Assembly (NCBI GenBank): GCA_965204575.1
Contig: OZ241993.1
Location: 1,752,664 to 1,816,663 of the forward strand
From: an uncultured candidatus Porisulfidus sp.
GTDB taxonomy: Bacteria; Pseudomonadota; Gammaproteobacteria; Poriferisulfidales; Poriferisulfidaceae
Reading direction: 5' to 3'
DNA length: 64,000 nt
Part shown: piece after piece, positions 1 through 64,000 of the stretch
How the letters are laid out: each line of letters starts with the position of its first letter
Numbering within the stretch: the stretch's first letter is position 1
Notes under the pieces: generated by a model
Told to the model about the DNA's origin: nothing
Database searches by the model: none
Seen by the model: the letters and a program-made list of their open reading frames with translations, nothing else
Position numbers and translations under genes: made by a program

Positions 1-1
1 G

Positions 2-514
2 TTGATGGACGAGATTGGTCGCGGCACCAGCACTTTCGACGGGATGGCGCTGGCATTGGGCTGCGCCGAATACCTAGCCACCCGAAACCGGGCCTTCACC
101 CTCTTCTCCACGCACTACTTCGAACTAACCCAACTGGCCGAGATCCATCCCGGAATCGTCAACCTGCACCTGGACGCCACGATGCATGGCCAGCAGATCG
201 TCTTCCTGCACGCCGTCAAGGAAGGACCCGCCAGCCAGAGCTACGGCCTGCAGGTCGCACGCCTCGCGGGCATTCCCACACCGGTGCTGGAGCGGGCCCA
301 GGCATACCTGTTGGAACTCGAGGACGACAGCACCCAGCGTTGGGCGCGCAGCAATCCGCAGAAAGACCTGTTCGTGCCACCCTCCGACCCTCCATCCGTT
401 CCGGCCGCCCTGGAACGCCTCCGCCAGGTCAGGCCCGACCAATTGTCGCCGAAGGAGGCCCTGGACCTGATCTATGAATTGCAGAAACTGGATTCCCCCG
501 AGGATGACGATTGA
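2..514 (+). CDS. mutS: DNA mismatch repair protein MutS, C-terminal part (5' end outside window)
   Basis: [22 protein letters not shown] and [11 protein letters not shown] motifs of the MutS ATPase domain. Confidence 0.97.
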
Positions 515-548
515 CTTTGCCGAATCCGGCACCTACGGATAGTTCACG

Positions 549-2783
549 ATGCCGGCTCGATCATTCCTGAAATTGATCCTCGGCAAGCTTGCCGCACCGT
601 GGGTCCAGTTGTACCGAAACGTCCGCCAAGGCTCGGCCCGGCTGCCGGAAGAACTGATCGAACAAGGCCCCCGCATCCGCGCCAGCGCCCGGTACGGCGG
701 GATGGGCGAACGCGAACTGGAACTGCGCATGGAGCAGATCATCGAGCGCATCCTTTCCACTCGACGCCGCGTGCACGAGCCCGCAAAGCAACTGGCCCCC
801 TTCAACCACTTCGAGCAGCGCCGCTTCTTGGATTCCGGGCAGGCCCTGGCCGACCGCGACGTCGAACTCGCCTACCAATTCTTCCATTTCGGCATCCCGT
901 CGCTTCGGCTGATCGATGAGGAACACTGGGACGGCTGGCTCGACCATCTGCGCGCCTGCCACGAGCTGGCCGGAGTCGATGCCGCCGTGCACGCCATGCA
1001 GGAAGTCGAAGGCTACCTGCAGAAAATCCTCGGTGGCGCCCGCGCCATCCGTCTCAACGACGTGGAGCGGCTGGTCGAGTCGCTGCTGGTCGGCTTCGGC
1101 GGACGGCCGCTCAAAGTCGGAATCGCCCCGGAGCCGTACACCGACACGGAAACCGTCTACCTGCCCGAACTGATGGATGCCTGCGGCACCCGGGAGGAAA
1201 ACTTCGAATTGCTCAAGGCTACCGCCGCGTACCTGTGGGCGCAAACCCGGTACGGGACATACCGGGCGCCCGCCGACGCCTTCGCCGGCTATTCGGACCG
1301 CGGCCGCGCCCGCCGCTACTTCCACGCACTGGAAATGCTCCGTTTGGATGCCCGGATCCGGCGCGGCATGCCCGGCATCGGCCGCATCCTCAAGCGCCAC
1401 AACCCGCCCGACGCATGGACGGGACTGCCCGACACATGGACGGCCGCCGTCGCGGAAATCTCGGATCCGAAAGCCACGGTCGAAGACTCTCTTCGCCTGC
1501 TCGAAGGGCTCTACCCGACCGCGGTCACGCTCCCGGAGATCCCGTACCAGGGCGTGCTGCGCCCGGAACTGGCCTCCGAAATCCTGATCAAACGGGTGGA
1601 CGAGGAGCAGCATCAACTGGCGAATGCCCTGCTCAGCCTGAAGAAGGAACTGTCTCCTTTCCAGTCCGAGAAGGAACAAAACGAACGTTTCACCGTGCGC
1701 AGGGAGCAGAATCAGGTGGCCGACGAATTCGCGTTTTCCCTGGAACTCGGCGACGAAACCGTCACTCCGCCCGAGAATATCCAGCAACTGCTCGAGTCCA
1801 TCATCCAGGACCTCGGGGAAATCCCCGACGAGTATCTTGAGCCAGCCGGCGCCGGCGCCTATCCCCCGGCTTCGGAAGAACCGGAGGATGCGTCTTCGCC
1901 CGCGAGCGGAGATGCGGATTACGTCTACCCGGAGTGGGATCATTCCCGCCAGAAGTACCGGGCCGACTGGTGCCAGTTGTATGAACGCCCGATCACCGGC
2001 GCCAGCGAACAGTTCGCACAGGACACGCTGGACCGGCACCGCCGCCTGCTCGCCGGGCTCCGGCGCACGTTCGAGGCCCTGCGCGACGAGGAAAAACGCG
2101 TCCGTCGGGAAATGCACGGTGACGAGGTGGACCTGGACAGCTTCATCAACGCCTACAGCGACTATGTCGGCGGCTCGGAACTGGACGAACGTTTATTCAC
2201 CCGCATGAAAAAACTGGACCGCGACATCGCCGTGATGTTCCTGGTCGACATGAGCAGCTCCACGTCCGGCTGGATCAACAACCTGATGCGCGAGGCGCTG
2301 GTGCTGCTGTGCGGGGCGCTGGAAGCGTTGGGGGACCGCTACGCGATCTACGGATTTTCCGGGCGCACCCATCGCAATTGCGAGTTGTATCCGATCAAGG
2401 ACCTGGATGAGGCCTACGGCGGCGACGTCCGCCGCCGCATCAGCGGCATTACGCCCCGGAACTACACCCGCATGGGCGTGATGATCCGCCATCTCACGCA
2501 ACTGCTCAAGGACACGGAAGCCCGAACCCGCTTGCTGATCACGCTGTCCGACGGCAAGCCGGACGACCAGGACGGCTACCGGGGCACTTACGGCATCGAG
2601 GATACCCGCCAGGCGCTGAACGAGGCCCGGCATTTGGGAATCCACCCGTATTGCATTACCATAGACAAAGCGGGCATGGAGTACCTCCCGCACATGTACG
2701 GGACCTCTAATTTTGCCGTAGTGAGCCGCATCGAGAAACTCCCGACCAAAGTGTCCGACATCTACCGCCGCATTACCCTATGA
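549..2783 (+). CDS. CbbO/NorD-like von Willebrand factor A domain protein (AAA+ adaptor)
   Basis: YPEWD..Y..DWC motif, MIDAS LVDMSSST, YTRMG..IRH, LSDGKPDD, YGIEDTR and CITID motifs typical of CbbO/NorD. Confidence 0.85.
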   Translation: MPARSFLKLILGKLAAPWVQLYRNVRQGSARLPEELIEQGPRIRASARYGGMGERELELRMEQIIERILSTRRRVHEPAKQLAPFNHFEQRRFLDSGQALADRDVELAYQFFHFGIPSLRLIDEEHWDGWLDHLRACHELAGVDAAVHAMQEVEGYLQKILGGARAIRLNDVERLVESLLVGFGGRPLKVGIAPEPYTDTETVYLPELMDACGTREENFELLKATAAYLWAQTRYGTYRAPADAFAGYSDRGRARRYFHALEMLRLDARIRRGMPGIGRILKRHNPPDAWTGLPDTWTAAVAEISDPKATVEDSLRLLEGLYPTAVTLPEIPYQGVLRPELASEILIKRVDEEQHQLANALLSLKKELSPFQSEKEQNERFTVRREQNQVADEFAFSLELGDETVTPPENIQQLLESIIQDLGEIPDEYLEPAGAGAYPPASEEPEDASSPASGDADYVYPEWDHSRQKYRADWCQLYERPITGASEQFAQDTLDRHRRLLAGLRRTFEALRDEEKRVRREMHGDEVDLDSFINAYSDYVGGSELDERLFTRMKKLDRDIAVMFLVDMSSSTSGWINNLMREALVLLCGALEALGDRYAIYGFSGRTHRNCELYPIKDLDEAYGGDVRRRISGITPRNYTRMGVMIRHLTQLLKDTEARTRLLITLSDGKPDDQDGYRGTYGIEDTRQALNEARHLGIHPYCITIDKAGMEYLPHMYGTSNFAVVSRIEKLPTKVSDIYRRITL

Positions 2784-3517
2784 ACACGATTTACCCCCAT
2801 GGAATCCGCATTGGCCTGGCACTGACACTGGTGCTGGCGCTGACCGGCTGCAAAACCGACCTCTTCAGCACTCAGGACATCCCCGAGGAAGTCAAGAGAA
2901 TCGCCAAAACCAGCGTGGACTACGCCTTGGACGCACACCTGAACGCGACCACCGGGGGGCTCGAAGAACTGATGCGGGAGTTGTACCGGCTCAACCCCGG
3001 GGAACTGGAGAAAATGCCAGGCGCCACGGTCGACGAGCGGGTCGCCCTGGTGCTGCCGAACCGCACTTACGACGAGTTGCGATTCGGAGAACTGGACAGC
3101 CACCGCAGCACCGAAGCGATGCAGCTGGCATTCGAGCCCCGCTTCATCGGCGACCGGGTTTTCGCGCTGATGGTCGGCATCGTCAGCCAGATGCGGGTCG
3201 CGTACAACGACAAGCTGGAATTTTTCGCGCTGAACCGGCTGGATTCCGAGAATCTCGAGAACTTCGCCAACAACCTGGAAATCGTCCGCGTCAGCCTGGA
3301 ACGCCGGACCGGGCCGGATGGCCAGCCGATCATACGGTACGAGGGCGACGCCCAACTCCTGGAATCGGGGCTTCCCAGGCCGACTTCCAAGCAGATCCTG
3401 GATCGGCTCGTCGGGCACCAGCGGGTGCTGGTCAGCATCGCGCATGGCTGGCGGGACCGCGCTCACCAGGCCGCAGTGAGGACGATGGGCGCCGTCATCA
3501 TGCTGCCTATCCCCTAA
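2780..3517 (+). CDS. Hypothetical lipoprotein
   Basis: Hydrophobic signal ending in lipobox LTGC; ATGA overlap with upstream gene. Confidence 0.7.
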   Translation: MNTIYPHGIRIGLALTLVLALTGCKTDLFSTQDIPEEVKRIAKTSVDYALDAHLNATTGGLEELMRELYRLNPGELEKMPGATVDERVALVLPNRTYDELRFGELDSHRSTEAMQLAFEPRFIGDRVFALMVGIVSQMRVAYNDKLEFFALNRLDSENLENFANNLEIVRVSLERRTGPDGQPIIRYEGDAQLLESGLPRPTSKQILDRLVGHQRVLVSIAHGWRDRAHQAAVRTMGAVIMLPIP

Positions 3518-3530
3518 GCCCCCCACGCGC

Positions 3531-4489
<959 letters not shown>

Positions 4490-4492
4490 AAT

Positions 4493-5200
4493 TCAGAGCC
4501 GACTCTCCGAAGTCGGCGGCTCGGCCAACACCTCGCGCACGAACGGCACGGTAATACGCCGCTGCTGGCTCAGCGAGGCCTGCTCCAACCGGTCCAGCAA
4601 CTGGCAGAGTTGCCCCAGACCGCGGACCACATGGCGCTGCATGTAGCGCACCGCATCCTCCGGCAGGTCGTACCCCTGGCTGTGCGCGCGGCGGCGCAAC
4701 GCTTCGGATTGCCGTTCGTCATCCAGAGGCTGCAGCGGAAACGACACGGCGCCGCGGAGCCGGGAACGCAGGTCGGGCAACTCCACCGACACGCTTGCCG
4801 CAGGCCGGCGCGCCGCCATCAGCAGGCTGGCGCCATGATCCATCGCCTGGTTGACCAAGCCGAACAGCCGGTGCTCCCAGTCTCCTTGCTCCAGCACGGC
4901 ATCCACGTCATCCAGGCAAATCCACAGGCACTGCTCCAAGCCGTCCAGGGTTTCCGGGCCCAGTTCCCGCATCTGCTTCAGCGGCAGATAGGCCGCGGAC
5001 TCCTCCCGGGTCTTCGCCTGATGGCAGACCGCTTGTAGCAGGTGCGTCTTTCCGCTGTCTTGAGGACCATGCAGCCACAAGGACCCGCCCTGTCGCGGCA
5101 AGGATTCCAGCGCGTCGAGAATTCCCGCGTTGCCGTCCGTGCAGAAATTGGCAAAGGTATGCCGCGGATTGGAGCCAAGCGGCAGAATCAATTGGCTCAT
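4493..5200 (-). CDS. hda: DnaA regulatory inactivator Hda
   Basis: N-terminal clamp-binding-like QLILP, Walker A-like SGKTHLL, LPDLRSRL; conserved position near purM; start set at ATG 5200. Confidence 0.93.
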   Translation of the reverse strand: MSQLILPLGSNPRHTFANFCTDGNAGILDALESLPRQGGSLWLHGPQDSGKTHLLQAVCHQAKTREESAAYLPLKQMRELGPETLDGLEQCLWICLDDVDAVLEQGDWEHRLFGLVNQAMDHGASLLMAARRPAASVSVELPDLRSRLRGAVSFPLQPLDDERQSEALRRRAHSQGYDLPEDAVRYMQRHVVRGLGQLCQLLDRLEQASLSQQRRITVPFVREVLAEPPTSESRL

Positions 5201-5748
5201 TGGGAAGCGTCCCCGGGATCCGCCAGCAATCCGCCCCAGACCAGCATGTACCCGATCCCGCTGACGAACGTAGCGATCACGGTCGCCCACAACAGGGCAT
5301 CAAGCAGCATCGGCGGCAGAACGGCCAGCTGGTTTCCCATCAGCGCGAATACCATGACGATCTGTACGAAAGTATTAATTTTCCCGACTTTCAGAACTGC
5401 GGTTTTCTGACCAGGATGGAGCAGGTAATTCAGTAGGGTCCCCCCGACGACCATGACATCGCGCCCCACCACCAGCGCCACCAGCCATACCGGCAGCAAT
5501 TCCAGATGGCCCAGGACCACGAAGGCAGCCACCAGCATCACCTTGTCCGCGAGCGGGTCCAGCCCCGCCCCCAGGGCGCTTGAGGCCTTCAAGTAGCGGG
5601 CCAGGAAACCGTCCAGGGCATCCGATATGCCCATCACGATAAACAGGATCAGTGCCAAGCTGAACTGCTGTTCCAGCAGTAGCATTGCGAACCACGGCAC
5701 CAGAAGCAGGCGCAGGACACTAATCAGGTTGGGAATATGCTGAATCAT
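5197..5748 (-). CDS. CDP-alcohol phosphatidyltransferase family protein
   Basis: PNLIS..R and SDALDGFLAR..G..LDPLADK signature. Confidence 0.92.
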   Translation of the reverse strand: MIQHIPNLISVLRLLLVPWFAMLLLEQQFSLALILFIVMGISDALDGFLARYLKASSALGAGLDPLADKVMLVAAFVVLGHLELLPVWLVALVVGRDVMVVGGTLLNYLLHPGQKTAVLKVGKINTFVQIVMVFALMGNQLAVLPPMLLDALLWATVIATFVSGIGYMLVWGGLLADPGDASQ

Positions 5749-5778
5749 AACTACTTAATATTTTAATGCAGGAGTAAA

Positions 5779-6831
5779 ATGGCGCGCGTACCGAGTGGTT
5801 CCGTGCCAGAAAAAGAATCTTCTGCTTCCGCCTACCGGGAAGCCGGGGTCGATATCGACGCCGGCAACCGCTTGGTGAAACGCCTTGCTCCGCTTGCGAA
5901 GCAGACCTTCAACGAACACGTCCTCAGCGATCTCGGCGGATTCGGCGGGCTCTACCAGCTAGCGCAGGATTACACGCAGCCCGTGCTGGTCTGCGGTACG
6001 GACGGGGTCGGCACCAAACTGCTTCTGGCTCAAAAGCTCCAGCAGCACGAAACCATTGGCATCGACCTCGTGGCCATGTGCGCGAACGACGTCCTGACGC
6101 ACGGCGCACGCGCCCTGCTGTTCCTCGACTATTACGCCTGCGGGACGCTGAACATGGAGGAAGCGGAAGACGTGATCCGCGGAATCGCGGCGGGATGTCA
6201 GCAGGCCGGCTGCGTCCTGCTCGGCGGGGAGACGGCCGAAATGCCTCGGCTCTACCGCCCGGGCGACTACGACCTTGCCGGGTTCTGTGTCGGTCTCGCA
6301 GACCGCGACCGCCTGCTCCCTCGCCCGGATATCCAGCCGGGTGATGTTTTGGTCGGGATGGACTCCAGCGGTGTGCACGCCAACGGCTTCTCTCTCGTCA
6401 ACCGCCTGCTGGAGACAGTGCCGGAGGACCCGGACCGGCTGGAAGCGCTACTGCAACCCACCACGATTTACGAACCGCACCTTCGGGAAGCCATCGATTC
6501 CGGGAAAGTCCTGGCGCTGGCCCACATTACGGGCGGCGGCCTGACTGAAAACGTCCCGCGCGTCCTGCCGGAAGGCCTGTCCGCGCAAATCGACATCGAA
6601 AGCTGGACGCGCCCGGAGTTGTTCGACTGGATACAGTCGGAGGGCAACGTGGACGAAGAAGAGATGCGGCAGATTTTCAACTGCGGAATCGGCATGATCG
6701 CGCTGGTCCGTTCGGAAGACGCAAAAACCGTAGCGCAGGCCATCCAATCCACCGGATTGGGGGCCCGAATCATCGGTGAAATCATTGCCTGGAAAGGCCC
6801 GGCTCAAACAATTTATAATACGCGACCATGA
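5779..6831 (+). CDS. purM: Phosphoribosylformylglycinamidine cyclo-ligase
   Basis: GVDIDAG, TDGVGTK, GGETAEMP and AHITGGGL motifs. Confidence 0.97.
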   Translation: MARVPSGSVPEKESSASAYREAGVDIDAGNRLVKRLAPLAKQTFNEHVLSDLGGFGGLYQLAQDYTQPVLVCGTDGVGTKLLLAQKLQQHETIGIDLVAMCANDVLTHGARALLFLDYYACGTLNMEEAEDVIRGIAAGCQQAGCVLLGGETAEMPRLYRPGDYDLAGFCVGLADRDRLLPRPDIQPGDVLVGMDSSGVHANGFSLVNRLLETVPEDPDRLEALLQPTTIYEPHLREAIDSGKVLALAHITGGGLTENVPRVLPEGLSAQIDIESWTRPELFDWIQSEGNVDEEEMRQIFNCGIGMIALVRSEDAKTVAQAIQSTGLGARIIGEIIAWKGPAQTIYNTRP

Positions 6832-7463
6832 TCCCGATGGCGATCTTGTTCTCCGGCGAGGGAACAAACCTACAAGCCCTGATCGATGCGGTCCACCAGC
6901 GCCGCATCTACGCTGAAATTCGCTGTGTTATCAGCAACAAACCGCAGGCGCACGGGCTGGACCGTGCCCGCGCAGCCGGGATCGAGACGCTGGTCATCGG
7001 CGACTCCGACCGCGTTGCCCGGGAAGAAAAAACACTCGCGGCCCTGCAGGAACGCGGCGTCGAACTGGTCTGCCTGGCCGGCTACATGCGTGTCCTGTCC
7101 GAAATCATGGTCGGCCCCTATCTCGGGCGCATGCTCAACATCCACCCCTCCCTGCTTCCGGCCTACCGCGGCGCGAACACTCACCGCCGGGTCTTGGAGG
7201 CTGGGGAAAAACACCACGGGTGCAGCGTGCACTTCGTCACCGTAGACCTGGATGAAGGCCCGTTGATCATCCAGGCGAGCGTACCCGTGCACTTAGACGA
7301 TACCGAAAGAGCGCTGGCTCTTCGAGTATTGGAACAGGAACACCTGATCCTGCCTCTGGCGGTCCAGTGGTTCTGCGACGGCCTCCTGCGCCTGCAGGAC
7401 GGAGCCGTCCACCTTCGCGGAGAACGGCTTGACGAACCGTTGATTTATGAGGCTGGTCCCTAG
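6828..7463 (+). CDS. purN: Phosphoribosylglycinamide formyltransferase
   Basis: SGEGTNLQA, LAGYMRVL, NIHPSLLP and LDEGP motifs. Confidence 0.97.
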   Translation: MIPMAILFSGEGTNLQALIDAVHQRRIYAEIRCVISNKPQAHGLDRARAAGIETLVIGDSDRVAREEKTLAALQERGVELVCLAGYMRVLSEIMVGPYLGRMLNIHPSLLPAYRGANTHRRVLEAGEKHHGCSVHFVTVDLDEGPLIIQASVPVHLDDTERALALRVLEQEHLILPLAVQWFCDGLLRLQDGAVHLRGERLDEPLIYEAGP

Positions 7464-8157
7464 CCTCTGCGGCCTTCTCCTCTTTGGCTTGTCCGCTGCC
7501 GCTGCGGACACGACCCAAGCCACCTACGACCTTTACTACCAAGGTACGCGGACCGGGACCATCACCGTCACCGTCACGCGCGAAACAGCCCACACCTACT
7601 ACAAGGCCATTGCGAAACCGAACTGGCTGGCCCGCCTGTTGGGCCTGGACACCATCATCGAGCGCGGCACCATGAGCAGCGAAGATCTGCAACCCCAAGA
7701 GTACTTCTATCACGATTCAGGCCGGGGACGTCACTACCGATACGTCTACGACTGGTCTCACGGCCAGGTTCTCATCACGACCCATGAAAGCGAATCCGTC
7801 GAACCGCTCGGGGACAACACGCTGGATCCCGCCGCCATGGCCGTGCGTCTGCTCCGTGACCTGCCCAGCCCCTCGCCCAACTACAGTGTCCTCTCCAAAG
7901 GCCTGCTCAAGGTGTATCGTTTCGAGGCTCCGGTGTTGGAACCCCTCGAAGTGCTGGGCCAAGAGCGGCTGGTCTGGAAGGTGGTCCGCATCCGCGGAAG
8001 CGCCGAGGACTCGCGCATCATCACCTGGCACGATCCCAAGCGCGACCAGTGGATGGTTCGCACCGTGCGCATGGAGGACGGCAAGGAAAAGGTCCGGCTT
8101 GAGCTGGCCAGCCTGAATCAGTCAGACGCCAGCAATCTGCATCCGGTCGACCAGTAA
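7447..8157 (+). CDS. DUF3108-like exported protein
   Basis: Signal peptide, beta-rich sequence, usual position downstream of purN. Confidence 0.65.
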   Translation: MRLVPSLCGLLLFGLSAAAADTTQATYDLYYQGTRTGTITVTVTRETAHTYYKAIAKPNWLARLLGLDTIIERGTMSSEDLQPQEYFYHDSGRGRHYRYVYDWSHGQVLITTHESESVEPLGDNTLDPAAMAVRLLRDLPSPSPNYSVLSKGLLKVYRFEAPVLEPLEVLGQERLVWKVVRIRGSAEDSRIITWHDPKRDQWMVRTVRMEDGKEKVRLELASLNQSDASNLHPVDQ

Positions 8158-9462
8158 CGCTCCGGTCTGAAGAGAACCGCGGCGGTCCCGCTCCGCTCCG
8201 ACCGCGACGACACCGCGGTACATGTCCGGCAGGGAACCGGCGATGGTGATTTCATGCACGGGATGCGCCACGGCACCATTCTCGACCCAGAATCCCGCCG
8301 CACCGCGGGAGTAGTCACCGGTCACCGGGTTGACGCCCTGCCCCATCAGCTCCGTCACCACCAATCCCCGCCCGAGGCGCTGCAACAATTCATCCCAGGA
8401 CAGCGCGGGTTCCCGGGATTCCAATACGAGATTCCGGACTCCGCCGGCATTGCCGGTAGAGGCCAGTCCGAGCCTGCGTGCGGAATAACTGCTCAGAAAC
8501 CACCCGCGCAGGATGCCGTTCTCCACCACGACCCGCTCCTGCGTTGCCACGCCTTCCGCGTCAAACGGCGCGCTGGCCGCCCCCCCAGCCTCATGCGGAT
8601 GTTCGGCCAGGGTGATTTCCTCCGCCCAGACCTGTTCATCCTTCCGGCCAAGCAGGAAAGACGCCTCATGGTAGAGCGCCTGGCCGCTGGCTGCACCCAC
8701 GAAATGTCCGAGCAGCGACCGCGCGACCGGGGCTTCGAACAATACCGGCGCGACGCAACTGGCAAGCGGTCGGGCTCCCAAGCGACGTACCGTTCGCTCT
8801 GCCGCAATGCGCCCCACCGTCCCGGGATCCTGCATCTTGCGCCAGTCGCAGTGGGTGCTGTGCCAGTAATCCCGCTCCTGCGCTCCGGCCTCGTCTGCCG
8901 CCACGACACAGCAACTGAGGTCGTGGCTGCTGCGCCGGTAGGCGCCCATGAAACCCAGGCTGTTGCCAAGCACCCGGATGCCGTCATAGCGGCGGACCTC
9001 CGCCCCTTCCGAGTTTGCGATACGGGCATCGGCGCGCGCGGCATCTTCGCACTCAAGCGCGAGACGGACGGCTTCGTCGCTATCGAGGTCCCAGGGATGA
9101 TAAAGGCCCAGCTCCGGGTATTCGAAGGCCAGCCGGCCTTCATCCGGCAGGCCGTGGCAGGGATCTTCCTCCGTGCTGCGGGCGATCTGGCAGGCCGCTT
9201 CGACCGTGCGTTCGACCGAGTCTTCGCGCAAGTCCGTGCTGGAGGCATGGCCGCGCCGCTGGTCAAAGTAGGCGGTGATGGATAAGCCTTGATCCTGCTC
9301 GTGTTCGACGGTCTCAAGTTCGCCAAGCCGCACCGAGACCGTCAGGCCTTCACCGCGCTCCAGCGAAACCGCCGCGGCGGTCGCCCCTTGCCGGCGGGCC
9401 TGGTCCAATGCTTGCTGAACGCACGTGCGCAGATCCTGCGCCGAGGCGGATTCAGCCGTCAT
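8122..9462 (-). CDS. pmbA: Metalloprotease PmbA (TldE)
   Basis: PFDAEGV, STGNAGG and MGQGVNPVTGDYSRGAAGFW motifs. Confidence 0.95.
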   Translation of the reverse strand: MTAESASAQDLRTCVQQALDQARRQGATAAAVSLERGEGLTVSVRLGELETVEHEQDQGLSITAYFDQRRGHASSTDLREDSVERTVEAACQIARSTEEDPCHGLPDEGRLAFEYPELGLYHPWDLDSDEAVRLALECEDAARADARIANSEGAEVRRYDGIRVLGNSLGFMGAYRRSSHDLSCCVVAADEAGAQERDYWHSTHCDWRKMQDPGTVGRIAAERTVRRLGARPLASCVAPVLFEAPVARSLLGHFVGAASGQALYHEASFLLGRKDEQVWAEEITLAEHPHEAGGAASAPFDAEGVATQERVVVENGILRGWFLSSYSARRLGLASTGNAGGVRNLVLESREPALSWDELLQRLGRGLVVTELMGQGVNPVTGDYSRGAAGFWVENGAVAHPVHEITIAGSLPDMYRGVVAVGAERDRRGSLQTGALLVDRMQIAGV

Positions 9463-10912
9463 GCATCCGGGTCCCCCCGACTGTCAACTCGTCGACCCGC
9501 AACGTCGGCTGGCCAACGCCCACCGGGACCTGCTGCCCGTCCTTGCCGCAGGTGCCGATCCCATCGTCGAGCTCCAGGTCGTCGCCGACCATGCTGACGC
9601 GCCGCAGCACGCTGGGGCCGTCTCCGATCAGGGTCGCCCCCTTCACGGGGTGGGCAATCTTTCCATCCTTGATCAGATAAGCCTCGGAAGCGGAAAACAC
9701 GAATTTGCCGGACGTGATGTCTACTTGTCCGCCATTGAATCCGACCGCATACAGCCCATGGTCGACCGACACCAGGATCTCTTCCGGTGAATGGGCGCCC
9801 GCCTGCATGTAGGTGTTGGTCATGCGCGGCATCGGCTGGTATGCGTAGGATTCGCGACGACCGTTGCCAGTCGAACGGGTCTTGCAAAGACGCGCATTGT
9901 GGCGGTCGTACAGGTAGCCGCGCAAGATGCCGTCCTCGATCAGGACCGTGTTCTGGGTCGGGGTTCCCTCGTCATCCATGCGCAACGATCCGCGGCGATC
10001 CGGCAAGGTGCCGTTGTCCACGACCGTAACCTCGGGACTGGCCACACGCTGGCCCATCAGGTGGGTGAACGCCGAAGTGCCCTTGCGAACCGCGTCGCCC
10101 TCCAGGCCGTGTCCTATGGCCTCGTGCAGCAGCACGCCGGGCCAACCGTGCCCGAGCACCACGGTCATGGTGCCGGCCGGGGCTTCCTGGGATTCCAGGT
10201 TGAGCAATGCCACGCGTACGGCTTCCTGCGCGAACCGGGCCGGTGCCCCGGTCTCCAGTAACCGGCTGTATCCATAGCGCCCGCCCCCACCATGTCCGCC
10301 GACTTCACGCCGCCCGTCCCGTTCGGCAATAACGCTGACGTTCAGGCGCACCAGCGGGCGGATGTCGGTCTGGTACACGCCTTCCGTCGAGGCGATCAGG
10401 ATCACCTCGTAGGCGGATGCCAGCGTCGCCGTCACTTTCTTGACCTCGGGAGCCAATCCACGGGCGGTTTCATCCACTTCGCGCAACAGGGCGATCTTCT
10501 GCTCCATGTCCAGGTTCTGCAGCGGATTGTCGTAGCCGCAAACGGCAGGCGGCGGAGTCGAGGAGGACTGCGGCAAGCGGGCCTGCCGCTCGCCGTGCGC
10601 GATGGAACGCGCGGCCCGGGCCGCCTCCAGCAACTGTTCGGGGCTCAGTTCCTCGGAATACGCGAACCCGGTCTTCTCACCCAGTGCCGCACGGACACCG
10701 GCACCTTGTTCCAGGGTAAAAGCCGCATCCTTGACGATTCCGTTCTCGATCGTCAGCGATTCGTGCTGTGAATGCTGCAGGTACACGTCTGCATAATCGC
10801 AGGCCCGCGACCAGGCATGCGCAAGGGTCTGCTCCAGCGTTTGCGGCGTCAGTTCCCCCGGATCCAGGAGGTAACGCCGGACCGCGCCGTCGGTTACGCG
10901 TTCATCTGGCAC
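9452..10912 (-). CDS. tldD: Metalloprotease TldD
   Basis: LLHEAIGHGLEGD, PRMTNTYM and GTCGKDGQQVPVGVGQP motifs. Confidence 0.96.
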   Translation of the reverse strand: MPDERVTDGAVRRYLLDPGELTPQTLEQTLAHAWSRACDYADVYLQHSQHESLTIENGIVKDAAFTLEQGAGVRAALGEKTGFAYSEELSPEQLLEAARAARSIAHGERQARLPQSSSTPPPAVCGYDNPLQNLDMEQKIALLREVDETARGLAPEVKKVTATLASAYEVILIASTEGVYQTDIRPLVRLNVSVIAERDGRREVGGHGGGGRYGYSRLLETGAPARFAQEAVRVALLNLESQEAPAGTMTVVLGHGWPGVLLHEAIGHGLEGDAVRKGTSAFTHLMGQRVASPEVTVVDNGTLPDRRGSLRMDDEGTPTQNTVLIEDGILRGYLYDRHNARLCKTRSTGNGRRESYAYQPMPRMTNTYMQAGAHSPEEILVSVDHGLYAVGFNGGQVDITSGKFVFSASEAYLIKDGKIAHPVKGATLIGDGPSVLRRVSMVGDDLELDDGIGTCGKDGQQVPVGVGQPTLRVDELTVGGTRMHDG

Positions 10913-11739
10913 GTCAGCCTCCGGTTGTGGATGCTGGGAAAGTTTTTCCGAATCTCTTCAAGCCGCTGTCGATCGATGTCCGCGACGACCACGCCCGCCC
11001 CGTGAGCACGTTCCCCCTTGATCGAACCCCAAGGATCAATGATCATGGAATGCCCATGGGTCTCGCGCCCGTTCAAGTGGTAGCCGCCCTGCGCGCTGGC
11101 AACCAGGTAGACCAGGTTCTCGATTGCGCGGGCGCGCAACAGGCTCTCCCAATGCGCCTTGCCCGTCAACGCCGTGAACGCGGCAGGCAGCGTAATGATC
11201 TCCACCCCCTGATCCAGGAGCGCGCGGAACAGTTCCGGGAATCGCAGGTCGTAGCAAACGGTCAGCCCGATACGTCCGAACGGGGAATCCGCGACGACCA
11301 ACTCGTTTCCGCTGCGGATGGTCGCGGACTCGTTGTAGCTCTCCCCGCTGGCGACCAGCGTCACATCGAACAGGTGGATTTTGTCGTAGCGCGCCCGGAT
11401 TTCCCCCCGGTCATCGAACAGCATGCATGCGGCCGCCGTCTTGTCATCGACCCCGCAGTGCAGCGGGAGGGTTCCTCCCACGATCCAGATCTGGTGCCGA
11501 CGGCACTGCTTGCGGATGAACTCCTGGATCGGCCCGTCTCCCGGCAGTTCCCGGTATTGCAGGATGTCCTTGTCCTGCAGGCCCATCATGGCAAAGTTCT
11601 CGGGCAGGACCACCAGCCGCGCGTCGTCCTCGACCGCTGTTTTGATCAGACGCCCGGCCTCCAGCAGATTGGCATCCAGGTTAGGGCCGGAAGCCATTTG
11701 TACCGCAGCAACCCTGTCCATAGTCCCTCGCAAGATCAA
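10894..11739 (-). CDS. Carbon-nitrogen hydrolase family protein (Nit1-like)
   Basis: LPENF, YDKIHLFDV and VCYDLRFPE catalytic triad motifs. Confidence 0.93.
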   Translation of the reverse strand: MILRGTMDRVAAVQMASGPNLDANLLEAGRLIKTAVEDDARLVVLPENFAMMGLQDKDILQYRELPGDGPIQEFIRKQCRRHQIWIVGGTLPLHCGVDDKTAAACMLFDDRGEIRARYDKIHLFDVTLVASGESYNESATIRSGNELVVADSPFGRIGLTVCYDLRFPELFRALLDQGVEIITLPAAFTALTGKAHWESLLRARAIENLVYLVASAQGGYHLNGRETHGHSMIIDPWGSIKGERAHGAGVVVADIDRQRLEEIRKNFPSIHNRRLTCQMNA

Positions 11740-12212
11740 CGTGGCCGGTTTCGAGCCGGCTCACGAGGAATTCGTTCCTGAAATCGTAGCATGTCCTCGC
11801 GCTCGGGTTTCTGCTTGAGCCGGATCCGGTAACGTTCCGTCACGAACATCCGGGCCGCCTCGTGCAGCAGGTTGCTGGGATGCTTGCCGCAATACTTCTC
11901 AAGCCATTCGTTGGTGCGGGTGAGTCCGGAGTATTCCGCAATGCTGTACGTGTCGCGCACAAGGTAATTGTATGCCGTCAGGTAACCGGCCAGCCAGCTG
12001 TAGTACAGGCCGCGTTTCTCGACCGGGACATCCAGGAAACTGGCGCAGGTATCCAGGCCCAAGCCCTGTGCCTTGTACTGCTGATTCAAGTCGCGCGCGT
12101 GCGCCAGCGTCATTGAGGCGCCGAGCAGGATGCCGACCAATCCGCAAGCGATCCAACGGCCCTCCCTTCGCCGCGGAACCGAACCGGTTCCCGCCCCCAT
12201 CATTCTTTGCAT
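11736..12212 (-). CDS. Hypothetical exported protein, HdeA/Rap1a-like two-cysteine pattern
   Basis: Signal peptide, G.G..TC, W..GY.TA.N and W...YC...P pattern; operon overlaps on both sides. Confidence 0.6.
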
Positions 12213-12805
12213 AGCGCTTTGAGCGGAAACGGCACGCCGGTGCCGCCGTGGCCGCAGTAGCCGCCCGGGTTCTTGCCCAGGTATTGCTGGTGGTAAGACT
12301 CGGCAAAGTAGAACGTTTCGGACGGGACGACTTCGGTTGTGATCGGATCGCCCCCTTTTGCGGAAAGTGCCGCCTGATACAGCTCAAGGCTCCGCTTGGC
12401 CAGTTCCTCTTGTTCGCGACCGGCACAGTACACGCCGGAACGGTACTGGGTGCCAATGTCGTTCCCCTGGCGCATTCCCTGGGTCGGGTCGTGGCCCTCC
12501 CAGAAGCAGGCCAGAAGCTCGGGGTAGGTCATCAGGCCGGGATCGTAGACGATGCGCACCGCTTCGGCGTGCCCGGTCTGCCCGGAGCACACTTCCTCGT
12601 AAGTGGGATCCAGGGTTTCTCCGCCGGTGTAGCCCACCGCGGTGGTCCAGACACCCTTCAACTGCCAGAAACGCTGCTCCGCCCCCCAGAAGCATCCCAG
12701 CGCGAATTCCGCGATTTGCAACTGCACCGGATACGGCGGAGTCAGAGGGTTGCGTGTGAACAGATGCAACTCTCTCGTCTCTTCCATCAGGCCTGCGTCT
12801 GTCAT
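12200..12805 (-). CDS. msrA: Peptide methionine sulfoxide reductase A
   Basis: [30 protein letters not shown] and YHQQYL motifs; start taken as ATG 12805. Confidence 0.96.
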
Positions 12806-12819
12806 TGCCGTCGCCCCAT

Positions 12820-12852
12820 AAAACAAGGCCGCCTTGCGGCGGCCTGAGTTTT
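12820..12852. terminator. Intrinsic terminator hairpin, probably ending the DUF1326 transcript
   Basis: AGGCCGCC-TTGC-GGCGGCCT perfect 8-bp stem (12826-12845) flanked by A and T tracts. Confidence 0.7.
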
Positions 12853-12904
12853 GGAGGTAATAGTTATTATTGTTGTCTGTAAACCCTGACCGGTCAAATC
12901 TTGA

Positions 12905-13516
12905 TCAGTCCGGGCCATAGGTGAAGTTCGAAGCCAAACTTACGGAACCCGAGTGTTCATGGGTGATTCCGTTATCGCTGTACGCCACCTTGACGGTATC
13001 ACTGATCGTGATGTCATTGCCCGGGGCAATGGCCAAGGGTGGGTTGGAAACGATGACGGGGCCTCCGTCGGCTCCCTCGACTTCCACGACTTCACTCTCA
13101 CCAATGCCGTCACCCACTTTCAGGCGACGGGTCTTGCCGTCCACGGAGTACTCGATCGAGGTCTGCTTGACGCTGACCACCTCGCCAACCAAGCTGCACA
13201 CGACCGCTAAATGGCCGCCGAGTTGGCCCGAGTACATCTGGGTGATGGCGTCGAACTGCGCTTCGCTGGCACGCTCATCGACGTACAGGGCCACCTTGAA
13301 GCCGCCTTCGGTCAGAAGACCGGGGGCTTGAAGAAACATTGCGACGTTGAGATCGTTGATTTCCAGGTCATCCAGATGGCCTTCGTCGATGTGCCATCCC
13401 AGCAGTGCCGTACAGGTTCCAGTGGTGGGGGGTTTCAGCGTGATGCACGGGCAAATCAGGTCGCACGTGCAGGATTCAAAGTAATTGCCTTTGATGCTCC
13501 AGTTGTCTGATGCCAT
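12905..13516 (-). CDS. DUF1326 domain protein (predicted metal-binding)
   Basis: W.IKG.YFESCTCD..CPC.......GTC motif and VDERAS..Q; strong AAGGAGG RBS. Confidence 0.88.
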   Translation of the reverse strand: MASDNWSIKGNYFESCTCDLICPCITLKPPTTGTCTALLGWHIDEGHLDDLEINDLNVAMFLQAPGLLTEGGFKVALYVDERASEAQFDAITQMYSGQLGGHLAVVCSLVGEVVSVKQTSIEYSVDGKTRRLKVGDGIGESEVVEVEGADGGPVIVSNPPLAIAPGNDITISDTVKVAYSDNGITHEHSGSVSLASNFTYGPD

Positions 13517-13605
13517 GGCTGTTCCTCCTTATTATTAGAGTGCGCGGCGCGTTGTCCGGTTGGGGAGTATAACACGGCTAGAAGGCTATTGCGCAAGGCC
13601 AAGCG

Positions 13606-15192
13606 TTAAACTGTCGCAAATAATTCTCCTTGCTTTTCAGACTGCAACCGTGCTGGCTCTGGCAACAGCTCCGCAAACTCTGCAACCGGTACATTACTCA
13701 ATTCTCTTGGCTCTAGTTTGTGTAGTCCCCCGCCATAGACTCGCCCCTCATCTAGCATTGTCTGAGGACGAATTTCATTTAGAAATTTCCAAAGTCTCTT
13801 TTTCAAATCCGGGTCTTCCTCTAAAGCTTGGGCAATCGGCCCTTTAGGGTAAAGCATCAGATAGACGTTTGCGGCGGTTGCTCTGGAGTGGTTCAGTATG
13901 AAGCGAAACGGACATCCGCTTTTTGTGTCTCTTCTCCCAAGGTAGGTGCATACAAATGGCGCTGGCGGTCGTTCTTCCTGTGTATACCAAGGTTTTCGAT
14001 GCCGACAGAGGTAGCGTTCGGCTACGCCCAGCGCTTCCCCTTCTTCAAGATATTTCCACAAGGCGGGATATTTCTTCCTTATCTGCGCTTCTCCCAATCG
14101 GCAATCAAGCAAGAACAAACGATTTCCCAATACTGGGTTTCCATCCCCGTCGGCTGCTACTTCATTCTCCTGCAAATAGCGCGGGCTCGGCAATATGGGT
14201 CGAAATGCTTCTTGAGGTAATCCACGGCGCTCGATTTCCTCAAGTGTCAGAATGAAATACCGGTTGCCCCCGGTCGCCAGTCCCCGCTTAATGCTGAAGA
14301 AATCACCCAAAACTGGCACATTTGCTCTATCGGCTTCCTCTCTTGCCGGATAGCCTGTCCATTTAGAGTTACGGCACAGCATCTTGGCTGGCACTAGGCG
14401 TTCCAACCTCGGGCAGTCAAGCGACCCACCGTATGTGAACCTGACTTGGTGTTCCAGCGGCGGCTTCGTTTTACGGAACCAGACCACAACCGAAGACACT
14501 AAAGCATCTTCGAACTGTGCATCGTCTGGGTCAAATCGATGCAGATGCAGTAGCGTCACGTCATTCAGCAGGTAGTGCCTTATTGCAGCACCATAATTCA
14601 CATCCATAAATTCACTTGGCACCAGCCAGCCCGCAAGCCCCCCCTCAGTCAACCACTCATGGCTTAGCCCGAGGAAATAACAATATAGCCCAGCCAATCC
14701 ACTGAGCCTCATGCTGCCCGCCTTCTGCAAACAGGCCTGCAGGCGTTGCTTTTCTCTACTGTCAATATGATGGTGCCGAACGTAAGGTGGATTGCAAATA
14801 AGTAGGTTAAATTTTTCAGAATCTGGCGGCGCTTCAGCCTGCGTAAAATCACTCAGACAAACATCCAAACCTGTCTTTTCCCATAAATTTGCAGCAGGAA
14901 TTCCATAATGGGGGTCAATTTCGTAGCCTATAGCAGTATCAATGCGGTTTTGTGGAAACACTTTGAGCAGAGCTGAATAAAACGACCCGGTTCCTAGGCT
15001 CGGATCAAGGAAACGAACTCTTTCGTCGACTCCAATCTGGGCTTCAGCGTAGCGGAGAATGTCCACTGCCAATTCTGAAGGCGTGGCAAATTGACCCATT
15101 TGATTTCTTTCAGCTTGATTTTTTTTCGAGTCCAGTTGCCCCTGAAGCGTCAAGCGATGCTCCTCCAGCGCCGCAATTTCACTCCTAGCCAT
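13606..15192 (-). CDS. Type II N6-adenine DNA methyltransferase (gamma class, XamI-system-like)
   Basis: GQFATP, motif I DPSLGTGSF then motif IV NPPY; start placed at ATG 15192; AT-richer than flanks. Confidence 0.92.
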   Translation of the reverse strand: MARSEIAALEEHRLTLQGQLDSKKNQAERNQMGQFATPSELAVDILRYAEAQIGVDERVRFLDPSLGTGSFYSALLKVFPQNRIDTAIGYEIDPHYGIPAANLWEKTGLDVCLSDFTQAEAPPDSEKFNLLICNPPYVRHHHIDSREKQRLQACLQKAGSMRLSGLAGLYCYFLGLSHEWLTEGGLAGWLVPSEFMDVNYGAAIRHYLLNDVTLLHLHRFDPDDAQFEDALVSSVVVWFRKTKPPLEHQVRFTYGGSLDCPRLERLVPAKMLCRNSKWTGYPAREEADRANVPVLGDFFSIKRGLATGGNRYFILTLEEIERRGLPQEAFRPILPSPRYLQENEVAADGDGNPVLGNRLFLLDCRLGEAQIRKKYPALWKYLEEGEALGVAERYLCRHRKPWYTQEERPPAPFVCTYLGRRDTKSGCPFRFILNHSRATAANVYLMLYPKGPIAQALEEDPDLKKRLWKFLNEIRPQTMLDEGRVYGGGLHKLEPRELSNVPVAEFAELLPEPARLQSEKQGELFATV

Positions 15193-15194
15193 CC

Positions 15195-16159
15195 CTAAAG
15201 CCCAAATTTCCCTAGATCGCCGACACGGTGCTCCCACACCCAATCGATACCTTCTGCGGCTTCATAACCGAGATAGCCACTGTCAAAGTATCCGCATAAA
15301 AACAAAACGAATTGCACTTTTTTCCATAGGTTCGCTGCAACTGGTTCATTTTCGTGGCTTCTTCCTTTCGACGTTTGTTGACATTTGTAAAGTCGCCCGC
15401 AGATTTTGCCTCTATGAGAAGCGGTAAGTTCCCCACTTTCGCATTTTTCGGCATCACAACAACATCCATAGGAATGTTAACCGATTTCCCGGTTTGATCC
15501 TGCTCGGCTGGCACATTCAGCCGGAACGAATATGTCCCCGGCTGCATTTCATCGTGTTTTGCCCCCTCTCCCGATGAAATCTTCACATAGCCACGATTCT
15601 TTAGCCACTTCCCGATAGTAGCAAGTTGTCTTTTTTCCTGAGCATTTCGAATGATCGGGTTTGCAACAGCACCGCAAAGTCGGTCAGCCACAATCGTCGC
15701 AGCCCGGTACAAGTCCTGCCGAGATGGTTTTTTGTCATCCTTCAGCCAGTCAAAAATATCCGGATCGATCATTTTCTGGATTGTTTTGCTGATTTTCCGA
15801 AGGTTGGCATTTAATTCTCTCCGCGACATCCGAGAGGGTAGTTTGCCTTGTTTTTCCATTACCTTGACAAGGTTGGCTGAAGCGCCCGAGAGTCCTATTA
15901 AGCGGTCTATGGCAAGCGGTGGAGAAGTGGCCATCCGGAGTGTCGGTAGCACAGCAGGAACTGTCTTGAGCAATGCTACATCAATTTCTCTGAAATTGCC
16001 CGTCGCTTTCAGCATCCTTTCGACATCCTCGGCCGTTTGCTCTCGAACATTCCGATACGCTTTCGGCGCAAACCTGATAAACCACTTGTTGTACATGTCG
16101 ACTGACCGGATAATGTCTTCTTTCCATTGGTCCGGCTTGTCTCGATTTACCGCTTTCAT
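15195..16159 (-). pseudogene. XamI-family restriction endonuclease, frameshifted near C-terminus (0-frame ORF ends 15212; -1 frame ends 15195)
   Basis: PMD...IEAKSAGDFTNVNKRRKEEA PD-(D/E)xK core; tail VQFVLFLCGYFDSGYLGYEAAEGIDWVWEHR lies in the -1 frame after GGA AAA AAG (15317-15325). Confidence 0.8.
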
Positions 16160-16203
16160 TGGGCCACTATATCCCTATCTTTCAACATATGCCACCTGTT
16201 AAA

Positions 16204-17049
16204 ATGCCTTTCGGAGCTTCGCTCATGCCTGCCACCGCCTCCACTCCTGAATTCGCACCCCTGCCGCCGGCTGAACGCTGGACCCTGATCGGTGCCGTCA
16301 CCGCCGTCACCGCCAGCGGATGGGGCTGGATGCTGTACATGGACTGGATGATGCGCGACATGATGCGGGGCGGACCCTCTGTCGCGTGGATGCCTCCGCC
16401 GGCCGGAGTTGGTGGCTGGAGCGGATACGACTTCTGGATGCTGTTCGCCATGTGGGCGATCATGATGGTCGCGATGATGACGCCCAGTGCCGTGCCGATG
16501 CTGCGGACATACCGGGTCGTGCAGCGAAACCGGAGCCGGCAAACCCTGAAAGTCGTCCCCTGGATGATCTTTCTGGTCGGTTATCTTGCCTCTTGGACCG
16601 CGTATTCCGCAGTAATCTCCGTTGTTCAATGGCCCCTGCACGAATGGGGGCTGCTCGACCCCATGATGGACAGCCGAAGCCAGCTGTTCAGCGGCATCCT
16701 GCTGATCGTGGCGGGCCTGTACCAATGGACACCGTGGAAAGACGCCTGCCTCACCTTGTGCCGGACGCCCATGCAATTCCTGCTCGCCCGCTGGAAAGAC
16801 GGCCGCACCGGCGCCTTGCAGATGTCTTTCGAACACGGCCTGTACTGCATCGGGTGCTGCTGGGCGCTGATGCTGGTCCTGTTTGCCGTCGGCATGATGA
16901 ACATGCTGTGGGTCGCGGCCATCACGCTTTTCGTGATCGTCGAGAAGGCGCTTCCAAGCCCCGCGCGGTTGTTCCGAACGATAACCGGGTTGTTGCTGGC
17001 CAGTTCGGGATTCTGGCTGCTGTTGCTCCACTTCCAGAGCCCGACATGA
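16204..17049 (+). CDS. DUF2182 family predicted metal-binding membrane protein
   Basis: W..MM.AMM.PS, YQWTPWK.ACL..CR.P and G.YC.GCCW.LM motifs; start uncertain (16159-16225). Confidence 0.88.
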   Translation: MPFGASLMPATASTPEFAPLPPAERWTLIGAVTAVTASGWGWMLYMDWMMRDMMRGGPSVAWMPPPAGVGGWSGYDFWMLFAMWAIMMVAMMTPSAVPMLRTYRVVQRNRSRQTLKVVPWMIFLVGYLASWTAYSAVISVVQWPLHEWGLLDPMMDSRSQLFSGILLIVAGLYQWTPWKDACLTLCRTPMQFLLARWKDGRTGALQMSFEHGLYCIGCCWALMLVLFAVGMMNMLWVAAITLFVIVEKALPSPARLFRTITGLLLASSGFWLLLLHFQSPT

Positions 17050-17636
17050 GTTCGGCAGGCGAGCAACGGGTCCGGCAGCTGTTCGAAGACAGCCTTGCGA
17101 CCCATCGGGATTCTCAGGATCGGCTTGTTGAACCGATCGCGCAGGCCGGAGCCCTGCTGGCGCAGACCTTGGCGGGCGGTTGCCGGGTGTTGAGTTGCGG
17201 CAATGGCGGCTCAGCGGCAGACGCACAGCATTTTGCGGCCGAACTGATCGGTCGCTTTGAAAAGGAACGGGAAGCCCTGCCCGCCGTCGCCCTCTCCACC
17301 GATACCTCGGCGCTCACTGCCATCAGCAACGACTACGGATTTGAACGGGTTTTCAGTCGCCAGGTCGAAGGGCTTGGGCGGGAAGGCGACATTCTTGTCG
17401 CGATCAGCACCAGCGGCAATTCCCCCAATGTCGTGCAGGCCATCGAGACGGCGCAGTCCAGGCAAATGCGGGTGATCGCCCTTACCGGCCGGGACGGCGG
17501 CGCCATTCGCGGCCAGATGCGCGAGAGCGACATTGAACTGTGCGTTCCGTCCGATTCCACGGCCCGGGTCCAGGAAGTCCATATCCTGATCCTGCACTGC
17601 CTGTGCGACCTGACCGATCAACTCGTGCATGAGTGA
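17046..17636 (+). CDS. gmhA: Phosphoheptose isomerase (SIS domain, GmhA/DiaA family)
   Basis: CGNGGSAADAQHF, ISTSGNS and RVQEVH motifs; start at ATG 17046. Confidence 0.9.
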   Translation: MSSAGEQRVRQLFEDSLATHRDSQDRLVEPIAQAGALLAQTLAGGCRVLSCGNGGSAADAQHFAAELIGRFEKEREALPAVALSTDTSALTAISNDYGFERVFSRQVEGLGREGDILVAISTSGNSPNVVQAIETAQSRQMRVIALTGRDGGAIRGQMRESDIELCVPSDSTARVQEVHILILHCLCDLTDQLVHE

Positions 17637-19035
17637 TCCGGGCTGGCTGGCCGCGCTTCGCGACCTGGTCGACCCCGAGGACCTGCTCGACGACCCGGCC
17701 GACTGCTGGACCTACGGCTACGACAACAGCCGGCAGCACAGTGCCCCGCAGGCCGTGGTCTTCGCCCGCGAGGCAAGCCAAATTCAGGATCTGGTCCGCT
17801 TCTGCCGGGCCCATCGCATCGCCCTGACTACCCGGGGCCTCGGCACCAACACTACGGGAGCCGCGGTGCCCTTGCAGCACGGCATCGTCCTCTCCACCGA
17901 GCGCATGAACCGGCTCCTGGACATTGACCCGCGCGAACAGACCGCGCGGGTTGAACCCGGGCTCATCAACCAGCAACTCCAGGACGCGGCCGGCGAATAC
18001 CGGCTGTTCTGGGCGCCGGACCCGTCCAGTTCCCCGTTTTGCACCATTGGCGGCAACCTGGCCTGCAATGCAGCCGGGCCCCGGGCGCTCAAGTACGGCA
18101 CCACCCGCGACAACACGCTCCAGGTCCGGGCCATCACCGGCGCTGGCGAGCCCCTGAGCGCCGGCACCCTGACTCGCAAGGGCGTGGTCGGATTCGATTT
18201 GATGCGCCTGCTGATCGGCTCGGAAGGAACGCTGGCGATTTTCACCGAGGCGACCCTGCTGCTGCGCCCGCGCCCACAGGCGCTCGCGACCGCGCGCGCC
18301 GTCTATGCCGACCCCCAACATGCGATGGAAGCCATCGAGGCCATCCTCGCCCAACCCAACCTGCCGTGCGCGCTGGAATTCATGGACGCCGCCTGTCTGG
18401 ACCTGATTCGCGACGACGGACAAGTAGAACTTCCGGAAAGCGCTCGCGCCCTCCTCCTGATCGATATTGATGGCGATGCCGACCAACTGCCGCAAACTTC
18501 CGCACCCATCGCCCAAGCGGCTTCTACCGAAAAATGCCTGGATTTTCAAATTGCTTTTGGGGATGAGGAACGCGAAACCTTGTGGCAGGCACGGCGCACG
18601 CTCTCACCCGCATTGCGCCGCATCGCTCCCGAGAAAATCAACGAGGATGTCGTGGTCCCGGTCAGTCGGCTTGCGGAATTGCTGAAAGAACTGGATGAGA
18701 TTCGTACACGTTATGCCATCCCCATCGTCTGCTTCGGGCATGCGGGATCTGGAAACATCCATGTCAACCTGATGCCGGACGGCTCGGATGAACAGCGAGA
18801 AATCGCTTTTCGCTGCCTGGATGAAGTTTTCGGGGCAGTCCTGCGCCTCGGAGGCACCCTGTCGGGCGAACACGGCGTAGGCATCGCGAAACGAGAGCAC
18901 ATCGCCCGCGAGCTGGATCCTGCTTCACTGAAGATGATGCACGCGATCAAACGCGACTTCGACCCGGATGGCATCCTCAATCCGGGGAAGAACCTGCCGG
19001 ACCCGGATGCATTTACAGACCAACCCCATGCTTGA
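17629..19035 (+). CDS. FAD-linked oxidase, GlcD/D-2-hydroxyacid dehydrogenase family
   Basis: APDPSS...CTIGGN, GSEGTL, GHAGSGNIH, SGEHGVG and LNPGK motifs. Confidence 0.92.
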   Translation: MSDPGWLAALRDLVDPEDLLDDPADCWTYGYDNSRQHSAPQAVVFAREASQIQDLVRFCRAHRIALTTRGLGTNTTGAAVPLQHGIVLSTERMNRLLDIDPREQTARVEPGLINQQLQDAAGEYRLFWAPDPSSSPFCTIGGNLACNAAGPRALKYGTTRDNTLQVRAITGAGEPLSAGTLTRKGVVGFDLMRLLIGSEGTLAIFTEATLLLRPRPQALATARAVYADPQHAMEAIEAILAQPNLPCALEFMDAACLDLIRDDGQVELPESARALLLIDIDGDADQLPQTSAPIAQAASTEKCLDFQIAFGDEERETLWQARRTLSPALRRIAPEKINEDVVVPVSRLAELLKELDEIRTRYAIPIVCFGHAGSGNIHVNLMPDGSDEQREIAFRCLDEVFGAVLRLGGTLSGEHGVGIAKREHIARELDPASLKMMHAIKRDFDPDGILNPGKNLPDPDAFTDQPHA

Positions 19036-19059
19036 CCTTGGATCCTATCAGCGAATGGG

Positions 19060-19368
19060 TCAAGTGGATCCGGGGTGCGCCTTCTTGTAGTCTTGGTAAT
19101 CCGATACTGAAATGTAAGACAGGATGGGAAACCCAGCGGCTCCTTTTTCACCTAGCCTCGGCAATATGCGACGTACGAGCCCCGTGGTTTTGTTCGAATC
19201 CAGCAGCCCTCCCTTCGTATTTGCCTCAAAAACGACTTTGATTCGATAGATCTCATCGCCATAGTGATCCAAATCCGAGACAGCATGAACCGACAGGATT
19301 TCGCTGCCAATCGCTTTCTGGGCAATCTTTTTAACTATTTTTTCGACAAGGCGTTCTATGTCAGACAT
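19060..19368 (-). CDS. Small hypothetical protein, possibly a degenerate nucleotidyltransferase-like fold
   Basis: 102-aa ORF with DLDHYGDE..RIKVVF and FPILSY segments; AT-richer islet. Confidence 0.6.
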   Translation of the reverse strand: MSDIERLVEKIVKKIAQKAIGSEILSVHAVSDLDHYGDEIYRIKVVFEANTKGGLLDSNKTTGLVRRILPRLGEKGAAGFPILSYISVSDYQDYKKAHPGST

Positions 19369-19489
19369 GGCTCATGAAAGTTAGATAACCCAAGGTGTAC
19401 CTGATGAGGGATTGCCCTTTATGCCATCTGAATTTCCAGCCTTTCGCGAAATCTGCCCTAGCAGAAGCTAAAGCACACGTGTCTAGTTA

Positions 19490-19618
19490 TTACTTTTTGG
19501 GCGGCGGCGGCGGCGGCGGCGGCGGCTTAACAGCATTCGCAGGCATTGGTGAGACACCGCGCGCTGGCACTTCTCTACCACCGGATGGCGCATTCGGCAC
19601 AGATGGTTTATTCGTCAT
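19490..19618 (-). CDS. 42-aa proline-rich micropeptide (not in ORF track)
   Basis: MTNKPSVPNAPSGGREVPARGVSPMPANAVKPPPPPPPPPKK; GGAG RBS 6 nt before ATG, starts 3 nt after upstream stop, double TAA stop. Confidence 0.65.
   Translation of the reverse strand: MTNKPSVPNAPSGGREVPARGVSPMPANAVKPPPPPPPPPKK
19499..19526. repeat. (GGC)9 trinucleotide tract encoding poly-Pro on the minus strand
   Basis: Directly visible ggcggcggc run. Confidence 0.95.
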
Positions 19619-19621
19619 GCT

Positions 19622-20254
19622 TCACTCCGCATCCTGTTCGCCAGAGGGCATAGGTAGAAATTCTATCATTTCTACTTCGGATGCGGTGACCAACATATGG
19701 GAAACCCCTTCAAGTGGTTCTCGTTTGTTTTCATCCTTCAACCACTCACATTTGACCATTAGGAAATGCTGGTCTTCCGCCCGACTCGGCCATTCCTGAG
19801 GCCAACCATATAAGCGACGTTCCCCTTTCAAATGCAATACAACAAAACAGTCTCTATGGTTCGCGAAAGCCGAATATTGCGCTGATCGGTACGAACTCTC
19901 CCTTGTTAACCCCCACTCACGAAGGTGCCTATGCAACCAATCGCGATTCCAAGTGCAGGCTGATATCAACCCGAGCATAACCGCTACAAGAACCAGCACC
20001 CACGTTGATATCTCCCACTTCCACTTATCACTGGACAGGATGTCCGGCCACATGGCTTCAATTCCAGAAAAAGCGGGCAATGCTGCCAATTGCACAAACA
20101 TAGTGAAAACGAATGCCTGCACTATGACTTCAATTCCACTCGGCTTTGAGTTTGAAATTAACGCTTGAAAAACTCCTGCGGCTACAAATCCCGGCAAGAG
20201 AAATAGAAGGACTCTTATGGTCTCGCTAGACTCCAAAACTGCGAACAAATTCAT
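19622..20254 (-). CDS. DUF6338-like membrane protein
   Basis: FLLPGF N-terminal motif, about three TM helices, C-terminal VVLHLKGERRLYGWPQEWP beta domain; start at ATG 20254 or 20278. Confidence 0.75.
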   Translation of the reverse strand: MNLFAVLESSETIRVLLFLLPGFVAAGVFQALISNSKPSGIEVIVQAFVFTMFVQLAALPAFSGIEAMWPDILSSDKWKWEISTWVLVLVAVMLGLISACTWNRDWLHRHLREWGLTRESSYRSAQYSAFANHRDCFVVLHLKGERRLYGWPQEWPSRAEDQHFLMVKCEWLKDENKREPLEGVSHMLVTASEVEMIEFLPMPSGEQDAE

Positions 20255-20298
20255 CCCTGAACCCTCTTGGTTCAGCATAACATGCCGAAGCGATTTTT

Positions 20299-20799
20299 TT
20301 AAACTTCCCGCGTGGAAAGCTGCTGCCGATACAACTCTGCATCTTGTTCTGAAAAACAGCAGCACACCAAGCGCTCGAAATCAGCCTCATGCTGGCGTAA
20401 CGCTTCCAGCGCGACCCTCGCCGCCTCAGCTTTCGGATAGCCATAGACCCCGGTGCTGATCGCCGGGAACGCCAGCGACCTGAGCTTTTCCTGCTCTGCC
20501 AGCCGGCAACTGTTGTGATAGCAGGATGCGAGCAACGCTTCCTCGCCTTCCTGGCCCCCTTTCCAAATCGGCCCGACCGTGAGGATCACGTGGCGAGCTT
20601 TCAGGCCGAAACCGGGCGCAATCTTCGCTTCCCCCGTCTCACACCCTCCCAGGGTGGCGGTAAACCGGGCCAGTTCCGGACCTGCCGCGCGGTGGATGGC
20701 GCCATCCACGCCTCCGCCCGGCATCAGGCTGGCGTTGGCGGCATTGACGATCGCATCGACCTCCAGGCCGGTGATGTCTCCGACGACGATTTCGATCAT
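20299..20799 (-). CDS. Macro domain O-acetyl-ADP-ribose deacetylase (YmdB-like)
   Basis: GDIT..VDAIVNAAN..GGGVDGAIH and FPAISTGVYGYP motifs. Confidence 0.93.
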   Translation of the reverse strand: MIEIVVGDITGLEVDAIVNAANASLMPGGGVDGAIHRAAGPELARFTATLGGCETGEAKIAPGFGLKARHVILTVGPIWKGGQEGEEALLASCYHNSCRLAEQEKLRSLAFPAISTGVYGYPKAEAARVALEALRQHEADFERLVCCCFSEQDAELYRQQLSTREV

Positions 20800-20815
20800 G
20801 TCGGTCCCGCCTCCG

Positions 20816-21193
20816 TCACTTGACGACTTTCAGGTGGGGCGGCCCTTTCGGCGGGGTCGGATCCTCGTCCGAGGACGATGAAGATTTCCCGTCGTTCCAA
20901 GGAAAGACCAGTCCCTCATTGTTTTCCTTGCAAAAGATGCGGGCCACTTTCTCCACGTCCAGAACCACGTGCTTCGAGACGCCCTGGAACCGGGCATGGA
21001 AGCGGATGCTTTCCTCGTCGATCACGAGGTCGCGCGCCGCACGCGGAGAAATGTTGTAGACAGTGAGTTGGTCGTCCTCCAGTGCCGTTCCGAATTCGGC
21101 ACCTTCATTCCGGACCACCAGCATCGGGGTCAGGTCGTTGTCGACCACCCATTCGTAGATGGCGCGAATCAGGTAGGGGCGATTGGAGGTCAT
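20816..21193 (-). CDS. sspB: ClpXP specificity factor SspB
   Basis: RPYLIRAIYEWVVDN..TP; C-terminal HLKVVK ClpX-binding tail. Confidence 0.93.
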   Translation of the reverse strand: MTSNRPYLIRAIYEWVVDNDLTPMLVVRNEGAEFGTALEDDQLTVYNISPRAARDLVIDEESIRFHARFQGVSKHVVLDVEKVARIFCKENNEGLVFPWNDGKSSSSSDEDPTPPKGPPHLKVVK

Positions 21194-21219
21194 CGCCGGA
21201 TCGGCATGGAATCAGTCCG

Positions 21220-21828
21220 TCAGGACAGGTGCAGGTCCCGCTCGACTTCGGTCAGGCTGCGCTGGAAGCACGGACGCGAATAGACCTCGCGGGCGTATTT
21301 CCAAAGCGGTCCGGAGCTGCGCGGCATTTCGATCTTGTAGCTTTTCAGGCGCCACAGGATCGGCGCCAGCGAGGCGTCCAGCAAGGTGAAGCTGTCGCTG
21401 GTGAAGAATTTCTTGTTTTCCCGCTGCTTGAGTTCCGCCGTCACCCGGATCAGGAAATTCCGCATGGCCTCCCGGGCGGCAGCGGACTTTTTCGCGCCCG
21501 GCGAGTGCAGGTCGTCCAGTTGATCGTACAGGCGCCGCTCGATTTCAAGCAGCCACACCCGCGCCCGCGCCTTCCCGACCGGGTCGACCGGCATCAGGGG
21601 CGGATGCGGGAAGCGGTCATCCAGGTATTCCATGATGATCCGCGGCTCCAGCAGCGTCATTCCCCGGTCGTTGAAGGTCGGCGTCGTGCCCTCGGGATTG
21701 AACACCAGCAGATCTTCGCGCTGCTGCGGATCGTCCGTGTATGCGTAGCGGGCCTGGGTCTCCTTCTCGGCCAGAACCATGCGGACCCGGTGACACTGCG
21801 GGCACTGGGGAGACGAGAACAGCTGCAT
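21220..21828 (-). CDS. sspA: Stringent starvation protein A
   Basis: GST fold, IMEYLDDRFPHPPLMPVDP; located between petC and sspB. Confidence 0.92.
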   Translation of the reverse strand: MQLFSSPQCPQCHRVRMVLAEKETQARYAYTDDPQQREDLLVFNPEGTTPTFNDRGMTLLEPRIIMEYLDDRFPHPPLMPVDPVGKARARVWLLEIERRLYDQLDDLHSPGAKKSAAAREAMRNFLIRVTAELKQRENKKFFTSDSFTLLDASLAPILWRLKSYKIEMPRSSGPLWKYAREVYSRPCFQRSLTEVERDLHLS

Positions 21829-21834
21829 GGCGTT

Positions 21835-22578
21835 TTAGTGGACGTCCTTCCAGTATTCGCGCTTGAGGAAATAGGCGAATCCTCCCAGCACCAGGAGGAA
21901 CAGCAGCACCCACGTCCCCACGCTTTCGCGCGTCAGCCGCGCCGGCTCCGAAACATACACCAGGAACGAAGTGAGATCGACCACGATCTGCTCGTACTCT
22001 TCGGGGGTCTTCAGCCCCGGGGTCTCCAGCGTCAATCCCGTGATGACCGGCTTGCTCCCGTTTCCATTGTCGACTTCCTCCCATTCCGCGCGTTGCAGGC
22101 CCTGTTCCCGCCACAGCACGTGCGGCATGGTCGTGAACGGGAAGGCCCAGTTGTTGACGCCCCAGGGACGGTTTTCGTCGGCGTAGAACGTCATCAGGTA
22201 CTGGTAGATGTAGGTGCCCCCCTTCTGCCGGGCGAGCATGCTCAGATCCGGCGGCTTCGCCCCGAACCACCGCTCGGCATCGTCCTGGGACATGGAGATT
22301 TCCATCCTTTCGCTGACGCGCCGACCGTTGAAGATCAGGTTGTCCGCCACCATCTGCATGTCCAGCCCCAAGTCCTCTCCGATCCGGCTGTAGCGGCTGT
22401 ATTTCAGTGAATGGCAACCCAGGCAGTAATTAACGAAGTACTTGGCCCCCCGCTGCAAGGAGGCCCGATTGGTGAGATCGATCACCACTTGGTACCCGGG
22501 CAGTTCGGCTCCGACCGCAGCGAATGCGGGCCCGGCCGAACCCAGGCACAAGACCGACAGAAAAAGTGCGCGTTTCAT
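21835..22578 (-). CDS. petC: Cytochrome c1
   Basis: LQRGAKYFVNYCLGCH heme motif, PPDLS, C-terminal TM and KREYWKDVH; start ATG 22578. Confidence 0.95.
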   Translation of the reverse strand: MKRALFLSVLCLGSAGPAFAAVGAELPGYQVVIDLTNRASLQRGAKYFVNYCLGCHSLKYSRYSRIGEDLGLDMQMVADNLIFNGRRVSERMEISMSQDDAERWFGAKPPDLSMLARQKGGTYIYQYLMTFYADENRPWGVNNWAFPFTTMPHVLWREQGLQRAEWEEVDNGNGSKPVITGLTLETPGLKTPEEYEQIVVDLTSFLVYVSEPARLTRESVGTWVLLFLLVLGGFAYFLKREYWKDVH

Positions 22579-23966
22579 CCGGTCAACCGGTCCGGCACTG
22601 GAAGGTCGCGCCCCAGTTTCTCGATGCCGCTGCCGAAAACCATGACGGCCACGAACACGGCCGGCATCAGCCAGCCCAGGAAGACCAGCATTCCGTGTCC
22701 GGGTTCTACTCTCACGACGTCGTAGAGACTGATCAGGCCCAGGACCACGACCAAGGTCAGCAAGCGTTCGAGGTTGCGGCGCGGGCGGCTGAAGAACCAC
22801 AGGGCGATGAAGAACAGGAAGTACCATTCGCTGAAGCGCAGCGCGAGTTCGCTGTACAGCGGGGTCGGCGGGTTAAAGCCCAGATAGCCCAATGCCGCGA
22901 ACGTGACCACGAACACGCCCAGGTTGATCTTGTACAGCAGGCTGCGATAGCGCACGGAACGCACCGGGTTGCGGTCGATCCATGGCAGGAAGAACAGGAC
23001 CAGGATGGATAACAGCATGGCCAGCGCCCCGAACTGCGGGTCCGGGATCGCTCGGAGAACCGAATAGAACGGCGTGAAATACCACACCGGAACGATGTGC
23101 TCCGGGGTCAGCAGCGGGTTGGCCGGCGTGAAGTTGTCCGGCTCCAGGAAATAACCGCCCATTTCGGGGGCGAAGAACACCACCAGCGCGAACAGGAACA
23201 GGAACGCGATCGATCCCCAGATGTCCTTGACGGTGTAGTACGGGTGGAACGGGACGCCGTCCAGCGGCTTGCCGTCCGCGTCCTTCTGTTCCTTGATCTC
23301 GATGCCGTCGGGATTGTTGGAGCCCACCTCGTGCAGCGCCATGAGGTGCAACGCCACCAGCGCCAGAAGCGCCAGCGGGATGGCCGACACGTGAAGTGCG
23401 AAGAACCGGGTCAGGGTCGCGTCGGAGATCGCGAAATCGCCACGCAACCAGATGGCGATATCCGGTCCGATCCAAGGAATGGTGCTGAACAGGTTGACGA
23501 TGACCTGCGCGCCCCAGTACGACATGTTGCCCCAGGGCAGCAGGTAACCCATGAAGGCTTCCGCCATCAGCGTCATGTACAGGAACATGCCGAGCAGCCA
23601 GATCAACTCGCGGGGCGCCTTGAAGGAACCGTACATGATGCCCCGGAACATGTGCAGGTACACCACGATGAAGAAGAACGACGCACCCGTGGAGTGCATG
23701 TACTGAATCAGCCAACCGAGAGGAACATCGCGGCGAATGTATTCAAGGGAAGCGAACGCGAGTTCCGCGTCCGGCTTGTAGTGCATGGTCAGGAAGATGC
23801 CGGTAACGATCTGGATGACCAGCACCAGCAGTGCCAGCGAGCCGAAAAAGTACCAGAAGTTGAAGTTCTTGGGCGCGTAGTATTTCGCCAGATGATCGTT
23901 CCACAACTGCATCAGCGGGAAACGGGCGTCGATCCAGCCGATCAGGCCCTCGAAAAGGGATTTCAT
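22575..23966 (-). CDS. petB: Cytochrome b
   Basis: HSTGASFFF, GYLLPWGNMSYWG and PVWY (PEWY equivalent); start ATG 23966. Confidence 0.97.
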   Translation of the reverse strand: MKSLFEGLIGWIDARFPLMQLWNDHLAKYYAPKNFNFWYFFGSLALLVLVIQIVTGIFLTMHYKPDAELAFASLEYIRRDVPLGWLIQYMHSTGASFFFIVVYLHMFRGIMYGSFKAPRELIWLLGMFLYMTLMAEAFMGYLLPWGNMSYWGAQVIVNLFSTIPWIGPDIAIWLRGDFAISDATLTRFFALHVSAIPLALLALVALHLMALHEVGSNNPDGIEIKEQKDADGKPLDGVPFHPYYTVKDIWGSIAFLFLFALVVFFAPEMGGYFLEPDNFTPANPLLTPEHIVPVWYFTPFYSVLRAIPDPQFGALAMLLSILVLFFLPWIDRNPVRSVRYRSLLYKINLGVFVVTFAALGYLGFNPPTPLYSELALRFSEWYFLFFIALWFFSRPRRNLERLLTLVVVLGLISLYDVVRVEPGHGMLVFLGWLMPAVFVAVMVFGSGIEKLGRDLPVPDRLTG

Positions 23967-24562
23967 GCGGGAGCGTCCTCGGGCATCTCGCCGATCAGGA
24001 TTCGCGTATCGCTGACGAAACGGTACGGCGGCACCCGCAGGTTGGCGTTGGCCGGCACGTGGTCGTACACGCGGCCTGACAGGTCGAACCGGGAACCGTG
24101 GCAGGCGCAGAAAAATCCACCTTGCCACTCGGGGCCCAAGTCCTCCGGAGCCGCGTCGGGACGGTAGGTCGGGTTGCAGCCGAGGTGCGTGCAGATGCCG
24201 ACCAGCACCAGGAACTCCGGATTCAGCGAGCGGTGGGAATTCCGCGCGAATTCTGGCTGTTGCTCTTGCTCGGAGTGCGGATCGCGGAGGTAACTGGCTT
24301 CAGCTTCCAGCGCCGCCACCATTTCGGGTGTACGACGAATAATCCAGACTGGCTGCTTGCGCCAGATCAGGTCGATCTTCTGACCCCATTCCATCTGCCC
24401 GATATCCACTTCGATCGGGGCGCCTGCCGTACGGGCGCGAGCGCTCGGAGACATGGATGCGATGAACGGCCACATGGCCACTGCGGCACCCGTTCCACCC
24501 ACTAGGGCTGTGCTGCCGGTTAAAAACCTGCGGCGGCCCACATCAACTGTGTCATCTGGCAT
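23963..24562 (-). CDS. petA: Rieske iron-sulfur subunit of bc1 complex
   Basis: Tat signal RRRFL, CTHLGC and CACHGS boxes. Confidence 0.97.
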   Translation of the reverse strand: MPDDTVDVGRRRFLTGSTALVGGTGAAVAMWPFIASMSPSARARTAGAPIEVDIGQMEWGQKIDLIWRKQPVWIIRRTPEMVAALEAEASYLRDPHSEQEQQPEFARNSHRSLNPEFLVLVGICTHLGCNPTYRPDAAPEDLGPEWQGGFFCACHGSRFDLSGRVYDHVPANANLRVPPYRFVSDTRILIGEMPEDAPA

Positions 24563-24585
24563 GTGCTGGGAATCTCCGGGCGATC

Positions 24586-24625
24586 AAAAAACACAGCCGC
24601 CACCCTTTTCGCGGGTCGACCGTGT
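24586..24625 (-). terminator. Terminator-like hairpin with U-tract upstream of petA
   Basis: Minus strand ACACGGTCG-ACCC-loop-GGGT-GG-CGGCTGTGT followed by a T run. Confidence 0.5.
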
Positions 24626-24700
24626 CCACTCCATCTGCGGCGGCAAATTTTAACATATGCGGCTTGGCGTCTTGGCGTCAGCGAAATGCGATACCTCTTC

Positions 24701-25459
24701 TCAAGCCGGGTTCGAAATGTCGATGAACTGGTGGTGCAACCCGAATTTTTCCTCAAGATGCCGGCCGACGGCCTGCACGCCGTAACGCTCGGTCGCGTGA
24801 TGGCCGCAGGCAAAATAATGCACCCCGCATTCGCGGGCCGTATGCACGGTCTGTTCGGAAATCTCCCCGCTGATGAAGGCGTCCAGTCCCAGGCGGGCCG
24901 CCTGTTCAATGAACTGCTGCCCGGCACCGGTGCACCATCCAACCGTGGCGATCGGGTCTTTTCCCTCGGGGCCGGCCCATACCACCGGGTGCTGCAACCG
25001 CCCCTCCAGTTCGCCCGCGAATTCCTGTGCTGATTGCGGTTCTTTCAACCGTCCAACCCTTCCGGTCTCCGGGGCGCCGGGCTCCAGAAGGCCGGTGACA
25101 TCCAGATCCAGGCATTCCGCCAGCTGGACGTTGTTTCCGAACTTCTCATGCGCGTCCAGCGGCAGATGGTAGGCGAACAAGTTGATGTCCGAAGCCAGCA
25201 GTGTGCGAAGCCGCCGCGCTTTCATCCCGGTGACCCTCGCATCTTCGTTTCGCCAGAAATACCCGTGATGCACGAGCAAGGCATCGGCACCCTGTTCCTG
25301 AGCGGCTTCGATCAACGCCTGGCTTGCGGTCACGCCCGAGATCAGCGCCTCGATCCGGTCGCGGCCCTCGACCTGCAACCCGTTGGGGCAATAGTCCGAG
25401 AATTCTGAAGGCTGGAGCAACTCGTCCAGGTAAGCGGAAAGATCCGTTCGCTCAACCAT
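24701..25459 (-). CDS. Nif3-like dinuclear metal center protein (YbgI/DUF34)
   Basis: DYCPNGLQVEG, VHHG, YHLPLDAH and GHHATE motifs; start ATG 25459. Confidence 0.93.
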   Translation of the reverse strand: MVERTDLSAYLDELLQPSEFSDYCPNGLQVEGRDRIEALISGVTASQALIEAAQEQGADALLVHHGYFWRNEDARVTGMKARRLRTLLASDINLFAYHLPLDAHEKFGNNVQLAECLDLDVTGLLEPGAPETGRVGRLKEPQSAQEFAGELEGRLQHPVVWAGPEGKDPIATVGWCTGAGQQFIEQAARLGLDAFISGEISEQTVHTARECGVHYFACGHHATERYGVQAVGRHLEEKFGLHHQFIDISNPA

Positions 25460-26772
25460 CACTTCGAGTCGCTTCGCCAACGGGCCGAAGCGGCATGCGC
25501 ACCCAAACCCTCCGCCTTCGCCAGACACTCGGCCAAGCCGGCAAGGTCCGCGGCACCGGCCTGCGACAGGCGAATGGTGCTGCTGCGCTTCTGGAAGTCG
25601 TAGACCCCCAGCGGCGACGCGAAGCGGGAAGCCCGCATGGTCGGCAGCACGTGGTTGGGTCCGGCGCAGTAATCGCCCATCACCTCCGGGCTGTGCGCGC
25701 CCAAGAAGATCGCGCCGGCATGATGGATTCGATTCATCACCGCATCCGGTTCCTCCAAGGCCAGTTGCAGGTGTTCGGGCGCCAGTCGGTCAACCAGTTC
25801 CGCGGCCTGCTCCAAATCGTCGGTCTGGATCAGCGCGCCGTTGGCCGCCAGGGATTCGCGGATGATTTTTGCGCGCGGCAGCCCTTCCAATTGCGCGGCC
25901 AACGCGTCCGCGACCGCATTGATGTGATCCAAGTCCGGGCTCAGGAGAATCGCCTGCGCCTGTTCGTCGTGCTCCGCCTGCGCCATCAGGTCCGCCGCCA
26001 GCCATCGCGGGTCCGCGCTGCCGTCGCTCACGACCACCACTTCCGAGGGCCCGGCCACCATGTCGATCCCGACCCTGCCGAACACCTGCCGCTTGGCCTC
26101 GGCCACCCAGAGGTTTCCAGGCCCGACGATCTTGTCGACTGCCGGGATGGTTTCCGTCCCCAGCGCCAGCGCGGCGACGGCCTGAGCGCCTCCCAGCGCC
26201 CATCCGCGATCAATGCCAGCCACATGCGCCGCCGCCAGCACGACCGGGTTGACCTGCCCATCCGGTATCGGGCTGACCATCAGGATTTCTCCCACCCCGG
26301 CGACTCTCGCCGGGATCGCGTTCATCAGTACCGAAGACGGATACGCTGCAGTCCCTCCGGGGACATAGACGCCGACACGCTGCAGGGCATTGACCCGCTG
26401 CCCGAGCCGAGAGCCGTGTTCGTCCTCGAACTCGAACGATTCCAGCTTCTGCCGCTGCGCGTAATCCCGGATTCGATCGGCCGCGGCCAGCAGCGCATCG
26501 CGCAGGGGTTCGTCCAGCGCCTCGAACGCGGCCTGAAAATCGGCCGCCTGCCAAAGCAGCGACGCCACCGAGCCGGCTTCGTGTCCGTCGTATTGCCGGG
26601 TGTATTCGAGCAGGGCGGCATCGCCGCGCGTGCGGATCTCTTCGATGATGGCCGCGACTGCTTCGGCCTGTTCCGGGCGCGAATCCTGTGCCCTGCCGTC
26701 GATCAGCGCCTGAAATTCACCCTCAAATCCCGGCGCTCCGGTCGACAGAATGCGCGGGAAAGAAGTGCTCAT
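25459..26772 (-). CDS. hisD: Histidinol dehydrogenase
   Basis: [28 protein letters not shown] and [12 protein letters not shown] motifs. Confidence 0.97.
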
Positions 26773-27839
26773 GCAGCCCGGCTGGCGCGCTGCCGTCGCG
26801 TCCGAACCGCCTCGGCCAAGCCTTCGAGCAACTGTTCCGTCTGCTCGAATCCGAGACAGGCGTCCGTAATGCTCTGGCCGTACTGCAACGACTCACCGGG
26901 AACCAGTTTCTGGTTGCCGCCGACCAGGTGGCTTTCCACCATGACCCCGACGATCCGCCGGTCTCCCGCGCGAATCTGTTCGCCGATATTGTCGGCCACC
27001 CGCATCTGCTGCTCGGGAACCTTCCGGCTGTTCGCGTGGCTGCAGTCGATCATGACGCGGACCGGCAGTTTCGCCTGTTCCAGGCGCGCACAAACCTCCT
27101 CGACCGCATTGGCCTCGAAGTTCGGCTGCTGCCCGCCCCGCATGATGACGTGGGAATCCTCGTTGCCGGTCGTGTGAAAAATCGCGCTCCGCCCCTCCTT
27201 GGTAAGCGACAGGAAGCAGTGCGGCTGGGTGGACGAACGCAATGCGTCCACCGCCACCTGGATGTCGCCGCTGGTCCCGTTCTTGAAGCCCACCGGGCAG
27301 GACAGCCCGGAGGCCAGTTCCCGGTGGCACTGGCTTTCAGTGGTGCGGGCACCGATCGCCCCCCAACTGACGCTGTCGGCGACGTACTGCGGCGTAATCA
27401 GGTCCAGGAACTCGGTGCCGGCCGGAAGCCCCTGCTCGCCCAGCCATACGAGCAACCCGCGAGCCAGGCGCAGACCGCGATTGATGTGGTAGCTGTCGTC
27501 CAGATCCGGGTCGTTGATCAAACCCTTCCAGCCGACCGTGGTGCGCGGCTTCTCGAAATACACCCGCATCACGATCAGGAGGTCTTCCGCCAGCCGGTCC
27601 CGGACCGGCTGCAGGCGCTGTGCGTACTCGTGCGCCGCCTCCACGTCGTGAATGGAGCACGGGCCGACGATCACCATCAGGCGATCATCCGATTGCTGCA
27701 GGATCTCGCGGATTTGCGCCCGCGCCTCGAACACCGTACGCGCGCCCGCTTCCGTCAGCGGGAATTCTTCCAAGATCTCTTCCGGAGCACTGACGTTTTG
27801 CAAGTCCGTAATCCGCAAGTCGTCCGTTGGGTATTTCAT
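26769..27839 (-). CDS. aroG: 3-deoxy-7-phosphoheptulonate (DAHP) synthase, class I alpha
   Basis: GPCSIHD, KPRTTVGWKG, IGARTTESQ, DCSHANS and SITDAC motifs; isozyme (aroF/G/H) uncertain. Confidence 0.92.
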   Translation of the reverse strand: MKYPTDDLRITDLQNVSAPEEILEEFPLTEAGARTVFEARAQIREILQQSDDRLMVIVGPCSIHDVEAAHEYAQRLQPVRDRLAEDLLIVMRVYFEKPRTTVGWKGLINDPDLDDSYHINRGLRLARGLLVWLGEQGLPAGTEFLDLITPQYVADSVSWGAIGARTTESQCHRELASGLSCPVGFKNGTSGDIQVAVDALRSSTQPHCFLSLTKEGRSAIFHTTGNEDSHVIMRGGQQPNFEANAVEEVCARLEQAKLPVRVMIDCSHANSRKVPEQQMRVADNIGEQIRAGDRRIVGVMVESHLVGGNQKLVPGESLQYGQSITDACLGFEQTEQLLEGLAEAVRTRRQRASRAA

Positions 27840-28477
27840 GCGTCTATCCCCGCCGCCTCCGCGGCTTCCTGAAGGCGTGCCAGAATCGGCATGATCTGGT
27901 CATGCCGCATCTTCCATGCACCCTTGTTGACCACCACGCGCGCACTGATTTCGGCGAGCGTGGCATACGGTTCCAATCCATTGGCGGCCAAGGTCCGGCC
28001 GGTCTCCACCAAATCCACGATGCAATCCGACAGCCCCGCCAGCGGCGCCAGCTCCATCGAGCCATACAATTTTATCGTAACGGCCTGCCTGCCGCGTGCG
28101 GCAAAAAACTCGCGGGCAAGGCGCACGTACTTGGTCGCCACCCGAACCCGGGGCTGTTCCAGGCAGGCTTCGCCGCCCTTCGGTCCGGCCACCACCATCC
28201 GGCAGCGCGCGATGCCGAGATCCAACGGCTCGTACAGGCCGGGAACCCGGCCCTCCATCAGCACGTCTCGCCCGGTAATTCCGAGTTCCGCCGCACCCAA
28301 TGCCACGTAAGTCGGCACATCCGCGGCCCGCAGCACCACCAACTCAAGGCCCGGCTCAGTGCACGGCAGGATCAATCGCCGGCTCTCCGCGGGGTCCTCT
28401 TTCGGCACGATATCGGCGCGCGCGAACACCTCAAGCGCTTCGCTCATGATGCGTCCCTTGGAAACAGCGATTCTCAT
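27836..28477 (-). CDS. hisG: ATP phosphoribosyltransferase, short form
   Basis: IAVSKGR, DVPTYV, ATKY and GSMELAP..GL.D.IVDLVETG.TL motifs; start ATG 28477. Confidence 0.95.
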   Translation of the reverse strand: MRIAVSKGRIMSEALEVFARADIVPKEDPAESRRLILPCTEPGLELVVLRAADVPTYVALGAAELGITGRDVLMEGRVPGLYEPLDLGIARCRMVVAGPKGGEACLEQPRVRVATKYVRLAREFFAARGRQAVTIKLYGSMELAPLAGLSDCIVDLVETGRTLAANGLEPYATLAEISARVVVNKGAWKMRHDQIMPILARLQEAAEAAGIDA

Positions 28478-28488
28478 CGGGATTCTCC

Positions 28489-29745
28489 TCAACTCAAACG
28501 CTGGATGCTGGCGCCGAGGCGCTGGAATTTCTCTTCCACGCACTCGTAGCCTCGATCAATGTGATAAACCCGATCCACGACCGACTCCCCTTCCGCCGCA
28601 AGACCGGCCAGAATCAGGCTGGCCGAGGCCCGAAGGTCCGTGGCCATCACCGGCGCGCCGGACAGCTTCTCCACGCCCTGGATGACGGCGGCACTGCCGT
28701 GCACCTCGATGTTCGCCCCCATCCGGACCAGTTCCTGGATGTGCATGAAGCGGTTCTCGAAAATCGTCTCGGTGATGGTGCTGGTTCCCTCCGCCACCGT
28801 GCTGACCGCCGTCATCTGCGCCTGCATGTCGGTCGGAAACCCCGGGTACGCCGCCGTATAGACATCGGCGGCCCGGGGGCGGCGACCCCGCATGTCGATC
28901 TCCACGTAGTCCTCGCCCAACTCGACGCTTGCGCCGTACTCGCCGAGCTTGACCAGCACGGCTTCCATCGTGTCCGGCCGCACCTGGCTGACCCGGATTT
29001 TTCCGCCGGTCGCGCATGCTGCAGCCAGATAGGTCGAGGCCTCGATCCGGTCGGGCAGCACCTGATGCGTCGCACCCTGCAGTTCACGAACGCCCTCGAT
29101 CTCGATGCGGCTGGTTCCGGCTCCGCGAATACGCGCACCCATCGCTGTCAGGCAACGTGCCAGGTCCTCGACTTCCGGTTCGCGGGCGGCATTCTCGATC
29201 ACGGTCGTGCCCTCGGCCAGCGTCGCGGCCATCATCAGGTTCTCGGTCCCGGTCACCGTGATCTGATCCAGGGCCAAGTGAGTCCCCTTCAGGCGCTTGG
29301 CCCGCGCCCGGATGTAGCCGTTGTTCACGTCGATGGCCGCGCCCATCGCGGCCAGCCCATGCAGGTGCAGGTCGATCGGCCGGGTCCCGATCGCGCATCC
29401 CCCCGGCAACGAGACTTCCGCTTGGCCGTAGCGTGCCAGCAACGGCCCCAGCACGAGAATGGACGCCCGCATGGTTCGCACGATGTCGTACGAGGCGTAG
29501 CAGCGGTTGACCTCGCGGGTGTCGACGCGCAGGCTGTTGTCTTCGCCCAATGTCACCGTCGCCCCCATGCTGCCCAGCAGCCGCATGGTCGAGGCCACGT
29601 CCTGCAAATGCGGGGCGTTCTGGATCAGCAGGGGCTCCTCGCCCATCAGCGAGGCGGCCAGCACGGGCAACACCGAGTTCTTGGCGCCGGAGATTGACAC
29701 CTCGCCACACAGCGGCGTTCCGCCTTGAATCAGCAGCCTGTCCAT
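28489..29745 (-). CDS. murA: UDP-N-acetylglucosamine 1-carboxyvinyltransferase
   Basis: [18 protein letters not shown] and MATDLRAS motifs. Confidence 0.98.
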
Positions 29746-29763
29746 TGGAAAACTGGACGCTGC

Positions 29764-30432
29764 TTAGGCGTGCGCATGCGGCGTAAATCGCCGGGAAGTC
29801 TTCCCGTGCGTTTCGCCACGCAGACGCTCAATCACGGCATCCAGGCCATTCTGTTTGATTTCGGGGCGCAGGCTGTCCTTCAGGCTCTTGATCAGGAAAA
29901 TCCCGTCGGCGCGGATCTCGAACACGTACCACTCGCCCTCGATTTCGCGCATCAGGTAGGTCAGGTCGACCGGAGCCTTGCCGGACATCAGGAATTCCGT
30001 GCGGACGACTTGGTAGGCTTTGCCGGGCTTGAGCTCGAACGGCAGGTACTGCACTTTGCCGTCGGCGTACTTGAGGATGACCCTCGCGTACAGTTCGAGC
30101 AACTGCCGCTTGAGTGAAACAATGAACTCGTCGCGTTGCGTCGGTGTCGCCTCCTGATAGATCTTCTTGCCGAGGATGATCTTCAGGATCTGGTCGTAAT
30201 CCAGCACGCCGTCCAGCGTGGCGTCCACGAACGTGTACAGTGCCTCGCCATCGCGCTCGAATTCGTCCATTCTCAAGCGGATTTGCTCCAGCAACTCATC
30301 GCTGACGCCCTGCAGGCGGACTTGCGGGGATTCCGCCGCGGCCCCGGCACCCGCCCACAGCAACAGGGCGGCAAGCGCGAATGCGCCCCCGGACAAACGC
30401 AGCGATGCAATGTTCGTCATTATCAATCTCAC
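29764..30432 (-). CDS. mlaC: Phospholipid-binding periplasmic protein MlaC (Ttg2D)
   Basis: Signal peptide, W.VFEI..DGI.L and I..NGLD..I..L C-terminal pattern; upstream of murA. Confidence 0.8.
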   Translation of the reverse strand: MRLIMTNIASLRLSGGAFALAALLLWAGAGAAAESPQVRLQGVSDELLEQIRLRMDEFERDGEALYTFVDATLDGVLDYDQILKIILGKKIYQEATPTQRDEFIVSLKRQLLELYARVILKYADGKVQYLPFELKPGKAYQVVRTEFLMSGKAPVDLTYLMREIEGEWYVFEIRADGIFLIKSLKDSLRPEIKQNGLDAVIERLRGETHGKTSRRFTPHAHA

Positions 30433-30501
30433 AGCGGATTTGCGAATTATAGCAAGCGGAACTTTATTTCTCCGCGGCTTGTTCGAGCTAAACTAAAAGC
30501 G

Positions 30502-30744
30502 TTACGAGCCCTCAGCCTCTGTAGCCTTTGCATGTAGACGATCCAGCTTGTCGAGCAATCTCAGCCCAAGTGCTTTGTCGCCGCGTGATGCACGGAGTCG
30601 AAAACGCATTTCGGTATCGTGTTCGGCCAGCGCCCGAACAGAGAGCTCCTCCATCAGCTTATTAACGCTCAGGCCTCGTTGCGCGGCCATAGCCGCCAAA
30701 CGGTCGCGATGAGCATCAGGGAGCCGAATTGTCAATGTAGCCAT
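30502..30744 (-). CDS. Ribbon-helix-helix antitoxin (HicB-like)
   Basis: MATLTIRLPD...RL..MA..RG.SVNKL RHH pattern; directly follows PIN gene. Confidence 0.82.
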   Translation of the reverse strand: MATLTIRLPDAHRDRLAAMAAQRGLSVNKLMEELSVRALAEHDTEMRFRLRASRGDKALGLRLLDKLDRLHAKATEAEGS

Positions 30745-30745
30745 A

Positions 30746-31174
30746 TTAGTCTCCTTTACGTTCAAGCCAAGCTCTTGGTGTGATGATGCGGAAACTGTCA
30801 AAAACCAATTCACCAGCTGCAATATCTTTGGCATTGCCGGTCACAATCCATTCTGCATTTCCTGCAACCGCCAGTTCGATTAAGTGGTTGTCGGACTCGT
30901 CCGGCAGATTCGGGCGCCAGAGAAATGCGACGTTTATCCACTGACAAACACCAAGAAACGCATCCAGCAACATTATCCGCTCCTCCGAACTGAGTGGAGC
31001 CATAGCAAACAACTCTTCCCTCGACAACACATCCTCATATTCCAAAAATAAGGAGTTGCTGATGAGCGGCCGAGCTTCCTCAGTCAAACACTGCCGCAAG
31101 ACATTCCGCGCCGCGCCATCAGGAGACAGGATCGCAGAGACCAAAATGTTCGTGTCAACCACAATCCTGCACAT
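30746..31174 (-). CDS. PIN-domain toxin
   Basis: IVVDTNILVS, EYE, DESDNH..ELA and IVTGN.KD acidic active-site residues. Confidence 0.88.
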   Translation of the reverse strand: MCRIVVDTNILVSAILSPDGAARNVLRQCLTEEARPLISNSLFLEYEDVLSREELFAMAPLSSEERIMLLDAFLGVCQWINVAFLWRPNLPDESDNHLIELAVAGNAEWIVTGNAKDIAAGELVFDSFRIITPRAWLERKGD

Positions 31175-31180
31175 TGCGAC

Positions 31181-31202
31181 ATGATAGCATATATGCTGTC
31201 AT
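31181..31202. promoter_or_regulatory. Palindromic operator upstream of the PIN-RHH operon
   Basis: ATGATAGCATATATGCTGTCAT, 22-bp palindrome with one mismatched pair. Confidence 0.6.
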
Positions 31203-31246
31203 ATGTCGTGGGAGATTTGCTATTGATAGGTGCTTATGACAATACA

Positions 31247-31492
31247 TCAAATGCCCGGCCCGCCGTAGATGAAGTTTCGCAATTCAGGCCAAGAATACTG
31301 CTCAAAGGGGTCACTTGCGTCCGGGTCTCCAACCCTAAGATCAGAAAGGGTGTATTTGCTACCGGGAGTTGAAGGCGGAAGTAGGTTGCGAAGCCCTTCC
31401 TCTACGGCGGCATGCAAGGGCTTCCCCGTTTCTTTTGCTTAGCGCTTGGCCCGGGTGAGCAATTCGTCGTGAATGTCTAGTGTTATCTTCAT
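31247..31492 (-). pseudogene. VapB/DUF2191-like antitoxin with in-frame TAA at codon 18
   Basis: MKITLDIHDELLTRAKR*AKETGKPLHAAVEEGLR...SWPELRNFIYGG; stop at 31439-31441. Confidence 0.72.
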
Positions 31493-31663
31493 GACCACCA
31501 TCTGACTCATATGTAAAGAGCAGGGGAATGGTTTACTGATTCCTGCTGCATTGGACGGAAGTCTTCTCGGACAACACGGCATCCCGGGAAAATCATACTA
31601 TTTATAATTGGCCACGTTATCCATACTTCCTGCGTTCATAGCCTTTCAGGCTTCTCCCCCTCA

Positions 31664-32251
31664 ATGCGCCCCCTTATCCTCGGCAGCAGTTCTCCTTATC
31701 GCCGGGAACTCCTCGAACGCCTGCACTTGGATTTCACGGTGGACGCTCCCGACATCGACGAAACGCCCCAGCCCAGCGAGACAGCCCCGGATTATGTCCG
31801 GCGGCTTGCTCACGAGAAGGCCGAGGAAGTCGGAAGCCGGCATCAGGACGCCCTCGTCATCAGCAGCGACCAGTGCGCGGAACTGAACGGGCAATTGCTC
31901 GGCAAACCTGGCACACACGACGCGGCCGTGGAGCAATTACGCCGGTTGAGCGGGCAGGAAGCGACTTTTTTGACCGGGCTGTGCCTGCTCGACACCGGAA
32001 ACGGCACGTGCCACTACTCCGAATCCCGCCACACGGCGTACTACAAGGAGTTGGGCGAGGATGCGATCGAGCACTACCTGCAGAGCGAACAGCCCTACAA
32101 CTGCACTGCGAGTTTCAAATCCGAAGGGCTCGGCATCAGCCTGGTGCACCACATCAGCGGCGACGACCCGACGGCCCTGATCGGCCTGCCGATGATCCGT
32201 TTGATTGAAATGCTGCGGGAAGCGGGTCTTGATATCCCGGGCGCGGACTAG
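31664..32251 (+). CDS. Maf family nucleotide pyrophosphatase (YceF type)
   Basis: LILGSSSPYRRELL, SSDQ, GKPG and DPTALIGLP motifs. Confidence 0.92.
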   Translation: MRPLILGSSSPYRRELLERLHLDFTVDAPDIDETPQPSETAPDYVRRLAHEKAEEVGSRHQDALVISSDQCAELNGQLLGKPGTHDAAVEQLRRLSGQEATFLTGLCLLDTGNGTCHYSESRHTAYYKELGEDAIEHYLQSEQPYNCTASFKSEGLGISLVHHISGDDPTALIGLPMIRLIEMLREAGLDIPGAD

Positions 32252-33171
32252 AACCGCACCGGGTTACGCAACCAGGATTCCGCCATCTGGCCCAGCCGGG
32301 CTCCGACCCGGTCCGCCACGCGCTCCAGGAAATCCGGCTCATAGGTGTAATTCACCACTGTCTCGGCTCCGACCTGGTCGCGCGCAACCTGCGCGACATC
32401 CGAAAATCCATCCACCAGCCCCATCTCCTGCGCCTGATCGCCGGTCCAGATCCGCCCGTCGAACACCTCTTCGTCCAAGGCCGTCAAACGGTCTCCCCGG
32501 GCCTCCTTGACGGCGTTCTCGAACCGTTGGTGGATCCGGTCCACCAGGTCCTGAAGATGCGCCTCGGCCTCCGGATCCTGCGGCAGGAACGGATCGAGCA
32601 TCGCCTTGTGCCGCCCGGAAGCCGTCACGCGCCGCTCAATGCCCCATTCCTCAATCAGTTCGGCGAAGCCAAACCCGCTGGCGATCACGCCGATAGAACC
32701 GACCAGGCTGGAACCGTTGACGTAGATCTCGTCTGCCTCGACGGCAATGTAGTAGGCGGCAGACGCGCACAGGTCCTCGACCACCGCATAGATTTTCTTT
32801 TCCGGGAATTCCGCCTTCAGCCTCTGGATCTCCGCACTAATGCGATCCGCCTGGACGGGAGACCCGCCAGGGCTGTTGATGCGCAACACCACCCCTTTTG
32901 CCTGTTCTTCCTCGAATGCCTCGCGCAGCGATTGGTTGATGAATTCCGCGCTGGCCGGAGCCTGGGGCACGATTGGGCCGAACACGTCGATCCGGGCGGT
33001 ATGCGCATCCTGCCTCGGCAACGAGGACTCCCCTCCGAGCATCGCGAGCAGGATCAGCAACAGGAGTAGGAACGGAATCGCGGCGAACGCGGTCCGCCAG
33101 CGCCGGGCGCGACGGGTTTCGGCGGTCAGTTCGCGAACCGCGACGACGAGAGCGGATTCTTCTTCATCCAT
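32248..33171 (-). CDS. S49 family signal peptide peptidase (SppA-like)
   Basis: LRINSPGGSP, ASAAYYIA and GSIGVI motifs. Confidence 0.92.
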   Translation of the reverse strand: MDEEESALVVAVRELTAETRRARRWRTAFAAIPFLLLLLILLAMLGGESSLPRQDAHTARIDVFGPIVPQAPASAEFINQSLREAFEEEQAKGVVLRINSPGGSPVQADRISAEIQRLKAEFPEKKIYAVVEDLCASAAYYIAVEADEIYVNGSSLVGSIGVIASGFGFAELIEEWGIERRVTASGRHKAMLDPFLPQDPEAEAHLQDLVDRIHQRFENAVKEARGDRLTALDEEVFDGRIWTGDQAQEMGLVDGFSDVAQVARDQVGAETVVNYTYEPDFLERVADRVGARLGQMAESWLRNPVRF

Positions 33172-33183
33172 GGCAGCTTTCCT

Positions 33184-34101
33184 CTAGGACTCTGATTGTA
33201 CTGAATCTTCGGGATCGGCCATCAGGCGCCGAGGCTGGAGCCATCCCGTCTCCAGTACTTCGGCCACACCGAAAAACTGGCCCTGCGCATCCTGCAATTT
33301 CCAGAATCCCGCAGATCCCTCGTGAACGATCTGCTGCCCCTTGCGCAACGCGGCCTCCTCGCTCGCCGTGCAGGAATGAACCGGCCATTCGGGCAGCACC
33401 GCATCCGCAGGGAGCAATCGCGCCAGGCGCGCTTCCTCGGAATCGGCCTCGACCTGCTCCAGGCTCACCGCCTGGGATCCGTCAAAAACCCCGAGCTCCG
33501 TGCGCCACAGTTGGCTCACGTATGCCCCACAACCCAACGCCCGGCCGATATCGTGTCCCAGCGAGCGCACATACATGCCCTTGCCGCAGGAAACCTCAAG
33601 CTCCCACTCCTCCCGGCGGTCCGCAAGCAACTCCAGCCGGTCGATCCTTACCTCGCGGGGAGGCCGGTCGACCACCTTGCCTTCGCGAGCCAGTTCGTAC
33701 AGGCGCCGCCCTTCGCTGTGGAGCGCGGAATACATCGGCGGGACCTGTTGGATCGTCCCAGTAAAGCGGGACAGCAGGTCTTCGATCTCGGTGCGCTCCA
33801 GCGAGGGGATTTCGGCACAGGGCGGAGCCGCCGCCAAGCTTTCCGCATCATGGCTGTCCGTCTCCCGGCCCAGCCGGATCGTGAACCGGTAGGATTTCGG
33901 GGCATCCAGCAGGTAGGCGCACCAGCGGGTGGCCGGGCCCAGGGCGATGGCGAGGAGCCCGCTCGCCAACGGGTCGAGGGTGCCCGCATGTCCGGCACGC
34001 TTCGCCTGGAAGAGGCGCTTGATTCGGGATACGGCACGGGTCGAACTCAGCCCGACCGGCTTGTCCAGCAGCAACCAGCCGCAGGGCACAGGTGGAGTCA
34101 C
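33184..34101 (-). CDS. truB: tRNA pseudouridine(55) synthase
   Basis: GHAGTLDPLASG, QVPPMYSA and G.YVRSL motifs. Confidence 0.96.
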   Translation of the reverse strand: MTPPVPCGWLLLDKPVGLSSTRAVSRIKRLFQAKRAGHAGTLDPLASGLLAIALGPATRWCAYLLDAPKSYRFTIRLGRETDSHDAESLAAAPPCAEIPSLERTEIEDLLSRFTGTIQQVPPMYSALHSEGRRLYELAREGKVVDRPPREVRIDRLELLADRREEWELEVSCGKGMYVRSLGHDIGRALGCGAYVSQLWRTELGVFDGSQAVSLEQVEADSEEARLARLLPADAVLPEWPVHSCTASEEAALRKGQQIVHEGSAGFWKLQDAQGQFFGVAEVLETGWLQPRRLMADPEDSVQSES

Positions 34102-34463
34102 GGAGCCGTCTTGGCGCGGGTGGATGTCTCCAGAAGACTTTCGATCCGCTCCGCCCGGTCCTCGGTATCGTCCAGGACGAAGCGCAGCTTCGGCACATAG
34201 CGCAGACCGCCACGATCGCCGATCAACCGACGAAAGAACGGCGTGCTGCGTGCGAACCCGGCTTCGATTTCCGCGCGCCGGCTCGAATCCGGCGTTTCCG
34301 CGCTGATGACGTACACGGTGGCATGCTTCAGGTCCCGGCTCATGACGACCTCGGAAACCGTCAGCCGCCGCAGGCGCGGATCGTTGACTTCATGCAGCAA
34401 GGCCGGGCCGAGAAGCCTGCGAACCTGTTCGCCCACCGCCACCGGGCGCTGTCCGGGGATCAC
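34098..34463 (-). CDS. rbfA: Ribosome-binding factor A
   Basis: DPRL..LTVSEV.MSRDL..A.VY and LRYVPKLRF motifs; between infB and truB. Confidence 0.92.
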   Translation of the reverse strand: MIPGQRPVAVGEQVRRLLGPALLHEVNDPRLRRLTVSEVVMSRDLKHATVYVISAETPDSSRRAEIEAGFARSTPFFRRLIGDRGGLRYVPKLRFVLDDTEDRAERIESLLETSTRAKTAP

Positions 34464-34472
34464 TGCGTTCTC

Positions 34473-36878
34473 CTAGAGCGTGCGAGCGGTCTCCACGCGC
34501 CGGTAGACCTCGATCTGGTCTCCCACCTGGACATCGTTGTAGTTCACCACGGCGATGCCGCACTCGGTTCCGGCCTGCACTTCCCCGACGTCCTCCTTGT
34601 GGCGGCGCAGGGACTCGAGTTCCCCCTCGTAAATGACCACGTTCTCGCGCAGCACCCGGATCGGGTAGCCTCGCTGGACCATGCCTTCGGCGACCCGGCA
34701 CCCGGCCACCGGCCCCATCTTGCTGGAACGGAATACTTCCAGCACTTCGGCCAAGCCCATGATCTCTTCGCGAACCTCCGGCGCCAGCTGCTTCTCGAGC
34801 AGCGCCTTGACGTCGTCAATCAGTTCGTAGATTACGTTGTAGTAGCGCAAATCGAGGTTTCGATCCGCGATGGTGCGTCGCGCCGCATTGTCGGCGCGGA
34901 CATTGAAGCCCAGCAGGATGGATTTGGAAGCATCCGCCAGCAGGGCGTCCGATTCGTTGATGCCGCCGATCCCCGAGAGCACGATCTTGATCTGCGCCTC
35001 GTCGGTGGAGAGTTTCTCCAGCGACTCGCGCAGGGCTTCGCCACTGCCCCGCACATCCGTCTTGATGATCAGGTTGAGGGCTGCCTTCTGCTCCTCGTCC
35101 ATCTGCGCCACCCAGGCCAAGCCGGCCTCGCGGGGCTCATCCGTCTGCAGGTGTCGCACGGCTTCCTTGCGGTGATCCACAATTTCCCGCGCCTTCTGCT
35201 CGTCGGCCACCACATGCATCGGGTCGCCTGCCTGAGGCACGCCCGACAGGCCCAGCACCAGGACCGGAAACGCTGGCCCCGCCTGCTCAACCTTCTGGCC
35301 ACTGTCGTCGAACATTCCCTTGACGCGTCCGTACTCCTGGCCGCACAGCAGCAAGTCGCGCTGGCGCAAGCAACCTTCCTGGACCAGGACCGTCACGGTC
35401 GCGCCCCGGCCACGATCCAGGCTGGATTCGACGACCACGCCGCGGGCCATCCCCTCGGCTGGCGCCTTCAAATCCAACACTTCCGCCTGCAGGGTGATCG
35501 CCTCCAGCAGCGAATCCATCCCCTCCCCGGTCTTGGCCGAAACCTGGACGAACATGGTGTCGCCTCCCCAGTCTTCGGGCTGCACACCGAGCGCCGAAAG
35601 CCCGGTCCGAACCTTTTCGGGATCCGCATTGTCGCGATCGATCTTGTTGACCGCCACGATGATCGGGACTTCCGCGTCGCGGGCATGCTGGACCGCCTCT
35701 TCGGTCTGCGGCTTCACGCCATCGTCGGCGGCCACCACCAGCACGATGAGGTCCGTGCACCGCGCACCGCGCCCGCGCATGGCGGTAAACGCGGCATGGC
35801 CCGGCGTGTCCAGGAACGTGATCTTGCCGTTCGGAGTCTCCAGCTGGTAGGCCCCGATATGCTGGGTAATCCCGCCCGCTTCACCAGCGGCAACCCGGGT
35901 TTTTCTCAGGTAGTCCAGCAACGAGGTCTTGCCGTGGTCGACATGGCCCATGACCGTCACCACGGGCGGTCGCGACACGGGGTCGCCGGTCGGCACGCAA
36001 TCCACCAGCAGATCGGCTTCCACATCCTCGACATGCACCCGCTGCACCTTGTGGCCCATGTTCTCGACCACCAGCTCCGCGGTATCGGGATCCAGCGAAT
36101 CGTTGATGGTCGCCGTCTCGCCCAGATCCATCAGCGTCTTGATTACCGCCGAGGCCTTGACCGCCATCGCCATCGCCAGTTCCGCCACCGTCACGGGCCC
36201 GGCCAGGGCGACTTCCCGGACGATCTGTGCCGTCGGTTCCGTGAATTGATGCTTGTTGTCGACCACCACCCGGGCCTGTTTCTTCGCGCGCGGCTTGCGC
36301 GTCCGGCGCTGGTCGTCGATATGCAGCTGGCCGCGGTGCCGTTCCCGGCTCGGGCCCGGCTTGCCGCGGGGTTCCCGGTCTTCCCGGAGCTTGGCGCGGG
36401 GTTTCGCCTTCCGCCCGGCACGGGGCGCGGCACCCGCTGCGGGCTTACGTTTCTCTTCTCCGGGCTGTGCTTCGGGCTTCGCTTTCTTCTCTTTCGGTTC
36501 CGCCTGTTGGGCCTCGGCCGGAACCTCGGCTGGAGCGTCCGGCGGAGACTCGGGAGCCGGTTCCGGCTCCGGCGCCTTCTCGGGGGCCTCGATCTTGGGC
36601 CGCACCAGGCGGTATTTGCCCTTGACCTTGACCTTGACCCGATTGCGCCCGGGTCCGCCGGTCCGCGGAATCTCTACCTGGCCCGCCGACGGCCGGGACT
36701 GCACCAGGGTCGCGCCCGTGGGCCCGCCATTGCGCATGTAGCGCACCAGTTGTTTCTTGTCGTCGTCGCTGAGCGTGTCCTGCTCGTCCTTTTTGGCCAA
36801 CCCGGCATGCCGGCACATCGCGAGCAACTGCTCGGGCGACATGCGCAGGGAAGGAGCGTATTCAGCGATCGTGGCCAT
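34473..36878 (-). CDS. infB: Translation initiation factor IF-2
   Basis: [29 protein letters not shown] and NKID motifs. Confidence 0.98.
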
Positions 36879-36893
36879 CTTGATTGATCCCGA

Positions 36894-38381
36894 TCAGGCC
36901 TCCGGCAGCTGCATTACCAGGTTTTCGCGCGCCTTCATGATCAGGGCGCCTGCCCGCTCTTCGTCCAGCGACTCGATCTCAGGCAACTCGTCCAGGGCCA
37001 GTTCCGCCAGTTGCCGCCGCGTGGTAATGCCGTGCAGGGCCAACTGCATGGCCAGGTCGGGATCCATTCCCTCCACGTTGAGGATGTCCTCATCCTCTGC
37101 CATCTCCGCACTCTGCGCCAGGCTGTCCTGCGCCCGTTCCTTCAGTTCAGCCACCACCTGCTCGTTGAACTCGTCGATCAGCAGCAGGTCCTGATCCGGC
37201 ACGTACGCAAGCTCCTGGACTTCCCGGAAGCCGTTCTCTACCAGGATCCCTGCAATATGCTCGTCGACATCCAGCTCTTCCTGGAACCGCTCTTCGAGCA
37301 CCCGCTGCTCCTGATCGCTCTTCTCCCGCAGTTCCTGCGCCGTCATGACGTTCAGCGTCCAGCCGGTCAACTGGCTCGCCAGGCGGACGTTCTGCCCGTT
37401 CCGGCCGATCGCCTGCGACAGGCGCTCTTCCTCGACCGCAATATCCATGACCTGGTTCTCCTCATCCTGGACGATCTCGTCGACCGAAGGGAGCGACATG
37501 GCGTTGATCACGTACTGCGCCGAATTTTCGTGCCAGGTAATGATGTCGATGCGTTCACCGGACAGTTCGTTGGAGACCGCCTGCACACGGGAACCGCGCA
37601 TGCCCACGCAGGCACCGACTGGATCCAGCCGGGAGTCGTTGGTGCGCACCGCGATCTTGGCGCGGATTCCGGGGTCCCGCGCAGCAGCCACGATCTCGAT
37701 CAGCCCCTGTTCGATCTCCGGGACTTCCAGGTGGAACAGTTGGACCAGGAACTCCGGCACGGTCCGGGACAGGATCAACTGCGGGCCGCGGGTTTCCTGG
37801 CGCACTTCGCGCAGGTAGGCGCGAAGCCGGTCGCCGGTGCGGATGATTTCGCGCTGGATGGTGTCCTCGCGCGGAATGAACCCTTCCGTGTTCCCGCCCA
37901 GGTCGATGTAGGCGCCGGCATGCTCGACCCGCTTGACGATGCCGATCAGCAGGTCGCCGACCTTGTCTTCATAGGCTTCCGCGATCTGCGCCCGTTCCGC
38001 CTCGCGCACTTTCTGCACGATGACCTGCTTGGCGGTGTGCGCGGAAATCCGCCCAATGTCCACGGAATCGATCGGCTCCTCGATGTAGTCGCCGATTTCC
38101 AGCTTCGGGTCCCGCTGCTGCGCGGTGCTCAGCAGGATCTGCCCGTCGGGCGACTGGAACTCGGGGTCGTCGTCGGCCATCACCAGCCAGCGCCGGAACG
38201 TGTCGTAGGCGCCCGTCTCCCGGTCAATGGCGATACGCACGTCGGCATCGCCGCCCAGGTTCTTGCGGGTCGCCGCCGCCAGAGCCACCTCCAGCGCATC
38301 AAAGATAATTTCGCGCTCGATGCCCTTCTCCGTAGAGACGGTGTCGACCACGGCCAGAATGTCTATACCGGCATCACTCAT
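36894..38381 (-). CDS. nusA: Transcription factor NusA
   Basis: S1/KH domains, DPVGACVGMRGSRV and AIGRNGQNVRLA motifs. Confidence 0.98.
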   Translation of the reverse strand: MSDAGIDILAVVDTVSTEKGIEREIIFDALEVALAAATRKNLGGDADVRIAIDRETGAYDTFRRWLVMADDDPEFQSPDGQILLSTAQQRDPKLEIGDYIEEPIDSVDIGRISAHTAKQVIVQKVREAERAQIAEAYEDKVGDLLIGIVKRVEHAGAYIDLGGNTEGFIPREDTIQREIIRTGDRLRAYLREVRQETRGPQLILSRTVPEFLVQLFHLEVPEIEQGLIEIVAAARDPGIRAKIAVRTNDSRLDPVGACVGMRGSRVQAVSNELSGERIDIITWHENSAQYVINAMSLPSVDEIVQDEENQVMDIAVEEERLSQAIGRNGQNVRLASQLTGWTLNVMTAQELREKSDQEQRVLEERFQEELDVDEHIAGILVENGFREVQELAYVPDQDLLLIDEFNEQVVAELKERAQDSLAQSAEMAEDEDILNVEGMDPDLAMQLALHGITTRRQLAELALDELPEIESLDEERAGALIMKARENLVMQLPEA

Positions 38382-38387
38382 CGCCAG

Positions 38388-38858
38388 TCATTCCTCCTCA
38401 TAGTGCAATCGCGCCTGGGCGATTACGTTGTAGGGAACCACGAACCTCTGTTCGTCTTCCCGGATTTCCACGGCATTGCCGTTCGCCGCCTCGATCGTCC
38501 CGAACAGGCGACGGCGTCCTTCCAGCGGCCAGCGCAGGCGTATCGACACCTGCGAATCCCGGTAGCGCTGGAAATGCTCCGGGCACAGCAGCAGGCGGTC
38601 CAGCCCCGGCGAGGATACTTCCAGCCGGTAGGCGGTCCGGATCGGGTCCGCCACGTCCAGCAGCCCGCTCACCTGGTCGCTGACGGCCGCGCAGTCGGCG
38701 TGGCTGATGCCGTCCGGGTGGTCGATGTACACGCACACCCGACCTTGGCGCACACCCAACTGGCATACCAGCCCCCACAGCTCGTAGCCCATTCTTTCGA
38801 TTTGGGGTGCGATCAGGGACCTTAATGTTTGAGTCGTGCCGTCGGCCCTCATCAACAT
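38388..38858 (-). CDS. rimP: Ribosome maturation factor RimP
   Basis: DC..VS..LD..DPI and Y.LEVSSPGLDR motifs. Confidence 0.95.
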   Translation of the reverse strand: MLMRADGTTQTLRSLIAPQIERMGYELWGLVCQLGVRQGRVCVYIDHPDGISHADCAAVSDQVSGLLDVADPIRTAYRLEVSSPGLDRLLLCPEHFQRYRDSQVSIRLRWPLEGRRRLFGTIEAANGNAVEIREDEQRFVVPYNVIAQARLHYEEE

Positions 38859-38871
38859 TCCTCCCGAACCT

Positions 38872-38898
38872 AACAGAAACCCCCTTTCGGGGGCTTCT
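38872..38898 (-). promoter_or_regulatory. rimP leader terminator-like hairpin
   Basis: Minus strand AGAAGCCCCC-GAAA-GGGGGTTTCT followed by GTT, GNRA loop, just 5' of rimP. Confidence 0.6.
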
Positions 38899-38987
38899 AT
38901 GGGAACCCAGGTTGTGTCCTGCCCCTAATTATACACGGTTCAGGCGTATGTGCCCGGTATTGAACGCAAAAATTCGGCGTATTCTAA

Positions 38988-39188
38988 TTACTTGGAGCCG
39001 GGAAATATATCCGGTTCGGGAGGCGGGAGTTCCGAGTCCGTGCCCCAAGAAGAGACCCAAGCAGCCACCTTCTCCTGCGAGATGAAGATTCCCTTATCCG
39101 CCTCTACTACGGCTTCACGAATCGCCACACGCTTATGGCTCTTCTCGTCTGCATCAATCTGAAAATTCAGTCGTTCAATCGCCATCAT
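38988..39188 (-). pseudogene. Orphan, internally shortened CopG/RHH antitoxin
   Basis: C-terminal AI.EA..EAD.G.FISQE.V.AW..SWGTD.ELP.P pattern of RelE/ParE-partner antitoxins; RHH helices appear missing; no toxin adjacent. Confidence 0.6.
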
Positions 39189-39273
39189 TCAATCCCTGCG
39201 CGCGCAATGTTTGATATCGGGGAACAGTCTACTTCATATCGGACGATATTGGGGATTAAAACCGTTCGCTGCC

Positions 39274-42096
39274 TTATTCGAAGCGGGAACTGAGCGATAC
39301 GTACGCCCGGCGCCCACGCGGGTCGGCAGTGCGCGGGTCGTAACCGCCACCAATGTTCACGTAGGGTGGATCCTCACCCGTGATGTTGAGGATTCCAGCC
39401 GTCAGGGCAGTGTCGGCATCCGGACCGAGAAGCCCGATGAGTTCCAGGCGGTACTGCAGGTCAACAGTCGTAAAGGAGTCGATTCGGTCGGTGACCGTGG
39501 CCGTGCGGCGGTACCGGTAGTCGTCCGTGTAGTTGAGCATCAGGACTGCCTGATGACTGCCGCGCTGCCAAGTCAGATTCAGGGTGCCGCGCCACTCCGG
39601 CGTGGGGCTGCCGATGTTGGCGAAGTTCAGGTAGCCGGCGCCGTCGATCTTCTGCCCGTCCGGACGGGTGATGTCGTATTCGAAGATGTGTGTCGCGTGC
39701 AGGCCGGAGAGGAAGCGACCGGCGGGTGTTTGAAATTGTCCGCGAACCGAGAAATCAAAGCCGGAAGTTCGGATTTCGTCAGTGTTGATGTAGCGGGTGT
39801 TGACGCGGGCGATGGTGCCGTCGTCCGTGCGGTCCACGCGGCTTTCGCCGCCGGCGGCGATATGCTGCGCATCGGCATTGACAACTTCCTGGGGGTTCTC
39901 GCGGGCGAGGGCATCCTCGAAACGGAAGCTCCAGTAATCCAGGTCCAGTTCCCAGTTATCCAAAGCCACGGAGCCACCCAAGTTCAGCGAGGTGGCGGTC
40001 TCCGGCTTCAGATTCCTGTTGCCGTAAGTCAAGTTGGGTACGAAGAATTGGCGTCCGTCTTCTCGGACATTGGAGTAGGATGCCTGCACACCCTGCGTCT
40101 GGTGCAGCGAGGGAGCGCGGAATGAACTGCTTGCCGAGGCACGTAGCGAGAGGAGGTCCGTCGGCATCCAGAGCAAGGACAGTTTCGGGTCGGTAGTGCT
40201 GCCGATAGCACCGCCGTAGTCCTCGTGGCGTACGCCAAGTGTCGCCTCGAAATCCGGGCTCAGGGGCAACAACACTTCGCCGAAAACGGCAATCGTATCC
40301 CGCGAGCCAGAATAATCGGGGTTGCCGCCGACAAATGAGAACTCGAAATCGTTGGATAGCTGGTTGAAGTCACCGCGGATGGATTCGTCACGATACTGGA
40401 CGCCAAGCGCATAGCCAATCGAACTGCCATCCGGCAAGGACAGGCCGTCGCCAGTCAAGACCGCTTCGAAAACATCCAGTTCGGATTCGGTTGAGGCAAT
40501 GGAATCCGCAAGCAGGTAGTTTCGCATGAAGGCCTGTTCGGCGGCCGTGCCGGAGCGCGTGCCGTCGAATTCACTGCCGTTCCAAGTCATGGCCAGCACC
40601 TTGCTGGCGACGCTGAACGGGTTGTAGAACAGGCAGACATCGCCGTCCTGGAGGTCGTCGCGGCGGTCCGGGCAGTCCGGGCCGACACCGAGCAGGCCGG
40701 TATCGTCCTCGTCGGCACCCATGGCGTTCTGCAAATGGCGATACAGGGTGTCGGGAACTCGCCAGTCGATGTTGCTGCGGGCATGAAGGAACGACGTTTC
40801 CCATGACAGGCGATCGGTTACGTCGCCTTCGGCGATCAGTGCCATGCGTCTTGTTTCGCTATCGAAGTAGTTGGTCTCAGAAGGTTCCTCGACACCGTAG
40901 ATGCGGCCGATGTAACGCAGCGCCACCGGGTCGTCATTGCTGTCTCGGAACGGGTTGCCTGGATGCGCGCCCGGAATATAGGCCAACTTGGGACTAATGG
41001 CTGGAAGGCTGGGAGAGATGGTGCGGCGGATATTGTTATGCGTGTAGCCCAATTCCGCCGTCAGGCGAATCTGCTCGCCAAGGTCGAAGCCGAGCTGGGC
41101 GAAGGCCTGAAGGCGCTCTTCTTCCGGACCCATCGTGATCTGCGGACCGTAGTCGAAGCGGCAGACGCTATGCGTGCCGGGGTTGTCGGCAAGAACCTGC
41201 GGCGGGATGTAGCTGGCAGGCGGGACGTGCTGGGTGCAATGAGGCGCGGCCGTTGTCGTGCCGGAGATCAGTTGGGTGCCATCCGCCAGCACCGTGTCGG
41301 CCAGCACAATGAAATTGCCAGGGTTGGCCGCGGAGCTCCATGACGGGGTTCTCCAGTCAACCTCGCCCATAACCAACTGGGTCCGATCCAGATAGCTCAG
41401 CGCAAACAGCAGGTTGCCGGACTCCAGGAAGTCTCGGCCGTATACGAACTCCACGCGGTCGTCCGACTGGGAACCATCGTTGGTGCGTTCGCGATGTTCG
41501 ACGGACACCTCGAAGCCTTGGTAGTCGGAGCGGGTGACGAAATTGGCAACGCCGGCGATGGCATCCGAACCGTAGACCGCGGCCGCACCGTCTTCCAGGA
41601 TCTCGACCTGCTCCAACGCAATCGTGGGCACCAGCGCCGACAAATCCACGAAACTGGAGCCGTCGATGGTAGGAAGAGCCGAGACCGCCTGCCGGCGACC
41701 GTTAAGCAAAACCAAGGTCGAGGAGACACCCAGCCCGCGAAGATTGATGTTGGAGGTGCCAACCGTGAAGTTCTGCGACAGGGAATCGGCATTGTTCTGG
41801 GCACCGGCGTTACTGGGCAACAACTGCATCAGGTCCCGGGCATCGCCGACACCCAATTTCCGTAATTCTTCAAGGTTATAACTGGTCAGCGGTGTGGCGA
41901 CGTCCTGCTGCTGCGTGCGCTTGATGCGGGAGCCGGTCACCGTCACTTGCTCGAGTTCCTCGGACGGTTCTGGAACCTCTTCGGCCAACACTCCGGAAGC
42001 GGCCAAAGCCAGCGCCAAAGCCAACGCCAACGCAACAAGGGGCAAACGCCCAGACCAGAGGGCACAGAAAGCCGGGGTCGCAGTTTTTTGAGGCAT
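39274..42096 (-). CDS. TonB-dependent receptor
   Basis: Signal peptide, TonB box EQVTVTGSRI, plug INLRGLG..TLVLLNGRR and GAAAVYGSDAIAGV.N, C-terminal GRRAYVSLSSRF. Confidence 0.95.
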   Translation of the reverse strand: MPQKTATPAFCALWSGRLPLVALALALALALAASGVLAEEVPEPSEELEQVTVTGSRIKRTQQQDVATPLTSYNLEELRKLGVGDARDLMQLLPSNAGAQNNADSLSQNFTVGTSNINLRGLGVSSTLVLLNGRRQAVSALPTIDGSSFVDLSALVPTIALEQVEILEDGAAAVYGSDAIAGVANFVTRSDYQGFEVSVEHRERTNDGSQSDDRVEFVYGRDFLESGNLLFALSYLDRTQLVMGEVDWRTPSWSSAANPGNFIVLADTVLADGTQLISGTTTAAPHCTQHVPPASYIPPQVLADNPGTHSVCRFDYGPQITMGPEEERLQAFAQLGFDLGEQIRLTAELGYTHNNIRRTISPSLPAISPKLAYIPGAHPGNPFRDSNDDPVALRYIGRIYGVEEPSETNYFDSETRRMALIAEGDVTDRLSWETSFLHARSNIDWRVPDTLYRHLQNAMGADEDDTGLLGVGPDCPDRRDDLQDGDVCLFYNPFSVASKVLAMTWNGSEFDGTRSGTAAEQAFMRNYLLADSIASTESELDVFEAVLTGDGLSLPDGSSIGYALGVQYRDESIRGDFNQLSNDFEFSFVGGNPDYSGSRDTIAVFGEVLLPLSPDFEATLGVRHEDYGGAIGSTTDPKLSLLWMPTDLLSLRASASSSFRAPSLHQTQGVQASYSNVREDGRQFFVPNLTYGNRNLKPETATSLNLGGSVALDNWELDLDYWSFRFEDALARENPQEVVNADAQHIAAGGESRVDRTDDGTIARVNTRYINTDEIRTSGFDFSVRGQFQTPAGRFLSGLHATHIFEYDITRPDGQKIDGAGYLNFANIGSPTPEWRGTLNLTWQRGSHQAVLMLNYTDDYRYRRTATVTDRIDSFTTVDLQYRLELIGLLGPDADTALTAGILNITGEDPPYVNIGGGYDPRTADPRGRRAYVSLSSRFE

Positions 42097-42200
42097 GGCA
42101 AGGCGGCGTCCTGGGCTTCGCCGCTGTCAGCAATTATAAAAAATTAGAGTTCGACCCACATCCCCTGTGAGACTTTGGATCCAGACGGTAATGAAATCTG

Positions 42201-42677
42201 CTATTCGCCGCGCACCGCCATGATCTCGAACACTCGTTTCCCGCCAGGGGTCTCAACCGAAACTTCGTCGCCCTCCAAACAGCCGATCAGCGCCCGGGCA
42301 ATGGGCGAATGAACCGAAATCCGGTTTGCCTCGATGTCTGCCTCGTCCTCGCCGACGATCTGGTAGCACACGTGTTCTTCGGACTCCATGTCCACCAGTT
42401 CCACCGTAGTGCCAAACACGACCTTGCCGTTGATCTGCAACTCGGAGACGTCGATGACCTGCGCGTGCGACAGCTTGGACTCGATTTCCTTGATGCGCCC
42501 TTCCACGAACCCCTGCTGGTCCCGCGCCGCCTTGTACTCGAAATTCTCGCGCAGGTCCCCATGCGCGCGCGCCTCGGCGATCGCCTGGATCACGGCCGGG
42601 CGTTCTACCCGCTTTAGACGGTCAAGTTCTTCGCGCAGCAGGGTGGCCCCCCGCACGGTCATTGGCACTTTGCTCAT
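42201..42677 (-). CDS. greA: Transcription elongation factor GreA
   Basis: [10 protein letters not shown] and [11 protein letters not shown] motifs. Confidence 0.97.
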
Positions 42678-42719
42678 CGGTCCCCCAATCGGACTGGAAA
42701 ACGCACCCTGCGCGCATGC

Positions 42720-45700
42720 TCAGTGCACACGCTCGCTGTGCAAAGTCTGTAGTCGATAAACCTCTTCAGGCGTGCCACATTTTAACACGCGCACCAGGGC
42801 GCTGGCACCCGTCAAAGTGGTGGTATAGCAGACCTGATGCTGCAGCGCTTCCCGGCGAATGGTCAGCGAATCGCGGATGGCCTGCTTGTCCTGAGTCGTG
42901 TTGATGATCAGGTCGATCTGCCCGTCCTGGATCATGTCGACCACATGGGGCGAGCCTTGCGCCACCTTGTTGATTCCCGCGCAAGCCAGGCCCGCCTGCC
43001 TCAGATATTCCGCCGTGCCATGGGTTGCCATCAGTTCGAATCCCGCTTCGATCAGGTCGCGCGCCAACTCGATACTCCGGGACTTGTCCGGGTCGCGCAC
43101 GCTGATCAGGACGCGCCCACCGGTCGGGATGTTCACCCCGGCGGCACGCTGCGACTTGGCGAACGCCTCCTCGAAGCGGGCTCCCACACCCATGACCTCG
43201 CCGGTCGACTTCATTTCCGGGCCCAGGATCGGATCGACGCCCGGGAACTTGATGAAGGGGAACACCGCCTCCTTGACCGAGAAATATTCCAACTGCACCT
43301 CCCGGTCGCAACCCTGGTCGCGCAGGGACCGGCCCAGCATGCATGCGGTCGCGACCCGCGCCAGCGACCGGCCAGTTACCTTGGAGACGAACGGCACCGT
43401 CCGCGAAGCGCGGGGGTTGGCCTCGATCACGTAGATCGACTCTCCCTGCACCGCGAACTGGACATTCATCAGGCCCACCACCTCAAGTGCGCGCGCCAGC
43501 GCCTCGGCCTGGCTGCGCAGGGCCGCGATCACCGGCTCCCCGATCGAGTAGGCTGGCAACGAGCAGGCCGAGTCCCCGGAATGGATGCCTGCCTGCTCGA
43601 TGTGCTGCATGATGCCGCCGATCAGCACGTCCACGCCATCGCACACGACGTCGACATCGACCTCCACCGCGTCTTCCAGGTAGCGGTCGAGCAATACCGG
43701 GGTCTGGTCGGACACCTGCACCGCATCCTCGATGTATTGTTCAAGTTCCGCCTCGTCGAATACGATTTCCATGGCCCGTCCGCCCAGTACGTAGGAGGGC
43801 CGCACCACCAAGGGGTAGCCCAATCCGCGCGCCAAACTCAACGCCCCGTCGCGATCACGGGCCGTGCCTCCCGGCGGCTGGTGCAGCCCCAAGCCCTTCA
43901 GCACCCCGGTGAAACGCTCCCGGTCCTCGGACGCGTCGATCGCGTCCGGCGAGGTGCCCAGGATCGGGACCCCTGCGCGGGCCAGTCCCTGGGCGAGTTT
44001 CAGCGGCGTCTGCCCCCCGAACTGGACGATCACGCCGTACGGTTGCTCGACATGCAGGATTTCCAGCACGTCCTCCAGCACCAGCGGCTCGAAATACAGG
44101 CGATCGGAAGTGTCGTAGTCGGTGGAAACCGTCTCAGGATTGCAGTTGATCATGAGAGTCTCGAAACCCAACTCGCGCGCACCTTGGGCGGCGTGCACGC
44201 AACAGTAGTCGAACTCGATCCCCTGCCCGATCCGGTTTGGACCGCCGCCGAGCACCACCACCTTGCGCGCCTGCGTCGGCCGGGCCTCGCATTCCTCTTC
44301 GTAGGTCGAATAAAGGTAGGCCGTGGAAGTCGGGAATTCCGCCGCGCAGGTGTCGACTCGCTTGTATACCGGGCGTAGCCCCTGCTCATGGCGATGCGCG
44401 CGCACCGCTTCTTCGGTCGTCTCAAGCAGTTGCCCCAAGCGCTGATCCGAAAAACCGGCACGCTTGAGAGCAAACATTTCGTCTTTTGACAATTCCTCCA
44501 GAGTCCGGCCCGAGAGTGCCTGCTCCTGCGCCACCAGGTCCGCAATCTCCGCGACAAACCACGGGTCGATACCAGTCAGCTCGTAGATCTCTTCCGGGCT
44601 CCATCCCTCGCGCAGGGCGTCGGCGACGTGCCTCAGCCGGTGCGGATCCGGATACATCAGCCGATGCTTTCGCTCCTCCCGGTCCACCGGTCCAATCGGA
44701 TCCAGCCCGCATTGCCCGGTCTCCAGGCTGCGCAACGCCTTCTGCAGGGATTCCTGGAAGGTGCGTCCGATCGCCATCGCCTCCCCGACCGACTTCATCT
44801 GGGTGGTCAGGAGCGGCTCGGCCTGCGGGAATTTTTCGAACGTGAAGCGGGGAATCTTGGTGACGATGTAATCCAAGGTCGGCTCGAACGAGCACGGCGT
44901 CGCACCATCCGTGATGTCGTTGCGGAGCTCGTCCAGCGTGTAGCCAATGGCCAGGCGGGCCGCCACCTTGGCGATCGGAAAGCCGGTGGCCTTGGAGGCA
45001 AGCGCCGAGGAGCGCGAAACACGCGGATTCATCTCGATGATCACCAGCCGCCCGTTGTCCGGATGGACCGCGAACTGCACGTTGGAGCCTCCGGTGTCTA
45101 CGCCGATCTTGCGCAGCACCGCGATGGAAGCGTCGCGCATCCGCTGATACTCCTTGTCCGTCAGGGTCTGCGCCGGCGCCACCGTGATCGAGTCCCCGGT
45201 GTGCACCCCCATCGGATCGAGGTTCTCGATCGAGCAGACGATGATGCAGTTGTCGTTGGCGTCGCGCACCACCTCCATCTCGAATTCCTTCCAACCCAGA
45301 AGCGACTCTTCCAACAAAACCTCATGGGCGGGTGACAGGTCCAGGCCATGCGCGACAACGCGCCGCAATTCTTTCTCGTCCCGGGCTATGCCTCCCCCGG
45401 TTCCGCCCAAAGTGAACGAAGGCCGCACAATCACGGGATAACCGATCCGGGGCTGGAAATCCAACGCCTCCTCCACGCTGCGCACCACCCGGGATTGAGC
45501 CTGCTCCAGCCCGATCTCCCCCATGGCCTCGCGGAACAGTTGCCGATCCTCGGCCATGGCGATGGCCTCCAGCGACGCGCCGATCAATTCCACGCCGTGA
45601 GCCTGCAGCACCCCTTCGCGGTGCAGATCCAGCGCGCAGTTCAGGGCAGTCTGCCCGCCCATGGTCGGCAGCAGCACGTCCGGTTTTTCGCGCTCGATGA

Positions 45701-45929
45701 TGCGCGACAGGGTCTGCCATTCGACCGGCTCGATGTAGATGGACTGCGCCATCTGCGGGTCGGTCATGATGGTCGCGGGATTGGAGTTGACCAGGATGAC
45801 GCGGTAGCCCTCCTCGCGCAGCGCCTTGCAGGCCTGCGCCCCGGAGTAGTCGAATTCGCAGGCCTGGCCGATCACAATCGGTCCGGCCCCGATCACGAGG
45901 ATGCTTTCGATGTCGGTCCGCTTAGGCAT
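42720..45929 (-). CDS. carB: Carbamoyl-phosphate synthase large subunit
   Basis: [28 protein letters not shown]; duplicated ATP-grasp domains. Confidence 0.99.
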
Positions 45930-45934
45930 GGTGC

Positions 45935-47071
45935 TCAGCCGGACTGCCCAGCGCGATGCTGTTGCATCAGGTTGGTGAAATGATCGAACAGGCTGGCCAC
46001 GTCATGCGGGCCGGGGCTGGCCTCCGGGTGCCCCTGGAAGGCAAACGCCGGCGCCTCGGTGTGACTGATTCCCTGCACGGTGCCGTCGAACAGCGAGCGG
46101 TGAGTGAGGCGCAAATGATCCGGCAGCGACTCCTCGTCCACCGCAAATCCATGGTTTTGGCTGCTGATCAGGACCCGCCCCGTGTCCAGTTCCAGCACCG
46201 GGTGGTTGGCGCCGTGGTGGCCGGTCTTCATCTTGACCGTGCGCGCACCGCTGGCCAAACCGAGCAGCTGGCAGCCCAGGCAAATACCGAACATCGGGAT
46301 CTTGGCATCGAGCAGTTCCTGGATCGCCTCCTGGGCGTAGGTGCACGGCTCGGGGTCTCCCGGCCCGTTGGACAGGAAGACGCCGTCCGGATCCTGGGCG
46401 CGCACTTCGGAGGCCGGAGTCATGGCCGGCACCACCGTGACCGCGCAGCCCCGCTCGCGCAGCAGGCGCAGGATGTTTTGCTTGATCCCGTAGTCGTAGG
46501 CCACTACCCGGTATTGCACGGGCGGCAACTCGCCGGACTCCGTCTCCCAGGCTCCTTCGTCCCAGTCGTAGGCCGTCTCCGTGGTGACTTCCCGTGCCAG
46601 ATCCATTCCCGCAAGCCCGGCAAACTCGCGGGCCTGCTCGACCGCCTGGTCCGAGTCGGAGACATCCGTCGTGAGGCAGCCCGACTGGGCACCCTGATCG
46701 CGCAGGATCCGGGTCAAACGGCGGGTGTCGATCCCGGCAATGCCGGGCAACCCGTGGCTTTCAAGAAAATCACCCAGAGGCCGTTCCCCGCGCCAGTTGC
46801 TCATGCGCGCGGGCACGTCGCGGACAATCAGTCCGGAGGCATGCACCTGGGGACTTGATTCGTTGTCCTCGTCATTGGTGCCGACATTCCCGATATGCGG
46901 GTGCGTCAGCGTAATCAGTTGCCGGCAATACGACGGGTCGGTCAGGATTTCCTGGTAGCCGGTGACGGCGGTGTTGAAAACGACTTCGCCGACGGCGGTG
47001 GCGTCCGCCCCAATAGAATCTCCGAAAAACAACGCGCCGTTTTCGAGAGCGAGCAACGCGCGTTTGGCCAA
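45935..47071 (-). CDS. carA: Carbamoyl-phosphate synthase small subunit
   Basis: GEVVFNT..TGYQE, SNGPGDP, GICLG and [10 protein letters not shown] motifs. Confidence 0.98.
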
Positions 47072-47175
47072 GAATGTCTCCTGAAAGTCCGGCTTTGGGC
47101 TTGGCGAGCCTTTAAATTATGCCGGGAAACCATTTTACAGCAGAGGGATCAAGCCTCGAAAAACCGCTGAAGAAT

Positions 47176-47316
47176 TTATTCGGTCGAATCCACGATAACG
47201 AATTCTGCTTCTTCCCAAAAAGATTCATCCAATTCGGGAATATCACTGAAATCAATATCCTCGTCTTCAATCTCTGCGATCTGCTTGGGAGTAAGTGGTT
47301 TACTATATTTGGCCAT
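47176..47316 (-). pseudogene. Truncated BrnA-like antitoxin
   Basis: [11 protein letters not shown]...FW..A N-terminal BrnA pattern; C-terminal RHH and BrnT toxin absent. Confidence 0.6.
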
Positions 47317-47361
47317 GATTTTCTCCAATTCCGCCCGGCACCTTGGCGAGAAGATTACAGC

Positions 47362-47649
47362 ATGCCGATGAAAAGTCCACCCCACCCGGGACAATCCGTG
47401 CGCCATGATTGTCTGGAGCCCTTGGGCCTTAGCGTAACGGAAGCAGCTCGCAAGCTTGGCATTAGCCGCAAGCAACTCTCGAATATTGTGAATTGCCGCT
47501 CGGGAATCTCCCCCGAGATGGCGATTCGTCTCGACAAGGTCTTTGGCGGCGGAGCTGAAACCTGGTATCGAATTCAGGCGTCCTACGACTTGGCCCAAGC
47601 TATGAAAAAAGCAAGCCAGCTCACCAAGCGACTCTCACCTGCAACCTGA
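47362..47649 (+). CDS. higA: HigA family antitoxin (orphan)
   Basis: PPHPG...[24 protein letters not shown] and W..IQ..YDL motifs; start ATG 47362. Confidence 0.9.
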
Positions 47650-47665
47650 CGGTCCCTATCACACC

Positions 47666-49225
47666 CTATTCAACCGGTACCGGAGACGTAAACACGAACC
47701 GGGCGAGCCCGTTGCCGTAGTTGACCGCGCAACGTGGCGGCAGGGATTGCAGCATGTTGGTATCCACCAGGTAGCGCTCCGACTGGCGCAGGCTGCGAAT
47801 GTCCCGCTCGCGCTCAGCGAGAACTGTGTTTGTCTCAAGGCTTTTCACCTCGTCGTCCACCAGGATATTCCCGCTCATGCGCGCCAGCCACAGTGCGGTG
47901 TCCGGATCATTGACCTGGTAGGAGAATTTCAGGGCGCAGTTCTCGGTTACCGAAGACACTACCTGCTCCGGGTCCAAGTCACCGGGGACATTTCGCAGAT
48001 CGTTGACCGTCTGGTGTGCCAGCACCAGGTGCGCCCGCTTGTCCCGGATGGAAGCAAGTGCCTCCAGCACGGGTGCGCTGACCAGGTAGCGGAATTCATC
48101 CAGGAACAGGCAGACCTGACGGGCTTCCTCGCGAGCACGCCGCTCGCAGTGCTGGATCACCGACAACACGAATATCTTCTGCAGTTTGAGGATACGGGAG
48201 TGGCGTACGGAACCGCGCACGTAGATCACCGCACCCTCGGCAATCGCCCCGGCAATATCCAGCCCTTCCTCGGCTCGCGCCGAAGGGGTCGCAACGATTT
48301 CCTCCATGTCATCTATGAATTTCGTTGCCTTGCGCGCCACGGGCTGGCCGCGGAATGTCTCCAGCAGAATCGGCAAAGGTTCATCGTCGTACAGTTGCGC
48401 GAACTCCCGCGCGGCACGACGGTCGTTGAGGCGATAGAAATCCGCCTCGGTGCCCCGCTCCCCCAGGCCCAGGCTCGCCACCAGGAGTTCTTCAATCTCG
48501 TCCGCCGTCTTGCCTCGAAGAGGGTTCCACTGCGCTGACTCGGCCATAAGATCCAGGCGATAGAACGGCACGCCCGCCTCTCGGGCGGCGCGGGCCATCA
48601 CCCGTGGTGCGTATTCGTCGTCCTTGGGATCGACCATCACCACCGCCTCACCCTGCCGCACGGCTTGGGTCAACAGGACTCCGGCCAGAACCCCCTTGCC
48701 GCTGCCGGTCATGCCGACGATGTCGACATGGGAGTTTCGCCACAAGGCTTGATCGACATGAACGGCACCGCCGTCCGGGTCCAGGCCCAAGAAGATTTGC
48801 TCCGGCGACCCGCAATGAGGCAGCGGGTCATAAGCATCACGAGCCTTGGGCAGCAAGTCTCCGACCGTGCGGATGTCGGTCCGCGCCTCGCGGGCCAGCG
48901 GGCTGCGCTGCATCCAGCGCCCGCGCCAACGTTCAAGCAGGCTGGTCGTCCCGCGTGCCGCGAAGGCGGCCACCGCCGCTCCGCCCAGGAACTCTCCGAC
49001 GAACAGCAAGACATGCCAGTCCGGACGACCCGCCCCCGCCACGTGCGGGGCCAGGATGACCAGCACGGTCGCGGCGGACAGCATCAGCATCAATAGGCCG
49101 AGCACCCGCGGCGCCCGCAGCGAACCGAGAACAAAGAGGATTCCGCCTGGCAGGCCGAGCCAAGGCCAGCCCCATGCGTAGAACAGGTTTTCCGACAGGC
49201 CGCCGACGAGTTCCCAAAACCCCAT
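47666..49225 (-). CDS. Type IV secretion coupling protein (TraD/VirD4/MobB-like ATPase)
   Basis: N-terminal TM helices, Walker A GMTGSGKG, VDPK, Walker B LFLDE, LAHQ and TA.WLA.MSG motifs. Confidence 0.85.
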   Translation of the reverse strand: MGFWELVGGLSENLFYAWGWPWLGLPGGILFVLGSLRAPRVLGLLMLMLSAATVLVILAPHVAGAGRPDWHVLLFVGEFLGGAAVAAFAARGTTSLLERWRGRWMQRSPLAREARTDIRTVGDLLPKARDAYDPLPHCGSPEQIFLGLDPDGGAVHVDQALWRNSHVDIVGMTGSGKGVLAGVLLTQAVRQGEAVVMVDPKDDEYAPRVMARAAREAGVPFYRLDLMAESAQWNPLRGKTADEIEELLVASLGLGERGTEADFYRLNDRRAAREFAQLYDDEPLPILLETFRGQPVARKATKFIDDMEEIVATPSARAEEGLDIAGAIAEGAVIYVRGSVRHSRILKLQKIFVLSVIQHCERRAREEARQVCLFLDEFRYLVSAPVLEALASIRDKRAHLVLAHQTVNDLRNVPGDLDPEQVVSSVTENCALKFSYQVNDPDTALWLARMSGNILVDDEVKSLETNTVLAERERDIRSLRQSERYLVDTNMLQSLPPRCAVNYGNGLARFVFTSPVPVE

Positions 49226-49250
49226 GCGAGTTAGTCCATCAACGTCCGTG

Positions 49251-49338
49251 TGGCGGAGAGGGAGGGATTCGAACCCCCGGAACCTTTCGGTTCAACGGTT
49301 TTCAAGACCGCCGCATTCGACCACTCTGCCACCTCTCC
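49251..49338 (-). tRNA. tRNA-Ser (anticodon UGA)
   Basis: GGAGAGG acceptor stem, anticodon arm GCGGT-CTTGAAA-ACCGT, long variable arm, GTTCGAATC T-loop, encoded GCCA 3' end. Confidence 0.97.
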
Positions 49339-49372
49339 GCATGACGTCCCGGCGGCTAGCAGCCGTAGCGGG

Positions 49373-50188
49373 CTAGTCTAACATCGCGAGTACATCCTGC
49401 ATCGAATACAGCCCGGGTGATCGGCTAGAGACCCAGGCCGCCGCACGCAAGGCGCCACCGGCAAAAATCTCCCGGCTGCCCGCCCGGTGCACCAGTTCCA
49501 ACCGTTCGTTGTTCCAGGCGAAAACCACCCGGTGCTCGCCGACAACGTTGGCCATCCGCATGATGTGATATTGGATCTTGTGCGCATCTCGTTCGTCGCC
49601 GGTCGACAGGGCTTTGAACGAAGCGCAGTCCGGGAATGCCTGTTCCCTTCCCTTCGCCGCCGCCTTGCCCAAGGCCAGCGCAGTGCCGGACGGGGCGTCG
49701 TGCTTCTTGCGGTGATGCAGTTCCACGATGTCCGTGTCCGTCTCGTCGCCAAGCGCCTTGGCGGCCTCGGTGACCAGGTTCAGCATCAGGTTGACGCCGA
49801 TGCTCATGTTCGGCGCCATCACGATCGGGATTTTTTTCGCCGCCTCGGCAACGGCTTCCAACTGCTCTTTGTTGTGTGCGGTCGTGCCGACCACCATACC
49901 CTTTCCCTGTCCCACACAGAACCGGGCCAGTTCCACCGTGTATTCGGGACACGTGAAGTCGACCGCAACGTCGAAATCCCCGTGGCAGTACTCGAGCGAC
50001 CCGGAAATCGCCACGCCCGACTCCTCCCCTCCCGAGAACAGTCCGGCGTCCTGCCCGACCACCAGTTCATCCTGGCTGTGCGAGCTGGCCGCGCCCAGCG
50101 CAATGCCGGGAGTCTCCAGCGCCACCCGCACCAGGGTGCTGCCCATCCGGCCGGTAGCGCCGGCGATCCCTACTCGAACTTTTTCCAT
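49373..50188 (-). CDS. dapB: 4-hydroxy-tetrahydrodipicolinate reductase
   Basis: GATGRMG, VVGTT, APNMSIG and [15 protein letters not shown] motifs. Confidence 0.97.
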
Positions 50189-50204
50189 TTGAAAACCTTT
50201 TTTT

Positions 50205-51335
50205 CTAGTGCAGCCAGGACTTCAGGTTGTCCACAAAATACCGCCCCCGCTTCAGCCAGGAATCGGCACGGGGGGAGTGTACCTCATTTCCGGTCAGGGA
50301 CTCCTCCAGTTCATCCAAGAGTTGCCGTTGTTCCGCATTCAAGTTCACCGGGGTCTCGACGACCATGGTGCAGATCATGTCGCCCTGAGACGAGCTGCGG
50401 ATCGAACGGACGCCCTTGCCGCGCAGGCGCAGCGACACGCCCGTCTGCGTCTCCGGAGGAATCTTCAGGTTCACGTGACCGTCCAGCGTCGGGATCTCGA
50501 CGGTCCCGCCCAGCGCCGCCATGGCAAAACTGATCGGCACGTCGCAGTGCAGGTCGTCCCCCTTGCGGCGGAACAGGCGGTGCTTGCGCACCCTCACCTC
50601 CACGTACAGGTCGCCCGCCGCGCCGCCGCGCATGCCGGCCTCACCCTCTCCGGACAGGCGAATCCGGTCTCCCCGATCCACGCCCGCCGGGATCTTGACC
50701 CGCAGCGTGCGCGTCTTGCGCACGCGCCCCGAACCATGGCAATCGTGGCAGGGCACGCGAATGATACGGCCCTCGCCGTGGCATTTCGGGCAAGTCTGGC
50801 GCAAGGTGAAGAAGCCCTGCTGGACCACCACCTCGCCGCGGCCCTGGCAGGTCGGGCAGATTTCCGGCTGGGTGCCGGGCGCGCAACCGGAACCGTTGCA
50901 GGTCTCGCACTGCGCCGCCATTTCGACATCGAGTTCGCGGGTGACCCCGAACACGGCTTCTTCCAGGTCCAGTTCGATCCGGTAGGCCAGGTCCGCGCCG
51001 CGCGATTCCGTACGGCCCCGATTCGCCCGGCCGAACATGTCGCCGAACACGTCGCCGAATATATCCTCGAACCCGCCAGCCGCTCCGGCGAAGCCGGACG
51101 CGCCCGAGGCCCCGACCGCATCGTGCCCGAAGCGGTCGTACAGGGAACGTTTCTCAGGATCGGACAGGACGCCGTAGGCTTCCTGGATCTCCCGGAATTT
51201 GCTGTCCGCGTCGGAATCGTCCTTGTTGCGGTCCGGGTGGTGTTTCATGGCCAGCCGGCGGTAGGCCTTTTTCAGATCCGCCTCGCTGACCTGGCGGTCG
51301 ACGCCTAGTACCTCATAGTAGTCACGCTTGGCCAT
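50205..51335 (-). CDS. dnaJ: Chaperone DnaJ
   Basis: J domain HPD, four CxxCxGxG repeats. Confidence 0.98.
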   Translation of the reverse strand: MAKRDYYEVLGVDRQVSEADLKKAYRRLAMKHHPDRNKDDSDADSKFREIQEAYGVLSDPEKRSLYDRFGHDAVGASGASGFAGAAGGFEDIFGDVFGDMFGRANRGRTESRGADLAYRIELDLEEAVFGVTRELDVEMAAQCETCNGSGCAPGTQPEICPTCQGRGEVVVQQGFFTLRQTCPKCHGEGRIIRVPCHDCHGSGRVRKTRTLRVKIPAGVDRGDRIRLSGEGEAGMRGGAAGDLYVEVRVRKHRLFRRKGDDLHCDVPISFAMAALGGTVEIPTLDGHVNLKIPPETQTGVSLRLRGKGVRSIRSSSQGDMICTMVVETPVNLNAEQRQLLDELEESLTGNEVHSPRADSWLKRGRYFVDNLKSWLH

Positions 51336-51362
51336 CGGACGTTCGGCATCGAGCCATCCCCG

Positions 51363-53306
<1,944 letters not shown>

Positions 53307-53351
53307 GAGGTTCTGTTCTCCCAGGTCGGCCGACACGGCCGGTTAGTTCAT

Positions 53352-53380
53352 AAATGTGGATTAATAGGTGAGAAATCAAG
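53352..53380 (-). promoter_or_regulatory. Sigma32-like promoter for dnaK
   Basis: Minus strand CTTGAT-N14-TCCACATTT, resembling CTTGAA-N13/14-CCCCATNT. Confidence 0.55.
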
Positions 53381-54002
53381 TTGGATCTGCGGTTTCGTCC
53401 GCGGACCCGGAGCCGGTCTCTTTGCTTTCTTCGCCCGGCTCCTCCGATGCCACCTCGGCCGCCACCACTACCCGGGCCGGGCGCAGCAGCCGGTCCTGCA
53501 GCCGGTAGCCCTTGCGGAACACCTCCATCACGCTCCCGGGGGCGAATTCCCCGGCGGGCTGCATCGCCACCGCTTCATGCAATTGCGGGTCGAATATTTC
53601 TCCTGATGGATCAATGATTTCTATTGAAAACTTGTCAAATATGTTAACCATGTGCCGCAGGGTCAATGCCTGCCCTTCCCGGACGGCTTCCGGGACGCCC
53701 TCGTCCCGCGTCATCGCCTCTTGGGCTTCCTCCATCGCGTCCAGGATTTCCAGCAGTTCGCGCGCCAGCGGTTCGACGCGATAGCGTGCCGCCGCCTCGC
53801 GTTCGCGCTCGTGGCGCTTCTGCAGGTTCACCAGTTCCGCCTGCGTCCGGGCCAGCGCGTCCTGGAGCTGCTGCACTTCTTCGCGCAGGCGCTCGACCGC
53901 CGACCCTTCTTCGGGCTGATCCGGGGGGGCTTCCCCGGACTTCGGCTCCTCGGGCTCGGCCGCCTTCTTGGGCGAAGGTTTTTTTGATTTGGATGGGGTC
54001 AT
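53376..54002 (-). CDS. grpE: Nucleotide exchange factor GrpE
   Basis: FDP.LHEAV and KGYRL.DRLLRPA.VVV motifs. Confidence 0.96.
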   Translation of the reverse strand: MTPSKSKKPSPKKAAEPEEPKSGEAPPDQPEEGSAVERLREEVQQLQDALARTQAELVNLQKRHEREREAAARYRVEPLARELLEILDAMEEAQEAMTRDEGVPEAVREGQALTLRHMVNIFDKFSIEIIDPSGEIFDPQLHEAVAMQPAGEFAPGSVMEVFRKGYRLQDRLLRPARVVVAAEVASEEPGEESKETGSGSADETADPT

Positions 54003-54028
54003 GGATCGGAAGCGGCGAATTGCCGTTA

Positions 54029-54057
54029 ATTATGGGCTCGGATTAAACACTTTCAAG
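54029..54057 (-). promoter_or_regulatory. Sigma32-like promoter for grpE
   Basis: Minus strand CTTGAA-N14-GCCCATAAT. Confidence 0.65.
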
Positions 54058-54171
54058 TCGGGACATTTCTTTGGACAGGTTTGTGCATATCCGGGTGCCC
54101 AAAAATTCTCTGACCAATCAGCCAAATCGTGCCAATGGTATAATCTGCCAATCAGGTTTCAGAACTCGTTC

Positions 54172-54474
54172 ATGCCTACTCGGAATGTTGTGCTGACCAA
54201 CCATCAGTCAGATTTGATCATGCAACTCGTCTCCTCGGGGCGTTATCAAAATGCCAGCGAAGTCTTGCGCGAGGGCATCCGGCTGGTCGAGCTCCAAGAG
54301 GAGGAATGTCGGATTTATCTACAGGCCCTGCGCGAGGCTGCCGAGGCTGGCATTACCGATATTGAGGCAGGACGTTTTCAGGATTTTGGTACCCCTCAGT
54401 CACTGCGCCGCCACCTCTCCGCCTTAGCAAAAACGTTCCTTGCCGGAAAATTCCCTGACGAGAACAACGGCTGA
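54172..54474 (+). CDS. parD: ParD family antitoxin
   Basis: MPTRNVVLT...LVSSGRYQNASEVLREGIR pattern; start ATG 54172. Confidence 0.9.
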   Translation: MPTRNVVLTNHQSDLIMQLVSSGRYQNASEVLREGIRLVELQEEECRIYLQALREAAEAGITDIEAGRFQDFGTPQSLRRHLSALAKTFLAGKFPDENNG

Positions 54475-54836
54475 TGGCGAAAACCCGCCGTTGGGCAATT
54501 CGTTTGACGGCAATCGCTGAACGAGACTTTCAGAACATTCTCCGCTGGACACAAGAACATTTTGGGAAGAAGCAAGCAAGCGTATACGCTGAGACCTTGA
54601 TTCGCGCCATCAACGCGTTGACAGAAGGTCCAAGTACGGCAGGAGCCAAGAAGCGCAACGAAATCGCCAAGGGACTCATGACGCTTCATGTGGCGCGGAA
54701 AGGGCGAAAGGGTCGGCATCTGGTGCTGTACCGGGCTAATTCCGGAGCCAGCACTCCCACCATTGAAGTGCTGCGCCTGCTGCATGATTCCATGGACTTG
54801 CCCCGTCATGTGGACCCAGACGAAGATGGCGATTAA
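54474..54836 (+). CDS. parE: ParE/RelE family toxin
   Basis: LT..AE.D...I..WT...FG..QA..Y, H.V.YR and VLRLLH..MDL motifs; 1-nt overlap with antitoxin. Confidence 0.9.
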   Translation: MAKTRRWAIRLTAIAERDFQNILRWTQEHFGKKQASVYAETLIRAINALTEGPSTAGAKKRNEIAKGLMTLHVARKGRKGRHLVLYRANSGASTPTIEVLRLLHDSMDLPRHVDPDEDGD

Positions 54837-54968
54837 CGGATACAAACCTTCTTGACACCACCCCTGTAGAGCATCTCACCCCACCGGCCTTCCCTTTCTT
54901 CTCCCCCTCAAACATCCCTCCTTGCAGGGCTTACAATACAGTTCCGACCCAACACCGGACAAATTCTG

Positions 54969-55832
54969 ATGGCCGAATTCAGGCGCATCGGCATCATCTC
55001 CCGCCCCAGCCGAAAAACCACCGCGGAATCCATCCGGCGGGTCGCCCGGCTGGTTAAGAAGAAAAAGTGCGAGTTGCTGGTGGACGAAGAGACCGCCCGC
55101 GTGCTCGAAATCTCGGAAGGACTGGAGTTGCCGGAACTGGCCGAACAGGCCGACCTCGGCGTGGTCGTCGGGGGGGACGGCACGTTGCTGCGGGCAGTCC
55201 GCCATCTGGCACCGCGCAATGTCCCGGTCTGTGGCGTCAACCGCGGCCGGCTGGGCTTCCTGGCGGACATCTATCCGGAACAGATCCCGAGCGTCCTGGG
55301 CGCGATCCTGGATGGCGAATACGAAATCGACCAGCGTTCGATGCTGGTCGGCGAGGTGCTGCGCGGCGAAGAACAATTGTGCATCTCGGACGCGCTCAAC
55401 GACGTGGTGATCCACAGCTACCGGGATCTGCACATGATCGAACTGCAGACCCTGGTGAGCGGGCGTCCGTTGAGTGCGCTGCGCGCGGACGGGCTGATCA
55501 TTTCCACACCGACCGGCTCCACCGCCTACGCCATGTCCGGCGGCGGCCCAATCCTGCACCCGTCGCTGCAAGTGCTGGTGATGGTGCCGATCTGCCCCCA
55601 CATGCTGAGCAGCCGCCCGATCGTGGTCGATCTGGACAGCGAAATCGAACTGGAAGTGATCGGCCGCCCGGAAAGCCGCGGGGTGGTGTCGTTCGACGGC
55701 GCGGCCAACCAGGAATTGACGGTCGGCGACCGCATCCGAATCCGTCGGCAGGATTATCCGTTGAACCTGATCCAACCCAAGGGTCACGACTACTACGAAA
55801 TTCTGCGGCGCAAGTTATCCTGGAACCTTTAA
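54969..55832 (+). CDS. nadK: NAD kinase
   Basis: GGDGTLL, GVNRGRLGFL and DGLIISTPTGSTAY motifs. Confidence 0.97.
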   Translation: MAEFRRIGIISRPSRKTTAESIRRVARLVKKKKCELLVDEETARVLEISEGLELPELAEQADLGVVVGGDGTLLRAVRHLAPRNVPVCGVNRGRLGFLADIYPEQIPSVLGAILDGEYEIDQRSMLVGEVLRGEEQLCISDALNDVVIHSYRDLHMIELQTLVSGRPLSALRADGLIISTPTGSTAYAMSGGGPILHPSLQVLVMVPICPHMLSSRPIVVDLDSEIELEVIGRPESRGVVSFDGAANQELTVGDRIRIRRQDYPLNLIQPKGHDYYEILRRKLSWNL

Positions 55833-55838
55833 CCGCCG

Positions 55839-57509
55839 ATGCTGCGCGCCCTGACGATCCGCGGTCTGGCCGTCATCGAGAAGCTGGACCTGGAATTTCA
55901 TCCGGGCTTGAGTGTCTTCAGCGGGGAAACCGGCGCCGGTAAATCCATCCTGGTCGGCGCCATCGGCCTCGTACTCGGCAACCGCGCGACCCAAAACCTG
56001 ATCCGCCGCGATGCCGAACGGGCGGAAATCACCCTGGAATGCGACCCCACCGCGCGGCCCGAAGCCCGCGCATGGCTGGAACAACATGAATTCGACTTCG
56101 ACGACGGGCTGCTGTTGCGGCGCGTCATTTCCCGAAGCGGTTCTTCTCGCGCCTACATCAACGATACGCCCGCCTCGGCCGGGACGTTGCGCGAGGTCGG
56201 CCAGCAACTGATCGAAATCCATGGCCAGCAGGAACACCAGCGCCTGTTGCGCCGGGATCAGCAGCGAATCATCCTGGATGCCGCCTGCGGACATGGCGAG
56301 ACGCTGGCGGCGTTGGCCGATTGTTACCAGCGCTGGAGCGAGATGCGGACGCGGCTGGACGCGCTCAGCGGCGATGCCGAACGCCATGCCCAAGCCCTGT
56401 CCCTGCTGAAGTTTCAGGTCGACGAACTCAACGCTTTGGGGCTCGAAGACGGGACGTACGAAGATCTGGATGCACGGCAGCATACGCTTGCCGGCGCAGA
56501 TGAATTGAAAGTGCTTTGCGAGGAATTAGTCGACACCCTGTACGAACACGACGAACATGCTGAATACGCACGGCTGGCAGCCGCTGCGGACCGGCTGGAA
56601 CAAGCGGCGCAAATCGACCCGAATCTGGAGCCGGCCCGGGAATTGCTGCCGCAGGCAATGAACTGCGTGGAAGAAGCCGTCGGGCTGCTGCGCGCGGCGC
56701 TGGACCGGATAGACCTGGATCCCGAAAGCCTGGCCGAAGTCGAGCAGCGCCTGGGCGCCATCCACGATCTTGCCCGCAAGCACCAGGCCGCGCCGAAGGA
56801 ATTGTGGCAGCACGCCCGGGATCTGAACGAAAAGCTGGAGCAATGGCAATCGCCGGAATACGATGCCGAAGCGCTGGCCGAAGAGGTCGGCCGACTGGAA
56901 CAGGATTATCTCGGCTTGGCTCAAAAGGTGCACCAAGCCCGCGCAAAAACGGCCGAACGTGTCTCTGGACAGGTCACCGAGGTCCTGCAGCAACTCGGCA
57001 TGCCGCACAGCGAATTCCAGATCGAAGTGAGCCATGACCCGCAGCGCGTTCTCGGGCCGAATGGGCTGGATGACATCGACTACCGCCTGGCTACCGGCCC
57101 TGGCCAGAACCCGGGCCCGATCAGCGCAATCGCCTCGGGCGGGGAACTGTCGCGCCTGTCGCTCGCCATCCAGCAATCGCTGACCAGCGGCGACGAACCG
57201 CCGGTCATGATCTTCGACGAAGTGGACGCAGGCATCGGCGGCGGAGCCGCAGAGATTGTTGGACAGTTGCTGGCTCAACTCGCCGAACGCCTGCAGGTGC
57301 TGTGCGTAACGCACTTGCCACAGGTTGCGGTGCAAGCCCATCACCAGTACTGCGTACGCAAGCACGACGGCGTGCGAACCGAAGTCGCGTTGCTCGACCG
57401 GGAAGGCCGAGTGGAAGAACTCGCCCGCATGCTTTCGGGGATTGAGAAGACCCGCACGGCGCGCGAACATGCCGAAGCATTGCTCCAGCACAGTCACGGC
57501 AGTGCCTGA
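55839..57509 (+). CDS. recN: DNA repair protein RecN
   Basis: GETGAGKS, IHGQ, ASGGELSR, FDEVDAG and THLPQVA motifs. Confidence 0.97.
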   Translation: MLRALTIRGLAVIEKLDLEFHPGLSVFSGETGAGKSILVGAIGLVLGNRATQNLIRRDAERAEITLECDPTARPEARAWLEQHEFDFDDGLLLRRVISRSGSSRAYINDTPASAGTLREVGQQLIEIHGQQEHQRLLRRDQQRIILDAACGHGETLAALADCYQRWSEMRTRLDALSGDAERHAQALSLLKFQVDELNALGLEDGTYEDLDARQHTLAGADELKVLCEELVDTLYEHDEHAEYARLAAAADRLEQAAQIDPNLEPARELLPQAMNCVEEAVGLLRAALDRIDLDPESLAEVEQRLGAIHDLARKHQAAPKELWQHARDLNEKLEQWQSPEYDAEALAEEVGRLEQDYLGLAQKVHQARAKTAERVSGQVTEVLQQLGMPHSEFQIEVSHDPQRVLGPNGLDDIDYRLATGPGQNPGPISAIASGGELSRLSLAIQQSLTSGDEPPVMIFDEVDAGIGGGAAEIVGQLLAQLAERLQVLCVTHLPQVAVQAHHQYCVRKHDGVRTEVALLDREGRVEELARMLSGIEKTRTAREHAEALLQHSHGSA

Positions 57510-57525
57510 CTGTTAGAATTTGGCT

Positions 57526-58074
57526 ATGGAAATCATTCCGGCCCGGACGGCCCTCGCCCGCCTGACACTGTTGTGCGGCTGCATGATGGCAGCAGGTTGC
57601 GAATACATGCTGCCGGAAGGCTTTGAGCTGGGCCAGCACCGGGTCGCCGTACAGCAGGGCAACACCCTAACGGAAGAATCCATCCGCAACCTGCGTATCG
57701 GCATGGACCTCAGACAGGTGCTGTTTCTGCTTGGAACTCCGCTGGTCAGGGACCCTTTCCATCCCAATCGCTGGGAATATCCGCTCTTCGTGGAAGCGAC
57801 GGAGACCGGCAAGAGATCCCGGCTGGACGTGCTCAGCCTGTATTTCAAGGACGGCCGCCTGAAAGAAGTCCGCCGGTTGGTGCGGATCGACCCCGAGGTG
57901 GCAAGCATCGAGTCTGGCGGTGAGATTGACGTGGGGACCGAGTGGTTCGAACCCGGCGATGCCCTGGCCGTGGAAGAGACCTCCGAGACCGAAGTTCCGA
58001 GCCCTGACGCGCCAGCCCCCGAGATACTCGAAGACGAAGCGGTTGCGGAACCCGAGCAGACGCCTCGGAACTAG
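57526..58074 (+). CDS. bamE: Outer membrane protein assembly factor BamE
   Basis: Lipobox AAGC, QQGN and GM...QV.FLLGTP...DPF...RWEY motifs; acidic tail. Confidence 0.9.
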   Translation: MEIIPARTALARLTLLCGCMMAAGCEYMLPEGFELGQHRVAVQQGNTLTEESIRNLRIGMDLRQVLFLLGTPLVRDPFHPNRWEYPLFVEATETGKRSRLDVLSLYFKDGRLKEVRRLVRIDPEVASIESGGEIDVGTEWFEPGDALAVEETSETEVPSPDAPAPEILEDEAVAEPEQTPRN

Positions 58075-58113
58075 CGGTAGCTAGCACAAAGCAAAAGAAC
58101 CCACGAGGAGGCT

Positions 58114-58266
58114 ATGAATAAGTCGAAGACTCCAAATGCCGCCGAGCGGCTCCGGGAAGTGACCCGGCAGTTGGAAGAAATGATCAAATCGGGACGTACC
58201 AAGAGGCTTCCTCCCGAGAACAAGAAGAAATCTCGTTCGCGCTCAGCTTCTGCCAAACGCGATTAA
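58114..58266 (+). CDS. 50-aa basic small protein (not in ORF track)
   Basis: GAGGAGG RBS then MNKSKTPNAAERLREVTRQLEEMIKSGRTKRLPPENKKKSRSRSASAKRD. Confidence 0.5.
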   Translation: MNKSKTPNAAERLREVTRQLEEMIKSGRTKRLPPENKKKSRSRSASAKRD

Positions 58267-58283
58267 TTTCGTCGGGTAGCCTT

Positions 58284-58553
58284 TTACTTTTTCTCTGCTG
58301 CCGCCCGACGGCGGCGCGCCTCCTGCGGCGACATCTCCAGCGGCGGGCAAATCTCGAGCCGGTCACCCTCCTGCAGCACGTAGTCGGCAGAGACCTCGCG
58401 TCCGAACACGCCGAACCCCCACCCGCCCTCTTCCTCTTCCGGCTCCGTCCAACCGAAACGAACTAACGCCTCCGACACGCTAGCCCCTTCCGGCAGCGTC
58501 AGGGTTTGTGCCTCCGGACGCGACACGCTCGCATCAACGATTTCAATCTTCAT
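58284..58553 (-). CDS. rnfH: RnfH/RatB ubiquitin-like protein
   Basis: GVFG......L.EGDRLEI..PL...P.EARRRRA pattern; start ATG 58553. Confidence 0.88.
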   Translation of the reverse strand: MKIEIVDASVSRPEAQTLTLPEGASVSEALVRFGWTEPEEEEGGWGFGVFGREVSADYVLQEGDRLEICPPLEMSPQEARRRRAAAEKK

Positions 58554-58983
58554 CCCCGCTCCGCGCACGCCGGTGCGCTTCAGCGACAAACGACTGCACC
58601 AGCCGGTTGCACACCTCGGCGAAGACGACCGGCAGCAGCAGGAAGCGGAACGATCCCTTGACTTCGAACTCCATGTCCAACGCAACCCGGCAGCCATGCG
58701 GCTGCTCGGCAAACGTCCACACCCCGTGCAGGTGCTGGAACGGGCCGTCTTGCAAATGCATGTCGACACGTTCGTTCGGAATCAACGCGTTCCGCGTAGT
58801 GAACGACGTGTGCAGGCCGCTTCGGGCCAGGGTCAGCCGGGCCGTCACTTCGTCCTCTCCGCGGCTCAGCACATCCGCCTGGGGACACCACGGAAGGAAT
58901 TTCGGGTAGGATTCGACGTCGTTGACCAGATCGTACATCCGGGACGCTGGATACGGCACCCGGGCCTCGCGGTGGATGTGCAC
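58543..58983 (-). CDS. ratA: RatA/PasT START-domain protein (Coq10-like)
   Basis: MYDLVNDVESYP.FLPWC, FTTRN and GPF..L.G.W.F motifs. Confidence 0.92.
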   Translation of the reverse strand: MHIHREARVPYPASRMYDLVNDVESYPKFLPWCPQADVLSRGEDEVTARLTLARSGLHTSFTTRNALIPNERVDMHLQDGPFQHLHGVWTFAEQPHGCRVALDMEFEVKGSFRFLLLPVVFAEVCNRLVQSFVAEAHRRARSGDED

Positions 58984-58995
58984 GGGGTCAGCCGG

Positions 58996-60363
58996 TCAGA
59001 CCCACCCGAAGCCGTGCAGCAGGATCAGGAAGACCGCAGTCGGGACGAGCAACCGCACCAGCCACAACCAGCTCTTGAACAGCAACCCGTTCCCCAGGTC
59101 CGCCTGTTCCTCGAGCACGGAGCGTTTGACCATCCAGCCCGCGTAGATCGCAATCAGGATGCCGCCGATCGGCAGCATGACATTCGAGGTCAGGTAGTCC
59201 ATCCACTCGAAGAAGTTCCGCCCGTATACCGTCCAGTCGCTGCCGACGTTGAACGAAACCACCGTGCCCAATCCCACGATCCAGATCACCGCCGAACTGC
59301 CCAGGGTCGCGGTACGCCGACGCATCCCGCGCGAATCCACGAGCCAGGAAACGGTCGGTTCCAGAAGCGAAATTGCCGAGGTCCAGGCCGCGATCAGGGT
59401 GAGTGCGAAAAACAGGATGCCGACCAGCCAGCCGCCGGGCATCTGCCCGAACGCGATTACCAGGGTCTGGAAGATGAGCCCCGGCCCGGCACCCGGTTCC
59501 ATGCTGCTCGCGAACACGATCGGGAACAGGGCGACCCCCATCAGGATCGCGACCACCACGTCCGCGGTCACGACGACGCCAGCCGCCTCCGGGATGGAGA
59601 ACTGGCGCGGCAAGTAGGCGCCATAGACCATGATCGCGCCCATGCCGATGCTCAGAGAGAAAAACGCCTGACCCATCGCCTTGAGTGTGACCTCCGGCGA
59701 GATTTGCGTGGGGTCGAACGCGAACATGTAGGCGAGTCCCCTTCCGAAGTCCCCGTAAAGCGCCGCATAACCGACCAACAGCAACAGCAACGCGAAGAGC
59801 GAGGGAATGAGGACGGTCGTGGCCTGTTCGATGCCCCGGTTGACGCCGCGCAGGATGACCCAGGCGACCAGCACGACCATCAGGGTGTGCCAGGCAAGCA
59901 GCCGCCAAGGGCTGTCGACCAGCCGGTTAAAGTGGCTTTCGGCAGAAGCCTGGTCGAACCCCTGGAAGGTGTTGAACAGGCTGTCCATCAGGTAGGCCGC
60001 GGTCCAGCCCGAGATCACCACGTAGAACGACAGGATCATTATTCCGGCCAGCATGCCGAGCCAGCCGATGACCTGCCAGTTGGTCGAGTGGCCGTCCTGT
60101 TCCGCCAGGCGGCGCATGGTGTGGACCGGGCTGTGGCGGCCCCGCCGGCCCAATACGATCTCCGCCATCATGATCGGCAGGCCGATCAGGACCACGCAGC
60201 CGAGGTATACCAGGACGAATGCGGCTCCGCCGTTCTCCCCCGTCATGTAGGGGAACTTCCAGATGTTGCCCAATCCCACCGCCGAGCCGATGGCGGCGAA
60301 CATGAACGCGGTGCGCTTCGACCAGAGCCCGTGTTGCGAAGCGTCGGAGGAAGACGAATTCAT
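58996..60363 (-). CDS. Sodium-dependent transporter, NSS family
   Basis: GSAVGLGNIWKFPY..G.NGG.AF and QAFFSLSIG motifs. Confidence 0.95.
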   Translation of the reverse strand: MNSSSSDASQHGLWSKRTAFMFAAIGSAVGLGNIWKFPYMTGENGGAAFVLVYLGCVVLIGLPIMMAEIVLGRRGRHSPVHTMRRLAEQDGHSTNWQVIGWLGMLAGIMILSFYVVISGWTAAYLMDSLFNTFQGFDQASAESHFNRLVDSPWRLLAWHTLMVVLVAWVILRGVNRGIEQATTVLIPSLFALLLLLVGYAALYGDFGRGLAYMFAFDPTQISPEVTLKAMGQAFFSLSIGMGAIMVYGAYLPRQFSIPEAAGVVVTADVVVAILMGVALFPIVFASSMEPGAGPGLIFQTLVIAFGQMPGGWLVGILFFALTLIAAWTSAISLLEPTVSWLVDSRGMRRRTATLGSSAVIWIVGLGTVVSFNVGSDWTVYGRNFFEWMDYLTSNVMLPIGGILIAIYAGWMVKRSVLEEQADLGNGLLFKSWLWLVRLLVPTAVFLILLHGFGWV

Positions 60364-60477
60364 TGGAAGAAGAGAAAAGGATTACGCCCGGCCGAAGCCG
60401 GGCGCATCGAAACTACTGCCGTTCCCTCCGGGTCATGGCCATCCGCGTGTGCGGCGAATCCGGCCGGCCCTACAGAC

Positions 60478-61158
60478 TCAATCGTCTCCGCCAAATGCGG
60501 CCAGCAGATGCAGCAGGCTGGTGAACAGGTTGTACAGCGACACGTACAGGGTCACGGTCGCCATGATGTAGTTGGTTTCGCCGCCGTGGATGATGGCGCT
60601 GGTCTGGTACAGGATCAGGCCGCACATCAGCAGGACGAACAGGGCCGAGATGCCGAGCATCGCGCCGGACACCTCCATGCCGAACATCGAGGCGACCACC
60701 AGGCCCAGGCCGGACAGGAACGCGACCAGGATGCCGACCATCAGCATGCCGCCCATGAAGCTGAAGTCGCGGCGCGTGGTCAGCACGTAGCCGGACAGCA
60801 CCAGGAAGATGCCGCCGGTCATGCCGAGGGCCGTGGCCACCAGCTGCGCGCCATTGTGGACTGCGATCAGGTAGTAATTGATGATCGGGCCCAAGGTAAT
60901 CCCCATGAAGCCGGTCAGGGCGAACACGCACAGCAGGCCCCAGCCGCTGTCGCGGAACCGGCTGGTCAGGAATAGCAGTCCGAAGTAGCCGACCAGGGTC
61001 AAGACCAGACCCGGATACGGCCAGTTGAAGACCATCGAGAGTCCCGCCGTGAACGCGCTGAACAGCAGCGTCATGGCAAGCAGCGCGTAGGTGTTGCGCA
61101 GGACCCGGTTCATGGCGAGGGTCGGCGCCGTAGCGGAAATCATGCGAGGCTGGCTCAT
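60478..61158 (-). CDS. yccA: Bax inhibitor-1/YccA family membrane protein
   Basis: VLRNTY.LL, DFSFMG and GGETNYI.AT..LYVS.YNLF motifs; start ATG 61158. Confidence 0.93.
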   Translation of the reverse strand: MSQPRMISATAPTLAMNRVLRNTYALLAMTLLFSAFTAGLSMVFNWPYPGLVLTLVGYFGLLFLTSRFRDSGWGLLCVFALTGFMGITLGPIINYYLIAVHNGAQLVATALGMTGGIFLVLSGYVLTTRRDFSFMGGMLMVGILVAFLSGLGLVVASMFGMEVSGAMLGISALFVLLMCGLILYQTSAIIHGGETNYIMATVTLYVSLYNLFTSLLHLLAAFGGDD

Positions 61159-61280
61159 TCGAATATCCTCCTGGAAAACATTAAGACTCAGTGATGGGAT
61201 GGTTCGCCCCACTTCCTAAATCAGCCTTGGGCGGACACAATGAGGTTACCACTAACCATTGCGAAAGCAGGACGAACCCT

Positions 61281-62327
61281 ATGAAAGCTACTATACCTGA
61301 CTCCCGGATCGCTTATTTGGGCATTGATCTGGCCAAGCATGTCTTTTACGCGTGCGGCATGACCGAGGCGGGCCGGGTGGTGCTGGAGAAGCGATTTACG
61401 CGCGCCCGACTGGAAAGGTTTACGGAGCAGTTGCCGCCGTGCCGGGTCGGGCTGGAGGCCTGCGGCAGCGCGCACCACTGGGCGCGCCGGCTGATCGGGC
61501 AAGGGCACGATGCCCGGCTGATCTCGCCGCACTTCGTCGCGCCCTTCGTGAAGTCGAACAAGAATGATGCGCGGGACGCGGAGGCGATCTGCGAGGCGGT
61601 CAGCCGGCCGACGATGCGCTTCGTCCCGGTGCGGTCGGAGTCGGAACAGGCGATCCAGCACTGGCACCGGGCGCGGCAGCGGGTGGTGCGGAGCCGCACC
61701 CGCCTGGTCAACCAGTTGCGGGCGTTCCTGTACGAATACGGACAGGTACTCCCGCAGGGCGTCAAGGCGTTCCGGCGTCGGGTTCCGGAGCTTCTGGAAG
61801 ACGGCGAGAACGGCCTGCTGCCGGAGGTTCGCGAGATGCTGGCGGACGGTTACGAGGAGTTGCTGGGGCTGGATGCGCGGGAGGAGCAATACCGCGCCCG
61901 GATCCAGGTGCATGCGGCTTCAGAGGAAGCCTGCGAGCGGCTGATGGCGATCCCGGGAGTCGGGGTGCTATGCGCCAGCGCTCTGGTCATGAAGTTCCGG
62001 GACGGGGGCGACTTCCGAAACGGTCGAGAGGCGGCGGCCAGTGTCGGCCTGGTGCCGCGGCAGCACAGTACGGGCGGACAGGTCCGGCTGGGCGGCATCA
62101 GCAAGCGGGGAGACCGGTATCTGCGCACTCTGATGATCCAAGGTGCCAGCTCGGTCGTGCGGCTGGCGGAACGGAAAGAGGACGGCCGCAGCCGTTGGGC
62201 CTCTGACGTGAAGCGGCGTCGCCATCGCAATATCGCGGTGGTGGCACTGGCCAACAAGAACATCCGCATCGCCTGGGCTCTGCTCAGGAGCGGCGAAGCT
62301 TATCGGGAGGAAGTCTCTATGGCCTGA
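61281..62327 (+). CDS. IS110 family DEDD transposase/recombinase
   Basis: GIDLAK (D), LEACG (E), KNDARDA (DD), C-terminal GLVPRQHSTGG with conserved Ser, GDRYLR. Confidence 0.96.
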   Translation: MKATIPDSRIAYLGIDLAKHVFYACGMTEAGRVVLEKRFTRARLERFTEQLPPCRVGLEACGSAHHWARRLIGQGHDARLISPHFVAPFVKSNKNDARDAEAICEAVSRPTMRFVPVRSESEQAIQHWHRARQRVVRSRTRLVNQLRAFLYEYGQVLPQGVKAFRRRVPELLEDGENGLLPEVREMLADGYEELLGLDAREEQYRARIQVHAASEEACERLMAIPGVGVLCASALVMKFRDGGDFRNGREAAASVGLVPRQHSTGGQVRLGGISKRGDRYLRTLMIQGASSVVRLAERKEDGRSRWASDVKRRRHRNIAVVALANKNIRIAWALLRSGEAYREEVSMA

Positions 62328-62399
62328 GGCTTCCCCCTGAATCCCGGCGGCCACTGGCTGCCGATCGGTTGCAGGGAAGAAGCAGAACATGGCGAAACA

Positions 62400-62540
62400 G
62401 GTCGGACCGACGCGTCGGGAACCTGGTTGATAAACAGGCCTTCGAGGTCATCTCAGTGATGAGGCCGGCGCGTGCGGAACCCATGGGGGCCCGGGAGCTA
62501 CGTTCTCCCGTCAAGAGGCCGGATATATGTTCGCACCCGA
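62400..62540 (+). ncRNA. Putative bridge/seekRNA of the IS1111-type element (boundaries approximate)
   Basis: Two stem/internal-loop modules; loop segments TTGATAAAC and CTCAGT match the target site, ATATATG and CCCAT match the circle junction. Confidence 0.75.
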
Positions 62541-62595
62541 TCGATCGTCAAGGATGCTTCCCACTTGCAGGGAGGGGGCGAACCATATATTTATC

Positions 62596-62624
62596 AAATT
62601 GGGCCTCTGCCGGGGTTTCTCAAG
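62596..62624 (-). promoter_or_regulatory. Sigma32-like promoter, probably the original yccA promoter
   Basis: Minus strand CTTGAG-N14-GCCCAATTT, same layout as the grpE and dnaK promoters. Confidence 0.5.
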
Positions 62625-62674
62625 GTTGTCTTTGTCGGTCAAGTAGCCGGAATCGGAAGCAACCCGCGGATTGA

Positions 62675-63823
62675 TCAAGGCAAATCCAACTCCCGACAGA
62701 ATGCCTGGAACGGCAGGACACGCGTTTCGTTCGAAACATGGTCCCGCCGGCCTAAATGAACCTGGTAGAACGCGGGGATGTCGGTCCTCTGGCGAAAGTA
62801 TTCGATCGCCTTGCTGGGTGATTTCTCTCCCGACTTGCACTCGACGGCGAACAATGGTTTTCGATCCTGAAGTACGACAAAATCAACTTCGCGCAGGTCG
62901 GTGTCACGCAGGAACCTGAGTTCCATCCGGTAGCCTTCCGTATCTTCCAGGTGATGGCAGTATTTAAGCAGGTGGCAGGCGACCAGATTCTCGAAACGTT
63001 CGCCCTTGTCCCGTGTCTGGGACCAGTCCCAGAAATAGAGCTTGGTTTCTTTCTTGACGGCGCGAATGCGAGGGGCACCAAAAGGCGGGATGCGGAAACA
63101 GACATACAGATTCTCCAGTATCCTCAACCAGCGGTCGACAGTCGCGTGTGCAACCTGCAGGTCCTCGCTCAGGTTTTTGATCGACAGGGGTGACCCGACC
63201 CGACCCGGCAACGCATCCAGCAGGAGCTCAATCAACGCGATCTGCCGGATATTTTCGAGACTGCGGATATCTTCATACACCACCCGCGACAATCTCTCTC
63301 TCTGCCATCGCCGCCATTTCCGTACCTCCCCGGAGAGGAGCGGCTCGGGAAATCCCCCGAACTGCATCAGTGCCTCCAGGTCGTCCTTCGACGCCGTGGC
63401 ATTCAGTTCGCTCAGGGAAAGAGGATGGAGGCGGTAGTGGTGGTAGCGTCCCTGAAGGGAATCCCCGCCCTTGCGGTAGTGATCCAACCGCGCGGATCCG
63501 GTCACGAGGAAGGAGATCTGGTCTCCGCGGGTATCGTAGAGCCCCTTGACGAGGTTTCGCCACCGAGGGTACTTGTGGATCTCATCCAAGACCAGGAAGC
63601 TCTCGTTGGCGGGCAAATTGCCGCGCAGCAGTTCCGGCCGGACCCTCGGGTCGTCCCAATTCAGGTAGCCGGGGTGTCGCCTTTTGTCCGCCTTGAGAAG
63701 ACTCAACGCCAAAGTCGTCTTGCCGACCTGCCTCGGCCCTCCCAGGAATACCATCTTGCTCTGCAGATCGGCCTTGATCGAGCCCGCAAGGTAGCGCAGA
63801 AGCGGTTTTGAATCGTCTGCCAT
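62675..63823 (-). CDS. AAA+ ATPase with DUF4143 C-terminal domain
   Basis: GPRQVGKTT, LDEIH, VTGS, SLQGRY, GGFPE, KLYFWD, FEN.V and EVDFV......VECK motifs; start ATG 63823. Confidence 0.9.
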   Translation of the reverse strand: MADDSKPLLRYLAGSIKADLQSKMVFLGGPRQVGKTTLALSLLKADKRRHPGYLNWDDPRVRPELLRGNLPANESFLVLDEIHKYPRWRNLVKGLYDTRGDQISFLVTGSARLDHYRKGGDSLQGRYHHYRLHPLSLSELNATASKDDLEALMQFGGFPEPLLSGEVRKWRRWQRERLSRVVYEDIRSLENIRQIALIELLLDALPGRVGSPLSIKNLSEDLQVAHATVDRWLRILENLYVCFRIPPFGAPRIRAVKKETKLYFWDWSQTRDKGERFENLVACHLLKYCHHLEDTEGYRMELRFLRDTDLREVDFVVLQDRKPLFAVECKSGEKSPSKAIEYFRQRTDIPAFYQVHLGRRDHVSNETRVLPFQAFCRELDLP

Positions 63824-64000
63824 GAAAGATAAACTCCGGCGCACTCACTTCATGAGTAAAATCATTATAACTGTAAAATACTCATGAGCAAAATAGAGTA
63901 TATGTTAAATCGGTCATAGATGTTTCCGCATACGGGGCTTGCGGCGGAACGCCTGGCTGTGGCACAATCGGCATCCCGACCCGCCCGGCGGGTTTTCCAA

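What the first reader, a model, noticed from the sequence alone, without database searches (positions are those of the whole stretch)
62328..62589. Readable bridge/seekRNA: guide segments match this element's own target and donor junction
Seen: removing 61192-62589 rebuilds the target ...AAGACTCAG|TTTATCAAA... In the right non-coding end, stem CGCGTCGG (62411-18) / CCGGCGCG (62465-72) encloses TTGATAAAC (62427-35, exact reverse complement of GTTTATCAA), a small GGCC-TTCGA-GGTC hairpin, and CTCAGT (62452-57, target top strand). The two guides overlap on a GT core. A second stem GTGCGGA (62472-78) / TTCGCAC (62530-36) encloses CCCAT (62480-84, reverse complement of left-end ATGGG), hairpin CGGGAG/CTCCCG, and ATATATG (62523-29, matching the circle junction CCATATA|TGATGGG). 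Known: IS110/IS1111 recombinases are RNA-guided. Inference: an intact, programmable recombinase with predicted target CTCAGTTTATCAA. The system class is known; this instance and its specificity may be new.
Basis: partly seen in the sequence, partly recalled or inferred. Interest (0 to 1): 0.8.

Follow-up and report, generated by a model that had tools for sequence, protein, structure and literature searches.

The report
Intact RNA-guided IS1111-type insertion sequence
A 1.4-kb jumping gene carries a small structured RNA whose loops spell out both the DNA site it inserts into and its own joined ends; it is a well-supported new example of the bridge/seekRNA recombinases described in 2024, not a new kind of system.

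Summary
61192-62589 is a complete IS1111-type element: a 348-aa DEDD transposase, 12-bp subterminal inverted repeats and a 262-nt 3' non-coding end. A related genome has the uninterrupted site, so the ends are exact apart from one shared T.

The genome has a second copy that differs by 1 nt. It sits in an unrelated locus with the same right flank and 4 of 5 left-flank bases. No unoccupied site with 0-1 mismatch to the 13-nt target remains in the genome.

Twelve relatives at 74-77% identity share the ends but sit in other sites. Those blocks follow each copy's own flanks (0 of 20,000 permutations reach the observed match).

A covariance model of 62396-62546 finds the same two-loop RNA after the transposase gene in 61 of 63 relatives' loci and in IS4321. 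Thirty of 35 pairs covary. The second loop follows the right-end/left-end junction across 22 distinct variants.

- Stem 2 is only 3 consensus pairs.
- The 6-mer alone is at chance level.
- Only the T is shared between donor and target.

No RNA data exist. Verdict: a new member of a known kind, with moderate interest.

The parts
61192..62589 (+). Whole insertion sequence, 1398 bp. The boundary is ambiguous by 1 nt because T61192 equals T62590.
   Evidence: Empty site in G002. A second copy differing at 1 nt lies at G000:C1:1241924-1243321. Twelve relatives share the same ends in other flanks.
61187..61191 (+). Left half of the target (CTCAG), read by the left target guide.
   Evidence: Copy 2 has CTGAG here.
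62590..62597 (+). Right half of the target (TTTATCAA), read by the right target guide.
   Evidence: The same 9 nt (TTTATCAAA) flank copy 1, copy 2 and a right junction in G005.
61192..61198 (+). Outer 7 nt of the left end (TGATGGG). This is the right half of the donor in the circle junction.
   Evidence: Lies outside the subterminal repeat. Covaries with the 5' strand of loop 2 across relatives.
61199..61210 (+). Left subterminal inverted repeat, ATGGTTCGCCCC.
61281..62327 (+). Transposase gene, 348 aa, starting at ATG 61281. The listed GTG start at 61191 spans the junction and is an artefact.
   Evidence: PF01548 residues 13-153 and PF02371 residues 218-296. NF033542 positions 1-342 of 343. 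GLVPRQHSTG motif in the translation.
62346..62362 (+). Hairpin just after the stop codon; role unknown.
   Evidence: RNAalifold pairs at columns 21-27 with 31-37. Pair 26/32 is GC in 6, CG in 4 and UG in 1 sequence.
62400..62542 (+). Structured core of the bridge/long seekRNA: a basal stem (62400-05 with 62537-42) closing two arms.
   Evidence: Model R1 scores 164 bits here and has no other match in the window. Structure mapped. Covariation.
62410..62473 (+). Target-binding arm. Stems are 62410-14/62469-73, 62416-17/62466-67 and 62422-24/62462-64. They enclose an internal loop with an apical hairpin at 62437-41/62445-49.
   Evidence: All 10 stem pairs and 4 of 4 hairpin pairs show changes on both sides. 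The same stems are recovered without the model.
62427..62435 (+). Right target guide (TTGATAAAC), complementary to the top strand at G(-1) and +1 to +8 of the target.
   Evidence: 9 of 9 matches. Lies in the hypervariable block. The block follows each copy's own flanks in the family.
62452..62457 (+). Left target guide (CTCAGT), complementary to the bottom strand at -5 to +1.
   Evidence: 6 of 6 at copy 1 and 5 of 6 at copy 2. In 40 distinct relatives the equivalent 5 nt match the left flank at 4.15 of 5, against 1.34 for cross pairings.
62458..62461 (+). GATG directly after the left target guide, equal to left-end bases +2 to +5. It may be a handshake-like extension; the support is weak.
   Evidence: Own match 2.2 of 4 against 1.8 for cross pairings in 40 relatives; 0 of 20,000 permutations reach the own total, but the effect is small.
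62474..62534 (+). Donor-binding arm. The base is 62474-76/62532-34, the inner stem 62488-92/62515-20 and the hairpin 62493-97/62505-09.
   Evidence: The inner stems covary (helices 8 and 9). The base stem hardly varies.
62480..62486 (+). Right donor guide (CCCATGG). CCCAT pairs with left-end ATGGG; at +2 there is a G-G mismatch and at +1 a G-T wobble.
   Evidence: Relatives with CCCATCG pair one base further. Covaries with the left end across groups.
62523..62529 (+). Left donor guide (ATATATG), identical to the last 5 nt of the right end plus the first 2 of the left end.
   Evidence: 7 of 7 here. In 22 distinct variants the first 6 positions follow the junction almost without exception.
62565..62589 (+). 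-35 hexamer TTGCAG (62565-70), a 17-nt spacer, and TA of a -10 hexamer that TGAT (61192-95) completes once the ends are joined. This is an inferred junction promoter.
   Evidence: Read. The stretch is invariant or nearly so in 11 of 11 family members. No sigma-70-like site is found in the linear element. Junction promoters are reported for this family in PMC11187229 (sections 12, 14).
62575..62586 (+). Right subterminal inverted repeat, GGGGCGAACCAT, followed by 3 outer nt (ATA).

Best explanation
61192-62589 is an intact IS1111-type insertion sequence that chooses its insertion site by RNA-DNA base pairing.

Its 3' non-coding end encodes a structured RNA of about 145 nt (core 62400-62542), probably co-transcribed with the transposase gene and then processed.

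Arm 1 is a target-binding loop. [quoted passage not shown] The two overlap on G(-1)T(+1). Together they specify CTCAG|TTTATCAA.

Arm 2 is a donor-binding loop. Its two strands (62480-86 and 62523-29) read the junction formed when the right and left ends are joined in an excised circle. That joint also assembles a promoter, TTGCAG-17 nt-TATGAT.

The DEDD transposase then exchanges strands at the shared T without duplicating the target.

Shown here:
- the ends and the empty site
- two or three independent insertions at the specified sequence
- family-wide covariation of the stems, of the target guides with the flanks, and of loop 2 with the ends

Inferred:
- that the RNA is made
- that it binds the transposase
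- that loop 2 pairs with donor DNA
- the junction promoter

My odds are about 0.9 that target choice is RNA-guided and about 0.65 that loop 2 acts as a donor guide.
For: **Protein.** NF033542 'IS110 family RNA-guided transposase' scores 338.8 bits against a cutoff of 140. PF01548 and PF02371 both match. The C-terminal domain matches the IS621 and ISCro4 transposases in the PDB at E about 1e-5.

**Ends.** The empty site is present in G002.

**Copies.** A second copy differs at 1 of 1398 nt, a synonymous change. It lies in an unrelated locus with the same 9-nt right flank and 4 of 5 left-flank bases. A right junction in G005 has the same right flank in a third context. The genome holds no unoccupied site with 0-1 mismatch to the 13-mer. 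It has 17 sites with 2 mismatches, against 13 for the reversed control.

**Natural reprogramming.**
- Fourteen full-length copies carry 9 different guide sets. Guide columns are 43% identical and the remaining 133 columns 88%.
- Thirteen copies were scored; L043 was dropped because its left flank is cut by a contig end.
- Own guide-flank matches average 7.6 of 11 and 3.8 of 7, against 3.7 and 1.9 for cross pairings.
- No permutation out of 20,000 reaches the own total.

**Fold.**
- Model R1 matches 61 of 63 loci searched, all after the transposase gene on its strand, and also IS4321 and a Klebsiella plasmid element.
- 92% of cells are paired, against 32-42% when partners are slid. Thirty of 35 pairs change on both sides.
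- A MAFFT+RNAalifold run on 26 diverse sequences, not fitted to the model, recovers the same arm-1 stems and the arm-2 inner stem. Sixteen of its 18 pairs are compensatory.

**Wider family.**
- The left guide matches the left flank at 4.15 of 5, against 1.34 for cross pairings.
- Its last base matches the first base of the left end in 38 of 40 distinct variants.

**Loop 2.** Across 22 distinct variants, own matches to the end junction average 11.1 of 14 against 9.3 for cross pairings. No permutation out of 20,000 reaches the own total.

**Literature.** The guide order and overlap are as published for IS1111 seekRNAs (PMC11187229 section 9).
Against: - No RNA evidence exists. No RNA run holds the stretch, and the runs that were laid are contigs. 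Rfam has no family for the RNA.
- The 6-nt left guide is at chance level on its own (838 of 2000 shuffles). Copy 2 mismatches it at -3.
- In this element the right donor guide forms only 5 Watson-Crick pairs.
- The base stem of arm 2 barely varies (helix 7).
- The gain of own over cross pairing for loop 2 is modest, because the ends are conserved.
- For ISEc11 the short seekRNA, which holds only the target loop, was sufficient for transposition. The role of the long form was left open (PMC11187229 section 14). That argues against a necessary donor loop.
- Some relatives fit the guide rule poorly or only after a 1-2 nt shift of register (L047, L055, L051 left guide; L067, L066, the second L116 hit and the truncated L132).
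- Related copies are not independent, so the permutation counts overstate significance.
- Alignment A3 is fitted to the model.
- The MFE of the single sequence is only z = -2.15.
Confidence: 0.87

Rival explanations
1. This is a target-seeking seekRNA only. Arm 1 guides target choice, and also excision by reading the flanks. Arm 2 is a protein-binding or processing scaffold, and the transposase recognises the ends through the subterminal repeats rather than through RNA pairing.
For: For ISEc11 the short 82-nt seekRNA was sufficient, and the role of the long form is stated to be open (PMC11187229 section 14). In this element the right donor guide makes only 5 Watson-Crick pairs. The base stem of arm 2 hardly varies.
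Against: Both strands of the arm-2 loop change together with the right-end/left-end junction across 22 distinct variants. Examples are ATATA|T with ATATAT, ATATA|C with ATATAC, ATACA|T with ATACAT, ATATA|A with ATATAA, and GGG/GAG/GGA in the left end with CCC/CTC/TCC in the loop. The 3' strand is identical to the right end, not complementary to it, so an RNA-RNA pairing does not explain the pattern. Durrant et al. predict donor-complementary loops in IS1111 elements (PMC11208160, passages seen).
Confidence: 0.22
2. The element is a fixed relic. The guide matches are real history, but the copy no longer moves, because the RNA or the protein is not made or not active.
For: There are no expression data. 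There are only two copies, and no free site with 0-1 mismatch is left in the genome.
Against: The two copies differ at 1 of 1398 nt, and the change is synonymous. The reading frame covers the whole NCBIfam profile. The site is empty in G002 and occupied in G005. All RNA stems and both repeats are intact.
Confidence: 0.1
3. The matches between the non-coding end and the target are coincidence, and site choice is made by the protein alone.
For: The 6-mer is at chance level (838 of 2000 shuffles). The fold of the single sequence is only z = -2.15.
Against: The 9-mer occurs in 9 of 2000 shuffles and both matches together in 2 of 2000. The guide blocks follow the flanks in 13 family copies and in 40 distinct distant variants. 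The transposases of the family stay similar while the targets differ.
Confidence: 0.02

Closest known systems
IS1111-family seekRNA elements ISEc11, ISPa11, ISKpn4 and ISPst6 (Siddiquee et al. 2024, PMC11187229; outline and sections 6, 9, 12, 13, 14 read)
   Same: - The transposase is about 340 aa, with a DEDD domain and PF02371.
- Subterminal inverted repeats are present.
- The long non-coding end lies downstream of the transposase gene.
- The segment complementary to the top strand lies 5' of the one complementary to the bottom strand, and they overlap in the target.
- There is no target duplication.
- A promoter is formed at the joined ends.
- The size of the structured core (143 nt) is near the reported long form (145-170 nt).
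   Different: - The target (CTCAG|TTTATCAA) and the host lineage differ.
- Sequence relatedness to those four elements was not measured, because their sequences were not at hand.
- No RNA or activity data exist for this element.
- The comparative data here point to a donor-reading second loop, whose role those authors left open.
IS621 bridge RNA and recombinase (Durrant et al. 2024, PMC11208160, passages only; PDB 8wt6)
   Same: - The RNA has two loops, each with two guide segments that read opposite strands on either side of the crossover.
- The guides overlap at the core.
- The donor is the right-end/left-end junction.
- The C-terminal domain of the protein is homologous (E 4.2e-5).
   Different: - The RNA lies at the 3' end rather than the 5' end.
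- The order of the guides within the loop is reversed.
- The subterminal repeats are long (12 bp).
- Only one base (T) is visibly shared by donor and target, rather than a CT dinucleotide.
- Protein similarity is remote.
IS4321/IS5075, classical IS1111-family members
   Same: The transposase is 41% identical over 95% of its length. Model R1 finds the same RNA after the IS4321 transposase gene (54.2 bits, E 3e-12). Its loop strands match that copy's own flanks beside merR.
   Different: These elements have another target. [quoted passage not shown] Their guide sequences differ, and they are found on enterobacterial plasmids.

Membership tests
IS1111 group of the IS110 family | DEDD (RuvC-like) N-terminal domain plus the PF02371 C-terminal domain | tested here: met
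   PF01548 at 2.5e-19 (profile positions 1-153 of 155) and PF02371 at 2.1e-20. NF033542 at 338.8 bits against a cutoff of 140.
IS1111 group of the IS110 family | Transposase of 330-350 aa with a GL-P----S(t)G motif (PMC11187229 section 6) | tested here: met
   348 aa from ATG 61281. GLVPRQHSTG is present in the translation.
IS1111 group of the IS110 family | Subterminal inverted repeats of 7-17 bp with short outer extensions | tested here: met
   12-bp repeat at 61199-61210 and 62575-62586, with 7 outer nt on the left and 3 on the right.
IS1111 group of the IS110 family | The longer non-coding region lies downstream of the transposase gene | tested here: met
   89 nt upstream against 262 nt downstream.
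IS1111 group of the IS110 family | Site-specific insertion without target duplication | tested here: met
   The empty site in G002 equals the two flanks joined. Three junctions share the right flank.
seekRNA / bridge RNA | A conserved structured RNA in the non-coding end, supported by covariation | tested here: met
seekRNA / bridge RNA | Loop segments complementary to both strands of the target, overlapping at the insertion point, and changing with the target among relatives | tested here: met
seekRNA / bridge RNA | A second loop complementary to the donor (joined ends) | tested here: met
   7 of 7 and 5 of 7 matches here. Covariation across 22 variants. This is a sequence-level result only.
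seekRNA / bridge RNA | The RNA is expressed and bound by the transposase, and guide changes redirect insertion | not testable with these tools
   No RNA run is listed. This needs bench work.
seekRNA / bridge RNA | A circular intermediate with a junction promoter | tested here: inconclusive
   The hexamers TTGCAG, 17 nt and TA|TGAT can be read and are conserved. The contigs laid show no circle junction, and contigs cannot show rare forms.
Any Rfam family | A match at the gathering score | tested here: not met
   The only match at E up to 1 in 60900-63000 is an unrelated lncRNA model, at 11.8 bits against a gathering score of 55, and it lies outside the element.

The most novel reading that the evidence does not exclude
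The target loop may reprogramme itself. Its 3' strand reads as a contiguous copy of the left flank-left end junction: the left guide followed by TGATG of the left end. After an off-target insertion, the new flank could therefore be copied from that junction into the loop.

That would account for 9 guide sets among 14 copies whose scaffolds are 88% identical, with change concentrated in blocks.

A less bold version has odds of about 0.5. In it, loop 2 of the IS1111 long seekRNA is a true donor guide that uses a single-base core, and the TGATG stretch is a handshake guide. That would answer the role of the long seekRNA, which the 2024 paper left open.
Probability: 0.04. Interest if true: 0.75.

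Novelty: new member of a known kind. Interest (0 to 1): 0.3.

Why it matters
The system class was described in 2024, and bridge RNAs have been predicted computationally in most IS1111 elements. The existence of this one is therefore expected.

Its value is as a clean natural series. One bacterial genus holds at least nine guide variants on a near-identical scaffold, each sitting in a site that its own guides spell out. Empty sites are available for comparison.

That gives a ready set of matched recombinase-RNA-target triples for testing an IS1111-type system. It also gives comparative support for a donor-reading second loop, a role that the experimental IS1111 paper left open.

The recombinase is compact (348 aa) and the RNA core is about 145 nt.

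Tried and rejected
- **Rfam**: no family matches the RNA.
- **RNA evidence**: no RNA holder is listed for the stretch. The three runs laid are contigs from one study. They only show the two copies collapsed at 61190-62598, with no circle junction and no empty-site form.
- **Promoter and terminator scan** of the linear element: 0 of each, so no internal start for the RNA can be named.
the consensus keeps only 3 pairs.
- **Long-range pairings** of 62370-75 and 62379-83 with 62557-71, predicted by RNAalifold on the whole end: they are mostly invariant, so neither supported nor refuted, and I do not claim them.
- **GATG extension as a handshake guide**: the effect is small (2.2 against 1.8 of 4).
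- **Fine-scale tracking of left flanks by left guides** among the G013 copies that share one right guide: poor (3-6 of 8). This gives no support to the self-reprogramming idea.
- **** failed on a frame error and was corrected.
- **Supplementary figures** of PMC11187229, which hold the folds of the long seekRNAs, could not be seen. They may already show the second loop.

Full report
**1. What is in the sequence**

The element spans 61192-62589. It holds one long reading frame. The ORF list starts it at a GTG that straddles the left junction (61191, 378 aa). The real start is most likely ATG 61281, which gives 348 aa.

That protein matches PF01548 (DEDD_Tnp_IS110, 2.5e-19) and PF02371 (2.1e-20). 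It also matches NCBIfam NF033542, 'IS110 family RNA-guided transposase', over profile positions 1-342 of 343 at 338.8 bits against a cutoff of 140. Its C-terminal part matches the solved IS621 and ISCro4 transposases at E about 1e-5.

A 12-bp inverted repeat lies at 61199-61210 and 62575-62586. Seven outer bases lie to its left and three to its right. The upstream non-coding part is 89 nt and the downstream part 262 nt.

**2. The ends and the target**

- The left flank was sought in 40 relatives plus the genome itself. Read at the junction, G002 (flank 94% identical) has the two flanks of the window as one uninterrupted stretch.
- G011, G008 and G013 have diverged versions of the same empty site.
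- G005 has a closely related element at the same place. It is 94% identical over the 54 nt before its contig ends.
- The ends are therefore exact apart from one base, because the T at 61192 equals the T at 62590.
- The genome holds a second copy at C1:1241924-1243321. It differs at one base, window position 61839, C to T. From this reads as CTG to TTG, both leucine.
- That copy lies in an unrelated locus. Its right flank begins with the same nine bases, and its left flank ends CTGAG instead of CTCAG.
- A right junction on another G005 contig has the same nine-base right flank in a third context.
- A search of the genome for the 13-mer with up to two mismatches found no site with zero or one mismatch. 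It found 17 sites with two, against 13 for the reversed control. Both good sites are occupied.

**3. Is the match more than chance?**

Against the 26-nt rebuilt site, 2000 dinucleotide shuffles of the 262-nt end gave these counts:

| Match | Shuffles reaching it |
|---|---|
| 9-nt bottom-strand match | 9 of 2000 |
| 6-nt top-strand match | 838 of 2000 |
| Both together | 2 of 2000 |

The 9-mer carries the signal in this single element. The 6-mer means nothing on its own.

**4. Natural reprogramming in the genus**

The 3' end of the element was searched in the same 41 genomes. Nine of them hold a match, at 27 places. Fourteen places are full-length copies: the two here and twelve at 73.6-77.1% identity in G007, G009, G012 and G013. 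All share the same outer ends, but they sit in different flanks.

Their non-coding ends align almost without gaps. Mean pairwise identity is 0.43 in those 18 columns and 0.88 in the other 133.

In the register fixed by the window's element, the two blocks were compared with each copy's own flanks.
- The reverse complement of the 5' block matches the last two bases of the left flank plus the first nine of the right flank at 9 of 11 in eight of the thirteen copies scored, and at 6-7 of 11 in four more.
- The 3' block matches the left flank plus the first base after it at 4-6 of 8 in most copies.
- L043 was dropped because a contig end cuts its left flank.
- L055 fits poorly in this register (3 of 11), and L047 scores 6 of 11; both fit better after a shift of one or two bases.

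| Block | Own flanks | Cross pairings |
|---|---|---|
| 5' block (of 11) | 7.6 | 3.7 |
| 3' block (of 7) | 3.8 | 1.9 |

No permutation of flanks among copies, out of 20,000, reached the own total of 149 (mean 86.6, sd 11.1). Several copies share guides and similar targets, so they are not independent.

**5. The fold**

Its energy is only moderately better than shuffles (z = -2.15, with 4 of 200 shuffles folding as well).

RNAalifold on eleven distinct family members gives a basal stem closing two arms. In window coordinates:
- basal stem: 62400-05 with 62537-42
- arm 1 stems: 62410-14/62469-73, 62416-17/62466-67 and 62422-24/62462-64
- arm 1 internal loop: its strands hold the two variable blocks, around a hairpin at 62437-41/62445-49
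- arm 2: base 62474-76/62532-34, inner stem 62488-92/62515-20 and hairpin 62493-97/62505-09

Only three pairs of its stem 2 survive in the consensus.

**6. Wider family**

A protein scan of the genome collection gave 566 confirmed relatives among 600 candidate stretches, and the best 80 loci were kept. The closest named records are titled as uncultured Candidatus Porisulfidus and Chromatiales genomes.

I searched 61 of those 80 loci, leaving out further copies from the same genomes, plus two loci of a second element family in this genome. The model was a covariance model built from window 62396-62546 and ten relatives.
- Sixty-one of the 63 sources have a match, 64 matches in all. L080 has none, and L113 has none because its locus ends just after the gene.
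- Relatives with only 42-55% protein identity are among the matches.
- In the loci the matches lie downstream of the transposase gene on its strand. Three loci (L067, L094, L116) hold a second match.
- On the model-fitted alignment, 92.0% of cells are paired, against 32-42% when partners are slid by one to three columns.
- Thirty of 35 pairs change on both sides.
- No shuffle out of 500 reaches any of the five measures.

That alignment leans towards the model. I therefore also ran MAFFT plus RNAalifold on 26 diverse sequences. It recovers the arm 1 stems, the hairpin and the arm 2 inner stem, and 16 of its 18 pairs show compensatory change.

The model also finds the RNA behind the IS4321 transposase gene on a Salmonella plasmid (54.2 bits) and in a Klebsiella plasmid element (51.8 bits). 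In the window it has a single match, at 62395-62546 with 164 bits. The IS4321 loop strands match that copy's own flanks, with a one-base shift on the left. The window's transposase is 41% identical to IS4321/IS5075.

**7. Do the loops read DNA across the wider family?**

For 60 plus-strand matches I located the subterminal repeat. Five had none of 10 nt or more. Ten more were skipped because the repeat found did not have the family's ATGG/CCAT outer motif. I assumed the window's geometry of seven outer bases on the left and three on the right.

*Left target guide (40 distinct variants).*
- The five bases of the arm 1 3' strand match the five bases left of the element at 4.15 of 5, against 1.34 for cross pairings.
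- The next base matches the first base of the left end in 38 of 40. It varies between T, C and A.
- No permutation out of 20,000 reaches the own total.
- Two of the 40 are outliers that I kept in the count: a second match in L116 and the truncated L132.

*Arm 2 (22 distinct variants from 45 loci).*
- The 3' strand follows the last five bases of the right end plus the first base of the left end almost exactly.
- The 5' strand follows the left end.
- Own matches average 11.1 of 14, against 9.3 for cross pairings.
- No permutation out of 20,000 reaches the own total.
- The margin is modest because the ends are conserved.

**8. Mechanism**

The pattern is that of an IS1111-type seekRNA/bridge RNA.

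PMC11187229 (sections 9, 12 and 14 read) reports for IS1111 members that the segment complementary to the top strand lies 5' of the one complementary to the bottom strand. It also reports that the two overlap in the target, and that the order is reversed in IS110-type elements. This element has the IS1111 order.

PMC11208160 (passages only) defines left and right target and donor guides for IS621. It states that covariance models predict a bridge RNA in the right end of 93.0% of IS1111 elements.

Joining the ends would create TTGCAG, 17 nt and TATGAT. This is read, and the stretch is conserved in 11 of 11 relatives. No promoter-like site exists in the linear element. The RNA is therefore probably made with the transposase message from the circle and then processed, as the seekRNA authors propose. 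This step is inferred.

One point differs from IS621. Donor and target visibly share only the single T. The base before it is A in the donor and G, A or T in the targets.

**9. What remains open**

- There is no evidence that the RNA is made. No RNA run is listed.
- For ISEc11 the short RNA with the target loop alone sufficed, and the role of the long form was left open (section 14). The donor-loop function rests on comparative evidence only. I put it at about 0.65, against about 0.9 for RNA-guided target choice.
- The supplementary figures of that paper, which show folds of the long forms, could not be seen.

**10. Verdict**

The system belongs to a kind described in 2024 and predicted in most IS1111 elements. 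This is a new member of a known kind, with a new specificity.

Its main use is as a natural series of matched recombinase, RNA and target variants in one genus. Interest is 0.3.

Noticed in passing
G000:C1 about 24,400-25,600 (+) and about 713,400-714,900 (-); loci L003-L006: This is a second, more distant IS1111-like element family in the same genome, present in two copies. It is about 70% identical to this element over two patches of the transposase gene. Model R1 finds the same two-loop RNA in it at 61.9 bits (L004 1974-2137). Its guides and target were not worked out.
   Followed up: partly
window 60478-61155 (-) and 62675-63844 (-): Copy 1 sits 36 nt upstream of the start codon of a Bax1-I family membrane protein gene. 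It lies between that gene and an upstream AAA_14/DUF4143 ATPase gene on the same strand. In genomes with the empty site the two genes are about 120 nt apart, so the insertion may cut the downstream gene off from its upstream signals.
   Followed up: no
L002 1440-1500 (G000:C1 about 1,241,860-1,241,923): Copy 2 sits 9 nt upstream of an ATG that opens a reading frame on the minus strand. Both insertions therefore lie just ahead of the start of a gene on the opposite strand. The gene was not identified.
   Followed up: no
L053/L054 (G013:C1:1413619-1415020): A full-length family member directly abuts a 3' part (element positions 753-1398) of another copy, so its right flank is internal transposase-gene sequence. 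This may be an insertion into, or a rearrangement with, a sibling copy.
   Followed up: no
L012 (G005:C24, contig end) and L044 (G005:C11:1-60): A near-identical element (94-96% over the short stretches seen) occupies the same Bax1-I site in another species of the genus. It also occupies a further site with the same nine-base right flank. The assembly breaks at the element, so its guides could not be read.
   Followed up: partly
window 62346-62362: A covarying hairpin lies 19 nt after the transposase stop codon and upstream of the modelled RNA core. It could be a 5' stem of a longer RNA form or a processing signal.
   Followed up: no
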